A DNA stretch of 64,000 nucleotides, taken from assembly GCA_963706595.1 (NCBI GenBank), contig OY970166.1:4576001-4640000 (forward strand), read 5' to 3'. Position 1 is the first letter of the stretch; each line of letters begins with the position of its first letter. The notes under the pieces were generated by a model. It had not been told where the DNA came from. It saw only the letters and a program-made list of their open reading frames with translations, and made no database searches. The DNA is from an uncultured cyanobacterium. GTDB taxonomy: Bacteria > Cyanobacteriota > Cyanobacteriia > Cyanobacteriales > Nostocaceae. The position numbers were made by a program, and so were the translations under genes. Positions 1-64,000 of the stretch are shown piece after piece.

Positions 1-118
1 TTTCAGCTACAGACCGCAGCATATAAACGTATACCGATTTCGCCCCTTGCCCTCGTCCTTGTCCGGATTCAAATAAAACCGTTGCTCGTGGTCCAATCTT
101 TTTTCGTTGTGTTGCCAT
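1..118 (-). CDS. Hypothetical protein, 5' part only (MATQRKKIGPRATVLFESGQGRGQGAKSVYVYMLRSVAE...), runs off the left edge
   Basis: ATG at 118 preceded by GGAG. Frame is open to position 1 and co-oriented with the upstream operon. Confidence 0.65.
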   Translation of the reverse strand, partial: MATQRKKIGPRATVLFESGQGRGQGAKSVYVYMLRSVAE

Positions 119-147
119 TCAATTGCTCCAATGCTTAGTAATGGTTT

Positions 148-1167
148 TTAGAGATAATCAATTGCGATGATCACAACGTCACCATTGCCGGCGGCTTCAG
201 AGGTAAAAGGAATATTTGCGCTGATAGTGGCGACTCCAGCTTCCAGGTCGAATTGGACCTGAACGTTGTCCGGCTGGGAATCAGTGGGAACCACAAGTTT
301 TTCACTAGCAGCCAACAAAGTAGAAATTTCAATGAAGGCTTCCATGATAGTACTAGACTTTAGATCACCGCCGCCATTGACAAAACCAGAATAAGTAGAA
401 CCCAAGTAATCTTGTGCAACAATTTTGGTAGAACCATCTGTTTGTGCAGTTGCAATAATAGGAATTGTTGCTGCAACTGAAATAGTTCCAGTGTCGAACG
501 AAACGGTGGTAGCTAGGTTTCTTCGTGGGGTTAGTCCTGGGTTAGCTCCATTCCGAGCTTGTTCTGCCGCATCCATAGCCCTGGCCACTTCAAAGAATGC
601 CGATGGAATTTGTGTAGCGTTTAAAGTTCCCGCAGTTCCTGGGTCAAATGTACTCATTCGTTCCTCGCTGTAAAAAATGTAGTAACCGTATTTGTAATCA
701 GTTGTAGCCCGGAATTGTCCCAAATTGGCGGGGACAAACCAATCTAGATTCTTTGGGCTTAAGGTCGAAGAACCCACCGCAGTTAAAGAGACTGAACCGG
801 GAATAAATAACTTATTCTGCCGAAATACTAAATTAAATGCGGATTTCGAGAAAAAATCTTGAATTGGTGGTGGTACATTATCAATTACTTCCTGCCAGTC
901 AATGCTTGCAGTTTTTCCATTGGGGAATGTAATCGATGGGGCAGACTGGCTTTTGTTAGAACTTTTAGTTTTGACTATAGGAGTCTTAGGGAGTAAAATA
1001 TACCAATTTCGTTTCCATTTGTAAGCTATAGCTATCCCTTTCTTTAGCAGTCTCTTGAATAGCTTTAATAAATAAGTGTCTGCAAAATTGGTTATTTTAG
1101 CGAGGTCAGATAATTTAATTGCTAAATGCCCATTGATAACATAAATTTCAAATAGTTCTACCCTCAT
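148..1167 (-). CDS. Hypothetical protein; basic wHTH-like N-half plus a two-repeat C-half, probably also translated from an internal ATG at 657
   Basis: 339-aa ORF. GAGGAA precedes the in-frame ATG at 657. The last 169 aa are two ~80-aa repeats ending AQDYL and AIDYL. Confidence 0.7.
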   Translation of the reverse strand: MRVELFEIYVINGHLAIKLSDLAKITNFADTYLLKLFKRLLKKGIAIAYKWKRNWYILLPKTPIVKTKSSNKSQSAPSITFPNGKTASIDWQEVIDNVPPPIQDFFSKSAFNLVFRQNKLFIPGSVSLTAVGSSTLSPKNLDWFVPANLGQFRATTDYKYGYYIFYSEERMSTFDPGTAGTLNATQIPSAFFEVARAMDAAEQARNGANPGLTPRRNLATTVSFDTGTISVAATIPIIATAQTDGSTKIVAQDYLGSTYSGFVNGGGDLKSSTIMEAFIEISTLLAASEKLVVPTDSQPDNVQVQFDLEAGVATISANIPFTSEAAGNGDVVIIAIDYL

Positions 1168-3920
1168 GATTTCTTTTTATCTTTATCTCTCAAAGACAAA
1201 CTCCAAGTAGGCATATTATCTTTCTGCCCAGTTTTGAAGAAATGCACTCTAACCGGAACTACACGAACTTGTTTGTAGACTCCAGGGCGTTCGCCAATCT
1301 TGGGCGGTTGAATGTCTTTTAGGTATTTAGGGGCAATGTATGCTTTGAAAGCATTAATTACCCTCGTACATTCCGTCTTACTTTTCGCATTGATAATTAC
1401 TTTTGAATTATCATTAAGAACCAGAATTCCTTCAAAGTTTCCTTTTTCATATTGAGGAAATTTAGGCTTGAAATCCTTTCCTTTATTGTAGTGAGGAATT
1501 GTTATAGCCCATCGACTGCGACCAATTTTACCATCTTCAAAAACCTCAGCGTATTGAATGACTAACTGCGGACGCTGAAAAACTCGCACTTGCCACCACT
1601 CAGGAGTCACTAAATAGGAATCTTCATTATTTTTAGCTTCACATAATTTTGTGTTAGCCTTAGCCATCTCGGCATAAGAATTGCGAACTTTATTTATTTC
1701 ATTTCCTGTGGAGGTTGCCAAAACTTTGATTGTTATTTCCTTAGTTTCAGGTGTCCATACACCATCGCTTTCAGTACAAAGAATAGTATCAACTTTTATC
1801 TCTACCCAAGAAATATTAGAGGTGCATCGCTGTACTTGAGTACTAGTTTGATTCACAACATTAGTCAAACTATTGACTTGGTTATTAGTTGCATTGGTAA
1901 CGTTGGTCAGATTAGTGACTTGGTTATTAGTTGCATTGGTAACGTTGGTCAGATTAGTGACTTGGTTATTAGTTGCATTGGTAACGTTGGTCAGATTAGT
2001 GACTTGGTTATTAGTTGCATTGGTAACGTTGGTCAGATTAGTGACTTGGTTATTAGTTGCATTGGTAACGTTGGTCAGATTAGTGACTTGGTTATTCGTT
2101 GCGTTGGTAACGTTGGTCAGATTAGTGACTTGGTTATTAGTTGCATTGGTAACGTTGGTCAGATTAGTGACTTGGTTATTCGTTGCGTTGGTAACATTGG
2201 TCAAGTTGCTGACTTGGTTATTAGTTGCGTTGGTAACATTGGTCAAGTTGGTGACTTGAGTACCAAGTTTTGTAATATTTTGATTTGCATTATTAACTAT
2301 ATTTCCAGTATTTATAACTGTTGGTCTGAGAGCGGTGACAGCACTAGCAGTAGCCAATGAAGTAGTATTTAGTGCCACAGCCTGACCTTGTAAAGCTGCT
2401 ACTTGTCCCTGTAAAGCTGCTACTTGTCCTTGCAAAGCAAATACTTGAGTTGTGACAGGAACGATGGCCGCAGTTTGCGCAACCGTAGCTAGTGGCGATG
2501 CCTGATACCACATATTTAAGCCTTCAGGAAAGCATTTACCATTTGTCATTTCCTGGCATAATGCTTCCTGCATTGCGCTAGGCAATGCGTCTGTTTTTAG
2601 CCGAATATTATTGCTCAATACCTCTACGTTGGTTATTTTTGATTGCAAAACACCCAAAGCACCAAATATACCAGCTAATTCTGCCATATTAAATTTGCCA
2701 TCCTTACCACGCTGACCAGTCAAACCACGCTGACCAGTCAAACCACGTTCTCCAGTCAAACCACGCTGACCAGTCAAACCACGTTCTCCAGTCAAACCAC
2801 GCTGACCAGTCAAACCACGCTGACCAGTCAAACCACGCTGACCAGTCAAACCACGCTGACCAGTCAAACCACGTTCTCCAGTCAAACCACGCTGACCAGT
2901 CAAACCACGCTGACCAGTCAAACCACGTTCTCCAGTCAAACCACGCTGACCAGTCAAACCACGCTGACCAGTCAAACCACGCTGACCAGTCAAACCACGT
3001 TCTCCAGTCAAACCACGCTGACCAGTCAAACCACGTTCTCCAGTCAAACCACGCTGACCAGTCAAACCACGCTGACCAGTCAAACCACGCTGACCAGTCA
3101 AACCACGCTGACCAGTCAAACCACGTTCTCCAGTCAAACCACGCTGACCAGTCAAACCACGCTGACCAGTCAAACCACGTTCTCCAGTCAAACCACGCTG
3201 ACCAGTCAAACCACGCTGACCAGTCAAACCACGCTGACCAGTCAAACCACGTTCTCCAGTCAAACCACGCTGACCAGTCAAACCACGCTGACCAGTCAAA
3301 CCACGTTCTCCAGTCAAACCACGCTGACCAGTCAAACCACGCTGACCAGTCAAACCACGCTGACCAGTCAAACCACGCTGACCAGTCAAACCACGCTGAC
3401 CAGTCAAACCACGCTGACCAGTCAAACCACGTTCCCCCTGAAGTCCTCGCGGTCCGGGGATAGCTTTTGCTCTTAGTGCCGATTCAGCCGTAGCTAATGC
3501 TTGATTGGCAGTATTTTTAATGGGTAAAAGTAATCCCAGCACGCGAGAAATATCAGCCCCAAGCGCTGATAAACCACGCTCTACAGCATCAATTCTCGCC
3601 CCTAGTACTTGCAGTGCTGCAATTGATGCCAAGATTCCCGTAATAGTAAATGCTAATGCGGCGACCTTAGTCGCGGCGGCGGCGGCGGCGGCGGCGGCTC
3701 CCTTGGCGATTGCTTCTATAGCGAGAAATTTTATTGCCAGCCCTGCGATCGCAGCTGCTATTAATTGCTCGGTACGAGGCATGATTAGAGCCTCAGCCCC
3801 GGCTATGGAAGATTGGATAATTTGAGGTTTTTCACTCTTCAGAACATACTTTCCATCCAGGGCGGCGATCGCCGCACTCAAAGCAGCAATTTCGCCCGAT
3901 ATTTCGTTACAAGAACTCAC
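1164..3920 (-). CDS. Collagen-like / coiled-coil fibre protein (putative phage-like fibre or spike)
   Basis: 918 aa: Ala-rich helical N-terminus, 40 x GLTG(Q/E)R, 9 x 14-aa heptad-pair repeat, globular C-terminus. Confidence 0.8.
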   Translation of the reverse strand: MSSCNEISGEIAALSAAIAALDGKYVLKSEKPQIIQSSIAGAEALIMPRTEQLIAAAIAGLAIKFLAIEAIAKGAAAAAAAAATKVAALAFTITGILASIAALQVLGARIDAVERGLSALGADISRVLGLLLPIKNTANQALATAESALRAKAIPGPRGLQGERGLTGQRGLTGQRGLTGQRGLTGQRGLTGQRGLTGQRGLTGERGLTGQRGLTGQRGLTGERGLTGQRGLTGQRGLTGQRGLTGERGLTGQRGLTGQRGLTGERGLTGQRGLTGQRGLTGQRGLTGQRGLTGERGLTGQRGLTGERGLTGQRGLTGQRGLTGQRGLTGERGLTGQRGLTGQRGLTGERGLTGQRGLTGQRGLTGQRGLTGQRGLTGERGLTGQRGLTGERGLTGQRGLTGQRGKDGKFNMAELAGIFGALGVLQSKITNVEVLSNNIRLKTDALPSAMQEALCQEMTNGKCFPEGLNMWYQASPLATVAQTAAIVPVTTQVFALQGQVAALQGQVAALQGQAVALNTTSLATASAVTALRPTVINTGNIVNNANQNITKLGTQVTNLTNVTNATNNQVSNLTNVTNATNNQVTNLTNVTNATNNQVTNLTNVTNATNNQVTNLTNVTNATNNQVTNLTNVTNATNNQVTNLTNVTNATNNQVTNLTNVTNATNNQVTNLTNVTNATNNQVNSLTNVVNQTSTQVQRCTSNISWVEIKVDTILCTESDGVWTPETKEITIKVLATSTGNEINKVRNSYAEMAKANTKLCEAKNNEDSYLVTPEWWQVRVFQRPQLVIQYAEVFEDGKIGRSRWAITIPHYNKGKDFKPKFPQYEKGNFEGILVLNDNSKVIINAKSKTECTRVINAFKAYIAPKYLKDIQPPKIGERPGVYKQVRVVPVRVHFFKTGQKDNMPTWSLSLRDKDKKKS
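1875..2252 (-). repeat. 9 x 42-bp coding tandem repeat (NLTNVTNATNNQVT)
   Basis: Unit gacttggttattagttgcattggtaacgttggtcagattagt repeated head to tail with few variants. Confidence 0.95.
2709..3428 (-). repeat. 40 x 18-bp coding tandem repeat (GLTGQR/GLTGER collagen triplets)
   Basis: Only two unit types, acgctgaccagtcaaacc and acgttctccagtcaaacc. Confidence 0.95.
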
Positions 3921-4277
3921 TCATTTAATCCCCGCGATTTGTGCGCGCAATGCCGACAATTCATTGAAAATACGCTTGCAATCCAAGCAGCAATCGCCGC
4001 AGTCCAGGTTATTAGGCGGGCAAGGCGATTCACACTCTGTACAGCTACCAGAGGTATTTCCGGATATTGGAGCGCTAGTTCTTGCTTCGGATAAGCTCTG
4101 AGTACCGCTCCGATAGTAATACCAATGAGCCACTTGCCGGACTCCATCTACTATCAGATGGTATCCCAGTCCATTGAAGGAGTAAGATGCGGCATATCCA
4201 CAAGCAAAATGCTCGTAATAAGCATCATTATTGACACCTTGTCCTGAAAATCGCCAGCATTTCTTAGCCGCCGCCAT
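3921..4277 (-). CDS. Small Cys-rich hypothetical protein
   Basis: 118 aa with CxxCxxxC and CxxCCxxC clusters; tightly coupled to both neighbours. Confidence 0.7.
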   Translation of the reverse strand: MAAAKKCWRFSGQGVNNDAYYEHFACGYAASYSFNGLGYHLIVDGVRQVAHWYYYRSGTQSLSEARTSAPISGNTSGSCTECESPCPPNNLDCGDCCLDCKRIFNELSALRAQIAGIK

Positions 4278-4630
4278 TAGTAATCATTCGGATCGCGAAC
4301 GTTGTCCGTGGATGGTTTCCACAAGTTAATCGTTATGGGGTCGTTTCTGTATTCAATTGCGGGTTCACCCCGTTGGGTGATATTTGAAAATCCATCTTCA
4401 AGCACAATTGACTGCTCAAGATTAGTCTCAAAGTTAGCTGGTGATAAATAAGCTTTAGCACCCAAAACAATACTGACTAAATGTCCTTCAGCTGTTGCCG
4501 TTTCTGGAGTCGTCAACCCAGATGCCACTAACGCACTATCGGGAATGAATAACCCTGCCTCTGGTGCTGGGTGTGTCACCGCTAAACGTACTGCCCCAAT
4601 GCCAAAAATTTGAGGGATGGTTGGTTCCAT
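4277..4630 (-). CDS. Hypothetical protein, putative small structural protein of the element
   Basis: 117-aa first gene of the leftward operon (MEPTIPQIFG...DPNDY); stop overlaps the next start. Confidence 0.7.
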   Translation of the reverse strand: MEPTIPQIFGIGAVRLAVTHPAPEAGLFIPDSALVASGLTTPETATAEGHLVSIVLGAKAYLSPANFETNLEQSIVLEDGFSNITQRGEPAIEYRNDPITINLWKPSTDNVRDPNDY

Positions 4631-4831
4631 GAATCTTTATCAATATTGTTAATACATAATTAATAATTCAATACATCAATGATGTAAACTTCCACTTTTA
4701 TGTAAAACTGGAACAATTATTAATACGCTCAAACTATTGGCACTACTGGGTTTGATGGCTACACTAATGATATCTGAAATATCAAATATTCCAGATTAAC
4801 CAATTAGGATGGTTAAAGATGAAGTGATTTT

Positions 4832-5413
4832 ATGAAAAACAACAGGCATGGACAAGCTGAAATTTTAACTAATTCGGAATTTTATAAAATTCGCCAACAC
4901 ATTAAAAGTAAAAAATATAAATTACTTCTTGACCTGGCGTGGTACACGGGGGAGAGGTGGGGCGCAATTACAAAATTAAAAGTTGAAGATGTCTATAATT
5001 CTGATGGTAGCCCTAGATGTGAGATTACTTTTCGTGCTGCCACACGCAAAGCCGCGCCAGACGGAGTAAGAAAAACTAGACAGTTACCAGTTCATACTGT
5101 TCTGGAAGAGTCGTTATTATCCTACAAGCCGGAATTTAACTCTGTTTGGTTGTTCCCGTGTCGGGATGGGTTGAAGCCGATTAGCTTCAAATGGGCAGAT
5201 TTGATTTTTCGCACTGCCGTAGAAAATGCTGGACTAGCCACCAAGGGGATTAGTACCCATAGCACCCGCCGGACTTTCATTACCAAACTGCACAGGCAAG
5301 GCACAGATTTGTACACAATAAAGAAAATTACAGGACACCAAGATTTTAAATCACTAGAAAAATACGTAGAAATTGATTGCGATCGCGTCAAAGGCGCTAT
5401 CAACACATTGTGA
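4832..5413 (+). CDS. Tyrosine recombinase, catalytic domain only
   Basis: YTGERW (R), HSTRR (HxxR), TGH and EKY (Y) motifs; 193 aa with no N-terminal binding domain. Confidence 0.9.
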   Translation: MKNNRHGQAEILTNSEFYKIRQHIKSKKYKLLLDLAWYTGERWGAITKLKVEDVYNSDGSPRCEITFRAATRKAAPDGVRKTRQLPVHTVLEESLLSYKPEFNSVWLFPCRDGLKPISFKWADLIFRTAVENAGLATKGISTHSTRRTFITKLHRQGTDLYTIKKITGHQDFKSLEKYVEIDCDRVKGAINTL

Positions 5414-5495
5414 TATATTTGTACTAGTAAACTGGCTGATAAGATGCACCCCTGAATGAGGAAATATGGTCTAGCGCGTAGACCATACCTTTTTT

Positions 5496-6365
5496 TCAAA
5501 GCTTGTAACCATTCATGCCAAAACCACCGCGAATGAAGTTTTTAATTTCACTCGGCGATTTACCCTGCGCAATCGCACTCTCAACCATCTGCTTTCTATC
5601 AATGGCCATCGGATTTTCATAATTTCCCCCAGGAATATGGATGTGATGAATCCCACGCACATAGTAGCAATACCGGAAATACCAGTGCTTTACACCTGAA
5701 CGCTTAACATAATATTCCTCAACCCATTGGTTATTACGTTGTTCTGGAAGAGTAGGAGTGTGCGGTTGTAAATCTTGTTCTGGAAGTTCTGGAAAAGGAA
5801 GAGTGAGTTCTATAAAATCACCATCGTTAAAGTCTGACTCTTCCAGAACATCGTCCAAAGCACGGGACATCATTTCATCCCGGTCAGGTGGCGGAACTCT
5901 CTCACCTGGGTAAGTTTCATTTATGAACTCAATCGCGTCAAGTTCAGCATCCAAATGGGTGTTGTAGTTGCCCTGGAAAGTTCCACAGAGCAGGTAGTCA
6001 TCGTAGACAGTCCATTGAATTTGGTTGTTAGGTAATTTAAAAAACTTGCAAGTATAACCACGGTAATTCTTCTGCCACCGATGCTTTTCATCAGATGTCG
6101 TAGTGTCTACATTAGGTTCTTCCAGAACACTGAATCCTTCTGGCATCGGAAACCGTGACTGCCAATCACTAAACCGCAATTCAAACTCTGCAAGTGAATC
6201 ACAATCGTCTGGCTCTGGTGGTTCTTGGGAATCGTCGTAAAAAAGTGTGAGTTGACCGTTCTCATCTCTTCCAGAAAACTCAGCGTCTAGTATTACTTCA
6301 TCCCAAAAAGGATCATGAACAGTCTTGACGGTGGTGTACTGCTCAACGTCGAATAATAGTGTCAT
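5496..6365 (-). CDS. Hypothetical protein of the mobile element (acidic PPEPDD N-terminus, HHIHIPGGN C-terminal domain)
   Basis: 289-aa ORF directly downstream of the HTH gene. Confidence 0.7.
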   Translation of the reverse strand: MTLLFDVEQYTTVKTVHDPFWDEVILDAEFSGRDENGQLTLFYDDSQEPPEPDDCDSLAEFELRFSDWQSRFPMPEGFSVLEEPNVDTTTSDEKHRWQKNYRGYTCKFFKLPNNQIQWTVYDDYLLCGTFQGNYNTHLDAELDAIEFINETYPGERVPPPDRDEMMSRALDDVLEESDFNDGDFIELTLPFPELPEQDLQPHTPTLPEQRNNQWVEEYYVKRSGVKHWYFRYCYYVRGIHHIHIPGGNYENPMAIDRKQMVESAIAQGKSPSEIKNFIRGGFGMNGYKL

Positions 6366-6368
6366 TGG

Positions 6369-7256
6369 TTATTGGTTATTGGTTATCAGTCGTTGGGGAT
6401 ATCGCTGCATCATTTCTTTGAGGTCGTGGGGATTACCGTCATTGTCATACACCGTCACCCCTCCTGAAATAGCACTGACAATTCCTTGTTGCCTCGCCCA
6501 ATTGAACCAGATGCTCAATTCAGAAGTCACTGTGTTCTTAGGCTTCTCCCCAGTTTTGCAGCTGTTGATGAATAAGCCTGTGGGATTGCTGCACCACCCT
6601 TCATTAACTGCTTCTTTTACACGAGCTACAGCACTGGCGACATTGCCCCAGTATTTCTTGATTACACCCAAGCAAGGTTCTGGGTTAATCCTCAGTGTTC
6701 TTAATTCAATGCAAACCTGCCCAACTTCAGCTTTAGTAGGCGCTGCGGGTGCAATTACCTCATGCTCTTGTTCAATTTCTTGTTCATGATCATCAATGAA
6801 AGTTTCCTCAACAGCAGTGTTGTTTTCTTTTAAACTACTTAAGTTAGTTTTATATGTTGCGACATTTCCAGCAGGTACTTGTGGAATAATTGGCACGTCT
6901 GTGTGAAATATTTCGCATCGTTGAGAATCTACATCTGGCGCGATTCTTTCAAGATTCAACCTGTACTGACTGGCAGTATCTTTGGGAAAGCAGTGTGACG
7001 GCTGCTCATCCAAAATCCCATCAAAGACCAATTCTTTGATGTGCCGGCTGATGGTTGCCCGGCAGTAACCCAGGATGTCCGCTAGGTCTTCAAAGGTAAC
7101 TCTCACCCATTCGTGCTTGTAGTAAAGTTTGCCGTCAAACCAGGACAAGATAGCCGCCTTGCACTTCTGGCGACGGTTGAATGTGGCTAAAAATTCTCTG
7201 AGAATGTTGATAGGGGTATTAATTTCGCCAAAGGTGGCGGAGGTAAAGTTTGTCAC
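6369..7256 (-). CDS. HTH-containing putative replication initiator
   Basis: VTFEDLADILGYCRATISRHIKELV wHTH motif; GGAGG before the GTG start; C-terminal NPTGLF motif. Confidence 0.6.
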   Translation of the reverse strand: MTNFTSATFGEINTPINILREFLATFNRRQKCKAAILSWFDGKLYYKHEWVRVTFEDLADILGYCRATISRHIKELVFDGILDEQPSHCFPKDTASQYRLNLERIAPDVDSQRCEIFHTDVPIIPQVPAGNVATYKTNLSSLKENNTAVEETFIDDHEQEIEQEHEVIAPAAPTKAEVGQVCIELRTLRINPEPCLGVIKKYWGNVASAVARVKEAVNEGWCSNPTGLFINSCKTGEKPKNTVTSELSIWFNWARQQGIVSAISGGVTVYDNDGNPHDLKEMMQRYPQRLITNNQ

Positions 7257-7324
7257 TGCTAATACCTCCGTGCTAATTGAGTCGAAAATGTGGGAATACT
7301 CATGAGGTAGCTACTGGAGTTGAG

Positions 7325-7594
7325 ATGGGTGATAAATTTGGTTTAAGCCCCAGTGATGTTGTGTCTATGGATGAAGACAAAAGCATTGTTGGAAGCACGT
7401 TTAAAGTCAAGGAAATGCTTCTTAGCCTAGCCGATAGGTCAATCAACGATGACTTTATTACTCAGTGGATAGGGACAGGAGTAGAGTGTGAGGTTTTGAT
7501 CAGTGGGCAGGACTGGCGGAAGGGCAAAGTGAGAATTTCTCTGGAGTTCATTCCTGACCAGCCACTGTCACCACTTGATGATCTGCGGGAATAA
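7325..7594 (+). CDS. KGK domain protein
   Basis: GVECEVL...WRKGKVRISLEFIPD signature; GGAG upstream of ATG 7325. Confidence 0.8.
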   Translation: MGDKFGLSPSDVVSMDEDKSIVGSTFKVKEMLLSLADRSINDDFITQWIGTGVECEVLISGQDWRKGKVRISLEFIPDQPLSPLDDLRE

Positions 7595-7615
7595 CTGAAA
7601 TAGTCACCACGAAAA

Positions 7616-7646
7616 AACCGTCCTGACCTGTGGTAGGTGGACGGTT
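7616..7646. terminator. Hairpin between convergent genes
   Basis: AACCGTCC (7616-7623) / GGACGGTT (7639-7646), with an A-run on the left side. Confidence 0.6.
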
Positions 7647-7979
7647 CTATTCAGAATCTTGAATTTCGGAAATCTGCTTTAACTCTTCAATTCTTTGTCT
7701 CAGAAGGCTTGCTTGTTGTTCATGATATGCCAGCTGTTTGTCAGCCTCACAAATTAGCTGGCTGAGAAGTTTCCCAGCGATTCCTTCAACCGACTCCCCT
7801 CTGAGGACAGATATATCTGACTTGTGGCTATCTTCTCCACAAGCTCTGATCTGGTAAGTCCCATGCTCTGTGCTAACTCCTGAAAAAGTTCCCAAGCATC
7901 GGGATTCACTTTTAAGCTTACCCCCTTGGTTTCCCGTCCTTTGGGCCGTCCCGTTCTCGCCATAGTAATTGTCCTGCAT
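7647..7979 (-). CDS. Hypothetical protein with C-terminal coiled coil, overlapping the RHH gene in another frame
   Basis: 110-aa ORF; C-terminus GKLLSQLICEADKQLAYHEQQASLLRQRIEELKQ is heptad-like. Confidence 0.45.
   Translation of the reverse strand: MQDNYYGENGTAQRTGNQGGKLKSESRCLGTFSGVSTEHGTYQIRACGEDSHKSDISVLRGESVEGIAGKLLSQLICEADKQLAYHEQQASLLRQRIEELKQISEIQDSE
7754..7963 (-). CDS. Ribbon-helix-helix (CopG-like) regulator
   Basis: KGVSLKVNPDAWELFQELAQSMGLTRSELVEKI fits the beta-alpha-alpha RHH pattern. Confidence 0.75.
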   Translation of the reverse strand: MARTGRPKGRETKGVSLKVNPDAWELFQELAQSMGLTRSELVEKIATSQIYLSSEGSRLKESLGNFSAS

Positions 7980-7996
7980 AATATTCTGCTTTTAAT

Positions 7997-8086
7997 TATT
8001 GCATATCCAAAAATCCATTAATTAATATTGACACAGGATATCTGGATATGCAATAGTAAGATTGTTGGATTTTTGGATATCCAATA
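7997..8086. promoter_or_regulatory. Divergent promoter region with three ~20-bp operator-like boxes
   Basis: Boxes at 7997-8017 (inverted), 8036-8055 and 8066-8086, consensus GGATwTyTGGATATsCAATA; TTGACA at 8028-8033. Confidence 0.65.
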
Positions 8087-8427
8087 GCTCCCACCCCACA
8101 CCGGGGATTACCACACGGAGCAAGCACCCACGCCTAGAACTTGCGTGGAACAACCTTGACCAATGACTAATATCAGCGCTTGCGCTTCACCAAAGCGCTG
8201 CAAACTTGTTCTTTCATGGAGGGAAACTTAGACGACAATCATCAAAAAAACCAGGGATAAACACTCTTTTTTCATTTCCCCAGTAAAGGCTAATTACTGG
8301 GGTTTCTCCCTAACACAAGCCAATTTGTCACTGAATTTATAAGGTTTTCTTGGTGGTGTTGCGGCATCACCAAGTTTCTCATAATGTCTGCGTTAATGTC
8401 TGCATTGCACATATAACCATCAAAACT

Positions 8428-8586
8428 ATGAGCTATAAACAAGCCTCACCCTGGGCTGTCTTTAGAGTAGAAGATTTTGGAAATCTTTTACTAACAAGAT
8501 TCCGCAAGCGTAGCGACGCTGATGAATATGCAAAACTTCTCAGAAACAACACACCCTACAAAATTGAGGTGGTATTCGACGTATGA
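8428..8586 (+). CDS. Small hypothetical protein (52 aa)
   Basis: MSYKQASPWAVFR...RFRKRSDADEY...EVVFDV; stop overlaps the next ATG (ATGA). Confidence 0.65.
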   Translation: MSYKQASPWAVFRVEDFGNLLLTRFRKRSDADEYAKLLRNNTPYKIEVVFDV

Positions 8587-8867
8587 CACAAAAATCACTA
8601 TTACCCTACGATGGCAATTACGCTTTAATTCACAAGCGGACGCTACTGGTTAACAGTATGGTTTTGACTGCGATGACAGAATTTATCTCGCAAAATTCAT
8701 CTATCACAAGCGAACAACTAGCTCTACTGTTTGGTGAAACTGCTAATAAAATTGTTGCTGCTATGTCCGATGAAACAGTCAATGCCAACGCTTGCGGCTT
8801 AATTTCAAAGTCCATCATAAACAATGGCGTTTCTTCATTTGTTGAATACCATTCCAGTAAAGAATAA
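8583..8867 (+). CDS. Hypothetical protein
   Basis: 94-aa ORF in the operon. Confidence 0.55.
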   Translation: MTQKSLLPYDGNYALIHKRTLLVNSMVLTAMTEFISQNSSITSEQLALLFGETANKIVAAMSDETVNANACGLISKSIINNGVSSFVEYHSSKE

Positions 8868-8871
8868 CATC

Positions 8872-9240
8872 ATGAAAATTAAAACTATCACTTATCAACG
8901 AGTTCTCAACCTGGGGAATTATGAAAGCAAGCGGTTAGACATGACTATCGAAGTTGACGCAAATCTTGAATTTGCAGAAGAAGAATGCTCCATCCTCATG
9001 GAATCTGTAGAGCGTAAAATTCGAGAAGAATCTGAGGCTTTAATTCTCAATGAAATTAGAGATGCCAGAAAAAAACTGCGTGAAGTTAACAAGGAAATTG
9101 AAGCGGGTAAGCAACTTTTAGCAGAAATAGGAAAGGAATTAAACCCGGACATCGAGCCAGGACTTTCACCTTATGAAATAGCAGAAATCGACCGTAAAGT
9201 TAGAAAGGAGGCATATCTTAACCCTGACGAAGACTTTTAA
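8872..9240 (+). CDS. Hypothetical phage-like protein
   Basis: MKIKTITYQRVLNLGNYESKRL N-terminal motif followed by a coiled coil. Confidence 0.7.
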   Translation: MKIKTITYQRVLNLGNYESKRLDMTIEVDANLEFAEEECSILMESVERKIREESEALILNEIRDARKKLREVNKEIEAGKQLLAEIGKELNPDIEPGLSPYEIAEIDRKVRKEAYLNPDEDF

Positions 9241-9247
9241 GATTTAG

Positions 9248-9283
9248 GCGATCGCACAGTTTGGAGGAGTGCGATCGCTTTTC
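9248..9283 (+). terminator. Intrinsic terminator whose stem is formed by two HIP1 sites
   Basis: GCGATCGCAC (9248-9257) / GTGCGATCGC (9269-9278), followed by TTTT. Confidence 0.6.
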
Positions 9284-9287
9284 TTCC

Positions 9288-9316
9288 TTGCCAGGATAAT
9301 GAAACAAATATAACTT
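9288..9316 (+). promoter_or_regulatory. Putative sigma70-type promoter for the bridge RNA/recombinase
   Basis: TTGCCA (9288-9293), 17-bp spacer, TAACTT (9311-9316). Confidence 0.45.
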
Positions 9317-9321
9317 AAAAC

Positions 9322-9552
9322 CGCCTGAACGAGCCGGACTAACTCACCGGCGAAACGTGAGCGCTCACGTCGCGGACTGAGTTCGCAGCACATCAACTTA
9401 GGGCTTTGTTAGTGAATTAAGCTCTTGTGGCTTTCCCATCTTCGTAAGCTCGGTTGATGTGTTTTTGTGTCCCCAGTGTTTGCAGCACTGGAAGCTTTGA
9501 GACTGAATTAGGCTCTTTGGCCTTTGGGTGATTCACAAGCTGTAAGACACAA
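9322..9552 (+). ncRNA. Putative IS110 bridge RNA (5' stem-loop, target-binding loop, donor-binding loop)
   Basis: 5' hairpin 9341-9383. Loop 1 is closed by GCACATCAAC/GTTGATGTGT, loop 2 by TGTGTC/GACACA. Both have the layout GCTT-TG-[8-nt guide]-TT-A(A/G)GC..GC(T/C)T-[guide]-AAGC. Guides match the downstream junction. Confidence 0.8.
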
Positions 9553-9583
9553 TTCACACACCTACTCTAAGGATGAAAACTGA

Positions 9584-10771
9584 ATGACTAGAATTGTTGG
9601 GTTGGATGTTTCCAAGTCAAGTGTTTCGTGCTGTCTATTGGAGGAAAAGCCAAGGAATCCAAGAGAATTTTACTATGAATACCCCTTCAAAAAGTTTCAA
9701 AGTGATAAATTTGGATTATTGGCATTAATGGCATTGCGGCCAGAAGTTGCAATTCTTGAACCGACGGGAGTGAATTACTCCAAATTCTGGACAGAACATT
9801 TATCTCGTGCCGGGGTAGAAGTTCGCTTCGTAGGACACAAAGAACTCAGGAGTTACCGCGAAAATCACTTGGGACTGCCAGATAAAGATGATGATGCCGA
9901 CTCGTTGGCGCTGGCTTGTTATCAGTTCGACTATGGAAAAGATTTGAGCCGGTTCGTCCGGGTACGCGATCGCTTAATTTCCCGAACGAGGGAAGCAGTG
10001 CTGCGGCTTAGTCATCTTAACCGAATACAATCCCCCATCATCAACCGCATCCGTCAGGATTTGGCATGGCAGTTCCCAGAAGTTGCGCTTGTCCGTTCAA
10101 TTCGGTGTTCTGGAAGAGTGCCTTTACTTTGGGGATGGCTAGCTGGTCAGCGTGAAAGTAAAAAATATGATCGCATTTACGCCACCACCGCAGGATTAGG
10201 ATTAACCGATTCGGTAAGGTTTCACGCGCAGCGCATTTGTAGCTTACAGGCAGAAGAGCAAATTTTAGAAGATGAACTAGCAGAAATTCTCATAGATGAA
10301 CGGTTCACTCGTTACCGTGATATTTTCGCAAATTTCCAGTTTGGGGAGAGACTGCAAGCTGTGATTCTCTCCCAAATTTACCCCTTAGAAAATTTCTTGG
10401 GTGAGGATGGTAAACCAGAAATCAAAATCCGCAAAGGTAGGAAATCTGGTAAACCAACCAAACGCCACCTGTCACTAAGGCGATTTCAGAAAGCTTTGGG
10501 TGTAGCGCCTTCTCAAGAATCAAGCGGCGATATTTCTAAATCTAAAGTTTCCGGTGGATCGGCTTTGTGCCGTCGCGCCCTTTGGCAGTGGGTTTTTAGT
10601 GCAGTTGAACCTGCCAAACGCCGCACGAATCCCATGTTAAAAGAATTGGGAGAATTTCTTGATACCGAGAAATTAGCAGGCAAACCAGTCAAACTGGTAC
10701 GAATGCGAGTAGCTGTTAAAGCTGTAAAGCTGTTATTTAAAATGTTGACTAGTAACGTTATCAGTCAATAA
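9584..10771 (+). CDS. IS110-family DEDD recombinase (bridge recombinase)
   Basis: N-terminal GLDVSK, LEPTG and KDDDADS (RuvC-like DEDD); C-terminal GVAPSQESSG motif with the catalytic Ser. Confidence 0.9.
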   Translation: MTRIVGLDVSKSSVSCCLLEEKPRNPREFYYEYPFKKFQSDKFGLLALMALRPEVAILEPTGVNYSKFWTEHLSRAGVEVRFVGHKELRSYRENHLGLPDKDDDADSLALACYQFDYGKDLSRFVRVRDRLISRTREAVLRLSHLNRIQSPIINRIRQDLAWQFPEVALVRSIRCSGRVPLLWGWLAGQRESKKYDRIYATTAGLGLTDSVRFHAQRICSLQAEEQILEDELAEILIDERFTRYRDIFANFQFGERLQAVILSQIYPLENFLGEDGKPEIKIRKGRKSGKPTKRHLSLRRFQKALGVAPSQESSGDISKSKVSGGSALCRRALWQWVFSAVEPAKRRTNPMLKELGEFLDTEKLAGKPVKLVRMRVAVKAVKLLFKMLTSNVISQ

Positions 10772-10833
10772 CACAATGGTGGCGTAGGGAGTCGGTACAA
10801 TACACGTAACAATTACGCCGCCACTATTTTATT

Positions 10834-10846
10834 AGACTGAAGATGG
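10834..10846 (+). other. Right junction (attR-like): donor-left AGACT + core GAA + target-right GATGG
   Basis: AGACTGAA equals guide 9500-9507; GAAGATGG is the reverse complement of guide 9436-9443. Confidence 0.8.
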
Positions 10847-10872
10847 CAAAGTTATCAGTGGAAAATTAAATC

Positions 10873-11478
10873 ATGCTCGAAAATCGAGACTATACACTCA
10901 TTATCGACAAAAGCGGTAGTATGGCTACCCCAGATCAGAAAGGTGGTAGAACTAGATGGGTATCAGCACAAGAATCTACCCTAGCCTTAGCGAGTAAGTG
11001 CGAGCAATTTGATCCAGATGGCATCACTGTATATTTATTTTCTGGTAGATTCAAGCGCTACGATAATGTTACAGCCGCTAAAGTAACACAAATCTTTAAA
11101 GAAAATGACCCCTCTGGTTCTACAGATTTAGCAGGTGTGTTGAAACACGCCACGGATGATTACTTTCAACGTAAGAATGCGGGTCAAACGAAGCCCAATG
11201 GTGAAATTATTTTGGTAGTTACTGACGGCGAACCGGATGACCGTAAAGCGGTAATGAAGGTAATTATTGAAGCTTCTCGCCGGATGGATAATGATGAGGA
11301 ACTAGGTATTTCCTTCATTCAAGTTGGTACAGATGCACAAGCTACTCGCTTTCTGAAAGTGTTAGATGATGACCTCCAAGGTGCTGGAGCAAAATTTGAT
11401 ATCTGCGACACAATTACAATGGATGATATGGAGGATTTAAGTTTATCGGAAGTGCTACTAAATGCCATTACGGACTAG
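10873..11478 (+). CDS. von Willebrand factor A domain protein
   Basis: DKSGSM MIDAS motif and VTDGEP. Confidence 0.9.
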   Translation: MLENRDYTLIIDKSGSMATPDQKGGRTRWVSAQESTLALASKCEQFDPDGITVYLFSGRFKRYDNVTAAKVTQIFKENDPSGSTDLAGVLKHATDDYFQRKNAGQTKPNGEIILVVTDGEPDDRKAVMKVIIEASRRMDNDEELGISFIQVGTDAQATRFLKVLDDDLQGAGAKFDICDTITMDDMEDLSLSEVLLNAITD

Positions 11479-11574
11479 CGACCGCTGCGCGGAAGTCAAA
11501 AGTTAAAAGTCAAAAGTTAAAAGAACTTTTTGAAATGTATCCCTATTTACGCCGTGAATTACTAGCTTAAAAGC

Positions 11575-11982
11575 ATGGATTCTCTTGATAAGCTGCTAGA
11601 TGAACTCAAAGCTGAATATGATCAAACCAAACCCGCAGCATCACAACCCCAGAAAAATTCAGCCAAACCATTTACCCCACAACCACCAAAATCGTTATCT
11701 TTAGTCGATAGCCTTTTGGCAGAAGTTGGGGCTGATTTTGCAGCACAAGATGAAGTGGAGGAGTTTAAAAAACAGCAAGAATTAGCACAGGAAAAAAATC
11801 GACAAGCCCAAATCAAAGCCCAACAAATAGCAGCTTTGAAAGTTGAAGCAGAAACATGGTTGAAAAAATTAGATCCGTTTTCTTCAGAAGGACTTTGGTT
11901 TGAAAGGTTTGCTGAAAGTTACCCTTCAAAATTAGAGGCGGCGATTGAATATTTACAAAGCAACGAATCAACTCAAACTTAA
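11575..11982 (+). CDS. Conserved cyanobacterial hypothetical protein
   Basis: 135 aa, C-terminal WLKKLDPFSSEGLWFERFAESYPSKLEAAIEYL. Confidence 0.7.
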   Translation: MDSLDKLLDELKAEYDQTKPAASQPQKNSAKPFTPQPPKSLSLVDSLLAEVGADFAAQDEVEEFKKQQELAQEKNRQAQIKAQQIAALKVEAETWLKKLDPFSSEGLWFERFAESYPSKLEAAIEYLQSNESTQT

Positions 11983-11986
11983 CTTG

Positions 11987-12325
11987 CTAGTCGTTGATTG
12001 ACAAAAAGTGTTCAACAGCCCATTTATGCATTGCATAAAGAATTGGGATCAGACTTTTTCCCAAACTTGTCAATGAGTATTCTACCTTTGGGGGGATTTG
12101 TGGATAAACTTCACGATGTACAATACCGTCTTCTTCCATTTCTCGGAGTTGCTGAGTCAGCATTTTTTGGGTAATTCCCGGTAAGCCTCGCTGCAATTCC
12201 CCAAAGCGTTTGGTCTGTGAAATTAATTCTCTAATAATTAAAACTTTCCAACGCCCACCAATTACCTTTAATGTAGTTTCAACTTCGCAAGTGAGCCTGA
12301 TGTCGGTTTTTGCTTCAGCTTTCAT
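11987..12325 (-). CDS. HxlR-family transcriptional regulator
   Basis: [10 protein letters not shown]...[25 protein letters not shown]...PPKVEYSLT. Confidence 0.92.
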
Positions 12326-12645
12326 AAGTTAATTTTGAGTAAGTACTGTACTTTTAAGTGCCTACTTTTTCTATTAACTATACTTGATTTAAAGTCTATT
12401 TAGTAACTTTTTAGCAAATTAATTTGGGATGTTTCCTACCCATAAATATGGAGGTGAATGTTAAATTTGACAGCAGGGATTTGGCGGCATATTTAGCAAG
12501 TGGAACATTAGCAAAAATTTAGCGGCTAATTTTTTAAATTCAGAGTAAAAGTAAGTCGATAATCTACAATACCTCTAGAAATTATCTAGAGGTTTTTCTC
12601 AATAGTTCAGATAAGTTTGTTGCCAAAAACTTCGCTTTCAACTAA

Positions 12646-13149
12646 CTAAATTTGCAATGCTTTAAACCATTTAGTCACAACTGTGTTAATGGTTTGTTTA
12701 ATTTGATGTTTGCGATACCATTTTTGAAAAGCCATTTCGTATTCTTCACCTTTCGTTTGAAAGGTATTCCAAATATCCAGCCCTAATGTCAAGCCGCAAA
12801 ATAGTAAAAAATACAATGACCAAGCAAGACCGCCACCACCGACGATATCCACTAGCATCAAAAAACTGTTAATAATTGCATAATTACCAACACGTTTCTT
12901 AAATCTGCCGATGCGGTAGGAATTGAAAGCTTCTCTCTGTTGCATTTCGCTATGTTGCGATCGCCAGTCAATTTCTGCTAGGTTTAGAGAATCGGGTGAT
13001 ATATCTAACTCTTTGGCAATTTCTAACAATTGCTGATAAGAAAACTCTTTATCTTGATCATCAGCTTGACGAGCGATCGCCAACTGAAGAATACGCTGCA
13101 CATCCTCTTGGCTATAAGAACGAAGGCTCTGAGGTTCAAATGCCGTCAT
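12646..13149 (-). CDS. 2TM domain protein
   Basis: YSQEDVQRILQLAIARQ N-terminus followed by two hydrophobic helices. Confidence 0.75.
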   Translation of the reverse strand: MTAFEPQSLRSYSQEDVQRILQLAIARQADDQDKEFSYQQLLEIAKELDISPDSLNLAEIDWRSQHSEMQQREAFNSYRIGRFKKRVGNYAIINSFLMLVDIVGGGGLAWSLYFLLFCGLTLGLDIWNTFQTKGEEYEMAFQKWYRKHQIKQTINTVVTKWFKALQI

Positions 13150-13347
13150 AATTATTATCTCTTAGTGTGAGCCACCATTAATCTTGTTTGTACTATCTTT
13201 ACATTAGCAAATCTAGAAAAAAGTATGGGGTGTTGGTTATCTCCCTCATCCTCACCTTACCCCAACCCCTCTGGGAATCAGTCGCTGATGTATAAGGCAG
13301 AACCTCACCCCCAGCCCCTCTCCTTATTAAGGAGAGGGGGAATTAGA

Positions 13348-14151
13348 TTACCGGGGTTGGGGTAGTTGAAAAGCATAAATATCTTGAATAGCTTGCACCC
13401 AACCATTAGAAACAGATTCGAGGATGCGATCGCCTTTTTCCTTCGTTGCGGTTGTCGCGTCACCAATTACGCCACTTTTACTGACATCTCGCGTCGCCCA
13501 AGACACAGGTAACTTCCCCTCTAAACTCAGTAAAGTGCTTTGAGTTTGTTCTGGTGGATACTCAGCTACAGCTAAATCCATTTTTACCTGTTCTGGCAAA
13601 ATCGCCAACATAATGCTAGTTTCGGCATCTCCCGCGTGCATTCCTTGGGCAGCTTCCTTGGGTGTTAATAATTCTTTGGTAATATGAGGCACACGCCAAG
13701 TAAACAAGGGAAACACCAAAAAATCATCATATTTAATGTGCAGATCCCGCGCCACCATTTGCATAACTTGGGGTTGTCCGCCGTGGGAATTCATCAACAC
13801 CAATTTTCTAAACCCAGCCCGGTAAATACTTTCACCCATTTCCATCATAATTGCTGTCAGGGTTTCGGTACTTAAAGTTATGGTTCCGGGAAAATGCCAA
13901 TGCTCATTCGATTTACCATAATAGAGAGTGGGTAAAGCATAAGCGGGAATGCTAATATCCAGTTTTTTCAGGGCTGCTCCCAGAACTCCTACACCAATAG
14001 CCGCATCAACAATCAGTGGTAAATGAGGGCCATGTTGTTCAATCGCCCCGACTGGTTGAATGATTACCACATTTTCCTTATTCGGCATAGCCTGGATATC
14101 AGTCCAAGTCAAGTAGGGAAAAAACCGTTCTGGGGGAATAAAGCTGTGCAT
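13348..14151 (-). CDS. Creatininase / creatinine amidohydrolase family protein
   Basis: GAIEQHGPHLP, NSHGG and HAGDAETS motifs. Confidence 0.9.
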   Translation of the reverse strand: MHSFIPPERFFPYLTWTDIQAMPNKENVVIIQPVGAIEQHGPHLPLIVDAAIGVGVLGAALKKLDISIPAYALPTLYYGKSNEHWHFPGTITLSTETLTAIMMEMGESIYRAGFRKLVLMNSHGGQPQVMQMVARDLHIKYDDFLVFPLFTWRVPHITKELLTPKEAAQGMHAGDAETSIMLAILPEQVKMDLAVAEYPPEQTQSTLLSLEGKLPVSWATRDVSKSGVIGDATTATKEKGDRILESVSNGWVQAIQDIYAFQLPQPR

Positions 14152-14198
14152 CTTACTACTATCGCGTCATTTTTATGTTAACGAGATTTGAAGAAGTA

Positions 14199-14350
14199 GG
14201 GGAGAAGAGGAACGGGGGCAGGGTGCAGGGGAGAAGAGGAATGGTTGTTAAGTAACCGGAAGTTTAAAGTAATTTTTTACTCCCCCTTGCTCCCCGCTCC
14301 CCTGCCTCTTAATTCCCCCTTGCACCCTGCACCCTGCTCCCCTGCCTCTT
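14199..14350. repeat. Inverted heptamer-type (STRR-like) repeats
   Basis: Purine-rich ggggcagggtgcagggg block facing cccctgcaccctgc/cccctgcctctt blocks. Confidence 0.6.
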
Positions 14351-14387
14351 CATCTAGTACACCAAGCAGTAGGAAGGACAAAACTCA

Positions 14388-15095
14388 ATGATTGAAGATC
14401 ATGAATCTATTCGTACTCTATCAGTTGATATTGGTGGTAGTGGTGTTAAAGCACTGGTTTTAGATATCACAGGGAATCCCGTCACCAAAAGGATGCGTTT
14501 AGAGACACCCCAACCGGCTAAACCAGAGATGATCATTGATGCGATCGCAGTATTAGCAGCAGATCAAGGTGATTTCCATCGTGTTTCCGTGGGTTTTCCT
14601 GGTGTGGTGCGTCAGGGAGTCACAGAAACAGCCGTCAACTTATATCAAGATTGGATTGGGTTTGACTTGGAAACAGCATTATCACAACGTCTTAACAAGC
14701 CTGTACGCGTGATTAATGATGCCGATATGCAAGGTTTTGGGGCAGTAGCAGGTAAAGGTTTGGAATTGGTAATTACCTTGGGTACAGGTTTTGGTTCGGC
14801 TTTATTTATTGATGGCAAACTTGTGCCAAATATGGAAATGGGACATCATCAGTTTCGCAAGGGTAAAACCTATGAAGAACAACTGGGACGGGCAGAATTA
14901 GAGAAAATTGGTGATAAAAGATGGAATAAGCGTTTAGAGAAAGCGATCGCCTCTTTACAAAGTCTGTTCAATTATGATTACCTTTACATTGGCGGCGGTG
15001 AAGCCGTCAGAGTAAATCTCCAACTCCCCTTAAACGTCAAACTCATCCCGAATATCACTGGTTTATTAGGTGGAATTGCTTTGTGGCGAGATTAG
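14388..15095 (+). CDS. ROK-family kinase, polyphosphate glucokinase-like
   Basis: VDIGGSGVK, GFPG, NDAD, TLGTGFGS and EMGH motifs. Confidence 0.85.
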   Translation: MIEDHESIRTLSVDIGGSGVKALVLDITGNPVTKRMRLETPQPAKPEMIIDAIAVLAADQGDFHRVSVGFPGVVRQGVTETAVNLYQDWIGFDLETALSQRLNKPVRVINDADMQGFGAVAGKGLELVITLGTGFGSALFIDGKLVPNMEMGHHQFRKGKTYEEQLGRAELEKIGDKRWNKRLEKAIASLQSLFNYDYLYIGGGEAVRVNLQLPLNVKLIPNITGLLGGIALWRD

Positions 15096-15233
15096 CTAGG
15101 GAGTGGGGAGTGGGGAGTGGGGAGTAGGGCGCGTTCATACTCTCTGAAATCTACCTGCTGCGTAAGTCCCACGAAAGATGTCCAAATTAATTATCCAACT
15201 TATCCATAAAAGAAAGGATAGGGATAATTAACC

Positions 15234-16253
15234 ATGCAATTAAAGCCCATTAATCAGCAAGTAGTAGCCGTCGTTGGGGCTTCTAGCGGTATCGGTAGAG
15301 AAACAGCGCTAAAGTTTGCCCAACGTGGTGCAAAGGTTGTAGCTTCAGCCCGCAGTGAACCGGGACTGAAATCTTTAGTTGAAGAAATTCGCGGATTGGG
15401 CGGTGAGGCGATATATACTATTGCCGATGTCAGTGATTTTCAGCAAGTTAAGGCGATCGCCGACAAAACTGTGGCAGAATATGGACGCTTGGATACTTGG
15501 GTTCATGCGGCCGCTACAGGTATTATCGCGCCGTTTGAGCAAATTACCCCAGAGGAATTTGAGCGAGTTGTGGATGTCACCTTGATGGGACAGGTATATG
15601 GTGCGATGGCTGCACTACCTTATCTCAAACAAGAAGGACGCGGCTCATTAATTCATATTTCCTCGATGGAGGGTAGGCGCAGTTTGCCGTTACAAAGCCC
15701 TTATTCGGCTGCAAAACACGGTTTAGAAGGTTTTTTAGAATCCTTGCGTGTGGAATTGCGACATGAGAAATTGCCGATTAATGTCACCTCAATATTGCCT
15801 TCCACAATCAACACACCCTATTACAATAAAATTCGCACCAAGCTAGGGGTAAAACCCAAGGGAATACCGCCTTATTATCAACCCAGTATTGTCACTGATG
15901 CCATTCTCTATGTTGCTGAACATCCGATGCGGGATTTTATTGTGGGAGATGCAGGGAAAGTATTAGATTTACTGCAACGGGTTTCACCGGAATTAGTCGA
16001 TGCAATTTTACTCGCGATCGCTTTTCCCGGTCAACGTACCAATGAGCCAAAATCAGAAGACGCACCAGATAATGTTTTTACCGCTATTCCTGGTTATGAC
16101 AAAATTGAGGGCGATTTTAGAAACCACTCAATCCCCAGTTTCTTAGATTGGTGGGATATGAATCCGACTTTGAAATGGGGTGCTGTGGCGCTTGGAGTCG
16201 TGAGTGTTACAGCTTTTCTGGGTGGGTGGCGTAAGAGTTCGGATTGGTCTTAG
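15234..16253 (+). CDS. SDR-family oxidoreductase
   Basis: GASSGIG Rossmann motif and YSAAK catalytic motif. Confidence 0.9.
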   Translation: MQLKPINQQVVAVVGASSGIGRETALKFAQRGAKVVASARSEPGLKSLVEEIRGLGGEAIYTIADVSDFQQVKAIADKTVAEYGRLDTWVHAAATGIIAPFEQITPEEFERVVDVTLMGQVYGAMAALPYLKQEGRGSLIHISSMEGRRSLPLQSPYSAAKHGLEGFLESLRVELRHEKLPINVTSILPSTINTPYYNKIRTKLGVKPKGIPPYYQPSIVTDAILYVAEHPMRDFIVGDAGKVLDLLQRVSPELVDAILLAIAFPGQRTNEPKSEDAPDNVFTAIPGYDKIEGDFRNHSIPSFLDWWDMNPTLKWGAVALGVVSVTAFLGGWRKSSDWS

Positions 16254-16410
16254 GGAAATGTTGACCTCACCCCCAATCCTCTCTTTTATTGGCGTTCTTG
16301 GCGACTAAAGCCCTGGGGGGCATACGCTGCGCGTAAAGCCTACGGCATAGCTACGCTTAACGCGTAGCGTCTCTTAAGAGAAGGCGGTTCCTTTGTCCAT
16401 ATTCAAAAAA

Positions 16411-17091
16411 TCAGCCATCAGCAGTTTTTTCCGTTGTTAACTTCTGACCAATCTTCGGTTCCATACCCGCCAGCAACCGCTCAATATTAGTCCGATGGCG
16501 TAAAATCACATACAAACCCCCAGCAACACCAAACAGGATATAAGGTAGCGGTTGCTGTAAAACGAACATCAAAATAGGGACTGCGATCGCACCGGCAATC
16601 GAACTCAATGATACAATCCTAGAGATAGCGATAAACACCGCAAAAACCCCGGCTGTAGCCAATCCCACCTGCCAATTCATCGCCAATAAAATTCCTAAAC
16701 TGGTAGCCACAGACTTACCACCAGAAAAGCCCAAAAAGATAGATTTACTGTGTCCCAAAATAGCGCATAAACCAGATAAAGTAATTATCCAAGGTTGCCA
16801 AATGGGAATATCTACCGTAGAGGGGATAAGACTTTGACCAGAAGCAGCAGAGAATAACCAGTAAATAAGTGCGATCGCTAAAACACCCTTCAAGCAATCA
16901 ATCACTAAAACCAACACTCCCGGACCTTTCCCCAAAGTCCTTAATACATTAGTTGCGCCCGTTGAACCCGAACCAACTTCCCGAATATCAATACCCTTTA
17001 ACAGCTTCCCCGCAATGTAGCCAGTGGGAAAAGAACCCAACAGATAAGCTACCACCAAAGCCACACCACACAAACTGAGCCAAATCGCCAT
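16411..17091 (-). CDS. plsY: Glycerol-3-phosphate acyltransferase PlsY
   Basis: GSGSTGATNVLR, GHS...GGKSVAT and HRTNI motifs. Confidence 0.93.
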   Translation of the reverse strand: MAIWLSLCGVALVVAYLLGSFPTGYIAGKLLKGIDIREVGSGSTGATNVLRTLGKGPGVLVLVIDCLKGVLAIALIYWLFSAASGQSLIPSTVDIPIWQPWIITLSGLCAILGHSKSIFLGFSGGKSVATSLGILLAMNWQVGLATAGVFAVFIAISRIVSLSSIAGAIAVPILMFVLQQPLPYILFGVAGGLYVILRHRTNIERLLAGMEPKIGQKLTTEKTADG

Positions 17092-17137
17092 AATTAAATC
17101 AGTTAACAGTTAACAGTTAACAGTGAACATTGAGGAA

Positions 17138-18421
17138 TTAAAAATCATCATTATAATTTCTCACAGTTTTAGGGTCAGGAGCAAAAGCCAACCATAAAGG
17201 AAATTGCAGCATTGCTAAACTAATTTGCTCGAAGGAATCATCAATGATAATGAAAGGTAATTGATTAGCCTTCACCAACCGGTCAGCTTTTTGAGCCAAA
17301 GCTTCAGGCGTTTCAAACAAAGCCACACCTCTATCCGGTCCAAAATCAGGGCGAGTAATTCCCAAGCAGTCTTGCAAACCGCGCCGCCATTCACCTAAAC
17401 GTTCTGGTGTATTAGCTAAAACCAGAATGCGGATGCGATCGCCATACAATCTGTGTAATATCGAAGCCACAGCCGAAGCAATGAGAATATTCTGCAAGCG
17501 GCTACCCATACTCCGCAAAGCACCCCGTCCTCCTTGGCTGAAGAACCAATCAGACACTCGTTCTGCGTGGACAGGTTCAAAAGTCCGGCGCAGTTGCCAA
17601 GGCGGTCCATAATAATCTGGTTTGCTGCGATATTGGTCAATCAGACGGCGAATTTTATTGGTAGTATCTTGAAACTGTTGTTGGGCAAATTGCGGTGTTC
17701 CCGGCTGTTCTGCGGCTGCTTTCACCTCTTGGACAACAGGTTTAGCTCGTTCTGCTACCACTGGTGGTGTCAGTTGCAATTGCTCTGCTGACATAGCCAA
17801 ATCCTGTAAACTACCAGTGAGATAGTCTTTAAAGCCCTGCACCCGAATAGCTAAATCTTGGGATGTTCCCGCAAAAGTAGTTCGCATCTCATTCCGAATG
17901 CGTTCTTGGCGGCGTTCTAGCTGTTCTACAGAAATTTGCAGTGCTTGTTTGCGTTGTTCTAACTGCACTAGGGACTCTTGTACAAGTCTTCCTAGAGAGG
18001 TTTGAGTTTCACTTAATTGTTCCTGAAGCGTTTTGTAAGACACTTCTAAACTGTTTATTTCTGCCTTCAGCGCTACTTCTGTGCGTTGTAACTCGGCGAC
18101 TCTGGCCTCAGCTTCGGCGTATAGTAAATTATCTTGTGACTCTGATTTTACCTCTGACTCCATTACCGGAGTTTCTGCTTCTAACTCCACTGCAAATTCA
18201 ACAGTTGACTCTTTTGTAGACTCCATCACAAAATCTACCACTTCTGTATTAGAAAGAATTGGCTGAATATCTGGGTTATTTTCGGGTATATCAGGCGCTT
18301 CTGCTTCCAGGACTGACTCTACAGATGAATTTTCCAGCTTTTCCAGCCTGGGGTTGTCTACTTCTATTTGTTCCAACCACTCATCAATCTGTTCTGGGGT
18401 TTGAGATTCCTCTGGGTTCAT
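17138..18421 (-). CDS. DUF3086-like cyanobacterial coiled-coil protein
   Basis: Coiled coil plus conserved PDYYGPPWQLRR; located upstream of plsY. Confidence 0.75.
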   Translation of the reverse strand: MNPEESQTPEQIDEWLEQIEVDNPRLEKLENSSVESVLEAEAPDIPENNPDIQPILSNTEVVDFVMESTKESTVEFAVELEAETPVMESEVKSESQDNLLYAEAEARVAELQRTEVALKAEINSLEVSYKTLQEQLSETQTSLGRLVQESLVQLEQRKQALQISVEQLERRQERIRNEMRTTFAGTSQDLAIRVQGFKDYLTGSLQDLAMSAEQLQLTPPVVAERAKPVVQEVKAAAEQPGTPQFAQQQFQDTTNKIRRLIDQYRSKPDYYGPPWQLRRTFEPVHAERVSDWFFSQGGRGALRSMGSRLQNILIASAVASILHRLYGDRIRILVLANTPERLGEWRRGLQDCLGITRPDFGPDRGVALFETPEALAQKADRLVKANQLPFIIIDDSFEQISLAMLQFPLWLAFAPDPKTVRNYNDDF

Positions 18422-18528
18422 AAACAATAATGCAATTCCTATGATGCAAATAAATAACTTTCACAAAATATAGTCTAAATTCAAAACCACTCAGTCAAGG
18501 CTTGTGCTAACAGAACTTCAAACCACAC

Positions 18529-18942
18529 TCATATACGTGGACAACGTTCTTCTAAGCAAGATTTCAGGGTTTTGGGGTCAAACAAAATCGGTAAAAAGTG
18601 AATGCTGTTAACTTCCTTAAAATAAAACAAGATGGGAATTCCATTCCAGAAGACACGCCAATTTTGCCATTGTTGGTAGGGAAAGCGCCGCAGTAGTTTT
18701 TCGCCTCGGTAAATATCTAAGTCTGTAGCGGTAAAGTGTAACCGTATTGTTCGAGTTTGAATTAAAAGAAATAAACCCAACAATCCGATGACTACTCCTA
18801 CCCAAAGCTGCACTACCAGTAATGGCACAGCAGCAACTAGCAACACAATAGGGATATTGTAGCTAGGCTTGAGTTCCACAGTTAATGTTGAAGGCGCAAA
18901 TGAACTTGTCACAATTTGCAATCCTGTTTTCTTACTAGACAT
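18529..18942 (-). CDS. DUF3119-like membrane protein
   Basis: Two TM helices then ILFYFKEVNSIHFLPILFD. Confidence 0.75.
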   Translation of the reverse strand: MSSKKTGLQIVTSSFAPSTLTVELKPSYNIPIVLLVAAVPLLVVQLWVGVVIGLLGLFLLIQTRTIRLHFTATDLDIYRGEKLLRRFPYQQWQNWRVFWNGIPILFYFKEVNSIHFLPILFDPKTLKSCLEERCPRI

Positions 18943-18994
18943 CTATCCTATTTTACGAGTTCGGGGTTCCTAGTAGAAAACTGCCTACTCTCAA

Positions 18995-19056
18995 CTCCCT
19001 ACTCCCTACTCCCTACTCCCTACTCCCTACTCCCTACTCCCTACTCCCCACTCCCC
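18995..19056 (+). repeat. STRR heptamer array (CTCCCTA)n
   Basis: About 8 tandem copies. Related GGGGAGT/CTCCCCA arrays occur at 15098-15128, 63266-63296 and 63945-63978. Confidence 0.85.
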
Positions 19057-19060
19057 AGTT

Positions 19061-19858
19061 TTAAAACCCTTGCAACAATGCACCACCAGTTCCCTGAAAC
19101 ATTAACCATGAAAGAAAGAAATTGCTAGTAAATATAATCAGCAAGGAAGTAACAACAGCCGTTGTGGTTGATTGTCCCACGCCTTTAGCTCCACCCTTCG
19201 TAGTTAAACCCCAACTGCAACCAATGACGGCGATTAGCAAGCCAAAGCAGCACGCCTTAATTAAAGCGCTGATAATATCCCAAATGCCGACAAGGTTACG
19301 AGCTGAGTCTAGAAATACGGTATCGGCAATACCATAGATATTCGTCGCAATCACTAATCCCCCTAAAATCCCTGTGATTAAAGACAAAAGGGTTAAAATC
19401 GGCAGCATTAAGCAGCAAGCAAGCACGCGAGGGATAACGAGGTAATCAATGGGATCAGTTTTTAAGATAAATAAAGCATCGATTTGCTCCGTTACCCGCA
19501 TAGTACCTATTTCGGCTGCAAAGGCAGAACCAACTCTTCCCGCCAAAACCACTGCGGTTAGCACGGGTGACAGTTCTCGTGTCAATGCTACCGCCAGGAC
19601 TCCGCCCACGAGATTAGAAGCGCCAAAGTTAATAAACTCCCGTGCTACCTGAATGGTAAACACTGCGCCGACAAACACAGCCGTTAACAAGGCAATAAAT
19701 AAGGAATCTGGCCAAACAACTGCCATTTGCTCTAAAGTGTTGCGCCAATTAATTTTTCCCCTCAAAAGGTGAACTATTACTTGTCCACCCAGGAAAATCG
19801 CCGCCAGCAGTCGCTGACTCCATGCTCCTAAACTGGATTTGGATTTGGTCTCACTCAA
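19061..19858 (-). CDS. mlaE: MlaE/TGD1-family lipid ABC transporter permease
   Basis: RELSPVLTAVVLAGRVGSAFAAEIGTMRVTEQIDAL. Confidence 0.88.
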   Translation of the reverse strand: MSETKSKSSLGAWSQRLLAAIFLGGQVIVHLLRGKINWRNTLEQMAVVWPDSLFIALLTAVFVGAVFTIQVAREFINFGASNLVGGVLAVALTRELSPVLTAVVLAGRVGSAFAAEIGTMRVTEQIDALFILKTDPIDYLVIPRVLACCLMLPILTLLSLITGILGGLVIATNIYGIADTVFLDSARNLVGIWDIISALIKACCFGLLIAVIGCSWGLTTKGGAKGVGQSTTTAVVTSLLIIFTSNFFLSWLMFQGTGGALLQGF

Positions 19859-20296
19859 TGTTTTGTAGCTAACACAGTAACTGCATTAAGAATAGCGGAT
19901 GTCGGTTGCTTTTGGTCATTGGTCAATCAATTTTAGATTTTAGATTTTGGATGAGACTGCAATCTAAAATCCCAAATTCTTGACTCCCTGCTTCCAACTC
20001 TACGGGGTGAAACGTTAACTTAACTTAAAGCTCGTCTCAGAAAGTAAAGTTGCGTAACTTCTGTTTTGATCGCATTCTTACGAAATAATATCGAGCAAAA
20101 GCTTTGCTGTATATGGGTTTAAGTTAAGTTAAACCTTTTTAATTCTCAAATTATCTGATTTAATAAGGGGCTGTTTCTTTTAATGGAAACTTAAGATTTT
20201 TGACATATCCTCTGTTGAGGAGCGATCGCACGTATTCTGGAAGATGACATCTCAGTTTTCAGCGATTATTCACTTTATCAACGGAGCTTGCTGTAA

Positions 20297-20593
20297 ATGT
20301 CTGTTTTCACCAACTTTCTCCGCTCCCTACTGTTGACTATATTTTTTAGCTTTATTGCTCCCATGTCCTTGGTCGGTGGCTTATTATTCTTTTTGCCCCT
20401 CATCGGTCACTTTCGGGCTTTACAAGGAACAACTGAGGCCAGCGCGACTCGGATCATACATTTTCTCGCTGTCTTTGGCAGTGGTCATCCCCTTCATGGA
20501 CTTGTAATCATTAGTTTGACTTGTAGTTTCGTCGGGGCCCTGTTTGACACTTATGCTTATTACCGCTATCAAATTTTACGCATCGACTCTTAA
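20297..20593 (+). CDS. Small membrane hypothetical protein
   Basis: 98 aa, hydrophobic, GGAG upstream. Confidence 0.65.
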   Translation: MSVFTNFLRSLLLTIFFSFIAPMSLVGGLLFFLPLIGHFRALQGTTEASATRIIHFLAVFGSGHPLHGLVIISLTCSFVGALFDTYAYYRYQILRIDS

Positions 20594-20907
20594 ATGATCA
20601 GAACACTGGTTTGGGTGTTCACAGACAAATCAAAAAACTACAATCTGTAACCTCGATAGGTACTACTATTGCTAGGCTGATCTCATTAACTTGTTTTAAT
20701 AAATATTAATTAAATTATCAATAGTTACTAAATAATAACATACTATGGTATTGCAGAGTAACTACAGTATTAATCAAAATTGTAACTTTATATTTCAATA
20801 AATATACGCAGGAAATCTAAAAAGATAATTAAGATTTTCCATAGGCTCATGGCGCTGAGTTTTTTTGCACAGAGGAAAGTACGACGTTTAAGCGCTGGGC
20901 AATTTAT

Positions 20908-22320
20908 CAAATAATTGGGTTGAAAACCCCGTGCTTGCAGCACGGCTTTAATTTACTAGAGAAAGTAGTGCTAGTAAATATGTGGTATAAGAGTGAAATG
21001 CTAACCATGAATTACCGCTATCGAATCTACCCCACTATCACCCAAGAACAGACACTTCTTGAGTGGATGGATATTTGTCGCGTTGCCTACAATTATGGGT
21101 TGCGAGAAATTAAGGACTGGTGCAATAGTCGTAAGTGCATGGTTGACAGATGTTCGATTAGTCATGAATATATCATAGCTGCGGACGTTCCTTTCCCTAG
21201 CGAAGTGCGCCAGCTTAATGCTTTGCCAAAAGCTAAAAAAGTATTTACCCGATTAAGCGAAGTACCAAGTCAGGTTTTGCAGCAAGCACTCAAACAATTG
21301 CAGCGAGCATGGGAGGGATTTGTGAAAGTTGGGCATGGGTTTCCCAGATTTAAAAAGTTTGGGCAGTTCAAATCTTTGCTGTTCCCTCAGTTTAAACAGA
21401 ACCCAGTGCAAGGAGTACATATTGCACTGCCTAAACTGGGGTTGATTCGAGTCAACTTGCATCGCCCAGTTCCAAGTGGATTTGTGGTTAAGCAAGTTCG
21501 GATAATTAACAAAGCTAATGTTTGGTACGCTTCTATCAACATTCAATGTGATGTTAATGTTCCCAGTCCAATGCCGCATGGTCATCCCATTGGGGTAGAT
21601 GTAGGACTGAAAAAGTTTTTAGCAACCAGTGATGGTGTTCTCGTAAAATCGCCCAAGTTCCTGAAAGTGATGCAAAGCCAGCTGAAATTGCTGCAACGCA
21701 GGCTTTCTCGGAAAAAGAAGCGCTCTAAAAATTACGAGAAACAACGCATCAAGGTTGCTAGACTTCACCACAGGATTGATAACACCCGCAAAGATTACCA
21801 TTTCAAACAAGCTCATGCTCTTTGTGATGCTGGTGATATGCTCTTCATGGAAGACTTGGATTACCGGACTTTGGCCAAAGGAATGCTTGGGTTACAGATG
21901 CTTGACGCTGGGTTTGGACAATTCCGAACCATCACCAAGTACGTGTGTTGGAAACGGGGTAAATTCTTTGCTGAAGTTAGCGCTAGGGGAACTTCTATCG
22001 AGTGTCCTGAATGTGGTGCAGAAGTTAGAAAAGACTTGAGCGTTAGAGTGCATCATTGTCCTAGTTGCAATTACACGACTGATAGAGATGTTGCTAGTGG
22101 TCAAGTCATTAGAAACAGAGGAATTAAATTAATTAGTACCGATGGGCAGTCGGGAATCCAAAACGCCTATGCAGACGGTTTGCCGGGGATTGAAGAAACT
22201 CAGTCTAGGTCAAAGTCGAAAACCCGTGAGACTCGCCTTGAGCGCAGTCGAAAGGAAACAACTAGGAAATCCAAGAAGTGATTCTTAGAAACTCCTTACC
22301 TTTAGGTCGGAGTCATGTCA
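20908..22320 (+). mobile_element. IS200/IS605-family element, TnpB only (no tnpA)
   Basis: Left-end hairpin CCGTGC..GCACGG after TTTAT. Right-end hairpin ACTCC..ACCTTTAGGT..GGAGT ending GTCA at 22320. Confidence 0.75.
20998..22281 (+). CDS. tnpB: RNA-guided endonuclease TnpB
   Basis: N-terminal YRYRIYP HTH; RuvC D (GVDVG), E (MEDL), D (DRDV); zinc finger CPEC/CPSC. Confidence 0.93.
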   Translation: MLTMNYRYRIYPTITQEQTLLEWMDICRVAYNYGLREIKDWCNSRKCMVDRCSISHEYIIAADVPFPSEVRQLNALPKAKKVFTRLSEVPSQVLQQALKQLQRAWEGFVKVGHGFPRFKKFGQFKSLLFPQFKQNPVQGVHIALPKLGLIRVNLHRPVPSGFVVKQVRIINKANVWYASINIQCDVNVPSPMPHGHPIGVDVGLKKFLATSDGVLVKSPKFLKVMQSQLKLLQRRLSRKKKRSKNYEKQRIKVARLHHRIDNTRKDYHFKQAHALCDAGDMLFMEDLDYRTLAKGMLGLQMLDAGFGQFRTITKYVCWKRGKFFAEVSARGTSIECPECGAEVRKDLSVRVHHCPSCNYTTDRDVASGQVIRNRGIKLISTDGQSGIQNAYADGLPGIEETQSRSKSKTRETRLERSRKETTRKSKK

Positions 22321-22354
22321 CATTGAGTGTATTACAGAGGTTTTTTAACTGCTC

Positions 22355-23176
22355 ATGGTCTGGCCTTTCAAGTCCAAGTTTCGCAAACAAATTGCCCGGA
22401 TAGAAATTACTGGTGCGATCGCAGGTTCTACTCGCAAGCGCGTATTAGAAGCCCTAAAAACCGTAGAAGAGAGAAAGTTTCCCGCTTTACTCCTACGCAT
22501 CGATAGTCCTGGGGGTACAGTTGGAGATTCACAAGAAATCTACAGCGCCCTGAAAAGGTTACGCAAGAAAATTAAAATTGTCGCCAGCTTTGGTAACATT
22601 TCGGCTTCTGGCGGTGTCTACATTGGCATGGGAGCCGAACACATCATGGCTAACCCTGGTACAATCACCGGGAGTATTGGCGTAATTTTACGAGGAAACA
22701 ACTTAGAACGCTTGCTGGAAAAAGTCGGTGTTTCCTTCAAAGTGATCAAATCTGGCCCTTACAAAGACATTTTGTCCTTTGACCGCCAACTTACTGCACC
22801 AGAAGAAACCATCTTGCAAGAGTTGATTGACATCAGTTATCAGCAGTTTGTCCACACAATCGCTGAGGCGCGTTCCTTGGAAGTAGAAACTGTCAAAAGT
22901 TTCGCTGATGGTCGAATTTTTACCGGAGAACAAGCTTTAGAATTAGGCGTTATAGACCGTCTGGGAACTGAAGAAGATGCGCGTTGCTGGACAGCAGAAA
23001 TGGTGGGTCTTGATCCTGACAAAGCGCCCTGTTATACCCTAGAAGAACGAAAACCTTTATTGAGTCGCGTTCTACCCGGAAGCCGTCAGGTTTCATCAGG
23101 GCTGGGGGCGGGAATTAATTGGTTGGAGTTTGAAATGTCTACCAGTGGTCTGCCACTGTGGTTATATCGACCATAA
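22355..23176 (+). CDS. sppA: Signal peptide peptidase SppA (36K type)
   Basis: RIDSPGG, ASGGVY, TGSIGV and KSGPYKD motifs. Confidence 0.92.
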   Translation: MVWPFKSKFRKQIARIEITGAIAGSTRKRVLEALKTVEERKFPALLLRIDSPGGTVGDSQEIYSALKRLRKKIKIVASFGNISASGGVYIGMGAEHIMANPGTITGSIGVILRGNNLERLLEKVGVSFKVIKSGPYKDILSFDRQLTAPEETILQELIDISYQQFVHTIAEARSLEVETVKSFADGRIFTGEQALELGVIDRLGTEEDARCWTAEMVGLDPDKAPCYTLEERKPLLSRVLPGSRQVSSGLGAGINWLEFEMSTSGLPLWLYRP

Positions 23177-23264
23177 AAAATTCACACTCATTGGTCAATA
23201 GTCTTTGATTAATGACCAATGACTGATGACTCATAACTGATGATTAATTAAGGAGGATTTTGGC

Positions 23265-23678
23265 GTGGAGTGGAAAATGCGGGCGATTCGTGGAGCAACA
23301 ACCGTTTCCGAAAACACCATTGAAGCGATTACAGAAGCGGTTACAGAACTCATAGATGAACTAGAACAACGAAATCAACTCCAGCCAGAGGAGATGATTA
23401 GTGTAACTTTCTCAGTGACACGGGATTTGGATGCGATTTTTCCGGCGGCGATCGCGCGATCGCGTTCTGGATGGGATAATGTGGCTATGTTGGATGTACA
23501 GCAAATGCACGTCGAAGGTAGCTTACAGCGTTGCATTCGGTTTCTCATTCACGCTCACCTCCCAGCTTCTACACCAATTAATCATATTTATTTGCGCCAA
23601 GCTGCTAAGTTACGTCCAGACTGGAGTTTATCTCAGCCGTTACAACCATCACAGCACGTAGTTAAGTCAAAAGTTTAA
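23265..23678 (+). CDS. aroH: Chorismate mutase, AroH class
   Basis: RAIRGATT, DLDAIFPA and LRPD motifs. Confidence 0.92.
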   Translation: MEWKMRAIRGATTVSENTIEAITEAVTELIDELEQRNQLQPEEMISVTFSVTRDLDAIFPAAIARSRSGWDNVAMLDVQQMHVEGSLQRCIRFLIHAHLPASTPINHIYLRQAAKLRPDWSLSQPLQPSQHVVKSKV

Positions 23679-23715
23679 AATACGGCTGTAAATTATATGT
23701 AAAAATTAGCACGAA

Positions 23716-24000
23716 ATGAGCTATTACCGTGGTGATGCGGCTCAACATACTGCCATTGGCGGGAGAATGTTTACTGAGCGGGGAACTGGTGTTTGCGTGA
23801 AGTTAGAGGATTTTTTGAGCATTCTCTCCAAAATGGAGCAGCCACTAGTAATTTTCACGAGTGAAGGCTATTTCACCAAAATCTACAAGTATGTCACAGC
23901 ATACAAAGGTTTTGTGTTTTTTGCCGAATCTTTAGACAAATTGGATTTTGGTAGCAATATTGAGGTGATTTACGCTCAAAATCTCTGCACTGATATTTGA
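23716..24000 (+). CDS. Hypothetical protein
   Basis: 94-aa ORF (YKYVTAYKGFVFF). Confidence 0.6.
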   Translation: MSYYRGDAAQHTAIGGRMFTERGTGVCVKLEDFLSILSKMEQPLVIFTSEGYFTKIYKYVTAYKGFVFFAESLDKLDFGSNIEVIYAQNLCTDI

Positions 24001-24115
24001 ACTAAACCAGAGTGCATCAACCTCTCGTCTATTTGGCTGTGTATAAAGTAGGAAATACCAGCAATGCAACAGTCAGGTAGTGGCACAATTCATTATCTGG
24101 CTGTCGCTATCTTTT

Positions 24116-24487
24116 TCACTCTTGAGTCCCTGAAGCTACTTTTAGGTTATTCGTTTGATTTGATTTAAGTTCATCGATATTTTCTGTTTGGATGAATTCA
24201 TCAAATAGTTGAAAAAAAACATCTAAAGCAGCTGGTTCATAACAGCAAGCTTTTTCATATAAAATCATGACATCCCAAGTCAGATTATCACTCACATCAA
24301 ATTTATGCTTAATCCAGGATTGAAACTGGGAAAAATGCTTTTCTTGTGAGGTTTGCGGGATTCCCATCTGGCGACGGGCAAAGCAATAACCTGCTAAAAA
24401 AGTGCGGAGGTTCGAGATGGAAGGTTCTCCCAAATACATGGCAGGACGTTTCCGAATATTGCTGATTAGTTCATACAAATCAAACAT
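24116..24487 (-). CDS. Putative immunity-type protein
   Basis: IRKRPAMYLG...LAGY motif; immediately downstream of the toxin-domain gene. Confidence 0.55.
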   Translation of the reverse strand: MFDLYELISNIRKRPAMYLGEPSISNLRTFLAGYCFARRQMGIPQTSQEKHFSQFQSWIKHKFDVSDNLTWDVMILYEKACCYEPAALDVFFQLFDEFIQTENIDELKSNQTNNLKVASGTQE

Positions 24488-24500
24488 TTTTCTCTCCTGC

Positions 24501-24899
24501 TTAAAATTCGGTTTCGGTGATTTGGAAATTGCCACCTAAATCTTGGACAGGGCAGTAAAGGTTATTTATCCAGTCTACTCTGGAAATTCCTTCGGGGTGG
24601 ATGTTGTCAAAGATGAGTTCCTGTCCATCAATTTCTACAGCGATCGCTTCATGTCTTCCGTTGATAGGGATGTTTTGTTGGAGGCGTTCATGATAAATGT
24701 TACAGAAGGGATCTTCTGTAGTCCCTGTAGATAGGCTAATCTGTTTACCGGAAACTTTTTGATCTATGAGGAATTGCCGCAGGGCGATCGCACAGGAAAC
24801 ACATTCAAAAATTTGAAATTTTTCCGCGATCGCACTCAGTTGACTGTGAACTTTCCCATTGGTAATTTTTTTGTTAGGTAGCTTTCCTGTATCTGCCAT
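24501..24899 (-). CDS. Papain-fold toxin domain protein (Tox-PL-2-like)
   Basis: ECVSCA (Cys), NGRHEAI (His) and FDNIHPEG (Asp/Asn) arrangement. Confidence 0.7.
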   Translation of the reverse strand: MADTGKLPNKKITNGKVHSQLSAIAEKFQIFECVSCAIALRQFLIDQKVSGKQISLSTGTTEDPFCNIYHERLQQNIPINGRHEAIAVEIDGQELIFDNIHPEGISRVDWINNLYCPVQDLGGNFQITETEF

Positions 24900-24949
24900 G
24901 ATTAGACGATACGATACATAGAATAAGCTACCCTAACGCCACTGTGGAA

Positions 24950-25840
24950 CTATTCGTGATGACGATTAAATCTAATTCCTACAAAGATGTCATACACAAA
25001 TTCAAAAAAGTCTTTTTTCTGTAATAACCCCGATGTCTGAGGACTACCCTTTTCATCCAATAACGGCTTCATGGCGTAATAAGCAGGTTGGTAGTTATAC
25101 CAGGGAATAGAAGGCCATAAATGATGGATGAGGTGGTAATTCTGTCCCAAAATCAGGATATTGAGCAGTTTACCAGGATAAACACGGGCATTTTTCCAGC
25201 GATCGCGCTCCGCAAACGGACGATGTGGTAAATAATCAAAAAATAATCCTAATGCTATCCCCACCAAAAACGCCGGGATAAACCAAAAATTGAGAATGTA
25301 ACCTAAAAAGTGATACTGAATAGAGATATAAAAAATCGTCACAACAATTAAGCGGCTGACGAACCATTCTAATAGTTCATACTTACGCCACAGTCGCCGT
25401 TGAAAGAAAAACACCTCATGGTACAAAAAACGCACCGCAATCAACCACAACGGACCTCCTGTAGAGACGTAATGATCTGGGTCGTTTTTGGGATCATTGA
25501 CGTGGGAGTGATGCTGTAAATGCACCCGTGTAAATACGGGAAAAGCAAAAGCTAATATCAAAGCGCTACCATGCCCTAACATGGCATTAATCACGCGGTT
25601 GCGATGGGCTGATTGGTGACAAGCATCATGAATCACAGTGCCAGCACAATGTAAAGCCAGAGTATTAATGGTAAAACACAACCAGTCTGGCCATTGCCAT
25701 AGCCAGTAACCGCAGTTAGATAACACCAACATTGTTACCGTGGATAAAAACAGCAACAGTGTCGGATTAAAATCACCAGGAGGCGCTAAAAATTCCTTGG
25801 GCGGGATTTTCAGTGACTTCTGTGCCTCCAATGTGAGCAT
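24950..25840 (-). CDS. crtR: Beta-carotene hydroxylase CrtR
   Basis: His boxes HDACH, HLQHH and HLIHH; cyanobacterial CrtR-like sequence. Confidence 0.9.
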   Translation of the reverse strand: MLTLEAQKSLKIPPKEFLAPPGDFNPTLLLFLSTVTMLVLSNCGYWLWQWPDWLCFTINTLALHCAGTVIHDACHQSAHRNRVINAMLGHGSALILAFAFPVFTRVHLQHHSHVNDPKNDPDHYVSTGGPLWLIAVRFLYHEVFFFQRRLWRKYELLEWFVSRLIVVTIFYISIQYHFLGYILNFWFIPAFLVGIALGLFFDYLPHRPFAERDRWKNARVYPGKLLNILILGQNYHLIHHLWPSIPWYNYQPAYYAMKPLLDEKGSPQTSGLLQKKDFFEFVYDIFVGIRFNRHHE

Positions 25841-26271
25841 TTGTAACTCCTTCCTTGATCAATCATTACAAATATACGATAAAGATGAGCGGATTATAAA
25901 CTTTTGTAAGCTTTTATTTAGCAATATTTAACTTTATCTTTGCGGAAGAGTAGATGAATAGCGCTATGATTCCAGACGTGAGATAAGTTTTTGCTGATCA
26001 GTAGGATGTGCTAGGCAAGCATCAAAGAGTAGATTTCCAAACCTCTCTTACGCAGGATGTAACCAAGTTTGGTGTACGATATCTACTCTATCTCACAACT
26101 ATTGGGAAATGTTAACCAGGGGAAAATAAGTAATTGCTGCTCAAAGTTACTCTCACACCCCGATTCATCCTCTGCCTCTGTTGGTTATGGATATAGCAGT
26201 GACTGAAAACGAAACGCCCCTTAACTTACTATGAATCTCTAGATAGAGATAGCCCCCTAGAATCAGCCCCT

Positions 26272-28041
26272 ATGCAATTAAGAGACTCTCTACGCCGGAC
26301 AAAAATTGTAGCTACAATTGGACCTGCCACTAGCAGCCCAGAAATGCTGAAGGCGATTATTGAAGCGGGTGCAACGACACTGCGGCTCAACTTCTCCCAC
26401 GGTACTCATGCCGACCATCAGCGTAGTATTCGCTTAATTCGGCAAACAGCCTTTGAATTAAATCAGCCAGTGGCAATTCTCCAAGACTTGCAAGGGCCAA
26501 AAATTCGCTTAGGTAAGTTTGAAAATGGGTCGATCATTTTAGCAAAAGGCGATCGCTTCACCTTGACAAATCGCCCAGTTATCGGTTCACAAGAAATTAG
26601 CTGTGTTACCTACGATCATTTGGCAGAAGAAGTGCCTGTAGGTGCAAAAATTCTCCTTGATGATGGACGAGTAGAAATGCTCGTAGAAGAAATTAATCGT
26701 GACAAAGGCGATTTACACTGTTCTGTCACTGTCCCTGGGAAGTTGTCCAACAACAAAGGTGTCAACTTTCCCGGTGTTTACCTGTCCATCAAGGCCATGA
26801 CCGACAAGGACCGCGAGGATCTGATGTTTGGTCTAGACCAAGGAGTAGACTGGGTAGCGCTTTCCTTTGTCCGCAACCCCCAGGACATGATCGAAATTAA
26901 AGAGCTAATTTCTAGCACCGGCAAGCAAGTACCAGTAATTGCCAAAATTGAAAAACATGAAGCTATTGAACAAATGGAAGAAGTTCTAGCTTTATGTGAT
27001 GGCGTGATGGTTGCTAGAGGTGACTTAGGTGTAGAACTCCCGGCTGAGGATGTCCCTGTACTCCAAAAGCGGCTAATTGCTGCCGCCAATCGTTTAGGGA
27101 TTCCCATCATCACCGCTACCCAAATGTTGGACAGCATGGTGAGCAACCCCCGTCCCACTCGTGCGGAAGTGTCAGACGTAGCCAATGCCATTTTAGATGG
27201 CACCGATGCCGTGATGCTATCTAATGAAACTGCTGTGGGTGACTTTCCCGTAGAAGCCGTAGCCACAATGGCACGCATTGCCGAACGCATGGAGCAGGAA
27301 GAGGTACTACATCCAGTAGTCCGCCCACAGCGCGATGATCGGCGTTCTATTCCCAATGCTATTAGTCAAGCCGTGGGACAAATTGCTGAACAGTTGGGAG
27401 CAGCAGCAATTATGACCCTCACCCAAACAGGAGCTACAGCCCGTAATGTCTCGAAATTCCGTCCCCATACACCTATTTTGGCTGTGACACCCCATGTAAA
27501 TGTGGCACGACAGTTACAAATGGTTTGGGGAGTTAAACCCTTATTAGTGCTAGGGCTACCTTCCACTGGGCAGACATTTCAAGCGGCGATCAATGTCGCC
27601 CAAGAGCATAATTACCTTTCTGAGGGTGATTTGGTGGTCATGACTGCTGGTACACTCCAAGGCGTTTCCGGCTCAACGGATTTGGTCAAGGTTGAAGTTG
27701 TCACAGCCGTGCTAGGTCAGGGTATTGGTTTGGGACAAGGTTTTGTCAGTGGTCGTGCTAAGGTGGCTCACACTGGCATGGATGTGAGTAATTTCAATCC
27801 TGGAGATATTTTGGTTGCACCCCGCACCGATGCGGATTTTGTCGAGGCGATTCGGAAAGCTGCCGGGATTATTACAGAAGATGATAGTCTGACAAGTCAT
27901 GCCGCAGTCATTGCTTTACGTCTGGGTGTACCCGTAATTGTGGGTGTGAAGGCCGCAACTTCGGTGATTCGGGATGGAGCAATTCTGACTTTGGATCTAC
28001 AACGGGGTTTGGTTTACTCTGGTGCGGTGGGAACTCCGTAA
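26272..28041 (+). CDS. pyk: Pyruvate kinase with C-terminal PEP-utilising mobile domain
   Basis: TKIVATIGPA, MVARGDLGVE and TSHAAV motifs. Confidence 0.97.
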   Translation: MQLRDSLRRTKIVATIGPATSSPEMLKAIIEAGATTLRLNFSHGTHADHQRSIRLIRQTAFELNQPVAILQDLQGPKIRLGKFENGSIILAKGDRFTLTNRPVIGSQEISCVTYDHLAEEVPVGAKILLDDGRVEMLVEEINRDKGDLHCSVTVPGKLSNNKGVNFPGVYLSIKAMTDKDREDLMFGLDQGVDWVALSFVRNPQDMIEIKELISSTGKQVPVIAKIEKHEAIEQMEEVLALCDGVMVARGDLGVELPAEDVPVLQKRLIAAANRLGIPIITATQMLDSMVSNPRPTRAEVSDVANAILDGTDAVMLSNETAVGDFPVEAVATMARIAERMEQEEVLHPVVRPQRDDRRSIPNAISQAVGQIAEQLGAAAIMTLTQTGATARNVSKFRPHTPILAVTPHVNVARQLQMVWGVKPLLVLGLPSTGQTFQAAINVAQEHNYLSEGDLVVMTAGTLQGVSGSTDLVKVEVVTAVLGQGIGLGQGFVSGRAKVAHTGMDVSNFNPGDILVAPRTDADFVEAIRKAAGIITEDDSLTSHAAVIALRLGVPVIVGVKAATSVIRDGAILTLDLQRGLVYSGAVGTP

Positions 28042-28219
28042 TTCGTAATTCGTAATTCGTAATTAAGAATTGCTGGGAAAATCTACTTTGGTTGATTTGA
28101 AAATTTAACTCTCTCGTAAATCTGGCGATGGGGAATTTGGCAATTTGCGGCAGCTAAGGTTAAAACTCCGTCTTCATTGTCAGATTCTCTTAACAGCCAG
28201 TTAGCTTCTGCTGTTTTAG

Positions 28220-28993
28220 CTAAAATTTATCTTTCATTCCCCGTAAACGAGCAAAGGTTTGCACTGAATCACTACTCTGAGTAGCTAACTGTAATGATGG
28301 TTGTTCCCAACGTAAAAAAGGATTGGTGAGCTTCTCCACTCCCAATAATGATGGAACAGTAGCTTTTTGGCGACTACGATAGTTCTTCACTTCTTCGTAG
28401 CGCCTTTGTAATGCGGTATTATCACCATCTACCGTCAGCGCAAATTGCAGATTTTTTAAAGTGTATTCGTGGGCGCACCAAACACGAGTATGGTCTGGGA
28501 GAGAGCGGAGTTTACCCAAAGATTCCACCATTTGCGTGGGTGTGCCTTCAAATAAGCGTCCACAACCGCCAGCAAACAGGGTATCACCACAGAATAATTC
28601 TCCGGCTTCACCAGATGTTACTGGGAAGAAGTAGTAAGCGATATGAGCGCGGGTGTGTCCAGGAATGAAGAAAACTTCGGCGGTGCGATAGCCAAACTGA
28701 ATGCGATCGCCTTCTTGTAGAAATACCTGTTGTCCAGGAATTCTCCCTCGATCCTCCAATCCGCCATACACTATCAAATTGGGGAAACTTTTGATTAACT
28801 CGTTGTTTCCACCTACATGATCGTGATGATGGTGAGTATTAAAAATGGCTACCAACTGAACTTTCAGTTCTGCGAGTTTCTCCAATACTGGTTTAGCCTC
28901 TGCTGGATCGACAACAGCAGCAATATTTTTTTGCTCATCGTGCAGTAAGAATATGTAGTTGTCTGAGAGTGCCTCAAGACGGATTACCTGCAT
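28220..28993 (-). CDS. gloB: Hydroxyacylglutathione hydrolase (glyoxalase II)
   Basis: [18 protein letters not shown] and AHEYT motifs. Confidence 0.93.
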
Positions 28994-29485
28994 TCCCTCT
29001 TTCTCCCTGATTCAGTAAATGTTTTGGCTAATTAGCAAGTTTTTATACTTTAGTGAGCTAGCGGATGACCATATAAACCCATTCCAACACGATTGACTAA
29101 CCACAGGTTACTGCATTTATAATCCTCCTAAATAACTCATTGTAATTAGCACGGTAATATTACTACTTTAACAGTTCAGTTATATTGATAACATACAGGG
29201 GTGATTTTTATGAATATACGCAAAATCAAATAACGATTAGTAGCATTTCATCTGAAGACGTATAGAAAAGACAACACCGCCTGCGGCTCCTGGCCTTGCT
29301 AAGGGGAGGTTGGGAGGGGTAAAATAATTTGCAGCTTCATTGTAAATTGGTATAAACCAAATCTTATTTAATATTCACCCCTTTGACTAAAGCATATAAT
29401 TATACTGTAAACTACAGCGATGAGAGGCATAAATTGTGCTATGAACTATAATAGTTTCCGAATCCTCACCTTTATGGGTTCATAA

Positions 29486-30850
29486 ATGAAGTTAATTCAC
29501 ACAAGCTCTTGGTATTTTCCCGAAACATCAGGTGGTGTTGAAGTATACATAGATTCTTTGGTGCAAGGCTTGCAAGCAGATGGAGTTGAATCTCTAGTTG
29601 CAGCTTCTAAACAGGGCTTTGCGGAAGAGACTTACAAACATAACAATATCGGAGTATATCGCTATCCTATTTTTCCTGATCGCACAAAAATGCAGGTGCA
29701 TAAACAAATACCCCACGGAGGATTTGAAGCTTTTGCCAATTGGTTAAAAAATCAACAAGCCGATGTTTACCATCAGCACTCCTGGCGATTTGATTGTGGT
29801 TTACATCATTTGGCTATGGCCAAAAAATTGGGGATGGCAACTGTGGTAACAGTCCACATGCCCGAACCTCTATGTCTGCGGGGTACAATGATGTCTTATG
29901 GTCAAGAAGCCTGTAATGGATTGATTGATCCAACCCGTTGTAGTCCTTGCTTAGGTGTGCCAAAGAAAGTGCCGTCTTGGGCGATCGCAACGTTAAGTCA
30001 ACTGCCTCTCAATGTAGGCATGGCCGCCGAAAGCAAAATGCTTGGCTCCAAAAGTATTAGACTGCGCCTACTTGGTAAAACTTTTAGCATTCCTGCCCAA
30101 GTATCTGAACATCGCCGTCAGCTAACGCAATTAGTAAAACTAGCTGATCGGATTGTTGTTCCGAGTCAGTGGCAATACGACGCTTTTCGCTTAAACAAAG
30201 TTCCCGAAAACAAACTCACTCTCTGCCGTCAGGGTGTAGCTCAAACTTTCCAAAAAGAGGCAGTACCAACAAAATCAAAAAACGCCACTTTAAAAATTGG
30301 CTTTTTGGGGCGCTGGCAAGAAACCAAGGGAGTCCAAACTCTAGTAGAAGCAGTACATCGTCTACCGGCTGATATACCTGTAGAATTAGTTATTCATGCT
30401 ACCCATCCTAAAAAATACGGTGTAGGCAATCGAGAGAAAGTTGTAGCAATTGCCGCTCACGACAGTCGGATTCGCATTGCTGAACCGCTTTCACGCCAAG
30501 CAGTCCGAGAGGCACTGGCAGGTTTTGATCTCCTGGCAGTACCATCACAATGGTTGGAAACAGGGCCTCTTGTTGTTTTGGAAGCACAGGCCATTGGTAT
30601 TCCTGTACTGGGTTCAAATTTAGGAGGAATTGCCGAGTTAGTTGAACATGGAGTTAATGGTTGGTTAGTTCCAGCTAAAAATATACAAGCCTGGACTGAT
30701 GCGATCGCCAAATTAGCTCAAGACCGTGATTTACTAGACAGATTAGGTCAAGGTATTAAGTCAGTACGGACAATGGACAATGTAGCGTCAGAGATGGTAC
30801 AGCTTTATAGAGAAATCACAAAAACTGTTCAAAAATATTCTTCGTATTAA
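29486..30850 (+). CDS. Glycosyltransferase family 4
   Basis: GGVEVY; PSQWLETGPLVVLEA. Confidence 0.88.
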   Translation: MKLIHTSSWYFPETSGGVEVYIDSLVQGLQADGVESLVAASKQGFAEETYKHNNIGVYRYPIFPDRTKMQVHKQIPHGGFEAFANWLKNQQADVYHQHSWRFDCGLHHLAMAKKLGMATVVTVHMPEPLCLRGTMMSYGQEACNGLIDPTRCSPCLGVPKKVPSWAIATLSQLPLNVGMAAESKMLGSKSIRLRLLGKTFSIPAQVSEHRRQLTQLVKLADRIVVPSQWQYDAFRLNKVPENKLTLCRQGVAQTFQKEAVPTKSKNATLKIGFLGRWQETKGVQTLVEAVHRLPADIPVELVIHATHPKKYGVGNREKVVAIAAHDSRIRIAEPLSRQAVREALAGFDLLAVPSQWLETGPLVVLEAQAIGIPVLGSNLGGIAELVEHGVNGWLVPAKNIQAWTDAIAKLAQDRDLLDRLGQGIKSVRTMDNVASEMVQLYREITKTVQKYSSY

Positions 30851-30873
30851 TTAACGTCTAATTTTTATTATGT

Positions 30874-32052
30874 ATGAGTCTGCAAAAAAACAAGTTAAAA
30901 ATTACCATAATCACACCTAATTTCTCCAAAGGTGGAGTTGATAGAGCATATTTGCTAGGTCAGGTATGTCAGAAACTGAATTATGAAGTGGAAATTGTGG
31001 GATTTTTATTTGGAAAAAATATTTATCCTGAACCACCATCTGATATGGCAATTTACTGCTTACCCGGTTGCAATTATCCAAAATTATTTGGTTCGGTAAA
31101 ACAACTGTTGCCCAAAGTTGATGGTGACATTATCTGCGCTATCAAACCAAAACCTACAAGTTACGGTGTTGCGTTAATTAACAAAATTTTCCAGCACAAA
31201 CCTGTAATCCTAGATATTGATGATTGGGAGTTAAGTTGGTATGGGGGTGACGAGTGGCGCTATCGTCCCCAAGCCAAGCAATTAGCCAGAGACATTTTCA
31301 AAAAAGAAGGAGCATTAAAAAATCCCGACCATCCATTGTACCTACAGTGGATGGAGTTATTGGTTAATCAAGCCAACGCTGTGACAGCAGATACTCAATT
31401 TTTGCTCAACCGTTTTGGTGGCACTTATATTCCTAATGGCAAAGATACTTGCCTCTTTGATCCCCAAAAGTTCGATCCGCAAGTCAGCCGGGAACGCTAT
31501 GGTTTAGCAGAATATCGCGTCCTCATGTTTCCTGGAGCGCCTCGACCACATAAAGGACTGGAAGATGTTTTAATAGCACTTGACCAGTTAAATGAACCAG
31601 ACTTCAGGCTAGTCATTGTGGGGGGTAATCCTTATGATAACTATGATGACCAACTCATAGAAAAGTGGGGACGCTGGATTATTAAGCTGCCTCCAGTACC
31701 AGTAGAAAATATGCCAGAAATCGTTGCTGCTGCCCATGTAGTGGTAGTTCCACAGAGAGATACACCCACAGCTAGAGCGCAGTTTCCCATCAAATTAACA
31801 GATGGAATGGCAATGGCAAAGCCAGTTTTAGCAACACGAGTTGGAGACATTCCCCAAATTTTAGATGAAACTGGTTACTTGGTTGATCCTAGTTCACCTG
31901 AACAAATTGCCGAAACTATTCAATGGATATTCCAGAATTTTAATGAAGCCAACGAAAAAGGCAAAATGGCCAGAGAAAGGTGTATTCAACATTATAGTCT
32001 TGACACTATGGCATCAACATTATCTCAAGTATGTTCTCAAATATTAAGATAG
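30874..32052 (+). CDS. Glycosyltransferase family 4
   Basis: HKGLED; FPIKLTDGMAMAKPVLAT. Confidence 0.88.
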   Translation: MSLQKNKLKITIITPNFSKGGVDRAYLLGQVCQKLNYEVEIVGFLFGKNIYPEPPSDMAIYCLPGCNYPKLFGSVKQLLPKVDGDIICAIKPKPTSYGVALINKIFQHKPVILDIDDWELSWYGGDEWRYRPQAKQLARDIFKKEGALKNPDHPLYLQWMELLVNQANAVTADTQFLLNRFGGTYIPNGKDTCLFDPQKFDPQVSRERYGLAEYRVLMFPGAPRPHKGLEDVLIALDQLNEPDFRLVIVGGNPYDNYDDQLIEKWGRWIIKLPPVPVENMPEIVAAAHVVVVPQRDTPTARAQFPIKLTDGMAMAKPVLATRVGDIPQILDETGYLVDPSSPEQIAETIQWIFQNFNEANEKGKMARERCIQHYSLDTMASTLSQVCSQILR

Positions 32053-32161
32053 AATTTTCGTGGAGCCAATAAATGTTAAAAAGTGCCGATTTTGTTTGGC
32101 TCGAATAAATAATTTGTTTACGAGTATACTGTTAGTTTAAAAGATTCATTATCCATTACTT

Positions 32162-34405
32162 ATGTCTACTATTAATCAACTTTTAAAGTTCGCTAAACCT
32201 TATCCCGGTAGAATTATTTTAACTATAATATTGGGATTTTCTGGAGCTTTATTTAATGGCATCAGCACAGCAATGATTGTGCCTATAATTTTAAACATTG
32301 TCGGGCAAGAAATAGATGTAACAAATGCTCCGCCTATTATCAAATCCATAATATCGCCCTTTGATAGTTTCCCAGAAAATTACCGGATGGTGATGATGGC
32401 AGGAACAATTATCTTCATAATTTTCCTCAAAAACGCAGCTAGTTATGCTAGTAGCTTGGCATCTAGTTCTGTATCTCGTACACTCACATCAGATATGCGA
32501 AGGGCCGGTGTACAGTTACTACTAGATATTGACATAACTTATTTTACCAAGATGAAGCTTGGTGATTTAATGACACAGGTTAACGGAGAAGTTTCGCGGG
32601 CTGCTACTTCTTTAAATAACATAATTAAATTAATCATAAATGTAATTACAATTTTCGTGTTTCTATTTATTTTATTATCAATATCTTGGCAGCTAACGAT
32701 TGCATCCACAGTTTTACTAGCTTTTGTAACATTAGTAAATCAGTATGCAATTTCGCGCTCAAAATATTTTGGTAAACAACTAACGCAAATGTCTCAAATT
32801 CAGACATCTACTCTTATAGAAACATTAAGTGGAATTCGCTTAGTTAAGGCAACCGCCAATGAAGAAAAAACATATCAGAAAATTGACCAGCTAATTCAAA
32901 ACCGCGAAACAGCAGAATTTCAATCTCAAGTTAATTCTAATATTATTGGTCCTACAAGTGAAGTGGCTGGACTGGTATCTATATTACTAATTGTCTTTAT
33001 AGGAAAAATTATATTTGCCGATCAAGTTGATTCGTTCTCAGCCATTCTGCTGACATATTTATTGGTACTACTCCGACTACTTCCTGTTGTTTCGCAGTTA
33101 AATGGTATTCGCAATAGCTTTGCTAATAATTCAGCTAGTGTAGATGTTGTGGCTGACTTTTTAAGGCGGGATAATAAGCCTCTAATGGCTAATGGTGATA
33201 TAGTCTACACCACATTTAAGGAGGGGTTACATTTTAAAAATATATCTTTCGCGTACCCCGGTAATGATAAATTAGTGCTGAAGGATGTAGATTTATATTT
33301 ACCAAGAGGTGCTACTCTGGCTTTGGTCGGTAGTTCTGGTGCAGGTAAATCTACTCTGGCTGATCTTTTACCAAGATTTTATGATCCTATTTCTGGCCAT
33401 ATTGCTATTGATGGGGTAGATATCCGGAAGTTTCATCTCAAGTCTCTGCGAAAGGCTATGGGTATTGTTAGTCAAGATACCTTCCTGTTCAATGATTCGA
33501 TAAAAAATAACATAGCCTACGGAAAAGCAGAAGCTAGCGATGAAGAAATTATGGCAGCTACCAAGCGCGCCAATGCCTATGAATTTATTAGCAAATTACC
33601 CCAAGGGTTGGATACTTTGATAGGCGATCGCGGTGTCATGTTATCTGGTGGACAGCGCCAACGTCTCGCCATAGCAAGAGCTTTACTGCAAGATCCAGAA
33701 ATTTTGATTTTAGATGAAGCTACCTCAGCATTAGATACTGTTTCGGAGCGTTTAGTGCAAGCAGCAATCGATGATTTAAGCCGCGATCGCACAACCTTAG
33801 TAATTGCTCACCGCCTTTCTACTGTCCAAAAAGCTGATCAAATTGCCGTATTTGATCAAGGACGAGTCGTAGAAGTGGGAACCCATGATCAACTCTTACA
33901 AAAAGGTGGTTACTATTCGCGCCTCTATTCCATGCAATTTGGTGAACAGGTAGATAATACCAGCAAATCTAACCAATTATTGATTCGCATCTCTTACGAA
34001 ATTCGGACAAGACTGAATGCTATAATTGGTTGTCTGCGATTATTAAATGATGGCATGGTAGATGATGCCAAAGAACGGCAAGAATTACTGGACGAATCAT
34101 ACAAAGCAACATTGAGAATTATTACGAATATTGAAATTTTTCAGGAAAGTATTAAACTACACAATAACTGGCAATCATCGCCATTCATTAGCAAAAATCA
34201 GACAATCAATGATCATGATCAAAAGTTAAGGCAAATATTTGATGAACTTCAGATAAAACTCAATAATATGATCAACTACCTAGTTTTACTCGCAGATGAT
34301 TTAGTAGATAATGGACAACAAGAAAATAAATTAATTACTGATTCTTATAATTTAGCTATTTACTTACTTGAACAAGTAGAAATATTAGAAAAAATCAAAG
34401 CCTGA
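32162..34405 (+). CDS. ABC exporter (HepA/MsbA-like) with C-terminal helical extension
   Basis: TM domain, GSSGAGKS, LSGGQRQR, LDEATS, plus ~150 extra C-terminal aa. Confidence 0.9.
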   Translation: MSTINQLLKFAKPYPGRIILTIILGFSGALFNGISTAMIVPIILNIVGQEIDVTNAPPIIKSIISPFDSFPENYRMVMMAGTIIFIIFLKNAASYASSLASSSVSRTLTSDMRRAGVQLLLDIDITYFTKMKLGDLMTQVNGEVSRAATSLNNIIKLIINVITIFVFLFILLSISWQLTIASTVLLAFVTLVNQYAISRSKYFGKQLTQMSQIQTSTLIETLSGIRLVKATANEEKTYQKIDQLIQNRETAEFQSQVNSNIIGPTSEVAGLVSILLIVFIGKIIFADQVDSFSAILLTYLLVLLRLLPVVSQLNGIRNSFANNSASVDVVADFLRRDNKPLMANGDIVYTTFKEGLHFKNISFAYPGNDKLVLKDVDLYLPRGATLALVGSSGAGKSTLADLLPRFYDPISGHIAIDGVDIRKFHLKSLRKAMGIVSQDTFLFNDSIKNNIAYGKAEASDEEIMAATKRANAYEFISKLPQGLDTLIGDRGVMLSGGQRQRLAIARALLQDPEILILDEATSALDTVSERLVQAAIDDLSRDRTTLVIAHRLSTVQKADQIAVFDQGRVVEVGTHDQLLQKGGYYSRLYSMQFGEQVDNTSKSNQLLIRISYEIRTRLNAIIGCLRLLNDGMVDDAKERQELLDESYKATLRIITNIEIFQESIKLHNNWQSSPFISKNQTINDHDQKLRQIFDELQIKLNNMINYLVLLADDLVDNGQQENKLITDSYNLAIYLLEQVEILEKIKA

Positions 34406-34526
34406 ACTATTCATAAATCAGATAGCATTCACCTCGGACTCAATGAGGGTAGACCAAATAGAAATTTGACGATTATAGGTAATAATGGCTAATATAAAAT
34501 ATCAGAGAATAATCGGGTGAGGAATC

Positions 34527-35666
34527 ATGAAAAAGATAGCTATCTTTTACCCATATTTTATGGGTGGTGGTGCAGAAGCAGTGGGATTATGGATTATCCA
34601 AGCATTGAAAGATAAATATGCTCTGACATTATTTACTTTGGGAGAAATTAAACTTGAAAAACTCAATGCCATGTACGGAACAACTATATCAAACGAAGAT
34701 ATAGAGATTCTGACTATTCTGCCTAAATTTTTTGACATTCTTTGTTATTTCATGATGAGCAGAAATAATAATTTCCAAATGTTATTTTTTCATACTTTAA
34801 TTCGTATTTTTAAACAAAATAGCCACGAATATGACCTAGTTATGTCTGCATACAATGCGATGGATATGGGTCAAAAAGGAATTCAGTACATACATTGGAT
34901 CAAAGTTCTTGAGGGTAAACCTTTTCATAGAAAAATTTCGGCTTTTTCTCAGGAACAGCTAATGGAAAACATCTCTGTTGCCAATTCTTACTGTGTTGCA
35001 GATTATGTCAATAAGCACTATGGAATTAATGCTAATGTTGTGTATCCTCCTGTTGTTATAGACACCCCTGATATTGCCTGGAGTGATAAAGAATATGCAT
35101 TCATTTGCAGTGGCAGAATAGTAGAACCTAAACAGCCTCATAAAGTCATCAAAATTCTCAAACAAGTGCGTGAGAGAGGCTTTGATATTAAGCTACATAT
35201 CACAGGTGGAGGTGGTGGTATTTATGAATGGAAATATAATAATTTAGTCAAAAAAATGGTGAGAGAAAACTCATCTTGGATAACCTTACATAAAAATCTT
35301 CCTTATCAAGCATATGTTAAAATATTAGCTAATTGTAAGTACGGGATTCACTATAAAAAAGAACCTTTTGGTATTTCTATTGCCGAAATGGTTAAAGCTG
35401 GTGCTATTCCTTTCGTGAGATATGAAGGCGGACAGGTAGAAATAGTCGGTCAGAATAATGAAGAATTATTTTTTAATACAGAAGCAGAAGCAGTAGAAAA
35501 AATTATTGCCGTTTTAAGTAGTTCAGCAAAACAAACCCAAGTAATTGCATCTTTGAATAACCAAAGAAATTTATTTTCTACCCAAAGGTTTATGTCAGAA
35601 ATAGATGATTTAGTTACGTCTTACTTTGACATTGACACAAAATTATCAATCTTAAATTCAAAGTAG
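34527..35666 (+). CDS. Glycosyltransferase family 4
   Basis: GGGAEAV; EPFGISIAEMV. Confidence 0.85.
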   Translation: MKKIAIFYPYFMGGGAEAVGLWIIQALKDKYALTLFTLGEIKLEKLNAMYGTTISNEDIEILTILPKFFDILCYFMMSRNNNFQMLFFHTLIRIFKQNSHEYDLVMSAYNAMDMGQKGIQYIHWIKVLEGKPFHRKISAFSQEQLMENISVANSYCVADYVNKHYGINANVVYPPVVIDTPDIAWSDKEYAFICSGRIVEPKQPHKVIKILKQVRERGFDIKLHITGGGGGIYEWKYNNLVKKMVRENSSWITLHKNLPYQAYVKILANCKYGIHYKKEPFGISIAEMVKAGAIPFVRYEGGQVEIVGQNNEELFFNTEAEAVEKIIAVLSSSAKQTQVIASLNNQRNLFSTQRFMSEIDDLVTSYFDIDTKLSILNSK

Positions 35667-35725
35667 AAAGGTCATATTATAAATTATGATTCATTGCTAT
35701 TTATACTAGTAAATAACTAAAAATA

Positions 35726-36598
35726 ATGAAATCAATTATTAATTACCATGTTATTGATTCTACAAATATTGGAGATTTATTTTCAGCCCCCACGAAATAT
35801 TTTAGTTTTCCTGGTTATACTGTCGAACAAGCTGATATCCGAAACATAAATGTTAATGAGATCAGAGACAAACATATTATTGTGGGTGGAGGGGGACTTC
35901 TATATAAACCATTTTTAGATTCTTTTGCAAAACTGATTGAGTCTAAAGCCAATATAAAATTAATTGCTTGGGGAATTGGCCAGCAGAGTTATGGTAGTGG
36001 TTTTACAAATCAGGAATTGCAGAATTTTAACTATTCTCAATACCTGAAAGATTTTGACTTAGTTGGTATTCGGGATTTTAACTATAAAGATAATTGGGTA
36101 CCTTGCGCTAGTTGTATGCACCCAGCATTTGATAAAAAGCAGGAGATTAAACATGAATTTGTAGTTTTTTCGCATAAAAAATTTCAAATAAAAATTGGTA
36201 ACTTCCCTCAAATGACTAATAATAATCAAGATATTGAGGAAATATTGGATTTTTTGGGTTCGGGAGAAACTATATTAACCAGTTCATATCATGGAGCATA
36301 TTGGGGAACACTACTTGGGAGAAAAGTTTTGTCTTTTCCATTTAGCAGCAAGTTTTATACACTAAAACATTCTCCCGGAATTTACCCTATTCAAAAGTGG
36401 ATACAGCCAAAAAGAAAACTGTCGCTATTCAATAAAACCTTGTTTGAGTACAGTGATCAAAACAAGTTTTCCTGTAATATTGATAATTGGCAAGATTATC
36501 TCAAAAGCTGTCAAGTTTATTCTGAAAGTCTTCACGAAAATCGTGAACGTAATCATTGGTATCACGCTCAAATAATGAATATTTTATCTAATGCCTAA
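35726..36598 (+). CDS. Polysaccharide pyruvyl transferase-like protein
   Basis: NIGD, GGGGLL, GIRD and SSYHG motifs. Confidence 0.7.
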   Translation: MKSIINYHVIDSTNIGDLFSAPTKYFSFPGYTVEQADIRNINVNEIRDKHIIVGGGGLLYKPFLDSFAKLIESKANIKLIAWGIGQQSYGSGFTNQELQNFNYSQYLKDFDLVGIRDFNYKDNWVPCASCMHPAFDKKQEIKHEFVVFSHKKFQIKIGNFPQMTNNNQDIEEILDFLGSGETILTSSYHGAYWGTLLGRKVLSFPFSSKFYTLKHSPGIYPIQKWIQPKRKLSLFNKTLFEYSDQNKFSCNIDNWQDYLKSCQVYSESLHENRERNHWYHAQIMNILSNA

Positions 36599-36624
36599 AA
36601 AACATAAAAAAATATATAATATAT

Positions 36625-36876
36625 ATGAAAAATCTCAGTTTTAAACGGCATTATATTTTCTATATTCCAGAAGATTTACCAAAAGCACAAGCTCATCTAG
36701 TTTCATCTAAAAATGCGGTAAACTTATGGCTGAAAGATGTTTTAGAAACTAGCCGTATAAAAGTAAAAGCTTATGTAGATATAATCAAATTTCTCAAGCA
36801 GTTTTATTGGGAAAATCAAGCCGTAAAAATTCTCAGTTGCGTTGATAAAACTCTAATTAATCAAATTATAAATTAA
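36625..36876 (+). pseudogene. Internally deleted glycosyltransferase remnant
   Basis: 83 aa joining a GT-like N-terminus (HYIFY..AHLV) to a GT4-like C-terminal helix (QFYWENQAVKIL). Confidence 0.5.
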
Positions 36877-36877
36877 C

Positions 36878-37837
36878 ATGGATATAAAAACTATTGGTAT
36901 GATTAGCAGCTATGGCAATCTTGACAAAAGAGGTGATTGGCTGTGGCAACAAACCCCCCATCCATTAGGTATTTGGGGTAATATCCAAATGCAGGCGATC
37001 GCATCAAAACCAGATTTTCTGTTGCTGTATCAGTTTAACTTTCCCAAACCTCCCAAGCAACAATCTTGGTGGGATAATTTTCGCAAAAAACAACAAAAAA
37101 CTGCATTAAATCTTGATTCTTTGCTACGCGGAGTCAGCAAGGAAAGGATAATTTATTTGTTGCGGGAACCACCATTAGATGAAGTTGTAGAAAAACATCG
37201 TAGAGCATACCAGCAAGCTCAGAAATACTGCGGCTATGTTTCTGGACCTGATGATTTTGCGCCTCATCCCGACTATATGCCTGCTATTTGGTATCATGGC
37301 AACTCGTTTCAGGAATTAAATGAAATGCCACCACCGCCAAAAGTTTCTCCTTGCAGTTGGATCACTTCTGGTATTAGTCGTACTGCGAACCATCGTCAAA
37401 GATTAAACTTTTTACAGTCTTTACAGTCTAGCGACATTAAATTTGATTTGTATGGGCGCGATTTACCAACATGGGCAAAAACATCTGGTGAGTTGGGTAA
37501 TAAATGGCATGGAATGGCACCGTATTATTATAATCTTTCGATTGAAAACTATGCTGATAACAATTGGTATGTGAGTGAAAAATTATGGGATGCTTTGTTG
37601 GCTTGGTGTTTACCTATTTACTATGGTGGACCAGCAGCTGATAAATTATTACCACCAGGTAGTTTTTTGCGGTTACCTAGTTTAGATGAAAAAGGTTTGG
37701 CCTACATCCAGGACGTGACTGCTACTCCTGATGCTTGGTATGCTGCTAAAGATGCGATCGCAGAAGCTAGACAAATTATTTTACATAAATTAAACCTACT
37801 CAACTGGTTATCAGAATTTACTGGTAAATATTCTTAA
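36878..37837 (+). CDS. Glycosyltransferase family 10 (fucosyltransferase-like)
   Basis: YNLSIEN...YVSEKLWDALLAWCLPIYYG. Confidence 0.8.
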   Translation: MDIKTIGMISSYGNLDKRGDWLWQQTPHPLGIWGNIQMQAIASKPDFLLLYQFNFPKPPKQQSWWDNFRKKQQKTALNLDSLLRGVSKERIIYLLREPPLDEVVEKHRRAYQQAQKYCGYVSGPDDFAPHPDYMPAIWYHGNSFQELNEMPPPPKVSPCSWITSGISRTANHRQRLNFLQSLQSSDIKFDLYGRDLPTWAKTSGELGNKWHGMAPYYYNLSIENYADNNWYVSEKLWDALLAWCLPIYYGGPAADKLLPPGSFLRLPSLDEKGLAYIQDVTATPDAWYAAKDAIAEARQIILHKLNLLNWLSEFTGKYS

Positions 37838-37855
37838 TAAATTGGGGATTTTTAT

Positions 37856-38860
37856 ATGGATGGTATTTGTACTCTCGCCAACGACCGAGTTTATGAACAA
37901 GTCATTGCTTTACTCAACAGCATAGAGGCAATTTATGGGCAAGAAATGCCAGTTTGTATCTATCCTTATGACGACAATATAGCAAAACTTAGTGCAGAAA
38001 TTGCTCATCGTCCCCAAGTGCAACTTTACGATGATCGAGAATCGATTCAGAGATGGGATGAGTTTATTTGCCAGATTTGGGACGCACATCCCACAGCCGC
38101 AGAACATTGGTCAAAATTAGGTAAGGATAAATATCATCGAGTCGGTACTCATAGACGTTATGGTGCTTTTGATGGGCCATTTGACCGTTTCGTTTATATG
38201 GATGCCGATACTTTATTAATGAGTCCATTAACGGCAATTTTCAACCAGTTGAATAATCATGACTGGGTAGTATATGATTTCCAATACACAGATTTATCTC
38301 ATGTGTATCATCAAGCCTCGGCAAAGTTAACAGAAATATTTACACCACAACAACTGCAAACAGAAATATTTTGTTCGGGATTTTATGCTTCTAAAAAAGG
38401 GGTATTTGATGCCAAAATGCGAGAATCGTTACTAGAAAAACTTCGTCAAGGAGAAGCCGAAATACTTTATGATATGGCTCCTGACCAAACTATTCTTAAT
38501 TATATGGTCATGCGCTCAAAAATCTCTAGCTATAATTTTGCTCTGGAACTTCCCGAATCTGAAAAAACAGGATGTTGTGTAGTTTCTGAGCATTTTCAGA
38601 CTCAAGATAATATATTGTATGACAAAGGTAAACAATTAACTTATCTTCACTATATCGGCTTGAGTTCTAAATTATTTGTGCGAGTTTGTGAGGGAGAAAA
38701 TATTGATTTTCCCTATCGGGATGTTTTCTTACATTATCGCTATCTGCATGAACCAGACAAGCGTCCAAAATTTACAACTAAAGCCAAGGCTTATAACGCC
38801 CCTCCCAGTTTAGCTACAAAAGTTTTAAAAAAGTTAGGATTAACCAGTGGAGGTAAATAA
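37856..38860 (+). CDS. GT-A fold sugar transferase (Npun_R2821/R2822-like)
   Basis: YMDADTL DxD motif, DQTILNY, LHYIG. Confidence 0.75.
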   Translation: MDGICTLANDRVYEQVIALLNSIEAIYGQEMPVCIYPYDDNIAKLSAEIAHRPQVQLYDDRESIQRWDEFICQIWDAHPTAAEHWSKLGKDKYHRVGTHRRYGAFDGPFDRFVYMDADTLLMSPLTAIFNQLNNHDWVVYDFQYTDLSHVYHQASAKLTEIFTPQQLQTEIFCSGFYASKKGVFDAKMRESLLEKLRQGEAEILYDMAPDQTILNYMVMRSKISSYNFALELPESEKTGCCVVSEHFQTQDNILYDKGKQLTYLHYIGLSSKLFVRVCEGENIDFPYRDVFLHYRYLHEPDKRPKFTTKAKAYNAPPSLATKVLKKLGLTSGGK

Positions 38861-38861
38861 G

Positions 38862-39803
38862 ATGAATCGCGGAATTTATATTATTGCTAATGACAAGGTT
38901 TTAGATCAGGCGATCGCACTCTTAAATAGTATCAGATTGCATGACGCAGATACACCAATTATCATAATCCCTTATGATGATAATTATCACCAGATAGCCG
39001 AAACACTTAACCAACATTATGGAGTAAAAGTTTACGAAGATTTAGATTTTATTGACCGTCTAGCGGGAAAGCTACATGAAACTTTTGGGGGCAAGTTTTT
39101 CGCTCGTCCCAATCAATTTCGGAAGCAGGCTTGTTGGTTTGGACCTTTTGATGAGTTTTTGTACATTGATACCGATATTGTCGTTTTTGAGAAGATTATT
39201 GATAATCTGAATTATTTGGCGGAATCAGATTTTATTTGTTGCGACTATCAACATTTAGGTGGGATTAAGAATGTTTTTAGTTCCCAGGTATTAGAAGATA
39301 AAATATTTACGGAAGCAGAAGTTAAAGAGATTTTTAACGGTGGGTTTTGGGGTTCCAAGAAAAACTTAGTCTCGGAAAATGATTTATATGAAACTTTTGC
39401 CGAGTGTGCAGCCCATCCAGAATACTTTGACTTTTCCGAAAAGACCTCGGATCAACCAATTATTAACTATATGTTGCTGAAGCGGATTCCACGTCGCTTT
39501 AATGTAGTTCGGAGAGAGGGTAAAGCACCGGGAAATTGGGCGGGAACTCCACACTTTCAGGCTGAAGGCAATATTCTCTTTGATCCTACAGTCAATCAAC
39601 CGCTACAATATCTCCACTGGGCGGGGATTCGGATTCAACCCGGCTGTCCTTACTGGGAAACTTGGGAACATTACCGCAACCTAAATCCAGCGTTACCTGC
39701 GGCGAATATACCCGCACCTGTAGAAAAAAGTCAGTTGCAAGGAACTCTCGAACAGGTGAAAAATCAACTTCGTAAACTGAAAAAAAGCGTTTTAAGTGAT
39801 TAA
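38862..39803 (+). CDS. GT-A fold sugar transferase, paralogue of the upstream gene
   Basis: YIDTDIV, DQPIINY, LHWAG. Confidence 0.75.
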   Translation: MNRGIYIIANDKVLDQAIALLNSIRLHDADTPIIIIPYDDNYHQIAETLNQHYGVKVYEDLDFIDRLAGKLHETFGGKFFARPNQFRKQACWFGPFDEFLYIDTDIVVFEKIIDNLNYLAESDFICCDYQHLGGIKNVFSSQVLEDKIFTEAEVKEIFNGGFWGSKKNLVSENDLYETFAECAAHPEYFDFSEKTSDQPIINYMLLKRIPRRFNVVRREGKAPGNWAGTPHFQAEGNILFDPTVNQPLQYLHWAGIRIQPGCPYWETWEHYRNLNPALPAANIPAPVEKSQLQGTLEQVKNQLRKLKKSVLSD

Positions 39804-39998
39804 TTCCAGCCCAGTGCGATGGGCTTCACCCCGCCTTTGGCGATCGCATCTGAATTTTTTGACAACTAAATAGTTGCGATCGCACCCTACGATTCGCTAG
39901 GATCTGTAAGCTTTAGGTTATAAGCAAAGCTGCTGGTGATTGTGAGCTATGCTGCTAAAACCCAAGTTAATCAGATTTTACAGGAAAAAACGAAACCG

Positions 39999-40457
39999 AT
40001 GGCGAAACGTGTACAGTTAGTTTTAAATCAAGATATTAGCAAGCTGGGAAAATTAGGCGATTTAGTAGACGTAGCTCCCGGCTATGCTCGTAATTATCTC
40101 ATTCCCCAGAAATTGGCAACCCATGCTACTCCAGGTATTCTCAAACAAGTAGAACGCCGTCGCGAGAAAGAGTTTCAACGCCAACTAGAACTTCGTCAAC
40201 AAGCTTTAGAACAAAAAGCAGCTTTAGAAAAAATTGGCAGCTTGCAAATTTCCAAACCCCTTGGTGAAAACGAAGCAATTTTCGGGACAGTTACGACTCA
40301 AGATGTCGCTGAAGCAATTCAGGCGGCTACCAGTCAAGAAATTGATCGTCGTGGAATTACCATTCCTGATATTAACCATCTGGGAACTTACCAAGCCGAA
40401 GTCAAGCTACATTCTGACGTAACGGCTCAAGTTAATATTGAAGTTGTAGCCAGTTAA
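39999..40457 (+). CDS. rplI: 50S ribosomal protein L9
   Basis: [21 protein letters not shown]. Confidence 0.97.
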
Positions 40458-40459
40458 GT

Positions 40460-40575
40460 GGTAGAGACGCGATGAATCGCGTCTGTACAAGAATTGCTGG
40501 TAGAGACGCAATGAATCGCGTATAAGGAATTGCTGGTAAAGACGCGATGAATCGCGTCTCTACAAGGAATTGCTG
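40460..40575 (+). repeat. Three tandem REP-like palindromes
   Basis: gtagagacgcgatgaatcgcgtctctacaa-gaattgctg x3, with variants. Confidence 0.85.
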
Positions 40576-40604
40576 AGTGAATCCCATCCAAGTTGAAGTC
40601 GCTT

Positions 40605-41960
40605 ATGTCGGAAGAACTGAGTTTTCAAGGCGATGGTAGCGATCGCCTACCACCCCAAAATATTGAAGCAGAAGAAGCGATTTTGGGCGGAATTTTACTT
40701 GATCCAGAAGCCATTGGAAGAGTGAGCGATCGCCTCTTACCAATAGCCTTCTACATCAGCGCTCACAAAGATATCTATCAAGCCGCCCTGCGCCTCCATG
40801 CTCAAGGTAAACCCACAGACTTACTCTCAGTTACAAGTTGGCTAGCCGATAACGATATTCTCGCCCGGATTGGGGGCAGAAACAAATTAGCCACTCTCGT
40901 AGACCGCACAGTGTCAGCCGTTAACATTGATGCCTTAGCCGGGCTGGTAATGGAAAAATACCTGCGACGGCAGTTAATTAAAGCTGGTAACGAAATTGTC
41001 CATCTTGGTTACGAGACAGAAACCGAATTACCCACAGTTTTAGATCAAGCCGAACAGAAAGTTTTTGGTGTGACTCAAGATCGTGTCCAATCAGGTCTAA
41101 CTCACATTTCTGATACCCTGATTAATACCTTTCAAGATATTGAAACTCGTCACCAAGGCATTGCTCTCCCCGGTATTCCTTGCGGCTTCTATGATTTAGA
41201 TTCCTTAACCAGTGGCTTCCAGCGTTCTGATTTAATTATTATCGCCGGTAGGCCATCAATGGGGAAAACGGCATTTTGCTTAAATCTCGCTCACAATATC
41301 GCGGCTGGTTATAAATTACCGATAGCCTTTTTCAGCTTGGAAATGTCTAAAGAACAGCTAGCACAAAGACTATTAGCTAGTGAAGCGAAAATTGAAACTG
41401 GTTATTTGCGGAGTGGGCGCATTAGTCAAACACAATGGGAACCTTTAAGCCGTGCTATTGGTATGCTTTCAGAGATGCCCATTTTTATTGATGACACATC
41501 CAATATTACCATTACCCAAATGCGTAGTCAGGCTAGGCGACTGCAAGCAGAACAAGGAACTGAATTAGGATTAGTTGTGATAGATTATTTGCAATTAATG
41601 GAAGGTGGTGGTGATAACCGCGTCCAAGAATTATCAAAAATTACCCGTTCTCTCAAAGGTTTAGCCCGTGAATTATCTGTACCAGTGATTGCCCTCTCAC
41701 AGTTGAGTCGTGGAGTGGAAGCACGCACCAATAAGCGCCCCATGCTCTCAGATTTGAGGGAAAGTGGCAGTATTGAGCAAGACGCGGATTTAGTTATGAT
41801 GTTATACCGCGATGATTATTATAATCCTGACAGTCCTGATCGGGGGATTGCAGAAGTCAACATAGCTAAACACCGCAACGGTCCCACAGGTACGGTTAAA
41901 CTTTTATTTGATCCGCAATTTACAAAGTTTAAAAACTTAGCCAAACAAGGCAATTATTAA
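40605..41960 (+). CDS. dnaB: Replicative DNA helicase (no intein)
   Basis: GRPSMGKT, IDYLQLM and DLRESGSIEQDAD, all contiguous. Confidence 0.97.
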   Translation: MSEELSFQGDGSDRLPPQNIEAEEAILGGILLDPEAIGRVSDRLLPIAFYISAHKDIYQAALRLHAQGKPTDLLSVTSWLADNDILARIGGRNKLATLVDRTVSAVNIDALAGLVMEKYLRRQLIKAGNEIVHLGYETETELPTVLDQAEQKVFGVTQDRVQSGLTHISDTLINTFQDIETRHQGIALPGIPCGFYDLDSLTSGFQRSDLIIIAGRPSMGKTAFCLNLAHNIAAGYKLPIAFFSLEMSKEQLAQRLLASEAKIETGYLRSGRISQTQWEPLSRAIGMLSEMPIFIDDTSNITITQMRSQARRLQAEQGTELGLVVIDYLQLMEGGGDNRVQELSKITRSLKGLARELSVPVIALSQLSRGVEARTNKRPMLSDLRESGSIEQDADLVMMLYRDDYYNPDSPDRGIAEVNIAKHRNGPTGTVKLLFDPQFTKFKNLAKQGNY

Positions 41961-42079
41961 TAATTCGTAATTCGTAATATTTCCTGCGGAAACGCTGCGC
42001 GAACGTAATTCGTAATTGGGCATTGGGGAAGAAGAAATAGGTTGTACTTTCCTAGACTCCAATCCCCAGCCCCTATTTT

Positions 42080-42604
42080 CTACTTAACGCCCAGCAATTC
42101 AACGTCAAATAGCAAAGTAGCATTAGGTGGAATTGCACCACCAGCACCACGGGAGCCATAACCTAAATCGGAAGGAATGATTAGCTGACGACGACCGCCT
42201 ACTTTCATAGTGCTGAGTCCTTCGTCCCAACCTTTAATCACTTGTCCGATACCGATTTTAAACTCGAAGGGTTTACCGCGATCGCGTGAACTATCAAACT
42301 TAGTACCATTTTCTAAAGTACCAGTGTAGTGAACTACAACCGTTTGTCCAGGTTGAGGAGTCGCGCCAGTTCCTTCTTCTAATTCAATATATTTCAGTCC
42401 AGATGGGGTTGTGACGACGTTGGCATCAGAAGACATAGTATTGCTCGCAATCAAGGTTTGGTTTTGTGTGACACTCGTGGGTGCTGGTGTAGTTTCGGTC
42501 AAATTAGCAGCAAGAGCAGAGTTGACATTATTGTTAACTTGTGCTACTACCAAAACTACAATACAGATCAGCATGAAACCCACGCTGAGTAAAATTGATT
42601 TCAA
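42080..42604 (-). CDS. FKBP-type peptidyl-prolyl isomerase
   Basis: [22 protein letters not shown] and [13 protein letters not shown]. Confidence 0.95.
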
Positions 42605-42687
42605 AATTAGCCCTCCCTAATTAGGCAATCTGGCATTATTTAAGATTACCAACAGGACACAATTCAGTGTAAATCAGAAAGCCGCTT

Positions 42688-43011
42688 TTAGCGCCAAAGC
42701 TTATTTTCTAAATCACGCAGTTGACGCTCTAAACGGTCAATTCTCCCCCGTAATTCATCCACTTCAGACTGACGAGCCACGCCCAAATCCTGCATCATAT
42801 TCCGCATTTGTCGCTGCATTTGGTCTTCCCAGTTTCCCTGCTCTGACTTTAATTGCTCCACAACGTCATCCATAACCGCCTTAGCTTGCTCAGGATCGAG
42901 TTTACCGTCCTTAACCAAATCATCGCTAACTTGCCGCATTTTTTCCGCTACCAAAGACGTTGTACCAATACCGAGCATCATTAACTGTTGCAACCAGTTA
43001 TTACTATCCAT
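42688..43011 (-). CDS. Phasin-like protein
   Basis: LGIGTTSLVAEK...LVKDGKL...VARQSEVDELRGRIDRLE. Confidence 0.75.
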   Translation of the reverse strand: MDSNNWLQQLMMLGIGTTSLVAEKMRQVSDDLVKDGKLDPEQAKAVMDDVVEQLKSEQGNWEDQMQRQMRNMMQDLGVARQSEVDELRGRIDRLERQLRDLENKLWR

Positions 43012-43152
43012 ACTCCCTTCCTCTTCATGATTTCCCACTAGCTGACTCTGGCTATTGAGTGTATACAATCAAGCTATGCTGGAAAAGTGGTTATTTTAGC
43101 CTACATCTCTATTTTGGCAAATTCGTAAACACAACAGAGGGAATTCAAGAGT

Positions 43153-43461
43153 GTGGTTATAGAACTACTGAAGTTTCAGGTTGCGCCGGAAATGCGAGAA
43201 AATTATATCCAGAAGGATGCAGAAATTTGGACAACCGGGCTGGCTAAGTATCCGGGGTTTTTAGGAAAAGAAGTTTGGATTAACCCCAATGATCCCACAG
43301 AACTGATTTTAATTATTCGTTGGGCAACAAAAGAACAGTGGAAAGCCATACCCTTAGAAGATTTACAGATAATTGAAGACAAATTCACTCAAGCAATGGG
43401 AAAATCATATCCCATTGTCGAGTCAGCCGAATATCAGGTCCGAAAATTTCCCTATTCGTAA
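43153..43461 (+). CDS. ABM-like cyanobacterial protein (TIGR03792-like)
   Basis: MVIELLKFQV...PGFLGKEVW...IRW. Confidence 0.75.
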   Translation: MVIELLKFQVAPEMRENYIQKDAEIWTTGLAKYPGFLGKEVWINPNDPTELILIIRWATKEQWKAIPLEDLQIIEDKFTQAMGKSYPIVESAEYQVRKFPYS

Positions 43462-43630
43462 GTAATCATAGTTCCAAATCACATAGTCAAATAGAGTCTA
43501 GGCATCATTGAACAACAGGTGTGGTCAAGAATTGAAGAAGAATCTTGGCGTTTGTTGTGGGGGTAAAACCCGGATCTCAAAGTAACGCCAATTTATGACA
43601 CCGTAGACAAGGGAGGAGGGGGAGTTTGAG

Positions 43631-45361
43631 CTAATTTATTTCTTGGCGACGATGATGGGCGGCTTGTAATAATAAGGACTCTGCAAAAGCGATCGCATCT
43701 GTGGCAGATTTCCCACCGGCTAACTGCGCTAGTTCTTCGCGGCGATGGCTGAGATTTTCTAAATTAGTGACTCGCACCACAGTGCGCTGCTCAGTATTAC
43801 GACCTTGGGTAATTGTTTGTTTATCTACACGAAAATGTCGATCAGCCATGGCGGCAATTAAAGGCTGATGGGTGACACATAAGACTTGGTTATTTTGACT
43901 AAGCTGATGTAATTTTTCGGCGATCGCCTGAGCAACTCTCCCAGAAACTCCGACATCAATTTCATCAAATACCATTGTTTCGGCGGCATCCACTTGACAA
44001 AAGCAGGCTTTTAGTGCTAATAAAAACCGACTCATTTCCCCACCAGAGGCGATCGCAATCAAAGGTTGCAGTGGTTCCCCAGGATTCGGGCTAAACATAA
44101 AGGTAATTTTGTCTGCACCTGCGGCTGTGGGGGAAGTAGCCGCTATCTCCACCTGAAACTTCACCTTTTCCATCGCTAAAGGCTTCAATTCACACAGCAA
44201 TTGAGATTCTAAATGTGCGGCGGTTTGACGACGCAATTTTGTTAACTTGGCACAAGCTTGATTTAGCTGGACAAAACACGCTGTTTCCTGTTGTTCTAGA
44301 CTTTCAATCGATTGTTCGCTATCATTGAGTTCTCCTAATTCACCTTGAATGCGTTGATAATATGCGATCGCTTCTGTAAGAGTCGGTCCATACTTGCGAC
44401 AAATTTGTTTTAACTCTTGAATCCGTTCTTCTACTTCTTGCAAACGTTGGGGATCAGCTTCCAAACTACTTCCATAAGCATTAATTTGTCTTCCCACCTC
44501 AATCATCACAGTTTGAGCATCCCTAACCAAATCCAACAAAGGTTGCAGTTGGACATCGTACTCTACCATGTCAGTTAATGTCGCTTCGCTGTCCCCCAAT
44601 AAATCTGCGGCGGCTGGGGTTTCATTATCGTTTTGATACAAGGATTGATACACCTTGTAGCTCATCTGTTGCAATTCCACTACATGATTGAGGCGTTCTC
44701 GTTCCTGCACCAGTTGTTCCCATTCCTGGGGATCATGGAGATTAGCGCCTCCCAATTCTTGTATTTGATAAGTAAGTAAATCCAATTGCTGGAGACGTTC
44801 CCGTTCTGATGTCCGGCGTTTTTCTAATACTTGATGGGCTTTTTGGTAAGCTATAAAAGCCGTGGCGATGATTTGACGCTGTTGTAGCAGCGAGTCGCCA
44901 CCATACACATCTAACCATTCTCGGACTTGGGCGGATTGTCCCACCTGTACAGTTTGACCTTGGGCGGTAATTTCCACAAGGCGATCGCGCAAACCGCCCA
45001 TAATTTGCCGATTTACCAACACCCCATTCACCCGCGACCGACTGCGGATATTACTAGTAGTTGCAGTAATTTCTCGGCTGACTATTACACAGTTATCTTC
45101 AATTAAATCGATTTCCTGTTCCATCAACCAAGCCGTTAAAGCCGGATTAGATGTAAAAGTAGCTTCTACCATTGAGCGATTCGTCCCCGTGCGAATGACT
45201 CGACTAGAGACTTTACCACCCAAAGCCGCATCAATAGCATCTAAAATAATCGATTTTCCCGCGCCGGTTTCACCTGTCAAGACATTGAGTCCAGCCCCAA
45301 ATTCCAGTTCCAGTTGGTCAATTAGGGCAAAATTTTGGATTCGCAGGTAAAGCAACATCAA
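43631..45361 (-). CDS. recN: DNA repair protein RecN
   Basis: TGETGAGKS, ASGGEMSR, FDEIDVG and VTHQP motifs. Confidence 0.96.
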   Translation of the reverse strand: MMLLYLRIQNFALIDQLELEFGAGLNVLTGETGAGKSIILDAIDAALGGKVSSRVIRTGTNRSMVEATFTSNPALTAWLMEQEIDLIEDNCVIVSREITATTSNIRSRSRVNGVLVNRQIMGGLRDRLVEITAQGQTVQVGQSAQVREWLDVYGGDSLLQQRQIIATAFIAYQKAHQVLEKRRTSERERLQQLDLLTYQIQELGGANLHDPQEWEQLVQERERLNHVVELQQMSYKVYQSLYQNDNETPAAADLLGDSEATLTDMVEYDVQLQPLLDLVRDAQTVMIEVGRQINAYGSSLEADPQRLQEVEERIQELKQICRKYGPTLTEAIAYYQRIQGELGELNDSEQSIESLEQQETACFVQLNQACAKLTKLRRQTAAHLESQLLCELKPLAMEKVKFQVEIAATSPTAAGADKITFMFSPNPGEPLQPLIAIASGGEMSRFLLALKACFCQVDAAETMVFDEIDVGVSGRVAQAIAEKLHQLSQNNQVLCVTHQPLIAAMADRHFRVDKQTITQGRNTEQRTVVRVTNLENLSHRREELAQLAGGKSATDAIAFAESLLLQAAHHRRQEIN

Positions 45362-45486
45362 GCCAAATTCTCCATGAGGGCAGATGCCGAAACTTTTAAG
45401 TTACACAAAACTAAGCACTATCTTTTCGTTACCTGCCTTTGGTGCATACATATTTTAATGATACAACCCTTGGGGACAGAAAATCT

Positions 45487-45582
45487 GGCGTTGCTGATTT
45501 GAAGTGATGATGTCAAAACCCCTGTAGAGACGTTCCATGGAACGTCTCTACATTTAAATTCATACTTGGTTTCAGCAACGCC
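45487..45582. mobile_element. 96-bp MITE with 11-bp TIRs and 8-bp target-site duplication
   Basis: GGCGTTGCTGA / TCAGCAACGCC, flanked by GAAAATCT at 45479-45486 and 45583-45590; internal palindrome gtagagacgttccatggaacgtctctac. Confidence 0.85.
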
Positions 45583-45802
45583 GAAAATCTCTACTTGGTT
45601 TCCAGTGCCGGAAGTGGACAAAACCGACTGGACTGACACAGCTAAAATAGTGCATGATGATTTTCTTGTGGAACAGGCATCTTGCCTGTTATGGGCAGGC
45701 CAGACAGCTTACCCCACAATTTTATCCCTGTTAGAAGGATGCTTGTTTGTAAACTTATTGTTACAATAATTTACAAGCTTAATCCGACCGTTGGCTGACT
45801 TC

Positions 45803-47821
45803 ATGATTGTTAAGACACTTCCCCCGACTTCCCGAAACACCGAGGACGAACCACAAGTGACTGAAGTATTCACAAAAAATGGCAAATCAACTTTGGTTGT
45901 TCGTTCACCAAAACGCATAATTGACCAAAGTTTAGAGACTGATGCCATACTTTACGATCCCCAAGAGATAGGAGAATATTATCGCCACCGCCCCCTGAAA
46001 GTTTTGCGGCGGATTTTCGCAGTTTTAGGGCCGACTATTTCCTTTGTTTTTGGGTTGTGGTGGGACAGCCGGCGGGGAATAGCCGTGAAAAAAGACCAGC
46101 GTCGAGCCGTGCAGTTGCGAGAATTACTGACGAAACTGGGACCGGCTTACATCAAAATTGGACAGGCTTTATCCACTAGACCGGATTTGGTTCCCCCCGC
46201 ATATCTAGAAGAATTAACGAGGTTACAAGACCAATTACCGCCCTTTGCTAACGAAATTGCTTACCAATTTATTGAGGAAGAATTAGGCGCACCACCCCAG
46301 GAGATTTACGCCGAACTCTCCCCCCAGCCCATTGCGGCCGCTTCTTTGGGGCAAGTTTATAAAGGTAAACTAAAAACTGGTGAAGAAGTCGCCATTAAAG
46401 TCCAACGCCCTGATTTAAGAGAAAAAATTGCCATTGACTTGTTTATTTTGCGCCAACTGGCCGCTTGGGTAAAAAACAGAGTTAGACGAATCCGCAGTGA
46501 CTTGGTTGGTATCCTCGATGAATTAGGCGATCGCATCTTTGAAGAGATGGATTATATTCATGAGGGAGAAAATGCCGAACGCTTCTTTGAGTTATATGGT
46601 CATATAGAAGACATTTACGTTCCCAAGATTTACTGGGAATACACCAATCGGCGCGTGTTGACGATGGAGTGGATAAACGGCACAAAATTAACCCAAACCG
46701 CCGAGATTAACGCCCAAGGTATAGATGCCCGTTATTTGATAGAAGTGGGTGTGCAATGCTCTCTGCGCCAGCTACTAGAACACGGATTTTTCCATGCTGA
46801 CCCCCATCCTGGTAATTTGTTAGCTACACCAGAGGGTAAACTGGCTTATCTCGACTTTGGGATGATGAGCGAGGTGCAACCGCCCCAAAGATATGGTTTA
46901 ATTGAGGCGATCGTTCACGTTGTTAACCGCGACTTTGAAGGTTTAGCCAACGACTACGTAAAGCTAGATTTTTTATCCCCAGAAACAGATTTAACCCCAA
47001 TTATTCCTGCGTTTGCGAGAGTGTTTGCTGATGCTCAAGGAGCCAGTGTTGCTGACTTAAACATCAAAAGCATCACTGATGAACTTTCAGCTTTGATGTA
47101 TGAGTATCCTTTCCGCGTTCCTCCCTACTACGCGTTAATTATTCGCTCCCTGGTAACTTTGGAAGGTATTGCGATATATATAGACCCGGAATTTAAAGTT
47201 CTCAGTGAAGCATATCCTTATGTTGCGAAACGCCTGTTAACCGACCAAGCACCACAATTAAGAACATCTCTGCAAAATTTGTTGTTTAAAGATGAAAAAT
47301 TCCGGTGGAATCGGTTAGAAAACTTGCTACGCAATGCTAAGAAAAATCAAGATTACGACTTTAATCTAGTTTTAGACCAGGGAGTAGAATTTCTCTCTTC
47401 TGAACGTGGTTCATTTATTCGTGACAGGTTGGTAGATGAATTTTTGAATGGAATCAATGCTGTCAGCAAAAATGTTATGCACAATTTCACTTATGTGCTG
47501 CGAGAAAGAGTAGGTTTGACAGCAGTTAATGAAACTCCTGGGGCGACAGTTGAACAACAACAAACCTTAGAGCATATTAAAAATATTTTAACTATTCTCC
47601 GAGAAACCCGTGGTTTTGACCCACTACAACTAGCGCCCCAACTCGCCCAATTGTTAGTTAATCCAGGTGTTCAGCGTTTGGGTCAACAAATTACCAATCG
47701 CCTGACGCAGAAAGCCCTCGCTCGGTTAATTCGGGAGTTATTAGCGGCGGAAGAAGTTAATAACAATCAAGGTCGGGCGTTAGCGAAACCTGCCAGAGCA
47801 TCCTTACCAGCAAGGGTGTAG
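45803..47821 (+). CDS. ABC1/UbiB-family atypical kinase
   Basis: AAASLGQVY, VAIKVQRP, HADPHPGN and LDFGM motifs. Confidence 0.93.
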   Translation: MIVKTLPPTSRNTEDEPQVTEVFTKNGKSTLVVRSPKRIIDQSLETDAILYDPQEIGEYYRHRPLKVLRRIFAVLGPTISFVFGLWWDSRRGIAVKKDQRRAVQLRELLTKLGPAYIKIGQALSTRPDLVPPAYLEELTRLQDQLPPFANEIAYQFIEEELGAPPQEIYAELSPQPIAAASLGQVYKGKLKTGEEVAIKVQRPDLREKIAIDLFILRQLAAWVKNRVRRIRSDLVGILDELGDRIFEEMDYIHEGENAERFFELYGHIEDIYVPKIYWEYTNRRVLTMEWINGTKLTQTAEINAQGIDARYLIEVGVQCSLRQLLEHGFFHADPHPGNLLATPEGKLAYLDFGMMSEVQPPQRYGLIEAIVHVVNRDFEGLANDYVKLDFLSPETDLTPIIPAFARVFADAQGASVADLNIKSITDELSALMYEYPFRVPPYYALIIRSLVTLEGIAIYIDPEFKVLSEAYPYVAKRLLTDQAPQLRTSLQNLLFKDEKFRWNRLENLLRNAKKNQDYDFNLVLDQGVEFLSSERGSFIRDRLVDEFLNGINAVSKNVMHNFTYVLRERVGLTAVNETPGATVEQQQTLEHIKNILTILRETRGFDPLQLAPQLAQLLVNPGVQRLGQQITNRLTQKALARLIRELLAAEEVNNNQGRALAKPARASLPARV

Positions 47822-47846
47822 GATTAGCAAGAGAAATTAAAATCCT

Positions 47847-47908
47847 GTAGGGGCGGGTTTACAGATATCATTCACCATTAACGAAGATATTGGTAAACCC
47901 GCCCCTAC
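47847..47908. repeat. REP-like inverted repeat
   Basis: gtaggggcgggtttac ... gtaaacccgcccctac. Confidence 0.8.
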
Positions 47909-47925
47909 CTTGGGTATGCCCTACT

Positions 47926-48840
47926 CTAGTTGCATTTGTAGAAAGTTCTGTTTAACAGAAGATTGCGTACCCGGATACAGTCTGGTAAAATGCGAAAACC
48001 TAAGAAATTAGCACCATGTTTGAGTTCAAATAACTGACTTTTCACAGGATGAATTTTTAATCTTAATTGAGATAAATATTCTACAACCTGCAAACGGGCT
48101 TCAGCTAAAAAGTTCCAATCATCAGAAAATAAAGCAAAGTCATCGACGTAGCGCAGGTATTTTCTAGCTTTGAGTTCTTCTTTCACAAAATGGTCAAAAC
48201 TATTTAAATAAACATTAGCAAAAAACTGGCTAGTAAGATTACCAAGCGGTAAACCCCGCCGTCTTTGTAGCGGTGTGAATAAATTATCCCCTGCAAAATG
48301 TTCAGCTATTGGTAACTGTGCGTTGCTGTTGTCAATCATCATATCTATTAACCACAGCGTATCTGCACATTTTAATTTATGACGCAGCAAGGTTTTAAGA
48401 AATTCGTGGTCAATGCTGGGAAAATATTTTTGGATATCGCACTGAAGTACATAGCGACTGGAACGAGCAAATTTGGTAAATCGCCGCAAGGCGCGATGAG
48501 TACCGAAACCTACGCGATTCGCGTAAGAATCACCGATAAAGCTGGATTCAATTAGAGGTACAATAATATTACATAAAGCATGATGTACTACTCTATCTCG
48601 GTAGGGAGCAGCAGAAATCATGCGAATTTTTGGCTCTTTAATGTAAAAGGTTCTATATTCACCCGGCTGATAAGTTTGATTAGTTAGTTCTGTTTGTAAT
48701 TTGGCTAATTCAGCTTCTAAGTTATAGTTAAAATCTAAAACATTTTCTCGGAATCTTTTACCCCTTTGGGCTTTTTTAGCGGCTATTAGGAGATTTTCAA
48801 AATTGATAATTTGATGATAAAGATTACCGTGACGTTTCAT
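47926..48840 (-). CDS. DGR-type reverse transcriptase, probably C-terminally truncated
   Basis: [37 protein letters not shown] and NFLGF; ends about 20 aa after FLGF. Confidence 0.9.
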
Positions 48841-49197
48841 TTAATTTTTTACAGATTTTTGATAATTACTTTGTTGTTTAATCCAGCCACCTAAATCCAT
48901 ACCAATTTCATTAATTAATTTGCCTGCATATTCATATCGGTGGATGGGAATTAAATCAAAATCAAATAATATCCTAGTTTGATATTTTAAAATATCTATA
49001 ATGCTTTTAAGTGGTTCTAACACACTGAGTTTTTCTTGGCGATAGCGAGCAGTTAATAAACCCTCTAGCAAATCATATAATTGATTTGTCATTCTGTCAC
49101 CCAAGGTAAATTTATGAATTTTGGGCAACCGAGTCAGAATTGGGATGTACCATTTAATCAAGTCGTAGGTTTTTTGGATGATTGGTAATTCTTCCAT
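48841..49197 (-). CDS. avd: DGR accessory variability determinant Avd
   Basis: LPIIQKTYDLIKW...KFTLGDR...EIGMDLGGW four-helix pattern; stop abuts the RT start. Confidence 0.88.
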   Translation of the reverse strand: MEELPIIQKTYDLIKWYIPILTRLPKIHKFTLGDRMTNQLYDLLEGLLTARYRQEKLSVLEPLKSIIDILKYQTRILFDFDLIPIHRYEYAGKLINEIGMDLGGWIKQQSNYQKSVKN

Positions 49198-49360
49198 TTA
49201 AATTTGAGAAATTTCGCTGTTTGGTTTACATGACAGATTTTATATGTTATACTAAATTATAAGAGTGTATATCTGTAAAAAATTGATCGCTCCGTTTCAC
49301 TACGCTAGGAAAGGGCAAAGAGGAACAAGAGCAAAGAGCAGAGGGCTAGAGTGCAAAGGG

Positions 49361-50845
49361 CTAAAGAGTCCTCGCCGCCGCACCACTACAGACAACCCGA
49401 AAACCGAGATAGTAGTTCGCGTGGTCTGGGTTGTGGTTGCCGCGACGGGCAGAACGACAGTTCTCAGGATAGTTGCCCGACGAACCACCGCGCAGCAGCC
49501 GTCTGTTTTGATTATCATTATCAATCCATTCACTACCGTTATCAGGCGCACGTTCGTAGTTACTGTGCCAAGTATCTAGACACCATTCCCACAGATTTCC
49601 GTGCATATCATACAGTCCAAAGGCATTAGGAGGAAAGCTGCCTACAGGTGTTGTTTTTCGCCGATACTGTCCTTCAGGGCTATTACCATAAGTGTAGTTA
49701 CCATCATAGTTAGCCACTTCAGTTGTAATTATATCACCAAAATGGAAATGTGTGACAGTGCCTGCACGACAAGCATATTCCCATTCCGCCTCACTGGGTA
49801 GTCGGTAATCAAGACCTATTTTTTGAGACAGTCTCTGGCAAAACTCAACTGCATCATACCACGAAATACTCTCTACAGGAAGATGATCATCCCCTTTAAA
49901 ATGAGATGGTCGAATCTCTAGTTTTCTCTTAATTTGTGGAAAAGATGCAGCCACTCTTGCCCATTGTGCTTGAGTTACTAGGTATCTTCCCATATAAAAG
50001 GATGGAACTGTTACTTGGTGTTCGGGGCGTTCATCATCGCCGCTTCCTTCCTCTTTTTCGGAAGCACCCATCATAAAAGTATCACCAGGAATCTTAACCA
50101 TTTCTAGGTTTACACCCTGACCTAAATCTTCTATGAAGCCTTTAGCGTGTTTTGATATAAATTCCTCGTGAACAAATACTTGATTCTCGTATTCTGTTTT
50201 AAATAGTCCTTTTTTTACTTCAACTCGCTTAATGTCCGTTTTTAGCTTTACTATTTCAAACTTAAACTCAAATTTCTGTAATTTTGACTCAGGTTCAATT
50301 GGGGATGGCGAAGGAACGGGCTGAGGATTGGAAACAGGGTTACGAGGTGGCAAAGGTCTCAGCTTACCAAGGGCTGGTTTTTCATTTGCAGGTTGATTAG
50401 TTAAGTGGCGATAAAGGTTTTCATAGCCTTCATCATTATGAGCAAAATAATGAGTAGTTCCTTGCAAAGGCTTAGGGATATCCTCAAATTTACCCGATTC
50501 TAGTAATACAGGTATAAACCTGTGATTTAATGCCCCTGCATTGAAAAGGTCTTGAGATGTCAGATGTCCTTCCCATCGCACACCATTTCCTCGTCCTGGT
50601 TCTTCTTCACCTTTGCAACGACGTTTATAGATTGCTGTACATATTACTAAAACAAAATTCGCTTGCTCAATCTGTCTTTCCATCCACCGAGGCCAGCCTT
50701 CGGGAGGCGCTAATTCATATTGGTCAAGATTGCAGTCAATTCCCGATTTACGTAGCTTATCCGATAATGCTAATACGCTTTGTTTATGTTCAGGCGAGTC
50801 CCAACTATAGCTAATAAAGACTTTTGGCGGAGTCTGATTTGACAT
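49361..50845 (-). CDS. SEFIR/TIR + FGE-sulfatase (CLec-fold) protein, DGR target
   Basis: KVFISYSWDS...WPRWM N-domain; RLPSEAEWEYACRAG, NAFGLYDMHGNLWEWC and GFRVV C-domain. Confidence 0.9.
   Translation of the reverse strand: MSNQTPPKVFISYSWDSPEHKQSVLALSDKLRKSGIDCNLDQYELAPPEGWPRWMERQIEQANFVLVICTAIYKRRCKGEEEPGRGNGVRWEGHLTSQDLFNAGALNHRFIPVLLESGKFEDIPKPLQGTTHYFAHNDEGYENLYRHLTNQPANEKPALGKLRPLPPRNPVSNPQPVPSPSPIEPESKLQKFEFKFEIVKLKTDIKRVEVKKGLFKTEYENQVFVHEEFISKHAKGFIEDLGQGVNLEMVKIPGDTFMMGASEKEEGSGDDERPEHQVTVPSFYMGRYLVTQAQWARVAASFPQIKRKLEIRPSHFKGDDHLPVESISWYDAVEFCQRLSQKIGLDYRLPSEAEWEYACRAGTVTHFHFGDIITTEVANYDGNYTYGNSPEGQYRRKTTPVGSFPPNAFGLYDMHGNLWEWCLDTWHSNYERAPDNGSEWIDNDNQNRRLLRGGSSGNYPENCRSARRGNHNPDHANYYLGFRVVCSGAAARTL
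49364..49501 (-). other. DGR variable region (VR) at the 3' end of the target gene
   Basis: GC-rich scaffold codons interspersed with NNC/NNT codons (GGC AAC TAT, GGC AAC CAC AAC, AAC TAC TAT), as expected from AAY template codons. Confidence 0.7.
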
Positions 50846-51102
50846 ATTTTTAAAAAGGTAAAGATAAACCAAGTAGGGTGTGTTGTCGCGCAGCGCAACG
50901 CACCACAAACAATTCATAACTAATTTCCATAATCTACCGAGATATACTGACTCAAAAGACAAATACTATATTTTTAAACATTTTTCAAGTGTGTACCTAG
51001 CATAGCACTTCTCTACATAGCTATAAATACAGATCCAGCTAAAATATTGAAATTTGTAAGGACTTTAATTACTTTCTAAAAATAAAAATGGATTTGAGTT
51101 TT

Positions 51103-51287
51103 TAGAACTTACGCATTGTACAAATTAACATGGTATGCTGTTACCAAAAATAGCCAATTCCTGGCTTTGATGATGATATTTAGTAAATGTACTCGTGTGG
51201 TAAGGGTTTAGCATTGCTAAACCCCTACGAAATATGTATTTTTTAGTGTGTACATATTTGGTATTTATTGTCAATGCGTAAATCCTA
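51103..51287. mobile_element. MITE-like element
   Basis: Imperfect TIRs TAGAACTTACGCATTG / CAATGCGTAAATCCTA; internal palindrome gggtttagcattgctaaaccc. Confidence 0.6.
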
Positions 51288-51365
51288 ATTTTGATGCTCA
51301 TCGAGAAATGAATAAAAGATCAGATCCCCGACTTCTTCAAGAAGTCGGGGATCTAAGCATCTCGA

Positions 51366-51827
51366 CTATAAAATAAAATATCTGGCAATAATGACGGTGA
51401 TTAATAATGTTAAATAAAACGGGTAAACAGAAAAAGAAAGACTAGAGGTAAATAATAAATTGACAACATTCATGCCTTTTGGTGGCTTCAGCATAAAAAG
51501 CTGATTAATTGTCACTTCGCCTGAATGTAAATCTTTGACAAAATCGTTATATATCTCCCGAAAGCTGCGTTCTTGACCCAAATAATATGAATCTAGTAAA
51601 AAGAACAGCACAATGGGGATAAGAGATATCCAAGCATAAGTAGGCTTATTCTTATCCGCTAATACGACTAAAGTTGCCGAAACCAGAGAAATACACCAAG
51701 TTTTGCAGCTGGCGCTATTATTTGCCATCCGCGCAATAACCCCTTGCAAAATATTCAGATAACTCTGCACAGAGTTAGAATCAGGGTCTACCTTATGTGG
51801 TTGTGACTGCGGATTAAAGTTACTCAC
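51366..51827 (-). CDS. Hypothetical membrane protein (about 3 TM)
   Basis: QGVIARMANNSASCKTW...LDSYYLGQERSFR..Y pattern with hydrophobic helices. Confidence 0.7.
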   Translation of the reverse strand: MSNFNPQSQPHKVDPDSNSVQSYLNILQGVIARMANNSASCKTWCISLVSATLVVLADKNKPTYAWISLIPIVLFFLLDSYYLGQERSFREIYNDFVKDLHSGEVTINQLFMLKPPKGMNVVNLLFTSSLSFSVYPFYLTLLITVIIARYFIL

Positions 51828-51917
51828 GGAAACTTTTCGCTACTGTTGTGGTATTTTAATTCTTATTGTATATCGTTGACGCTGCTTTGATTGAATCCAA
51901 AATGGATAAAATCGAGC

Positions 51918-52231
51918 TAAGAGGGTGTTTGAAAAGTCGTAGAGTATACCCTAGACCCCTCTCCAAACCTCTCCCCGAAGCGGAGAGAGGCTTTGAAACC
52001 CCCATTCCAGCAACAAAAGTTTTTCCTTTTCCCTCTCCTTGTAGGAGAGGGCTAGGGAGAGGTAAGGAAGGGAGGCTATGGGGGGTTAGGTTTGTGTTAG
52101 CGATATAGCGGTTCTCGGTTGAGTGAGATACAAGAACCCCACCCCCAACCCCCTCCCCGCAAGCAAGGAGGGGGCTATGATGTATTTCATTCAAGTGCAT
52201 ACCGCTATAATACTTTTCAAACAACCTCTAA
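51918..52231. mobile_element. MITE with a nested second MITE (52104-52209)
   Basis: Outer TIRs TAAGAGGGTGTTTGAAAAGT / ACTTTTCAAACAACCTCTAA; inner TATAGCGGT / ACCGCTATA. Confidence 0.75.
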
Positions 52232-52234
52232 GAC

Positions 52235-52669
52235 TTAATCTGAGTCTCTATGGTGGTCATTTCTGTCACGTTTAAGACTTTCTTCTAAAGCTTGAATCTG
52301 TTCTCTCCGGGCTTCTAATTCCAGAGAACGACGTGCTAAATCTTGATTTTGTAAAGTTAGAGATTGTCGCCAACTTTCAGCGATTTCTGCTTCTTTTTGC
52401 AAGTCAGTCGGTGTCATCCCAATGCTGAGAAAAGTTTGGACTAAATTTACTACCCAGTTCCTAGCATCTGCTAAACTTTCAATTTCACCTGTAGGGGAAA
52501 CCTGCACTAAAACCAGCAAATTCTCACTCACGGGAGTTGTTTTGCTCAACAAAACAAAACTTTCTTCTGGAATAACTACCCAAAGGTTTTGACTTTCTTG
52601 ACGTGCTAACAAGCGTAACTGATATTTGTCTGAAAATTCATTTTTATTTACTTGAGCTAGATATAGCAT
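52235..52669 (-). CDS. Conserved cyanobacterial hypothetical protein
   Basis: MLYLAQV...ESWRQSLTLQNQDL coiled coil. Confidence 0.7.
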   Translation of the reverse strand: MLYLAQVNKNEFSDKYQLRLLARQESQNLWVVIPEESFVLLSKTTPVSENLLVLVQVSPTGEIESLADARNWVVNLVQTFLSIGMTPTDLQKEAEIAESWRQSLTLQNQDLARRSLELEARREQIQALEESLKRDRNDHHRDSD

Positions 52670-52830
52670 GGCGTTCGATTCAGATTTGAATTGCCAAAAT
52701 ATTTTTAAGTTTAAATTTAATCTAAGTAGGTACAGGGCGGGCAAGATGCCCACCCCACAAGATTTATCATCTTAAGATGTGTACCTGATTTGCTGTCAAA
52801 GTGCTGTAACTCAACTGTTACCCATTACAG

Positions 52831-55800
52831 CTATAGTAAACTACTCAAGCGATCGCGCAAAATTTCGGCTTGTTTCTCAGCTTCTGCTAAAGATTCTCTC
52901 GCTCCCTTTACCACATCAGCCGGGGCTTTATCCACAAACTTAGGATTGCTTAATCTTGCACTCAAAGAATTAGCCTCTGCTTCCACTTTGTTGAGGCTTT
53001 TTTCCAGTTTGGCACGCAAAGTAGCAATATCTACCACATCACCACTCAAAGGAATTACCACTTGTACAGTTCCCACAACCCCAGAGATGGCATTTTCAGG
53101 TGCTTGTGGCTGTGGTAATTTGGTCTGTAACATGGCTTTGGGAGGGGTTGGTGGGAAAAACTTCGCCCAGAACTTTTGTCTAGCCTCCGCTTTCAGGAGT
53201 ATTTGGATAACAAACCAAGATGTATAACCCAAACCAACTATTTCCAAGAATTTACCGATAACGGGAATTTGATAAACCGTATTCCCCGCAACCAAACCTA
53301 TCCTCGCAAAGACAAGCCCCGCGATAACAAAACCAATTGTCTTCAAACCCCTCTGAGGTTTTTTCTCCACAACTTCAGCGCTGGTTTCCTCTGGAATAGC
53401 CGCTTGTTGAACACCAGCACTTCGGCTGCGCTCAGTACAAGCAATAGTTAAATTCTCCACCTTGGCCAAATCTTGAATATAAGCCTGTCCAGCAGTGAGG
53501 ATTTGCTGTTCTTGGGGATTCTCAGTTTGTAAATTAGCGGTGATTTTCGCCCCTGGCTTAATATCCGCCTCGGCGCGTAAATTCCGAATTGTGCGAATTG
53601 TGCCAATTAGTAATTCAAACTGGGCTTCTAAATCAGGATTAATCAGGTTATTATCGGCTTCAGGATAGGCTTGTAAAGCTAAAGTTTGTAAGGAATCGGC
53701 TGGTTGTTGGGTGAGAGTTTGCCAAATTTCCTCAGTAATATGAGGCATTAAAGGATGCAGTAATTTTAAAATCCCTTCCAATACATAGCCCAGAATTTGT
53801 TGGGCTACCTGGCGCGATGCTGGGTCTGCATCTTTTTGTAACCGGGATTTGACTAATTCAATATACCAGTCACAGAAATCACCCCAAATAAATTCATACA
53901 GACCTTTTGCAGCTTCACCTAAACCATAGTTATCAATGTAATTACTCGTTTGGTTGATAACTTGATGATAACGGGAAATCATCCAGCGATCGCTTAATTC
54001 TGTAGCAATTGGTTCACCCAGTTGTGCTGGAGTTTGTCCATCCAAATTCATCATTACAAATCGGGCTGCATTCCACAACTTATTCGCAAAGTTGCGCGAA
54101 GCTTCCACCGATGCAGACTCATCCTTTTTGCGGTCATACTCCAAGCGGATATTTTGACCCGCACCCGCAACTTCTTTAATTAAGGTATAGCGCAGCGCAT
54201 CAGTCCCATATTTGTCAATTAATAACAGTGGGTCAATCCCATTACCTTTAGTCTTTGACATTTTCTGACCATTTTCATCCAGCACTAAGCCGTGGATGTA
54301 AACATCATTAAATGGCATTTTCCCAGTAAAGTGTCCCGCCATCATCGTCATTCTGGCTACCCAGAAAAAGATGATATCAAAGCCAGTGACTAAAGTACTG
54401 TTAGGGTAATAAGTTGCTAAATCCTGAGTTTGTTCAGGCCAGCCCAAAGTAGAAAACGGCCAGAGTCCAGAAGAGAACCAAGTATCCAATACATCTGGGT
54501 CTTGTTCTAACTTGACATCTGCCCCAAATCGTGATTTAGCTTTTTCCCAAGCCTCATCGACTGATTTGGCGACGATAAACGGCGTATTATCGGTAATTTC
54601 ACCACCAGTTTCACTGACAGCATACCAAGCCGGAATTTGATGACCCCACCACAATTGACGAGAGATACACCAATCTTTTAACTTGACTAACCAATCACGA
54701 TAAACCTTAGTCCAGCGTTGGGGGACAAACTCTGGAGAATTTTGATTATCGAGAAATTTTAAGGCTTTATCAGCCATTGGGCGAATTTTGACAAACCACT
54801 GAGTAGATAATAATGGTTCAACTGGTACTTTACCGCGATCGCTATAAGGAACAGTATGCTTATAATCCTCCACCTTCACCAGCACACCATCGGCTTCTAA
54901 GCGAGAAACCACATTTTTTCGAGCCACAAAGCGGTCTTGTCCTTGGAACTCCCCAGCGTTATCATTGAGAGTCCCGTCCTTATTCATAATATTGATTGAC
55001 GGCAGATTGTGACGCTTACCCATTTCAAAATCATTCGGGTCATGGGCTGGAGTCACTTTTACACAACCAGTCCCAAATTTCGGGTCAACAAACTCATCAC
55101 CAATAATCGGAATTTCCCGATTCATAATTGGCAGAGTTAAGGTTTTGCCAATCAAATGTTTATATCTGTCATCATTGGGATTAACCGCCACACCTGTATC
55201 ACCCAGCATAGTTTCTGGTCGAGTTGTCGCCACTTCCACAAATCCAGAATTATCACTGAGGGGATAGCGGAAATGCCAAAGATTCCCATCAACTTCTTGA
55301 TTATCCACTTCCACATCAGACACCGCCGACATAGAAGCCGGACACCAATTGACTAAGTATTCGCCACGATAAATTAATCCTGATTCGTAGAGACTGACAA
55401 AAGCTTCCAGAACAGCTTGCGATAAACCTTCATCTAAAGTGAACCGTTCCCGTGTCCAGTCAACGGAGACACCCAGGCGTTTTAACTGATTCACAATTGT
55501 ACCCTCAGAATCGGCTTTCCATTGCCAAGCCCGTTCTAAGAATTGTTCGCGTCCCAGTTCGTAGCGAGTTTTACCTTCTTTTTTGAGTTGTTTTTCCAAC
55601 ATCGTGTGAACGGCGATGCTGGCGTGGTCGGTTCCCGGAACCCAGAGAGTATTGCGCCCTTTCATGCGGTGGTAGCGGATGAGGGTATCAATTAAGGCGC
55701 TTTCAAAGGCGTGACCCATGTGTAAACTGCCGGTGACGTTGGGAGGGGGAATCACGATGCAGTAAGGTTCACCGGGGTGATTGGGGTCAGCTTTATAGAC

Positions 55801-55887
55801 TTGGTTTTCTTCCCAAAATTTTTGCCATTTGGCTTCGGTGGTGAATGCGTCGTAGAGACTAGGGAGGTTGGTAATGTTTGCGGTCAT
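52831..55887 (-). CDS. valS: Valine--tRNA ligase with inserted CAAD membrane domain
   Basis: [13 protein letters not shown] and KMSKT motifs; two-TM CAAD-like insert ([19 protein letters not shown]) before the C-terminal coiled coil. Confidence 0.97.
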
Positions 55888-55941
55888 GCTGGGAATACTA
55901 ATTGTGGAGGGACTTTAGTAAATTTTGCCATAGGGGGGAGA

Positions 55942-56430
55942 GGGGTTGATGGAAAAAACGAACCGCCAAGTCGCCAAGTACGCCAAGAGAGGGGAGCCAA
56001 GTCAGGAAGTAGATAGGCTGGCTTATGCTGTGATTGGAGCAGCGCTTGAGGTACATCAACTGTTGGGGCCTGGGTTTTTGGAGCAAGTGTATAAGGAGGC
56101 GTTGATTATAGAATTGTTCAGGCGCGGGATACCTCATGAATTTGAAAAGCCTGTAACAGTAAATTACAAAGGACATGAAGTAGGTACAGGGAGATTAGAT
56201 TTTTTAATAGCCAATTGTCTCATTGTGGAATTGAAAGCTGTCCAGAACCTAGCCCCAATACACGAAGCCCAAGTCCTCTCTTACCTAAAAATGACCAAAC
56301 ACCCACTCGCCCTCCTCATCAACTTTAACGTCCCCCTCCTCAAAGACGGCATCAAACGAATCATCCTCACCTCCTAACTCCTCCCTTGGCGTACTTGGCG
56401 ACTTGGCGGTTCGTTTTTTCCATCAACCCC
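55942..56430. repeat. Perfect 46-bp inverted repeats enclosing the GxxExxY gene
   Basis: 55942-55987 is the exact reverse complement of 56385-56430. Confidence 0.92.
55949..56377 (+). CDS. GxxExxY protein (PD-(D/E)XK nuclease-like)
   Basis: LGPGFLEQVY, RLDFLI, IVELKAV, QVLSYLK and LINF motifs. Confidence 0.9.
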   Translation: MEKTNRQVAKYAKRGEPSQEVDRLAYAVIGAALEVHQLLGPGFLEQVYKEALIIELFRRGIPHEFEKPVTVNYKGHEVGTGRLDFLIANCLIVELKAVQNLAPIHEAQVLSYLKMTKHPLALLINFNVPLLKDGIKRIILTS

Positions 56431-57672
56431 CCGCATAGCCAAAAGCGCCGAACCAAAAGCAGCCTCAGTATGCACCGAAGAAACCACAGACACCCCTAAA
56501 ACACCTTCCCGAATCGCACACCAAGCACTATTCCCCGCCCCACCCCCAGCCGTATAAACACGAATTAACCTATCCGCACCCATTTCCTGCAACAAACCAT
56601 ACCCACGCCCCTCAATCCTAGCCATACCTTCCAACAACCCATGCAAAAACGCCACAGGATCATCAGGACGTGGTGATAATCGTGGTAGTAAATCGGGATC
56701 ATTAATGGGAAAGCGATCGCCTGCTCGCAACAAGGGATAATAATCTAACCCACTGGCTGTAGTAACATCAATCTCGCCGCTAAACCTTTCCAACTCAGCC
56801 GCACTAAAAAAATGCTTTAGCACAGCCCCCCCAGTATTAGAAGCCCCTCCAGTCAGCCATAAGTTCCCCAATCGATGACTGTAGATACCGTATCGTGAAT
56901 CCTCCACACGCGTCCGACTCAATAATTTAACTACCAACGTTGAACCTAAAGAAGTCACAGCTTCCCCCGGCGATTTAGCCCCACTAGCCAAAAAAGCCGC
57001 AATACTATCAGTTGTCCCAGCACAAACTAAACAATCATCAGGAAAATTGAACTGAGTGGCAATTTCCGGGCGTAATTTGGCTATAGGAGTACCAGGAGTT
57101 AAAACTTTTGGTAGCTGAATCGGTAATTGTAATTTCTCCAGCCATGCTGGATATTTTAACTGCTCCACATCATAGCCCAGCTTTAACGCGTTGTGATAAT
57201 CGCTAATTCCCAAATAGCCATGTAGCAGAAATCCTAACCAATCGGCTTGATGCAGAAAATATTTCGCCTGACTAAAACTAGGTTGTTGCATCATCCACAA
57301 CAATTTAGCCAAACTTGAAGTAGCGCTTAATACATTATGATGCGGTGGTGCAATATTTTTCAACTGCTCCAGCACCACTGCTCCCCGTGCATCGTTGTAC
57401 AGTAAAGGTGCATCTACAGGCTTACCAGCAGCATCAGTTAGCAAGACTGTGGATGACGTACCATTAATAGCGATCGCCTTGACTTCTCGGCGCAATTTCT
57501 CAGGTATTTTTGCCAGCAGTGTAAATAAAGCCGTCTCCCAAGCAGTTGCTAAATCCGAAACAGCCTCATCTAGCCAAGGATACTTGATTTCTGCTTCGGT
57601 GCTGGCTTCACGATTAATCACCACACCCCTAACGCCAGAAGTACCAAAATCGATCCCCAAATAAAAATTCAT
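56374..57672 (-). CDS. FGGY-family carbohydrate kinase
   Basis: LGIDFGTSG, GTTDSIAA and TAGGGA motifs. Confidence 0.9.
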   Translation of the reverse strand: MNFYLGIDFGTSGVRGVVINREASTEAEIKYPWLDEAVSDLATAWETALFTLLAKIPEKLRREVKAIAINGTSSTVLLTDAAGKPVDAPLLYNDARGAVVLEQLKNIAPPHHNVLSATSSLAKLLWMMQQPSFSQAKYFLHQADWLGFLLHGYLGISDYHNALKLGYDVEQLKYPAWLEKLQLPIQLPKVLTPGTPIAKLRPEIATQFNFPDDCLVCAGTTDSIAAFLASGAKSPGEAVTSLGSTLVVKLLSRTRVEDSRYGIYSHRLGNLWLTGGASNTGGAVLKHFFSAAELERFSGEIDVTTASGLDYYPLLRAGDRFPINDPDLLPRLSPRPDDPVAFLHGLLEGMARIEGRGYGLLQEMGADRLIRVYTAGGGAGNSAWCAIREGVLGVSVVSSVHTEAAFGSALLAMRGVDGKNEPPSRQVRQGRS

Positions 57673-57819
57673 AGTTTGATAAATTTTTTAATAGTGGCTA
57701 CCGGTTAATCACGGCTTTTGTTGCATCTTGTTACAAGATATTCCACATTCTTGGCAAAACAGGGAAAAGTAGTAAACGAACGGTTCAATATTGATTTCAA
57801 GCTCAGGAGGGTTCCGACC

Positions 57820-57915
57820 ATGCCTATATCAGATACTCAAGTGTACATTGCTCTAGCTGTAGCCCTGATTCCAGGAATTCTAGCTTGGCGTTTAGCTACA
57901 GAACTTTATAAGTAA
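57820..57915 (+). CDS. psaM: Photosystem I subunit XII
   Basis: [40 protein letters not shown]. Confidence 0.95.
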
Positions 57916-58471
57916 CGCCACTTTCTGACTTTATCAGTGGGGCAGATTAAAAATCGCTCCACTGTCAAACAACAATCAGGCTCTTCCTGGTTGTTGTCTT
58001 GACAATCCCAAAAATACAGCGCCGACAGCATCTAAAAATCAATTCGCCGCTATATCCAGAAATTTCTAAGTATATATAATTACTATTGATTTGTGGTAAC
58101 TGCTTAATTTGTGAGTGAAAATCTGGCAGAAATAACATGGCGACTAAAAATATTTGTTGAGTACAATGGGACACCTCTAAATTTTCCAGACAGAGGAAAA
58201 ATAGGGAGAATTATTCATAAATATCACCACAACTTGGAATTGACATAATCTTTTAAAAGAATAATAATCGGTCAAACCGGGTGCTAGTCACTGGATACCA
58301 GAAGCTTTTGAATACCAAATACTTACGTAGATTGCGTTAGTTTTTAACCTTCAACATACGTGTAGCAATTTGGCAAAAATGAAGTAATATGACAGCTAAA
58401 TCAAGGTGTTATCAGTGCCAGTGTGCTTTCTATGATGTTGCCATTCAATCAGTAAGGTTCTATTTAGCATA

Positions 58472-58882
58472 ATGAACGCGAGTCAACCGTCTAGACCACC
58501 GCTACAACCTCTACAAAAACGCCGGGCTGTTCCTCGCCCAAAACGGCATCTTCGTCAACGTTCCTACCAGGTTATGGCCCTGGAAACCACGGCAAAGATA
58601 GCGGTTAACTTGGCAATCTCCGCAGCAGCAGTATCTGCCTTAGTGCAACTTGTGCCTCAGCACTGGACACAACAAGACAGATTGCGCGAAGTCAATACTG
58701 AAGTTAAACTGATGGAAGAACGTGTCGAAGGTTTGCAGACGGAATTTAAGCGTAATTTCGATCCCCATCAAGCTCATAGTATTAGACAACAGCAAGCCTA
58801 TAAATTTGACCCTCATCAACTTCCAGTAGTGTTCGTGAATCGGGATGGTAAGGAAGTTGAAGTATTAGAGTTATTACCCTAA
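58472..58882 (+). CDS. Conserved cyanobacterial hypothetical protein (TM + coiled coil)
   Basis: 136-aa ORF. Confidence 0.7.
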   Translation: MNASQPSRPPLQPLQKRRAVPRPKRHLRQRSYQVMALETTAKIAVNLAISAAAVSALVQLVPQHWTQQDRLREVNTEVKLMEERVEGLQTEFKRNFDPHQAHSIRQQQAYKFDPHQLPVVFVNRDGKEVEVLELLP

Positions 58883-59068
58883 AAACAATATTCAGAATTT
58901 ATATGGAAAAATCGACTTTTCTGACGGGCGCGATCGCCTGTAAATACAGGATTTTTGTATGCAGTACCATCGGCTGATAGTTATGAGGGACACTCCAATT
59001 CACAAAAATACACGGTATGCGGGAAGCTCAGTCACTTCAGTGCTGAGAGGTAAGCGACACGAGCGATT

Positions 59069-59251
59069 TTAATCGCCTTCAATCTTTACCTCATCAATAA
59101 GTCTATCAACAAACTCTCTTAATCGTTCTTGCCAGTCAGGGATAGTTTTTAGTTTGTCCTTGACACTGGGCAGAACTTTAAAACAAACGGGGTTTTTATC
59201 AAACGGTTGATTGCTTGTAAAGCCTAGTTTATGCTTTTTTTGAAACGGCAT
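59069..59251 (-). CDS. Small accessory protein of the TnpB element (RHH-like)
   Basis: 60 aa, PVCFKV...WQERLREFVDRLI; divergent from tnpB inside the element ends. Confidence 0.6.
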   Translation of the reverse strand: MPFQKKHKLGFTSNQPFDKNPVCFKVLPSVKDKLKTIPDWQERLREFVDRLIDEVKIEGD

Positions 59252-59307
59252 TACTATTGGCTTTCTATATTGATATACTAATATATAATAACATGGGAAG
59301 TTGAAAA

Positions 59308-60585
59308 ATGCTTTACGGATGTCAGCAAAATTTAATTAGTCCAGACAACAAACTAAAAGCTTTGCTTGAATATGTTTGTACAGAAGCAAATAACTTGATT
59401 AATTGTGGAGTTTATTACAGTCGTCAATATTATTTTAAGACTGGCAAATTTCCTAGCAAAGCTGATTTACATAAACAATTAGGCACTATTCAGAAAAACA
59501 AGCACTATCAAGCTTTGTACTCTGATACAGCGCAGCAAATATTAACTGGAGTGGCTGAGTCCTTTAAGTCCTACGTGGGGCTGCTAAAAGGTATAAAAAA
59601 AGGAACTGTTACTCAAAAGCCAAGATTACCAAATTACAGAGTATCGGGTGGTTTAGCATTAGCAACTTTCACCGGACGCTCTCTTCAATTAAAAGACGGA
59701 AAAATACGGTTTCCGCTAGGTAGTTTGGTGAAAACCTGGTTTGGTGTGGATGCGTTTTATCTCCCAATGCCATCAAACCTGGATTTTAAATCTATTAGAG
59801 AAGTGAGAATCTTACCGCGAAACAGGTGTTTTTATGCCGAGTTTGTTGATCAACAACAGAGAGAAACTATCGAACTTGATAAATCAAAAGTTTTAGGGAT
59901 TGACCACGGAATAAACAATTGGCTAACCTGTGTTTCTAATGTAGGTACGTCCTTTATTGTGGATGGATTACATCTCAAAAGCTTAAATCAGTGGTACAAC
60001 AAATCGGTCGCCAAAATCAAAGAGAATAAACCTCAAGGTTTTTGGTCTAACAGACTTGCGGCAATCACAGAAAGGCGTAATAGACAGATGCGCGAGGCTG
60101 TAAATAAAGCAGCGAGAATTGTAATCAACCACTGCTTAGAAAACAAAATTGGTTCAATTGTTTTTGGTTGGAATACAGGTCAGAAAGACAGTGCTGATAT
60201 GGGTAAAAAGAACAATCAAAAGTTTGTTCAAATCCCCACAGCCAAACTAAAAAACCGGATTGAACAGTTCTGTGAAGAATCCGGAATAGATTTTATTGAA
60301 ACCGAAGAAAGCTATACCTCAAAATCATCGTTTTTAGATAATGATGTTCTACCTACATTTGGTGCAAAACCCGAAAGGTGGAAAAGTAGTGGTATCAGAA
60401 CAAATCGCGGTTTGTTTAAAACTTTAACTGGAATCAAAATAAATGCAGATTGTAACGGTGCTGCAAATATTATCCGCAAAGTAGCTACAATATTTAAGTT
60501 TAACTTAAGTGGAGTAGGTAGAGGCTGTTTGAGTCAGCCTAAGAAAGTTCTTTTATGGACTCTTCAGAAATCTCAGTGTCTTTAG
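59308..60585 (+). CDS. tnpB: RNA-guided endonuclease TnpB (variant without zinc finger)
   Basis: GIDHG, IVFGWN, TEESYTSK and NADCNGAANI motifs. Confidence 0.9.
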   Translation: MLYGCQQNLISPDNKLKALLEYVCTEANNLINCGVYYSRQYYFKTGKFPSKADLHKQLGTIQKNKHYQALYSDTAQQILTGVAESFKSYVGLLKGIKKGTVTQKPRLPNYRVSGGLALATFTGRSLQLKDGKIRFPLGSLVKTWFGVDAFYLPMPSNLDFKSIREVRILPRNRCFYAEFVDQQQRETIELDKSKVLGIDHGINNWLTCVSNVGTSFIVDGLHLKSLNQWYNKSVAKIKENKPQGFWSNRLAAITERRNRQMREAVNKAARIVINHCLENKIGSIVFGWNTGQKDSADMGKKNNQKFVQIPTAKLKNRIEQFCEESGIDFIETEESYTSKSSFLDNDVLPTFGAKPERWKSSGIRTNRGLFKTLTGIKINADCNGAANIIRKVATIFKFNLSGVGRGCLSQPKKVLLWTLQKSQCL

Positions 60586-60700
60586 ACCTGAGAAGCTTAA
60601 AATTAAAAATTCCTCAGACTTTTTTGGCATTTTTAATTGTGATTTACCCATATTCTCAGTGAAACACAGAACCACCCCCAGGTGGGCTGAACACAATCGA

Positions 60701-61420
60701 TTAATCGAGATTTTCCGGAAACAACAGCTCATTTAACCAATTTTCTAGCTGTAAACGCAATCGGTAACCAGACATATTTTTGCGATCTAGTCCGGGTAGT
60801 TGAGTCAGGGCGCGACGATAATCAGCGATCGCACAATTCCAATCACCCCAAAGATGATAAGTTCTGCCCCGTTCTGCCCAAATATGACCTTCTAACTGCC
60901 CGAAAAGCATTGCCACCTCAAAAGTCTCAATCGCCTCTTCGTACTGCCCCAAATCACGTAAAGTAATCCCTCTGTTAATCCGCGCCCGCACATAACTAGG
61001 ATTTAAATCAATTGCTTGGTCGTAATCAGCCAGTGCGGCGGCGAATTCCTCACACGCTGCATGGTAATTGGCTCGATTGTTATAAGCGCTAGCTAAATTG
61101 GGGTTTAATTGCAGTGCTGTGTTGTAATCACCCAAAGCTTTTGGCATTTCGCCACTCTGAAAATAAATCAAGCCCCGGTTGTTGTAATCAACGGAGTTTT
61201 GCGGACGGCGCGCGATTAATTCGGTGAGTAAGGCGATCGCCTCAGTATAATTTCCTTGTCGAGCTGAACTCAAAGCACAAGAGCGTAAGTAGTCGTCTCC
61301 TAAAGCAGATCCACCCTTACCGTTTTTCTCATGCTCATTAGCATAAACAGTACTATTTGACACAAACTTGTATCGATTATTTGGCTGGTTTCCAGAAGCT
61401 AAAAATGAATGAATATTCAT
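60701..61420 (-). CDS. TPR repeat protein
   Basis: Repeated YNNRG/A...A..DY..A..L.P pattern. Confidence 0.88.
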   Translation of the reverse strand: MNIHSFLASGNQPNNRYKFVSNSTVYANEHEKNGKGGSALGDDYLRSCALSSARQGNYTEAIALLTELIARRPQNSVDYNNRGLIYFQSGEMPKALGDYNTALQLNPNLASAYNNRANYHAACEEFAAALADYDQAIDLNPSYVRARINRGITLRDLGQYEEAIETFEVAMLFGQLEGHIWAERGRTYHLWGDWNCAIADYRRALTQLPGLDRKNMSGYRLRLQLENWLNELLFPENLD

Positions 61421-61870
61421 ATTGTATTGCCTGAGCTACTTGCTCTTTAAAATCAAATTACAGTTTTAGTCGTGATGGTAGTTTTGCCCCTGTGTCAGTT
61501 CTTCAGGTGTCTATAATTACTTTCGTTTCGGTAGCAATACTGTTTTAAGCTCCGACATCAAAAAGTCGAAGACTTTACCTTACTTAAATAATTAATGCTC
61601 GAACCTAATAATTAATACGTCACCCATAAGTTAAATTCCAGAAAGAATAAATATCAATCTTCAAGACTAATCAAGTAGTGACAGCAACAAATTGGTAGAA
61701 TGCCAACAAGCCCTTCACATTTAGCTGATTGTCGGTCAGCCCCAAGTCCATAGCTACTGGCTGTTTGGCGGAGGATGAACGGCGGTAAGTGCAGGTGTGT
61801 CCCCTAACTAATGCTGTAGGCTATGGAAGAGGACAGCACTGCATAATTTTTAAGTGTTGAGAAAATTTTT

Positions 61871-62335
61871 ATGACAACAGCAATTTCCTATCAAAATGCC
61901 CCTGACTTAGCTGCTGACGATTATATAGTTATAGGTCTATCAACCTGTTTTATCAAGGAAGACGGGGAAGTTTATCAAGTTGAAGTTGTAGAACCAATTC
62001 CCTCTGCGGCTTTAGAAGCTTTGTTAAAAGGTATTCCCACGTCCTATCACCTGGCTTGTGCAACCACCCTAGAATCTGTGCTGGATGGTGATACACCTCT
62101 GTTACCCGATGGCTTTCCAGATTCAACTCAGTTTGGCGAAGAGTTTGCCCTGCGGGCATTTGCGGCGGCTCGCACCTACAAGCGTCGTGAAATTGCCAAG
62201 TCACTAATTCCCCTGGGTACAACCTACACTGATTTTAAATATTCAACTGAGCGTAAGCGGGTACTCAATGCTGCTAGAGTTGTCAATAAAGAAGACAACG
62301 TGAAACAACATTCCCACACTCACAAAGTTCTTTAA
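61871..62335 (+). CDS. Conserved cyanobacterial hypothetical protein
   Basis: 154-aa ORF in an operon with GST. Confidence 0.7.
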   Translation: MTTAISYQNAPDLAADDYIVIGLSTCFIKEDGEVYQVEVVEPIPSAALEALLKGIPTSYHLACATTLESVLDGDTPLLPDGFPDSTQFGEEFALRAFAAARTYKRREIAKSLIPLGTTYTDFKYSTERKRVLNAARVVNKEDNVKQHSHTHKVL

Positions 62336-62347
62336 TTTAAAGTCATT

Positions 62348-62902
62348 ATGCTGAAACTTTACGGCGGCGCTCGTAGTCGAGCCTCAATAGTCCAGTGGTA
62401 TTTGGAAGAACTGGGCGTTGGCTATGAATTTGTGATGTTGGAGATGCAGGCGGGCGAACACAAGCAGCCTGAGTACCTGAAGATTAACCCAATGGGTAAA
62501 GTGCCAGCAATTGTCGATGGCGACTTCCACCTTTGGGAATCTGGGGCGATTTTACTATATCTTGCCGACAAATACGGCAAAACCCCACTTTCACCAGAAG
62601 AGAGGGGTATCTTTTCCCAATGGGTCTTATTTGGCAATGCTACCCTTGCTACGGGCATTTTTGTAGAAGCCAATCGAGAGAAAGAAACGCCCCGCTTGTT
62701 AACTCCCTTGAATGAGATTTTTGAGCGACAATCTTTTGTACTGGGTGATGTATTCACGGTTGCTGATGTAGCCGTGGGGTCTATCCTGGCTTACATCCCC
62801 ATCATGCTCAAGTTAGACCTGAGCGCCTATCCAGCCGTGTTGAACTATATCAAGCGCATATCTGAGCGTCCAGCGTTTCAAAAAAGCATTGGCGGCGGTT
62901 AG
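62348..62902 (+). CDS. Glutathione S-transferase
   Basis: INPMGKVPAI, LWESGAILLYL and FTVADV motifs. Confidence 0.93.
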   Translation: MLKLYGGARSRASIVQWYLEELGVGYEFVMLEMQAGEHKQPEYLKINPMGKVPAIVDGDFHLWESGAILLYLADKYGKTPLSPEERGIFSQWVLFGNATLATGIFVEANREKETPRLLTPLNEIFERQSFVLGDVFTVADVAVGSILAYIPIMLKLDLSAYPAVLNYIKRISERPAFQKSIGGG

Positions 62903-62939
62903 CGAAAATCATAAATATTAATATAGGGTAGAAAAAATT

Positions 62940-63328
62940 GGCGTTGCTGATTTGAAGTATGAACACGATTTGTGATCATGTCAAAACCCCTGTAGAGACG
63001 TTCCATGGAACGTCTCTACATTTATAGCAACCGCTAAGGAGGTTAAGACATAAACGGATAATCAAACTTAGAGAATGTTTGAAAAGTTTTGGGCGAATAT
63101 AATTCGCTACTACACAGCCAAAGTCCACCTCCGTGGACTAATGAAAAAATGGGATTTTTAACCCGCGCAGGCGGGTTTAGTTTGTATAGCCGCGACTTCT
63201 AGTCGCCAGGGCTGTAATAAATTAGACTTTTCAAACAACCTCTTAGACACCATTCGGGTTTTAACCCACTCCCCACTCCCTACTCCCCACTCCCCAGCTA
63301 TCAATTCATACTTTGTTTGAGCAACGCC
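62940..63328. mobile_element. Second copy of the 45487 MITE, carrying nested insertions
   Basis: GGCGTTGCTGA ... AGCAACGCC ends and the same internal palindrome; nested element 63068-63245 with TTTGAAAAGT/ACTTTTCAAA ends. Confidence 0.75.
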
Positions 63329-63351
63329 AAAAAATCTACCCTATAAATTTT

Positions 63352-63843
63352 TTAACGGTAATTAGTAAATTGCAAAGCCACAGGAAAATCTTCTTGTTTT
63401 ACCCGTTGCATCACACCTTGTAAATCATCCTTAGCTTTAGCTGAAACCCGCACAGCATCACCTTGAATTGAGGCTTGGACTTTTTTAAACTCGTCCCTAA
63501 TCAATTTGGAAATTTGTTTAGCAATTTCCTGACTGATACCTTTTTTGAGGGTGATTTCTTGACGGACACGATTACCACTAGCTGATTCAACTTTGCCAAA
63601 CTCAAAAATTTTCTGAGAAAGGTTACGCTTGGCGGCTTTTTCTCGGAGGATGGTGTGAATAGAATCTAAGGTAAACTCGCTGTCAGTGCTGACATTAATG
63701 CTTTCCTCTTTTAACTCCAGTGTAGTTTGAGTATCTTTTAGGTCGTAGCGACCTTTGATATCTCGCACAACTTGATCGATAGTATTCACTAATTCTTGTC
63801 GGTCAAAGTCGCTTACAATGTCAAAGGAATATGTAGAAGCCAT
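63352..63843 (-). CDS. yajQ: YajQ-family cyclic-di-GMP-binding protein
   Basis: [19 protein letters not shown] and LQFTNYR motifs. Confidence 0.93.
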
Positions 63844-64000
63844 AAACAATTTTAGATTTTAGATTTTAGATTTTAGACTGGAGAACCGCCTGGGGGGAAG
63901 TCAAAAGTCACAAGTCAAAAGTCAAAAGTCAAAAAAACTTTCTTTCCCCACTCCCAACTCCCCACTCCCCACTCCCCCGGTTACTGAGCGTAGTCGAAGT

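Follow-up and report, generated by a model that had tools for sequence, protein, structure and literature searches.

Insertion sequences of the IS110 group, exemplified by IS621, rely on a DEDD recombinase and on a bridge RNA encoded 5' of its gene. In the published account of IS621 (PMC11208160), this RNA presents two loops, one for the target and one for the donor. The left halves of target and donor are recognised by LTG and LDG, the right halves by RTG and RDG; every guide covers the core, and recombination yields LT-core-RD and LD-core-RT products without a long duplication. Both large-cargo IS110 elements and filamentous prophages that end in an IS110 transposase have already been described. 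The main text of a recent preprint (Hu, Xie, Yang and Rubin, bioRxiv 2026, 10.64898/2026.08.14.744561) reports a size continuum of IS110 loci up to about 100 kb, a recovered circle of 9,177 bp, and some loci that resemble replicating plasmids; growth is ascribed there to progressive additions with mostly one-sided half-matches, the loci consisting largely of plasmid DNA and being enriched in antimicrobial-resistance genes. Neisseria Nf/MDA (Kawai et al. 2005 as cited in PMC7058167) and Thermus phiOH16/Zuza (PMC11437467) are the filamentous prophages with a terminal IS110-family transposase. According to the pages that treat their integration (PMC7058167, PMC11437467), these proviruses measure about 8 kb or more, and the IS110-family gene is thought to integrate and excise them at a short specific site.

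The locus discussed below lies at the start of a 64,000-nucleotide stretch of cyanobacterial DNA, hereafter the window; negative positions are to its left. A preliminary description had proposed that an IS110 recombinase acts here as the RNA-programmed integrase of a phage-like element. Sequence comparison indicates that positions -847 to 10841 very probably form one 11.7-kb integrative element that is integrated by its own IS110-family recombinase under the guidance of a bridge RNA encoded directly upstream.

Boundaries and insertion site

The hybrid junction noted previously at the right end is upheld: AGACTGAAGATGG (10834-10846) begins 63 bp past the IS110 stop codon, agrees with the guide prediction at 13/13 positions and occurs as a single exact copy in the window and in the whole 5.57-Mb genome. 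The core GAA common to the guides is at 10839-10841, and the element ends 70 bp past the recombinase stop. This right-end segment (10772..10846, + strand), reading ...ttattAGACTGAA|GATGGcaaag, is delimited by the guide reading, by the copy counts and by the empty site in relatives.

The left junction is absent from the window, as had been stated: the predicted TTAGTGAATCACC has 19 matches there at up to three mismatches, the chance level (19.5 expected), none of them with fewer than two mismatches, and the sole two-mismatch match is the donor loop itself. Exact copies of TTAGTGAATCACC number zero in the whole genome. The suggestion that the junction would be found further left is borne out in position but not in exact sequence, since ttgctatagtGAA|TCCCCaatagtc (starting ttgctatagtGAA|TCCCCaatag) lies at -860..-843 and reads ATAGTGAATCCCC, an 11/13 match to the prediction. 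It consists of ATAGTGAA+TCCCC, the first base being the native target base as judged from relatives. With the true left junction beyond the window edge, the cargo starts 847 bp before base 1.

Same-genus relatives reveal the unoccupied state. In 10/10 of them the Rieske and vWA genes are adjacent, and the 1.2-1.4 kb upstream of vWA matches the Rieske-gene region, which is 11.8 kb distant in the present genome. Nine of these ten relatives have an uninterrupted site, the G001 site being ttgctatagtGAAGATGGcaaag; the empty site, ttgctatagtGAA|GATGGcaaag, is located between the same Rieske and vWA genes, at the place anticipated in the preliminary description. The host vWA gene itself (10873..11478, + strand) flanks the element, with the target site ~27 bp upstream of its start codon. 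Because the left junction has been located and relatives hold the uninterrupted site, the insertion spans -847 (genome 4575153) to 10841, or 11,689 bp; positions 1..10841, to which no strand is assigned, form the part of its body inside the window. Its junctions are of the LT-core-RD and LD-core-RT kinds, and the site agrees with LTG and RTG, as is also the case in 11 further elements. The two ends have only TGAA in common, no att-type direct repeat was found between them, and a search for tRNA genes across the window plus the 40 kb left of it returned none.

The IS110 recombinase

The last gene of the element (9584..10771, + strand) encodes a 395-aa IS110-family DEDD recombinase, or bridge recombinase, in agreement with the initial assignment. 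The NCBIfam model NF051857 'IS110 family transposase' covers residues 3-389 with 532 bits (cut-off 180), Pfam Transposase_20 scores 25.0 (cut-off 21.3), and DEDD_Tnp_IS110, at 25.1, falls short of its cut-off of 29. The protein accordingly conforms to the family plan of a RuvC-like DEDD domain at the N terminus and a Tnp domain at the C terminus. The AlphaFold2 model (pLDDT 87.6) has the IS621 fold: the best 10 PDB matches returned by Foldseek are IS621 and ISCro4 recombinase-bridge RNA complexes, with E about 2e-9. A profile of the recombinase gave 0 matches against PDB sequences even at E 10, the protein being too divergent, and it is the fold search that matched instead. Residues D8, E59, D103, D106 and S314-G315-D316, presumably the catalytic residues of IS110-family recombinases, are invariant in 29 recombinase sequences. 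The gene is single-copy and is the sole IS110-family gene of the genome, in which no stand-alone 1.5-kb copy of RNA plus gene was found.

The bridge RNA and its guides

The bridge RNA (9321..9546, + strand), with its two internal loops, is defined upstream of the IS110 gene by alignment, covariation and guide variability. Pairing reaches 95.3% of the alignment cells, versus 27-45% when it is slid, and 26/49 pairs display compensatory change; the single-sequence fold is not distinctive (z -1.5) and the alignment was relied on instead. The guide loops are those read in the preliminary description: one associates TTAGTGAA (9409-9416) with CCATCTTC (9436-9443), and the donor-binding loop associates the LDG AGACTGAA (9500-9507) with the RDG GGTGATTC (9527-9534). 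Target guides are hypervariable, with 55 distinct LTG/RTG pairs in 59 loci, while LDG and RDG are invariant across loci except for C/G/A at one position. In all eleven elements of the present recombinase type, one position of the right donor half (TCCCC) departs from the RDG complement (TCACC); Durrant et al. 2024 (PMC11208160) likewise describe discontinuous RDG-RD pairing for IS621.

Between the left boundary and the start of the RNA lie 10,168 bp. With ~10.2 kb of conserved cargo in between, the RNA is unlikely to depend on a circle-junction promoter, a promoter rebuilt at the junction being implausible given this geometry. A consensus scan detected no promoter upstream of the RNA. To note, a GC-rich hairpin followed by a T run was seen by eye at 9247-9285; it is absent from the terminator-scan list.

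A hammerhead-like motif at the 5' end of the RNA

The 5' end of the RNA (9321..9375, + strand) resembles a hammerhead ribozyme of type I layout, as deduced from 40 aligned RNAs. The motif is arranged as CCGC-CUGAACGA-(stem II)-GAAAC-(stem III)-GUC|GCGG, with a predicted cut between 9371 and 9372, and the window copy has one extra core base at the variable position 7. Among the 40 RNAs, the core residues are conserved as follows: C3 in 38, U4 in 36 (C in the 4 others), G5 and A6 in 40, G8 and A9 in 37, G12 and A13 in 39, A14, A15.1 and U16.1 in 40; N7 is mixed, and position 17 is C in 37, A in 3 and never G. Compensatory changes affect 4/5 pairs of stem II and 5/7 pairs of stem III. Stem I is 4 bp long (2 bp in 7/40 sequences), with one compensatory pair and 90.6% pairing.

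The likeness to the type I hammerhead (RF00163) thus comprises the order stem I - CUGANGA - stem II - GAAA - stem III - UH - stem I, the conserved core, the free position 7, the lack of G at 17 and the covarying stems II and III, whereas the very short stem I, the extra core base and the lack of an Rfam match set the motif apart. In the window, no Rfam family reaches its gathering score and nothing relevant appears at E up to 10; with the E limit relaxed to 5-10, the hammerhead models still matched neither the window nor 8 related loci. A nested insertion sequence with its inner left end at GGACTAACTCACC (9336-9348; 10/13 like the donor) was also considered and rejected, since this segment forms the loop that closes hammerhead stem II and is either conserved or covarying among relatives. 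A literature search retrieved no report linking hammerheads with bridge RNAs. Should the motif cleave, it would be nature's equivalent of the laboratory cassettes in which guides are flanked by ribozymes.

Cargo genes

The cargo comprises 15 ORFs, without a resistance gene among their Pfam or NCBIfam matches. By its gene content it looks like a small replicon (an O-like initiator, iteron-like repeats and a Xer-like tyrosine recombinase) accompanied by a variable module of long repetitive proteins.

The 339-aa protein (148..1167, - strand) has 75 homologues, all in cyanobacterial records and named 'hypothetical', and is matched neither in Pfam nor in PHROGs or NCBIfam; its model (pLDDT 68.8) has neither a viral match at E <0.001 nor a PDB representative reaching a Z of 5. 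Next to it is a 918-aa collagen-repeat protein (1164..3920, - strand; Pfam Collagen, E 1.5e-45), the gene of which repeats an 18-nt unit about 42 times and a 42-nt unit about 10 times. Its former name of 'fibre' is not established and derives from collagen-repeat matches: the PHROG tail-fibre matches are confined to the repeat region (residues 74-431), and the NCBIfam matches, below cut-off, are to collagen-like adhesins. Two small proteins of 118 and 117 aa (3921..4630, - strand) belong to no family in Pfam or PHROGs; the 117-aa protein is common to the elements in G005 and G015 and present in 14/33 surveyed loci.

A conserved gene that the preliminary description had missed (4832..5413, + strand) codes for a short tyrosine recombinase of 193 aa, Xer-like and consisting of the catalytic domain only. 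It matches Pfam Phage_integrase (E 8.7e-16) and the integrase family phrog_216 (E 1.6e-31), as well as, below cut-offs, the XerA/XerC/XerD-like models of NCBIfam. It is found upstream of the IS110 gene in 32/33 loci, always on the + strand and co-oriented with that gene. The 289-aa conserved protein (5496..6365, - strand), for which the ESM Atlas holds only unnamed cyanobacterial clusters with scores below 0.9, is present in 27/33 loci; homologues of the recombinase gene therefore do co-occur with the same cargo, as had been foreseen. Most copies of an iteron-like motif, TGTTCTGGAAGAGT, fall within the 289-aa gene, the 12-mers starting at window positions 5099, 5741, 5786, 5838, 6117, 6266 and 10107. 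At up to one mismatch, 7/29 genome-wide matches of this motif are in the element, and 3 copies occur in the G005 homologue.

The adjacent 295-aa helix-turn-helix protein (6369..7256, - strand) is weakly similar to the phage replication initiator O (phrog_678, E 5.4e-5; HTH_Crp_2 and HTH_36 below cut-off). Three small co-oriented ORFs of 78, 94 and 138 aa (8350..9240, + strand) are located just upstream of the RNA, and their homologues precede the IS110 gene in other elements.

Related elements

Eleven further elements of 10-16 kb could be bounded, in chromosomes and on one plasmid (CP150887.1), sizes in the bounded set extending from 10.1 to 15.8 kb. In 12/12 elements the flank found 10-15 kb from the RNA matches the element's own left target guide. 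Ten of the eleven share the present recombinase type and hold the 13-mer 'own LTG + TCCCC' 10-15 kb upstream of the RNA, exactly in 9 (G009, G037, G015, 5/6 extended loci and the plasmid) and with 1 mismatch in the tenth; by our own arithmetic, the chance expectation of an exact 13-mer is about 3e-4 per locus. In the eleventh, G005, the guides are different and the recombinase shares only 35-43% identity; the left junction predicted for this element is matched at 14/15 positions at the far end of the homologous cargo, and its right end is a poor guide match (RT 7/8, LD only 6/9).

Right junctions predicted from LDG and RTG in 59 loci were exact in 37 and had 1 mismatch in 6; none was found within 2.6 kb in 13, and the 3 others had too little sequence. 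A left junction near the RNA was encountered in 0/30 related loci (those with at least 9.5 kb of upstream flank, within that flank), and the left-junction 10-mer occurs within 1.5 kb of the RNA in 3/59 loci, approximately what we estimate for chance. No relative was found to carry the cargo at the site without the IS110 gene.

Even between elements with recombinases of only 35-65% identity, the cargo genes are homologous and keep the same order, which implies one old association that spread as a unit. G045 possesses two copies, 94-99% identical outside a ~5-kb module and set in unrelated flanks, each matching its own RTG at 7/8. The flanks of the G009 element map to a shared neighbourhood of the present genome, 4.7 kb apart and not adjacent, so that this element lacks a clean empty site. 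In total, twelve different insertion sites were seen.

Integration and nature of the element

The following route may be proposed for integration by the IS110 recombinase. Joining of both ends would generate a circular form with the donor site AGACTGAA|TCCCC, to be read by the invariant donor-binding loop, while the variable target-binding loop would recognise (T/A)TAGTGAA|GATGG, the site preceding the vWA gene; exchange of strands at the common GAA core would then produce the two observed hybrid junctions. The predicted partners are AGACTGAATCCCC as donor and ATAGTGAAGATGG as target. The RNA would probably originate from an internal transcript, its 5' end being trimmed by the hammerhead-like motif. 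From this arrangement we infer the circle, its replication, the resolution of its multimers by the tyrosine recombinase and the ribozyme cleavage. The circle-junction pattern TAGASTGAATCCCCA was met in 38 stretches of viral contigs, judged to be chance matches; none of these encodes an element protein, except for one 25%-identical tyrosine-recombinase fragment.

It is conceivable, if somewhat unlikely, that the cargo is a true temperate virus and the element a prophage with a bridge recombinase as integrase, parallel to the Neisseria Nf and Thermus filamentous phages. The layout is phage-like, with a leftward 'structural' operon, divergent regulators and the O-like initiator, but a capsid, portal, terminase, Zot-like or other packaging ATPase or rolling-circle Rep was found in none of three elements using Pfam, PHROGs and NCBIfam. 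Relatives encode a lectin-domain protein that matches baseplate and virion-protein PHROGs (E 1e-37 to 1e-20), and also an 853-aa protein weakly similar to tape-measure proteins (E 9e-9). For the 918-aa protein, it is the collagen repeats that account for the tail-fibre matches. The ~5-kb module that differs between near-identical copies behaves as receptor-binding genes often do. Precedent exists in the prophages ending in an IS110 transposase (PMC7058167, PMC11437467); yet the recombinase has no match in 50,697 phage records, and neither it nor the 339-aa family was found in IMG/VR. The comparative evidence thus supports the RNA-programmed integrase of the preliminary description and leaves its 'phage-like' qualifier unproven. 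Inoviruses are recognised by a Zot-like assembly ATPase, a rolling-circle Rep and small coat proteins. None of these hallmarks was found in the three elements with the same three databases, in which most cargo proteins match no family, so that remote homologues are possible.

An 'expanded' locus, in which a 1.5-kb insertion sequence would have grown step by step by taking in adjacent DNA at half-site matches, the large unit having lost the ability to move in one piece, is improbable. Hu et al. (10.64898/2026.08.14.744561) do describe stepwise growth with whole-unit mobility falling with size, and the element is single-copy in the present genome; here, however, both boundaries match full guide pairs and not single half-sites. 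Collinearity of the cargo despite recombinases only 35-65% identical, the two 94-99% identical G045 copies at different sites in one genome, the plasmid copy and the twelve insertion sites likewise argue for mobility of the whole. Most improbable is a prophage-like island integrated by the tyrosine recombinase (4832-5413), with the IS110 gene and RNA as a passenger insertion sequence at its edge: tyrosine recombinases are the usual integrases of islands, and this Phage_integrase-family gene looks intact and is conserved in 32/33 loci, but the enzyme is only a Xer-like catalytic domain of about 190 aa, the ends share TGAA and no att-type repeat, the left flank follows the element's own LTG in 12/12 cases, and a passenger would have its left junction beside the RNA, as 0/30 loci do.

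Implications

Bridge recombinases are being engineered for the insertion of large DNA. Integration by the element's own IS110 recombinase would be a natural case with 10-16 kb of cargo and a guide RNA far from the donor site, for an enzyme otherwise known from tiny jumping genes, and the geometry argues that the RNA works without a circle-junction promoter. The 55 natural target programmes on one invariant donor constitute a data set for guide rules, and the system is a candidate tool for filamentous cyanobacteria. It also suggests that the enzyme of an 'insertion sequence' can long act as the integrase of a coherent mobile replicon, beyond recent cargo accretion. The natural large-cargo bridge system put forward in the preliminary description is therefore supported, as an idea that the 2026 preprint had already published.

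A bolder reading may be offered tentatively: a domesticated bridge recombinase would be the dedicated RNA-programmed integrase of widespread self-replicating 10-16 kb cyanobacterial episomes, possibly a kind of virus so far unrecognised, its bridge RNA being released from an internal transcript by a built-in hammerhead ribozyme. If true, this would be the first case in nature of a recombinase guide RNA processed by a ribozyme, and would provide a large-cargo insertion system that is ready to use and comes with dozens of natural target programmes.

Comparison with known systems

With Nf/MDA and phiOH16 the element has in common an IS110-family gene at one end, here the last gene; those proviruses are recognisable inoviruses, and the accounts of their integration do not tie it to a bridge RNA (PMC7058167, PMC11437467). 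The expanded loci of Hu et al. 2026 are likewise IS110-bounded, longer than 2 kb and cargo-bearing, with ends matching bridge RNA guides. Unlike those loci as the preprint presents them, both ends match here, the cargo is conserved and co-evolving, and no resistance gene was detected. The hosts also differ, being filamentous cyanobacteria, while the string 'cyanobacter' does not occur in the main text of that preprint, the supplements of which may list the family.

Another close system is the IS621/IS110 group as described in PMC11208160: the DEDD recombinase with the IS621 fold, the RNA 5' of the gene with target and donor loops, the division of left and right halves between the guides, with the core in every guide, and the LT-core-RD and LD-core-RT products without a long duplication are all shared. 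The present element lacks the compact IS110 layout, in which about 1.0-1.6 kb suffice and the left non-coding end, by the boundary, accommodates the RNA. Compared with IS621 in the same report, the size is 10-16 kb instead of about 1.3 kb, the guides overlap in GAA instead of the CT dinucleotide, and a hammerhead-like motif takes the place of the plain 5' stem-loop.

Insertion site and junctions

All ten same-genus relatives carry, over the 1.2-1.4 kb that precede the vWA gene, sequence matching the Rieske-gene region of the present genome, a region whose end lies about 1 kb to the left of the window. Nine of these relatives possess an uninterrupted intergenic site upstream of the vWA gene, which is the empty site anticipated in the preliminary description; in the related genome G001 it reads ttgctatagtGAAGATGGcaaag. 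In the present genome, the left half of the target site is located at positions 19140-19152 of stretch L002 and is followed by TCCCCaatagtc. The insertion therefore extends from window position -847 to 10841 (11,689 bp; negative coordinates lie left of window base 1). Its right hybrid junction, AGACTGAAGATGG at 10834-10846, is exactly as predicted and unique in the genome. The predicted left junction, which the preliminary description had not located, is indeed absent from the window, and the exact 13-mer does not occur in the genome either; comparative genomics placed the real one outside the window. This observed junction, ATAGTGAATCCCC, is two bases off the prediction: the first deviation is the native target base, found in relatives too, and the second, a conserved mismatch, is a C in place of the A expected from pairing with the right donor guide (TCCCC versus TCACC). 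Excision would restore the site ttgctatagtGAA followed directly by GATGGcaaag, and a circular form would carry the joined ends ...ttattAGACTGAA and TCCCCaatag.

The farther left flank harbors housekeeping genes: uvrC, rlmN, a ubiquitin-like operon and an Ap4A phosphorylase gene. The operon (L002 12254-14861, window -7747 to -5140), 4 kb left of the element and unrelated to the bridge-RNA finding, encodes ThiF-like E1, ubiquitin-like, E2-like and JAB proteins. Several relatives exhibit, in the Rieske-vWA spacer, short repeats of about 110-150 bp (stretches L008 and L009, about 1240-1440) with matches at dozens of sites across this genome, in the manner of miniature transposable elements. This makes the spacer a variable region, the IS110 site aside. 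In genome G006, the same target site upstream of the vWA gene (L034 19330-19365) holds only some 25 bp from the right end of an element, ...ccaccaataatctactAGACTGAA followed by GATGG, the left target half being gone. This remnant has the appearance of a scar from a previous insertion; its end is closer to the type of genomes G007 and G009 than to that of the present genome.

The recombinase and its bridge RNA

The final gene before the host vWA gene (9584-10771) encodes an IS110-family recombinase of 395 amino acids. It matches NCBIfam NF051857 ("IS110 family transposase") over its full length with 532 bits for a cut-off of 180, and in Pfam the C-terminal Transposase_20 domain exceeds its cut-off, with the N-terminal DEDD_Tnp_IS110 domain just short of its own (25.1 versus 29 bits). 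A profile search of PDB sequences returned no match. The ten best PDB matches of an AlphaFold2 model (pLDDT 87.6; input alignment of 29 homologues) are complexes of the IS621 and ISCro4 recombinases with bridge RNA, with E about 2e-9. The gene is present in one copy and is the sole IS110-family gene of the complete 5.57-Mb genome. Of 41 related genomes, this one included, eight encode homologues, as do 157 stretches of a species-representative collection, the best 80 of which are all cyanobacterial records, most bearing Nostocales names.

Both guide loops of the preliminary description are found exactly in the 260 bp upstream of the recombinase gene, where the RNA spans 9321-9546. Fifty-six distinct homologous sequences were extracted, and 40 of them were aligned (alignment A2), revealing a conserved scaffold of two modules, each made of a stem, an internal loop and a hairpin. 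In the named structure, 95.3% of cells are paired, versus 27-45% with the partners slid, and 26 of the 49 pairs display compensatory changes. The first loop is hypervariable in the five bases preceding GAA and in those preceding TTC on the opposite side, with 55 distinct pairs of target guides among 59 loci; the second (donor) loop is invariant, AGA[C/G/A]TGAA and GGTGATTC. The RNA beside the present gene shares this two-loop layout with the published bridge RNA of IS621 (PMC11208160). Rfam 15 contains no family matching it.

A hammerhead-like motif at the 5' end of the RNA

The bridge RNA starts with CCGC-CUGAUGA-[hairpin]-GAAAC-[hairpin]-GUC-GCGG, a hammerhead-ribozyme-like motif (window 9321-9375; A2 columns 1-111). 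The core bases are conserved in 36-40 of the 40 sequences, position 7 varies freely, G is never seen at position 17, which is C or A, and both hairpins covary strongly; the motif is also found in the divergent element of genome G005. Several features speak against a hammerhead: stem I has 4 bp only, U4 is replaced by C in four of the aligned sequences, the copy in the window harbors an extra base in the core, and none of the Rfam hammerhead models matches. If active, the motif would cut between 9371 and 9372 and would release the bridge RNA from a longer transcript, a processing that would suit an RNA no longer at the edge of its element. A full-text literature search found no paper linking hammerhead ribozymes with IS110 or bridge RNA.

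The same rule in related elements

Eleven more elements have been bounded: those of genomes G009 (split across two contigs), G005, G015 and G037, six loci extended leftwards, and a plasmid copy (CP150887.1). Their sizes range from 10.1 to 15.8 kb. In the ten of them that share this recombinase type, the 13-mer formed by the element's own left target guide and TCCCC is located 10-15 kb before the RNA, exact in nine and with one mismatch in the tenth, when by our arithmetic an exact match is expected by chance about 3e-4 times per locus. The right junctions of the same ten are exact in six and show one mismatch in four. The G005 recombinase is just 35-43% identical and its guides are quite different; its own predicted left junction is again found (14/15) at the far end of homologous cargo, the right end fitting less well (RT 7/8, LD 6/9). 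Among 59 loci with a recognizable RNA, the predicted right junction is exact in 37, one base off in six and not found in 13, the last three having too little sequence. As noted initially for the present locus, no left junction lies near the RNA: none was found in the upstream flank of the 30 loci having at least 9.5 kb of it, and no 1.5-kb form of this IS110 subfamily was found. Taken at the sequence level, these comparisons support well a movement of the family by its own recombinase and bridge RNA.

Two elements of one genome, G045 (L170+L149 and L171+L148), are 94-99% identical save for a roughly 5-kb module. They have a common left target guide, their right target guides differ at three of five variable bases, and each right guide fits its own flank; it follows that the guides evolve more quickly than the remainder of the element. 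The plasmid member (10.1 kb, L173 7042-17180) has exact junctions at both ends and sits between mobC/relaxase and parM of a cyanobacterial plasmid of 178 kb; it offers a route of spread via plasmid transfer.

Cargo genes and the phage question

The elements are collinear: first comes a leftward operon encoding unknown proteins and long repetitive ones, then a short tyrosine recombinase on the opposite strand, followed by the 289-aa protein, the HTH protein, small ORFs, the RNA and, last, the IS110 recombinase. The cargo co-occurrence proposed for survey was assessed in the 33 loci whose flank covers a full 10 kb: 32 have the tyrosine recombinase, co-oriented in every case, and 27 have the 289-aa protein gene. 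The tyrosine recombinase is Xer-like and reduced to the catalytic domain. It is not considered the integrase because the element ends share TGAA only, and our guess is that it may resolve multimers of the circular form. The HTH protein (295 aa) weakly resembles phage initiator O. A 12-14-bp motif, TGTTCTGGAAGAGT, probably the "shared 14-mer" of the preliminary description, has seven of its 29 genome-wide matches in the element, in both orientations. Its 12-mers start at window positions 5099, 5741, 5786, 5838, 6117, 6266 and 10107, most within the 289-aa gene and one within the IS110 gene; among them is an inverted pair of 18 nt separated by 83 nt, and the G005 homologue has three copies. By analogy with origins inside replication genes, we infer that the motif may be iteron-like. 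A 339-aa protein has 75 homologues, every one unnamed, and no recognizable fold. To note, the G037 element carries as extra cargo, beside its left end, a TIR-domain protein (L039 2708-3514; Pfam TIR_2, E 6e-23).

The element had been described as phage-like, with a fibre gene. The fibre candidate, a 918-aa protein, does have tail-fibre matches, but all fall within collagen repeats, and it is a collagen-repeat protein. In its gene (window 1164-3920), an 18-nt unit is repeated in tandem about 42 times and a 42-nt unit 10 times; genes of this sort are prone to length variation. The G005 counterpart is split into ORFs of 509 and 254 aa. A true phage or virus would be in keeping with two proteins encoded by relatives, one having a lectin domain and baseplate-like matches and the other, of 853 aa, weakly matching a tape-measure family, and with the 5-kb module that differs between the near-identical G045 copies. 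However, neither capsid, portal, terminase nor packaging ATPase was detected in three elements, phage records hold no match to the recombinase, and IMG/VR yielded no relative of it and no member of the 339-aa family. On this sequence evidence, a phage nature is possible but less likely than not.

Relation to known IS110 systems

Large cargo-bearing IS110 elements have already been described, and the present family is a variant of this known kind, well supported by comparison. An August 2026 preprint reports natural cargo-bearing elements of up to about 100 kb and a 9,177-bp circle (10.64898/2026.08.14.744561). Filamentous prophages of Neisseria (PMC7058167) and Thermus (PMC11437467) possess a terminal IS110-family transposase thought to integrate them. 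Compared with these systems as far as those texts describe them, the cyanobacterial family is distinguished by its hosts, by full guide matches at both sides, by an internal RNA, and by a conserved, co-evolving cargo.

What the first reader, a model, noticed from the sequence alone, without database searches (positions are those of the whole stretch)
9288..9552. Bridge RNA readable by eye, with predicted target, donor and core, and its own promoter
Seen: loop 1 guides TTAGTGAA (9409-9416) and CCATCTTC (9436-9443); loop 2 guides AGACTGAA (9500-9507) and GGTGATTC (9527-9534). The two loops share nearly the same scaffold. Loop 2 has an extra hairpin (CCAGTG/CACTGG), and the 5' stem contains a perfect 16-bp palindrome (9355-9370). 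Predicted target is TTAGT-GAA-GATGG and predicted donor is AGACT-GAA-TCACC. Established: IS621 has the order 5' hairpin, target loop, donor loop, and its promoter forms at the circle junction. Inference: here a terminator and an internal TTGCCA-17-TAACTT promoter precede the RNA, so expression would not need circularisation, as expected if the left end is far away.
Basis: partly seen in the sequence, partly recalled or inferred. Interest (0 to 1): 0.85.

Follow-up and report, generated by a model that had tools for sequence, protein, structure and literature searches.

The report
Hammerhead-capped bridge RNA, 12-kb element
This stretch encodes the two-loop guide ("bridge") RNA of an RNA-guided recombinase that has inserted a 12-kb block of genes into a cyanobacterial chromosome, and the guide is preceded by what looks like a self-cutting hammerhead ribozyme that would trim it out of a longer transcript.

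Summary
Window 9372-9556 is a two-loop bridge RNA in front of a very divergent IS110-type recombinase gene (9584-10771). Across 74 homologous cyanobacterial loci, the variable loop-1 guide plus the conserved loop-2 guide spells the right junction exactly in 43 loci and with one mismatch in 14. Swapped guides do so in 2 of 5370 pairs.

The left end is not in the window. It lies 848 bases before base 1, so the element is 11,689 bp. An empty site in a sister genome reads ATAGT-GAA-GATGG, against the predicted TTAGT-GAA-GATGG. The donor is AGACT-GAA-TCCCC, not TCACC. Nine elements with both ends mapped are 11.7-17.2 kb long and carry syntenic, mostly unknown cargo.

It has covarying stems and a covarying pseudoknot, and would cut at 9371/9372 to make the bridge RNA's 5' end. 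In 17 of 40 loci an upstream gene abuts the motif, so processing from an operon transcript is the likely way the family expresses the RNA. Cleavage and expression are untested. I rate it a new variant of a known kind.

The parts
1..10841 (+). Part of the mobile element that lies in the window. The whole element is 11,689 bp, G000:C1:4575153-4586841, and its first base lies 848 nt before window base 1.
   Evidence: The left junction ATAGT-GAA|TCCCCAAT is at L103 2910-2925. The empty site TTGCTATAGT-GAA-GATGGCAAAG is in a sister genome (L098). Length.
1164..3920 (-). Cargo: 918-aa collagen-repeat, coiled-coil, fibre-like protein.
   Evidence: Pfam Collagen 153 bits; PHROG tail-fibre families, best E 5.9e-56.
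4832..5413 (+). Cargo: 193-aa Xer-like tyrosine recombinase (catalytic domain only), conserved in sister elements.
   Evidence: Pfam Phage_integrase 58.6 bits. 62-74% identical copies in 4 of 5 clade-B elements. A serine resolvase takes its place in L075's element.
8350..9240 (+). Three overlapping small ORFs (78, 94 and 138 aa) co-oriented with the RNA and the recombinase. Probably the upstream part of the same transcription unit.
   Evidence: Homologues of the 138-aa ORF lie upstream of the recombinase in 27 of 80 loci, and of the 78-aa ORF in 17 of 80. A promoter-like site at 8028-8057 is no more than chance.
9248..9316 (+).
   Evidence: Sequence. Not listed by the scanner. No counterpart in the 17 of 40 loci where the upstream ORF stop lies within -2 to +4 nt of the ribozyme.
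9321..9375 (+). Hammerhead-ribozyme motif, type I. Stem I 9321-9324 pairs with 9372-9375. Core CUGAACGA is 9325-9332. Stem II is 9333-9351. GAA is 9352-9354. C17 is 9371. The predicted cut is between 9371 and 9372.
   Evidence: Family parse. Sub-threshold matches to Rfam RAGATH-1-hammerhead in L024, L003 and L079. No Rfam match in the window copy.
9341..9383 (+). Predicted tertiary pseudoknot of the ribozyme: loop II AACUCA (9341-9346) pairs with UGAGUU (9378-9383).
   Evidence: At least 5 Watson-Crick pairs in 30 of 44 parsed loci, against 98 of 2200 shuffled loops. Several covarying pair types.
9372..9556 (+). Bridge RNA, from the predicted ribozyme cut to the end of the second stem-loop. 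Its 3' end is not defined, and it may stay joined to the recombinase mRNA.
   Evidence: Fold. RNAalifold on 71 homologues gives 33 pairs, 14 with compensatory changes.
9390..9460 (+). Target-binding stem-loop. Left target guide is 9408-9416 (GUUAGU+GAA). Right target guide is 9435-9443 (C+CCAUC+UUC).
   Evidence: The guide positions vary while the scaffold is conserved. The guides match the flanks.
9465..9552 (+). Donor-binding stem-loop with an extra hairpin (CCAGUG/CACUGG). Left donor guide is 9499-9507 (GAGACU+GAA). Right donor guide is 9526-9534 (GGGUGA+UUC).
   Evidence: The guides are conserved across the family. They match the element ends ...TAGACTGAA and TCCCCA....
9584..10771 (+). 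395-aa IS110-type (DEDD plus Ser) bridge recombinase, very divergent.
   Evidence: NCBIfam NF051857 532 bits. Pfam DEDD_Tnp_IS110 25.1 bits (cut-off 29) and Transposase_20 25 bits (cut-off 21.3). The AF2 model (pLDDT 86.9) best matches IS621 8wt6_A at E 1.9e-9.
10834..10846 (+). Right junction AGACT-GAA|GATGG. The element ends at 10841 and the core GAA is 10839-10841.
   Evidence: Exact and unique in the window. Homology to 8 sister genomes starts at 10829-10854.

Best explanation
Window 9372-9556 encodes a bridge RNA for the recombinase encoded at 9584-10771. Loop 1 (target loop) reads the chromosomal site and loop 2 (donor loop) reads the joined ends of the element. All four guides include a 3-nt core, GAA. 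The pair has integrated an 11,689-bp element with about 15 cargo genes into an intergenic site upstream of a vWA gene. It belongs to a family of 11.7-17.2-kb low-copy elements in filamentous cyanobacteria. In that family the RNA and recombinase sit at the extreme right end, 10-16 kb from the left end. Because the RNA is so far from the left end, it cannot use the circle-junction promoter of IS621. Instead it is most likely transcribed together with the upstream small genes, or in this copy perhaps from a local promoter. A type-I hammerhead ribozyme placed directly in front of it would then cut it free, with cleavage after C9371 giving a 5'-OH GCGG... end. Shown here: the anatomy, the guide/junction covariation, the element ends, the empty site, the recombinase fold, and the ribozyme motif with covarying stems and pseudoknot. 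Inferred: transcription, self-cleavage, recombination activity, and whether this copy is still active.
For: Guides and junctions:
- The right junction predicted from the guides is exact at 10834-10846.
- In 74 homologous loci the predicted 13-mer lies downstream of the CDS exactly in 43 loci (40 distinct right-target sequences), with 1 mismatch in 14, and is not found in 17. The swapped-guide control gives 2 exact of 5370 pairs.
- Left junctions of the form LT5+GAA+TCCCC were found for 10 of 10 elements examined: 8 exact and 2 with one mismatch.
- Nine elements have both ends on one contig. They are 11,689-17,175 bp long, and all start TCCCCA and end TAGA[C/G]TGAA.
- Eight same-genus genomes have the uninterrupted site TTGCTATAGT-(G/A/T)AA-... 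with the same two flanking genes adjacent.

RNA structure:
- The target loop is variable and the donor loop conserved.
- 14 of 33 consensus pairs show compensatory changes.

Recombinase:
- NF051857 at 532 bits.
- The best structural matches are IS621 and ISCro4.

Ribozyme:
- 44 of 77 loci parse strictly as CUGAnGA, stem II, GAAA, stem III, UH, GCGG. H17 is C in 41 and A in 3.
- Pairs beyond the three required by the parse take 4-5 Watson-Crick types with almost no non-pairs.
- The loop II pseudoknot has at least 5 bp in 30 of 44 loci, against 98 of 2200 shuffles.
- The Rfam RAGATH-1-hammerhead model aligns the whole core at the right place in L024 (23.5 bits), L003 (26.4) and L079 (26.2).
- The upstream ORF stop lies within -2 to +4 nt of the motif in 17 of 40 loci.

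Literature:
- Pseudoknot-stabilised hammerheads near integrase genes are described in PMC3088659 (passages).
- Discontiguous RDG-RD pairing in IS621 is described in PMC11208160 (passages).
Against: - No experiment or RNA data exist. No RNA run was listed.
- No Rfam hammerhead model reaches its gathering score (best 26.4 against 56.3). The window's own copy gets no hammerhead hit even at E<=10 in a 101-nt search, and neither does L011.
- The window copy has an extra base in the core (CUGAACGA instead of CUGAnGA). This is shared with 2 other loci among the 44 parsed.
- The window copy lacks about 20 nt of the otherwise conserved 5' hairpin (GUCCAAA loop) between the cut site and the target loop.
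- Stem I is only 2-4 bp.
- 33 of 77 loci fail the strict parse. A Nostoc subgroup carries an insertion of about 35 nt between the core and stem II.
- The left target guide differs from the actual site at one position, and the right donor guide never matches the left end contiguously.
- 17 of 74 loci show no right junction within the DNA held. Three of these have at most 327 nt downstream.
- The element is single-copy in its genome, so recent activity is not shown.
- A tyrosine recombinase is also on board.
Confidence: 0.8

Rival explanations
1. In this copy the bridge RNA is made from its own promoter (TTGCCA-17-TAACTT, start near 9321-9325). The hammerhead motif is then a decayed or irrelevant leader.
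For: The hexamers and a hairpin with a T-run are present. An 81-nt spacer separates the upstream ORF from the motif only in this copy. The window's ribozyme core has an extra base and no Rfam hit.
Against: The -10 matches only 3 of 6 and the scanner does not list the site. Nothing comparable is conserved: 17 of 40 loci leave no room for a promoter. A start at about 9323 would fall in stem I. The pseudoknot is kept in the window by a compensatory variant, AACUCA/UGAGUU, which argues for selection on the ribozyme.
Confidence: 0.2
2. The hammerhead-like motif does not cleave. It is a structured 5' domain of the bridge RNA, for example a protein-binding platform, that only resembles a hammerhead.
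For: All Rfam hammerhead scores are below threshold. Stem I is very short. IS621 also has a 5' stem-loop of unknown role (PMC11208160, passages).
Against: Every invariant hammerhead core position is conserved. G10.1-C11.1 and C15.2-G16.2 are invariant. Position 17 is never G in the strict set. The covarying loop II pseudoknot is of the kind shown to be needed for fast cleavage (PMC3088659).
Confidence: 0.1
3. The 11.7 kb is not moved by the bridge recombinase. A small IS110-type unit sits by chance at the edge of an island that the tyrosine recombinase integrated.
For: A tyrosine recombinase gene is in the cargo. The left ends of pairwise homology between copies are ragged.
Against: The left junction 10-16 kb away carries the locus-specific left-target sequence plus GAA in 10 of 10 elements. 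Chance is about 0.001 per element for the five exact clade-B matches. The core GAA flanks both ends. The empty site equals left flank plus GAA plus right flank. The tyrosine recombinase is replaced by a serine resolvase in one element, which fits a multimer-resolution role.
Confidence: 0.03

Closest known systems
IS621 / ISCro4 bridge recombinase and bridge RNA (IS110 group; Durrant 2024 PMC11208160, passages read; PDB 8wt6, 8wt9, 9t56)
   Same: The RNA lies 5' of the recombinase gene and has a leader, a variable target loop and a conserved donor loop. Each loop has a left guide that reads like the top strand and a right guide complementary to it, and both include the core. The core is duplicated at both junctions. 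RDG-RD pairing is discontiguous. The recombinase fold matches.
   Different: There is no sequence-level match to the solved proteins. The core is 3 nt (GAA) instead of the CT dinucleotide. The element is 11.7-17.2 kb with cargo instead of a minimal IS. The RNA lies 10-16 kb from the left end, so the circle-junction promoter cannot serve it. A hammerhead motif stands where IS621 has a plain 5' stem-loop. Copy number is low: 37 of 401 cyanobacterial genomes sampled had a match, with 1-3 matches each.
Hammerhead ribozymes stabilised by a pseudoknot (Perreault 2011, PMC3088659, passages read; Rfam RF03152 RAGATH-1-hammerhead)
   Same: Same CUGAnGA / GAAA / UH core and three-stem junction. A Watson-Crick pseudoknot of 5-6 bp holds stems I and II together. 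Bacterial examples lie near integrase genes of mobile elements.
   Different: Stem I is only 2-4 bp. The pseudoknot partner lies just 3' of the cut, inside the RNA that is released. The motif is fused to a guide RNA. No Rfam model reaches threshold.
Filamentous Nf prophages of Neisseria that carry an IS110-family transposase as integrase (PMC7058167, passages read; it cites Kawai 2005, not read)
   Same: A multi-gene, phage-like element with a replication gene at one end and an IS110-family enzyme at the other, integrated at short specific sites.
   Different: A different host phylum, with unrelated and mostly unrecognisable cargo. There is no evidence here for a filamentous phage: no Zot-like ATPase was found. 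For Nf no bridge RNA or ribozyme is mentioned in the passages read.
IS1111-group seekRNA elements
   Same: An RNA-guided DEDD recombinase of the same superfamily.
   Different: There the RNA lies 3' of the gene. Here it lies 5'.

Membership tests
IS110-family bridge recombinase system (IS110 group) | N-terminal RuvC-like DEDD domain plus C-terminal Tnp (serine) domain | tested here: met
   NF051857 at 532 bits. Pfam DEDD_Tnp_IS110 covers residues 5-161 at 25.1 bits (below the cut-off of 29). Transposase_20 covers 296-341 at 25 bits (above 21.3). Foldseek's top 10 hits are IS621 and ISCro4 chains, E 1.9e-9 to 3.7e-8, TM 0.40-0.55.
IS110-family bridge recombinase system (IS110 group) | Catalytic D-E-D-D and Ser residues present | tested here: inconclusive
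   D8, E59, D102, D106 and S314-G315 are invariant in 19 homologues. They sit in motifs I recall as the IS110 catalytic motifs. No residue-level superposition on IS621 was made.
IS110-family bridge recombinase system (IS110 group) | Structured RNA with two internal loops encoded next to the gene | tested here: met
   (14 of 33 pairs compensatory in 71 sequences).
IS110-family bridge recombinase system (IS110 group) | One loop covaries with the insertion site and the other matches the element's own ends, with a shared core at both junctions | tested here: met
   Right junction: 43 exact and 14 one-mismatch of 74, with a control of 2 of 5370. Left junction: 10 of 10. Ends and the GAA core.
IS110-family bridge recombinase system (IS110 group) | RNA lies in the non-coding left end, expressed from a promoter rebuilt at the RE-LE circle junction | tested here: not met
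   The RNA starts 10.2 kb from the left end in this element and 10-16 kb away in eight others. This is a difference in layout, not in recombination chemistry.
IS110-family bridge recombinase system (IS110 group) | Minimal insertion sequence (recombinase plus RNA only) | tested here: not met
   Elements are 11,689-17,175 bp with syntenic cargo.
Hammerhead ribozyme (type I) | Conserved core C3-U4-G5-A6-N7-G8-A9, G12-A13-A14, A15.1-U16.1, H17 | tested here: inconclusive
   The family meets it: 44 of 77 loci parse strictly, and H17 is C in 41 and A in 3. The window copy has one extra base between A6 and G8 (CUGAACGA).
Hammerhead ribozyme (type I) | Three helices around the core, supported by covariation | tested here: met
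   Stems II and III show multiple Watson-Crick pair types at positions not forced by the parse. Stem I is short, at 2-4 bp.
Hammerhead ribozyme (type I) | [quoted passage not shown] | tested here: met
   The pseudoknot between loop II and the segment 3' of stem I has at least 5 bp in 30 of 44 loci, against 98 of 2200 shuffles. Covarying types are GACUC/GAGUC, GACCC/GGGUC, GAACC/GGUUC, GGAAUC/GAUUCC and AACUCA/UGAGUU.
Hammerhead ribozyme (type I) | Reaches the gathering score of an Rfam hammerhead model | tested here: not met
   Best RF03152 score is 26.4 bits against a cut-off of 56.3. No hits at gathering in 14 loci. No hits in the window.
Hammerhead ribozyme (type I) | Site-specific self-cleavage | not testable with these tools
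   Needs an in vitro cleavage assay or 5'-end mapping.

The most novel reading that the evidence does not exclude
A family of 12-17-kb, low-copy, probably episomal (virus- or plasmid-like) elements of filamentous cyanobacteria uses a bridge recombinase as its integrase. It matures the bridge RNA with a built-in hammerhead ribozyme, so guide production is tied to operon transcription rather than to a circle-junction promoter. This would be a natural counterpart of engineered ribozyme-flanked guide RNAs, and natural evidence that bridge recombination moves cargo of at least 17 kb.
Probability: 0.55. Interest if true: 0.88.

Novelty: new variant of a known kind. Interest (0 to 1): 0.8.

Why it matters
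Bridge recombinases are being developed as programmable tools for large DNA rearrangements. This family offers four things that bear on that work.
- It is a branch so divergent that sequence searches against the solved enzymes fail, yet it follows the same two-loop logic, with 40 or more natural target variants.
- It uses a 3-nt core and a conserved bulged right donor guide.
- It is a natural case where the enzyme carries 12-17 kb of cargo.
- It shows a natural way to express the guide from inside a long transcript: a self-cleaving ribozyme placed exactly at the guide's 5' end.

The last point would link two well-studied RNA classes that the full-text searches made here did not find linked. 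It can be tested directly with a simple cleavage assay.

Tried and rejected
- **Contiguous reading of the left junction (TTAGTGAATCACC).** No match with up to 2 mismatches in the window apart from the guide's own DNA. No exact match in the whole genome, and 9 one-mismatch hits against 6 for the control, none nearby. Rejected in favour of TCCCC once the real ends were found.
- **Left junction within 3 kb upstream in 75 loci.** None found, because the elements are 12-17 kb long.
- **Rfam.** Nothing in window 8000-12000 at E<=1. Nothing at gathering in 14 loci except an unrelated HEARO RNA and a tRNA. L011 and the window gave no hammerhead hit at E<=10.
- **Sequence search of the recombinase against PDB.** No match, either alone or as a 19-sequence profile.
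- **Circle junction in IMG/VR.** The 14-nt motif gave 86 matching stretches. The 80 that were returned as loci and screened carry no recombinase or cargo homologue, so they are chance hits. A protein scan found no relative of the recombinase in viral contigs.
- **Deposited phages.** The 339-aa and 289-aa cargo proteins had no match. The ESM Atlas gave no usable hit for the 339-aa protein. A 4-sequence alignment of positional homologues was too weak (18-26% identity) to fold.
- **RNA evidence.** No RNA holder was listed.
- **Earlier notes of this scan.** Nothing at this place or for this protein.
- **Literature.** 'hammerhead'+'IS110' returned 3 papers, 'hammerhead'+'bridge RNA' 5 papers, and 'hammerhead ribozyme'+'cyanobacteria'+'transposase' 7 papers. 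Judged from listings and from passages of 10.64898/2026.10.21.760802, none links a natural hammerhead to a bridge RNA. 'bridge recombinase'/'cargo'/'prophage' gave nothing relevant in the 15 listed. No supplements were consulted. The supplementary tables of Durrant 2024 and of the 2026 preprint (closed) could already list this family.

Full report
**1. The observation**

- The two loops share a scaffold: 9403-9434 and 9494-9525 are 78% identical.
- The interval folds into two long stem-loops preceded by short hairpins (z = -2.47, 2 of 200 shuffles as good).
- The ORF that follows (9584-10771, 395 aa) matches NCBIfam NF051857 'IS110 family transposase' at 532 bits.
- It matches Pfam only weakly: DEDD_Tnp_IS110 25.1 bits (below the cut-off of 29) and Transposase_20 25 bits.
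- Neither the protein nor a 19-sequence profile finds any PDB sequence.
- An AlphaFold model (pLDDT 86.9) has IS621 and ISCro4 as its ten best structural matches, with E 1.9e-9 to 3.7e-8.

The enzyme is therefore a very divergent bridge-type recombinase.

**2. The guides really read the junctions**

Joining the left guide of loop 2 with the reverse complement of the right guide of loop 1 gives AGACTGAAGATGG. This occurs exactly once in the window, at 10834-10846, 63 nt after the stop codon.

I fetched 80 related loci, all from filamentous cyanobacteria. In an alignment of 76 upstream regions, the loop-1 guide positions vary freely inside a conserved scaffold. The loop-2 guides are nearly constant: GAGAGU or GAGACU plus GAA, and GGGUGA plus UUC.

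For the 74 loci with guides and a complete gene, the predicted 13-mer lies downstream of the gene as follows:
- exactly in 43 loci, with 40 different right-target sequences;
- with one mismatch in 14;
- not found in 17, of which three have at most 327 nt of downstream DNA.

With guides swapped between loci, only 2 of 5370 pairs match exactly. In 15 loci the junction overlaps the stop codon (AGAG-TGA-A).

**3. Where the left end is**

The contiguous prediction TTAGT-GAA-TCACC is absent from the window and from the genome. No locus has its counterpart within 3 kb.

Synteny solved this.
- DNA to the right of 10841 is shared with the other genomes of the genus, starting at 10818-10854.
- The DNA on their left matches the window's genome about 1 kb before the window start.
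- There the sequence reads ...GGTTGCTATAGT-GAA|TCCCCAATAGTC....
- A sister genome has the uninterrupted site GGTTGCTATAGT-GAA-GATGGCAAAG.
- Eight same-genus genomes have the two flanking genes adjacent, with variants of this site.

The element is therefore 11,689 bp (G000:C1:4575153-4586841), flanked by GAA on both sides.
- Target: ATAGT-GAA-GATGG, one mismatch to the left target guide.
- Donor: AGACT-GAA-TCCCC.

The same layout holds elsewhere. Left junctions with the locus-specific five bases, then GAA, then TCCCC were found for four clade-A genomes (one has a G:T-type mismatch). The one from the genome of L005 and L009 lies on another contig, and those two loci share the same left guide, so it cannot be assigned between them. 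For five clade-B loci the left junction lies 10.9-15.9 kb upstream and all five are exact. Chance is about 0.001 per locus.

Nine elements have both ends on one contig and measure 11,689 to 17,175 bp. All begin TCCCCA and end TAGA(C/G)TGAA.

The right donor guide GGGUGAUUC never matches TCCCC contiguously. It fits with a bulged or mismatched U. This recalls the discontiguous RDG-RD pairing reported for IS621 (PMC11208160, passages).

**4. The 5' 'stem' is a hammerhead motif**

Conservation upstream of the loops begins abruptly at (A)ACCGC-CUGA(U/C)GA. It continues through a variable hairpin, CGAAAC, a second variable hairpin, GUC and GCGG. This is the hammerhead core in type-I order.

In the window the parts are:
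- stem I, 9321-9324 paired with 9372-9375;
- core, 9325-9332;
- stem II, 9333-9351;
- GAA, 9352-9354;
- C17, 9371.

A strict, bulge-free parse succeeds in 44 of the 77 loci with enough upstream DNA. Position 17 is C in 41 and A in 3. G10.1-C11.1 and C15.2-G16.2 are invariant. Pairs beyond the three the parse demands take four or five Watson-Crick types with almost no non-pairs. A looser pattern matches 69 of 77.

Loop II is complementary to the bases just 3' of stem I. There are at least 5 Watson-Crick pairs in 30 of 44 loci, against 98 of 2200 shuffled loops. The covarying variants are GACUC/GAGUC, GACCC/GGGUC, GAACC/GGUUC, GGAAUC/GAUUCC and, in the window, AACUCA/UGAGUU. Such pseudoknots are a known way for hammerheads to reach full speed, and bacterial hammerheads often lie near integrase genes (PMC3088659, passages).

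The Rfam RAGATH-1-hammerhead model aligns the full core at the right position in three loci, at 23.5, 26.4 and 26.2 bits. That is far below its cut-off of 56.3.

Several points count against the ribozyme reading:
- The window copy and L011 give no hammerhead hit.
- The window copy has one extra base in the core.
- The window copy lacks about 20 nt of a conserved hairpin that follows the cut site.
- Stem I is only 2-4 bp.
- A Nostoc subgroup has an insertion of about 35 nt next to the core.

**5. How the RNA is probably expressed**

In IS621 a promoter is rebuilt across the circle junction just upstream of the RNA (PMC11208160, passages). Here that junction is 10-16 kb away.

The RNA and recombinase are the last genes of a co-oriented block. 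In the window this block is the 78-, 94- and 138-aa ORFs at 8350-9240. Homologues of the 138-aa ORF lie upstream of the recombinase in 27 of 80 loci. In 17 of the 40 loci where it could be measured, the upstream ORF stops within -2 to +4 nt of the ribozyme, often as UAA-CCGC. That leaves no room for a promoter.

The simplest model is read-through transcription followed by hammerhead cleavage. This would release an RNA that begins GCGG at 9372 and may continue into the recombinase message.

The scanner lists neither. A start from that promoter would fall at the very edge of stem I. I can neither confirm nor exclude it, since no RNA run was listed.

**6. The cargo**

Recognisable genes are few:
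- a 918-aa collagen-repeat fibre-like protein;
- a 193-aa Xer-like tyrosine recombinase;
- a weak HTH, replication-initiator-like protein;
- a KGK-domain protein.

Everything else is unknown. The order of genes and several proteins are shared with the clade-B elements, and the tyrosine recombinase is 62-74% identical in four of five. One element has a serine resolvase instead. This suggests a multimer-resolution role for these enzymes and an episomal phase for the element.

No relatives were found in deposited phages, in IMG/VR or in the ESM Atlas with the queries tried.

The recombinase matched in 37 of 401 cyanobacterial genomes sampled, with one to three matches each. That is unlike a proliferating insertion sequence.

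The nearest precedent for a multi-gene element that integrates with an IS110-family enzyme is the Nf prophage group of Neisseria (PMC7058167, passages).

**7. Verdict**

The finding is real, and the bridge-RNA reading is right apart from one letter in the target and one in the donor.
- As a bridge RNA it is a new member of a known kind.
- The layout is a new variant. It combines a guide and recombinase at the far end of a 12-17-kb cargo element, a 3-nt core, a bulged donor guide, and a hammerhead exactly at the guide's 5' end.
- I found no paper linking a natural hammerhead to a bridge RNA (searches; supplements not seen).
- Cleavage, transcription and recombination remain to be tested.

Noticed in passing
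L093 1440-1510 (genome G006, same genus): At the orthologous site this genome lacks the 11.7-kb element but reads ...CTACTAGACTGAAGATGG. That is the right-junction sequence, and about 24 nt resemble the element's right end. The sequence is preceded by about 250 nt of repeat-rich DNA. It may be a scar of a lost element rather than a clean empty site.
   Followed up: partly
window 9556-9583 and the same place in 76 loci (last block): A conserved CACC(C) lies 15-25 nt before the start codon (ACACCTAC, AACCACCCAGGAG). It is complementary to the GGGUG of the right donor guide and adjoins the ribosome-binding site. It could allow an alternative pairing that couples guide folding to translation.
   Followed up: no
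window 9376-9389 versus L003 2772-2805 and most other loci: The window copy, and L074, lack about 20 nt of an otherwise conserved hairpin with loop GUCCAAA between the ribozyme cut site and the target loop. In other copies this hairpin overlaps the pseudoknot partner, so the two structures exclude each other. That may be a switch between the pre- and post-cleavage states.
   Followed up: no
L029, L031, L033, L035, L040-L042, L045, L046, L048, L050, L053, L055, L059, L060: A Nostoc subgroup carries an insertion of about 35 nt, rich in GCGATCGC, between CUGAUGA and stem II of the ribozyme motif. In some of these loci, such as L029 and L043, the pseudoknot complementarity is also lost.
   Followed up: no
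L005 4322-4548: A HEARO (IsrB-type omega) RNA at 141.8 bits, above the Rfam gathering score, lies about 80 nt beyond the right junction of that element. A second RNA-guided mobile element is therefore its neighbour.
   Followed up: no
window about 11473-11531: A repeat of about 45-50 nt between the vWA gene and the next gene recurs at 88-95% identity at many places in this genome and its relatives (query positions 619-697). It is probably a miniature repeat element.
   Followed up: no
right ends of 15 loci: In 15 loci the recombinase stop codon TGA lies inside the left-donor/core sequence (AGAG-TGA-A), so the gene ends exactly at the element's last bases. In other loci up to 1.6 kb lies between the stop codon and the right junction.
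   Followed up: partly
plasmid CP150887.1 21929-23095: A 178-kb plasmid of an Aphanizomenonaceae cyanobacterium carries a 71.5% identical recombinase gene annotated only as 'transposase'. Members of the family therefore also sit on plasmids.
   Followed up: no
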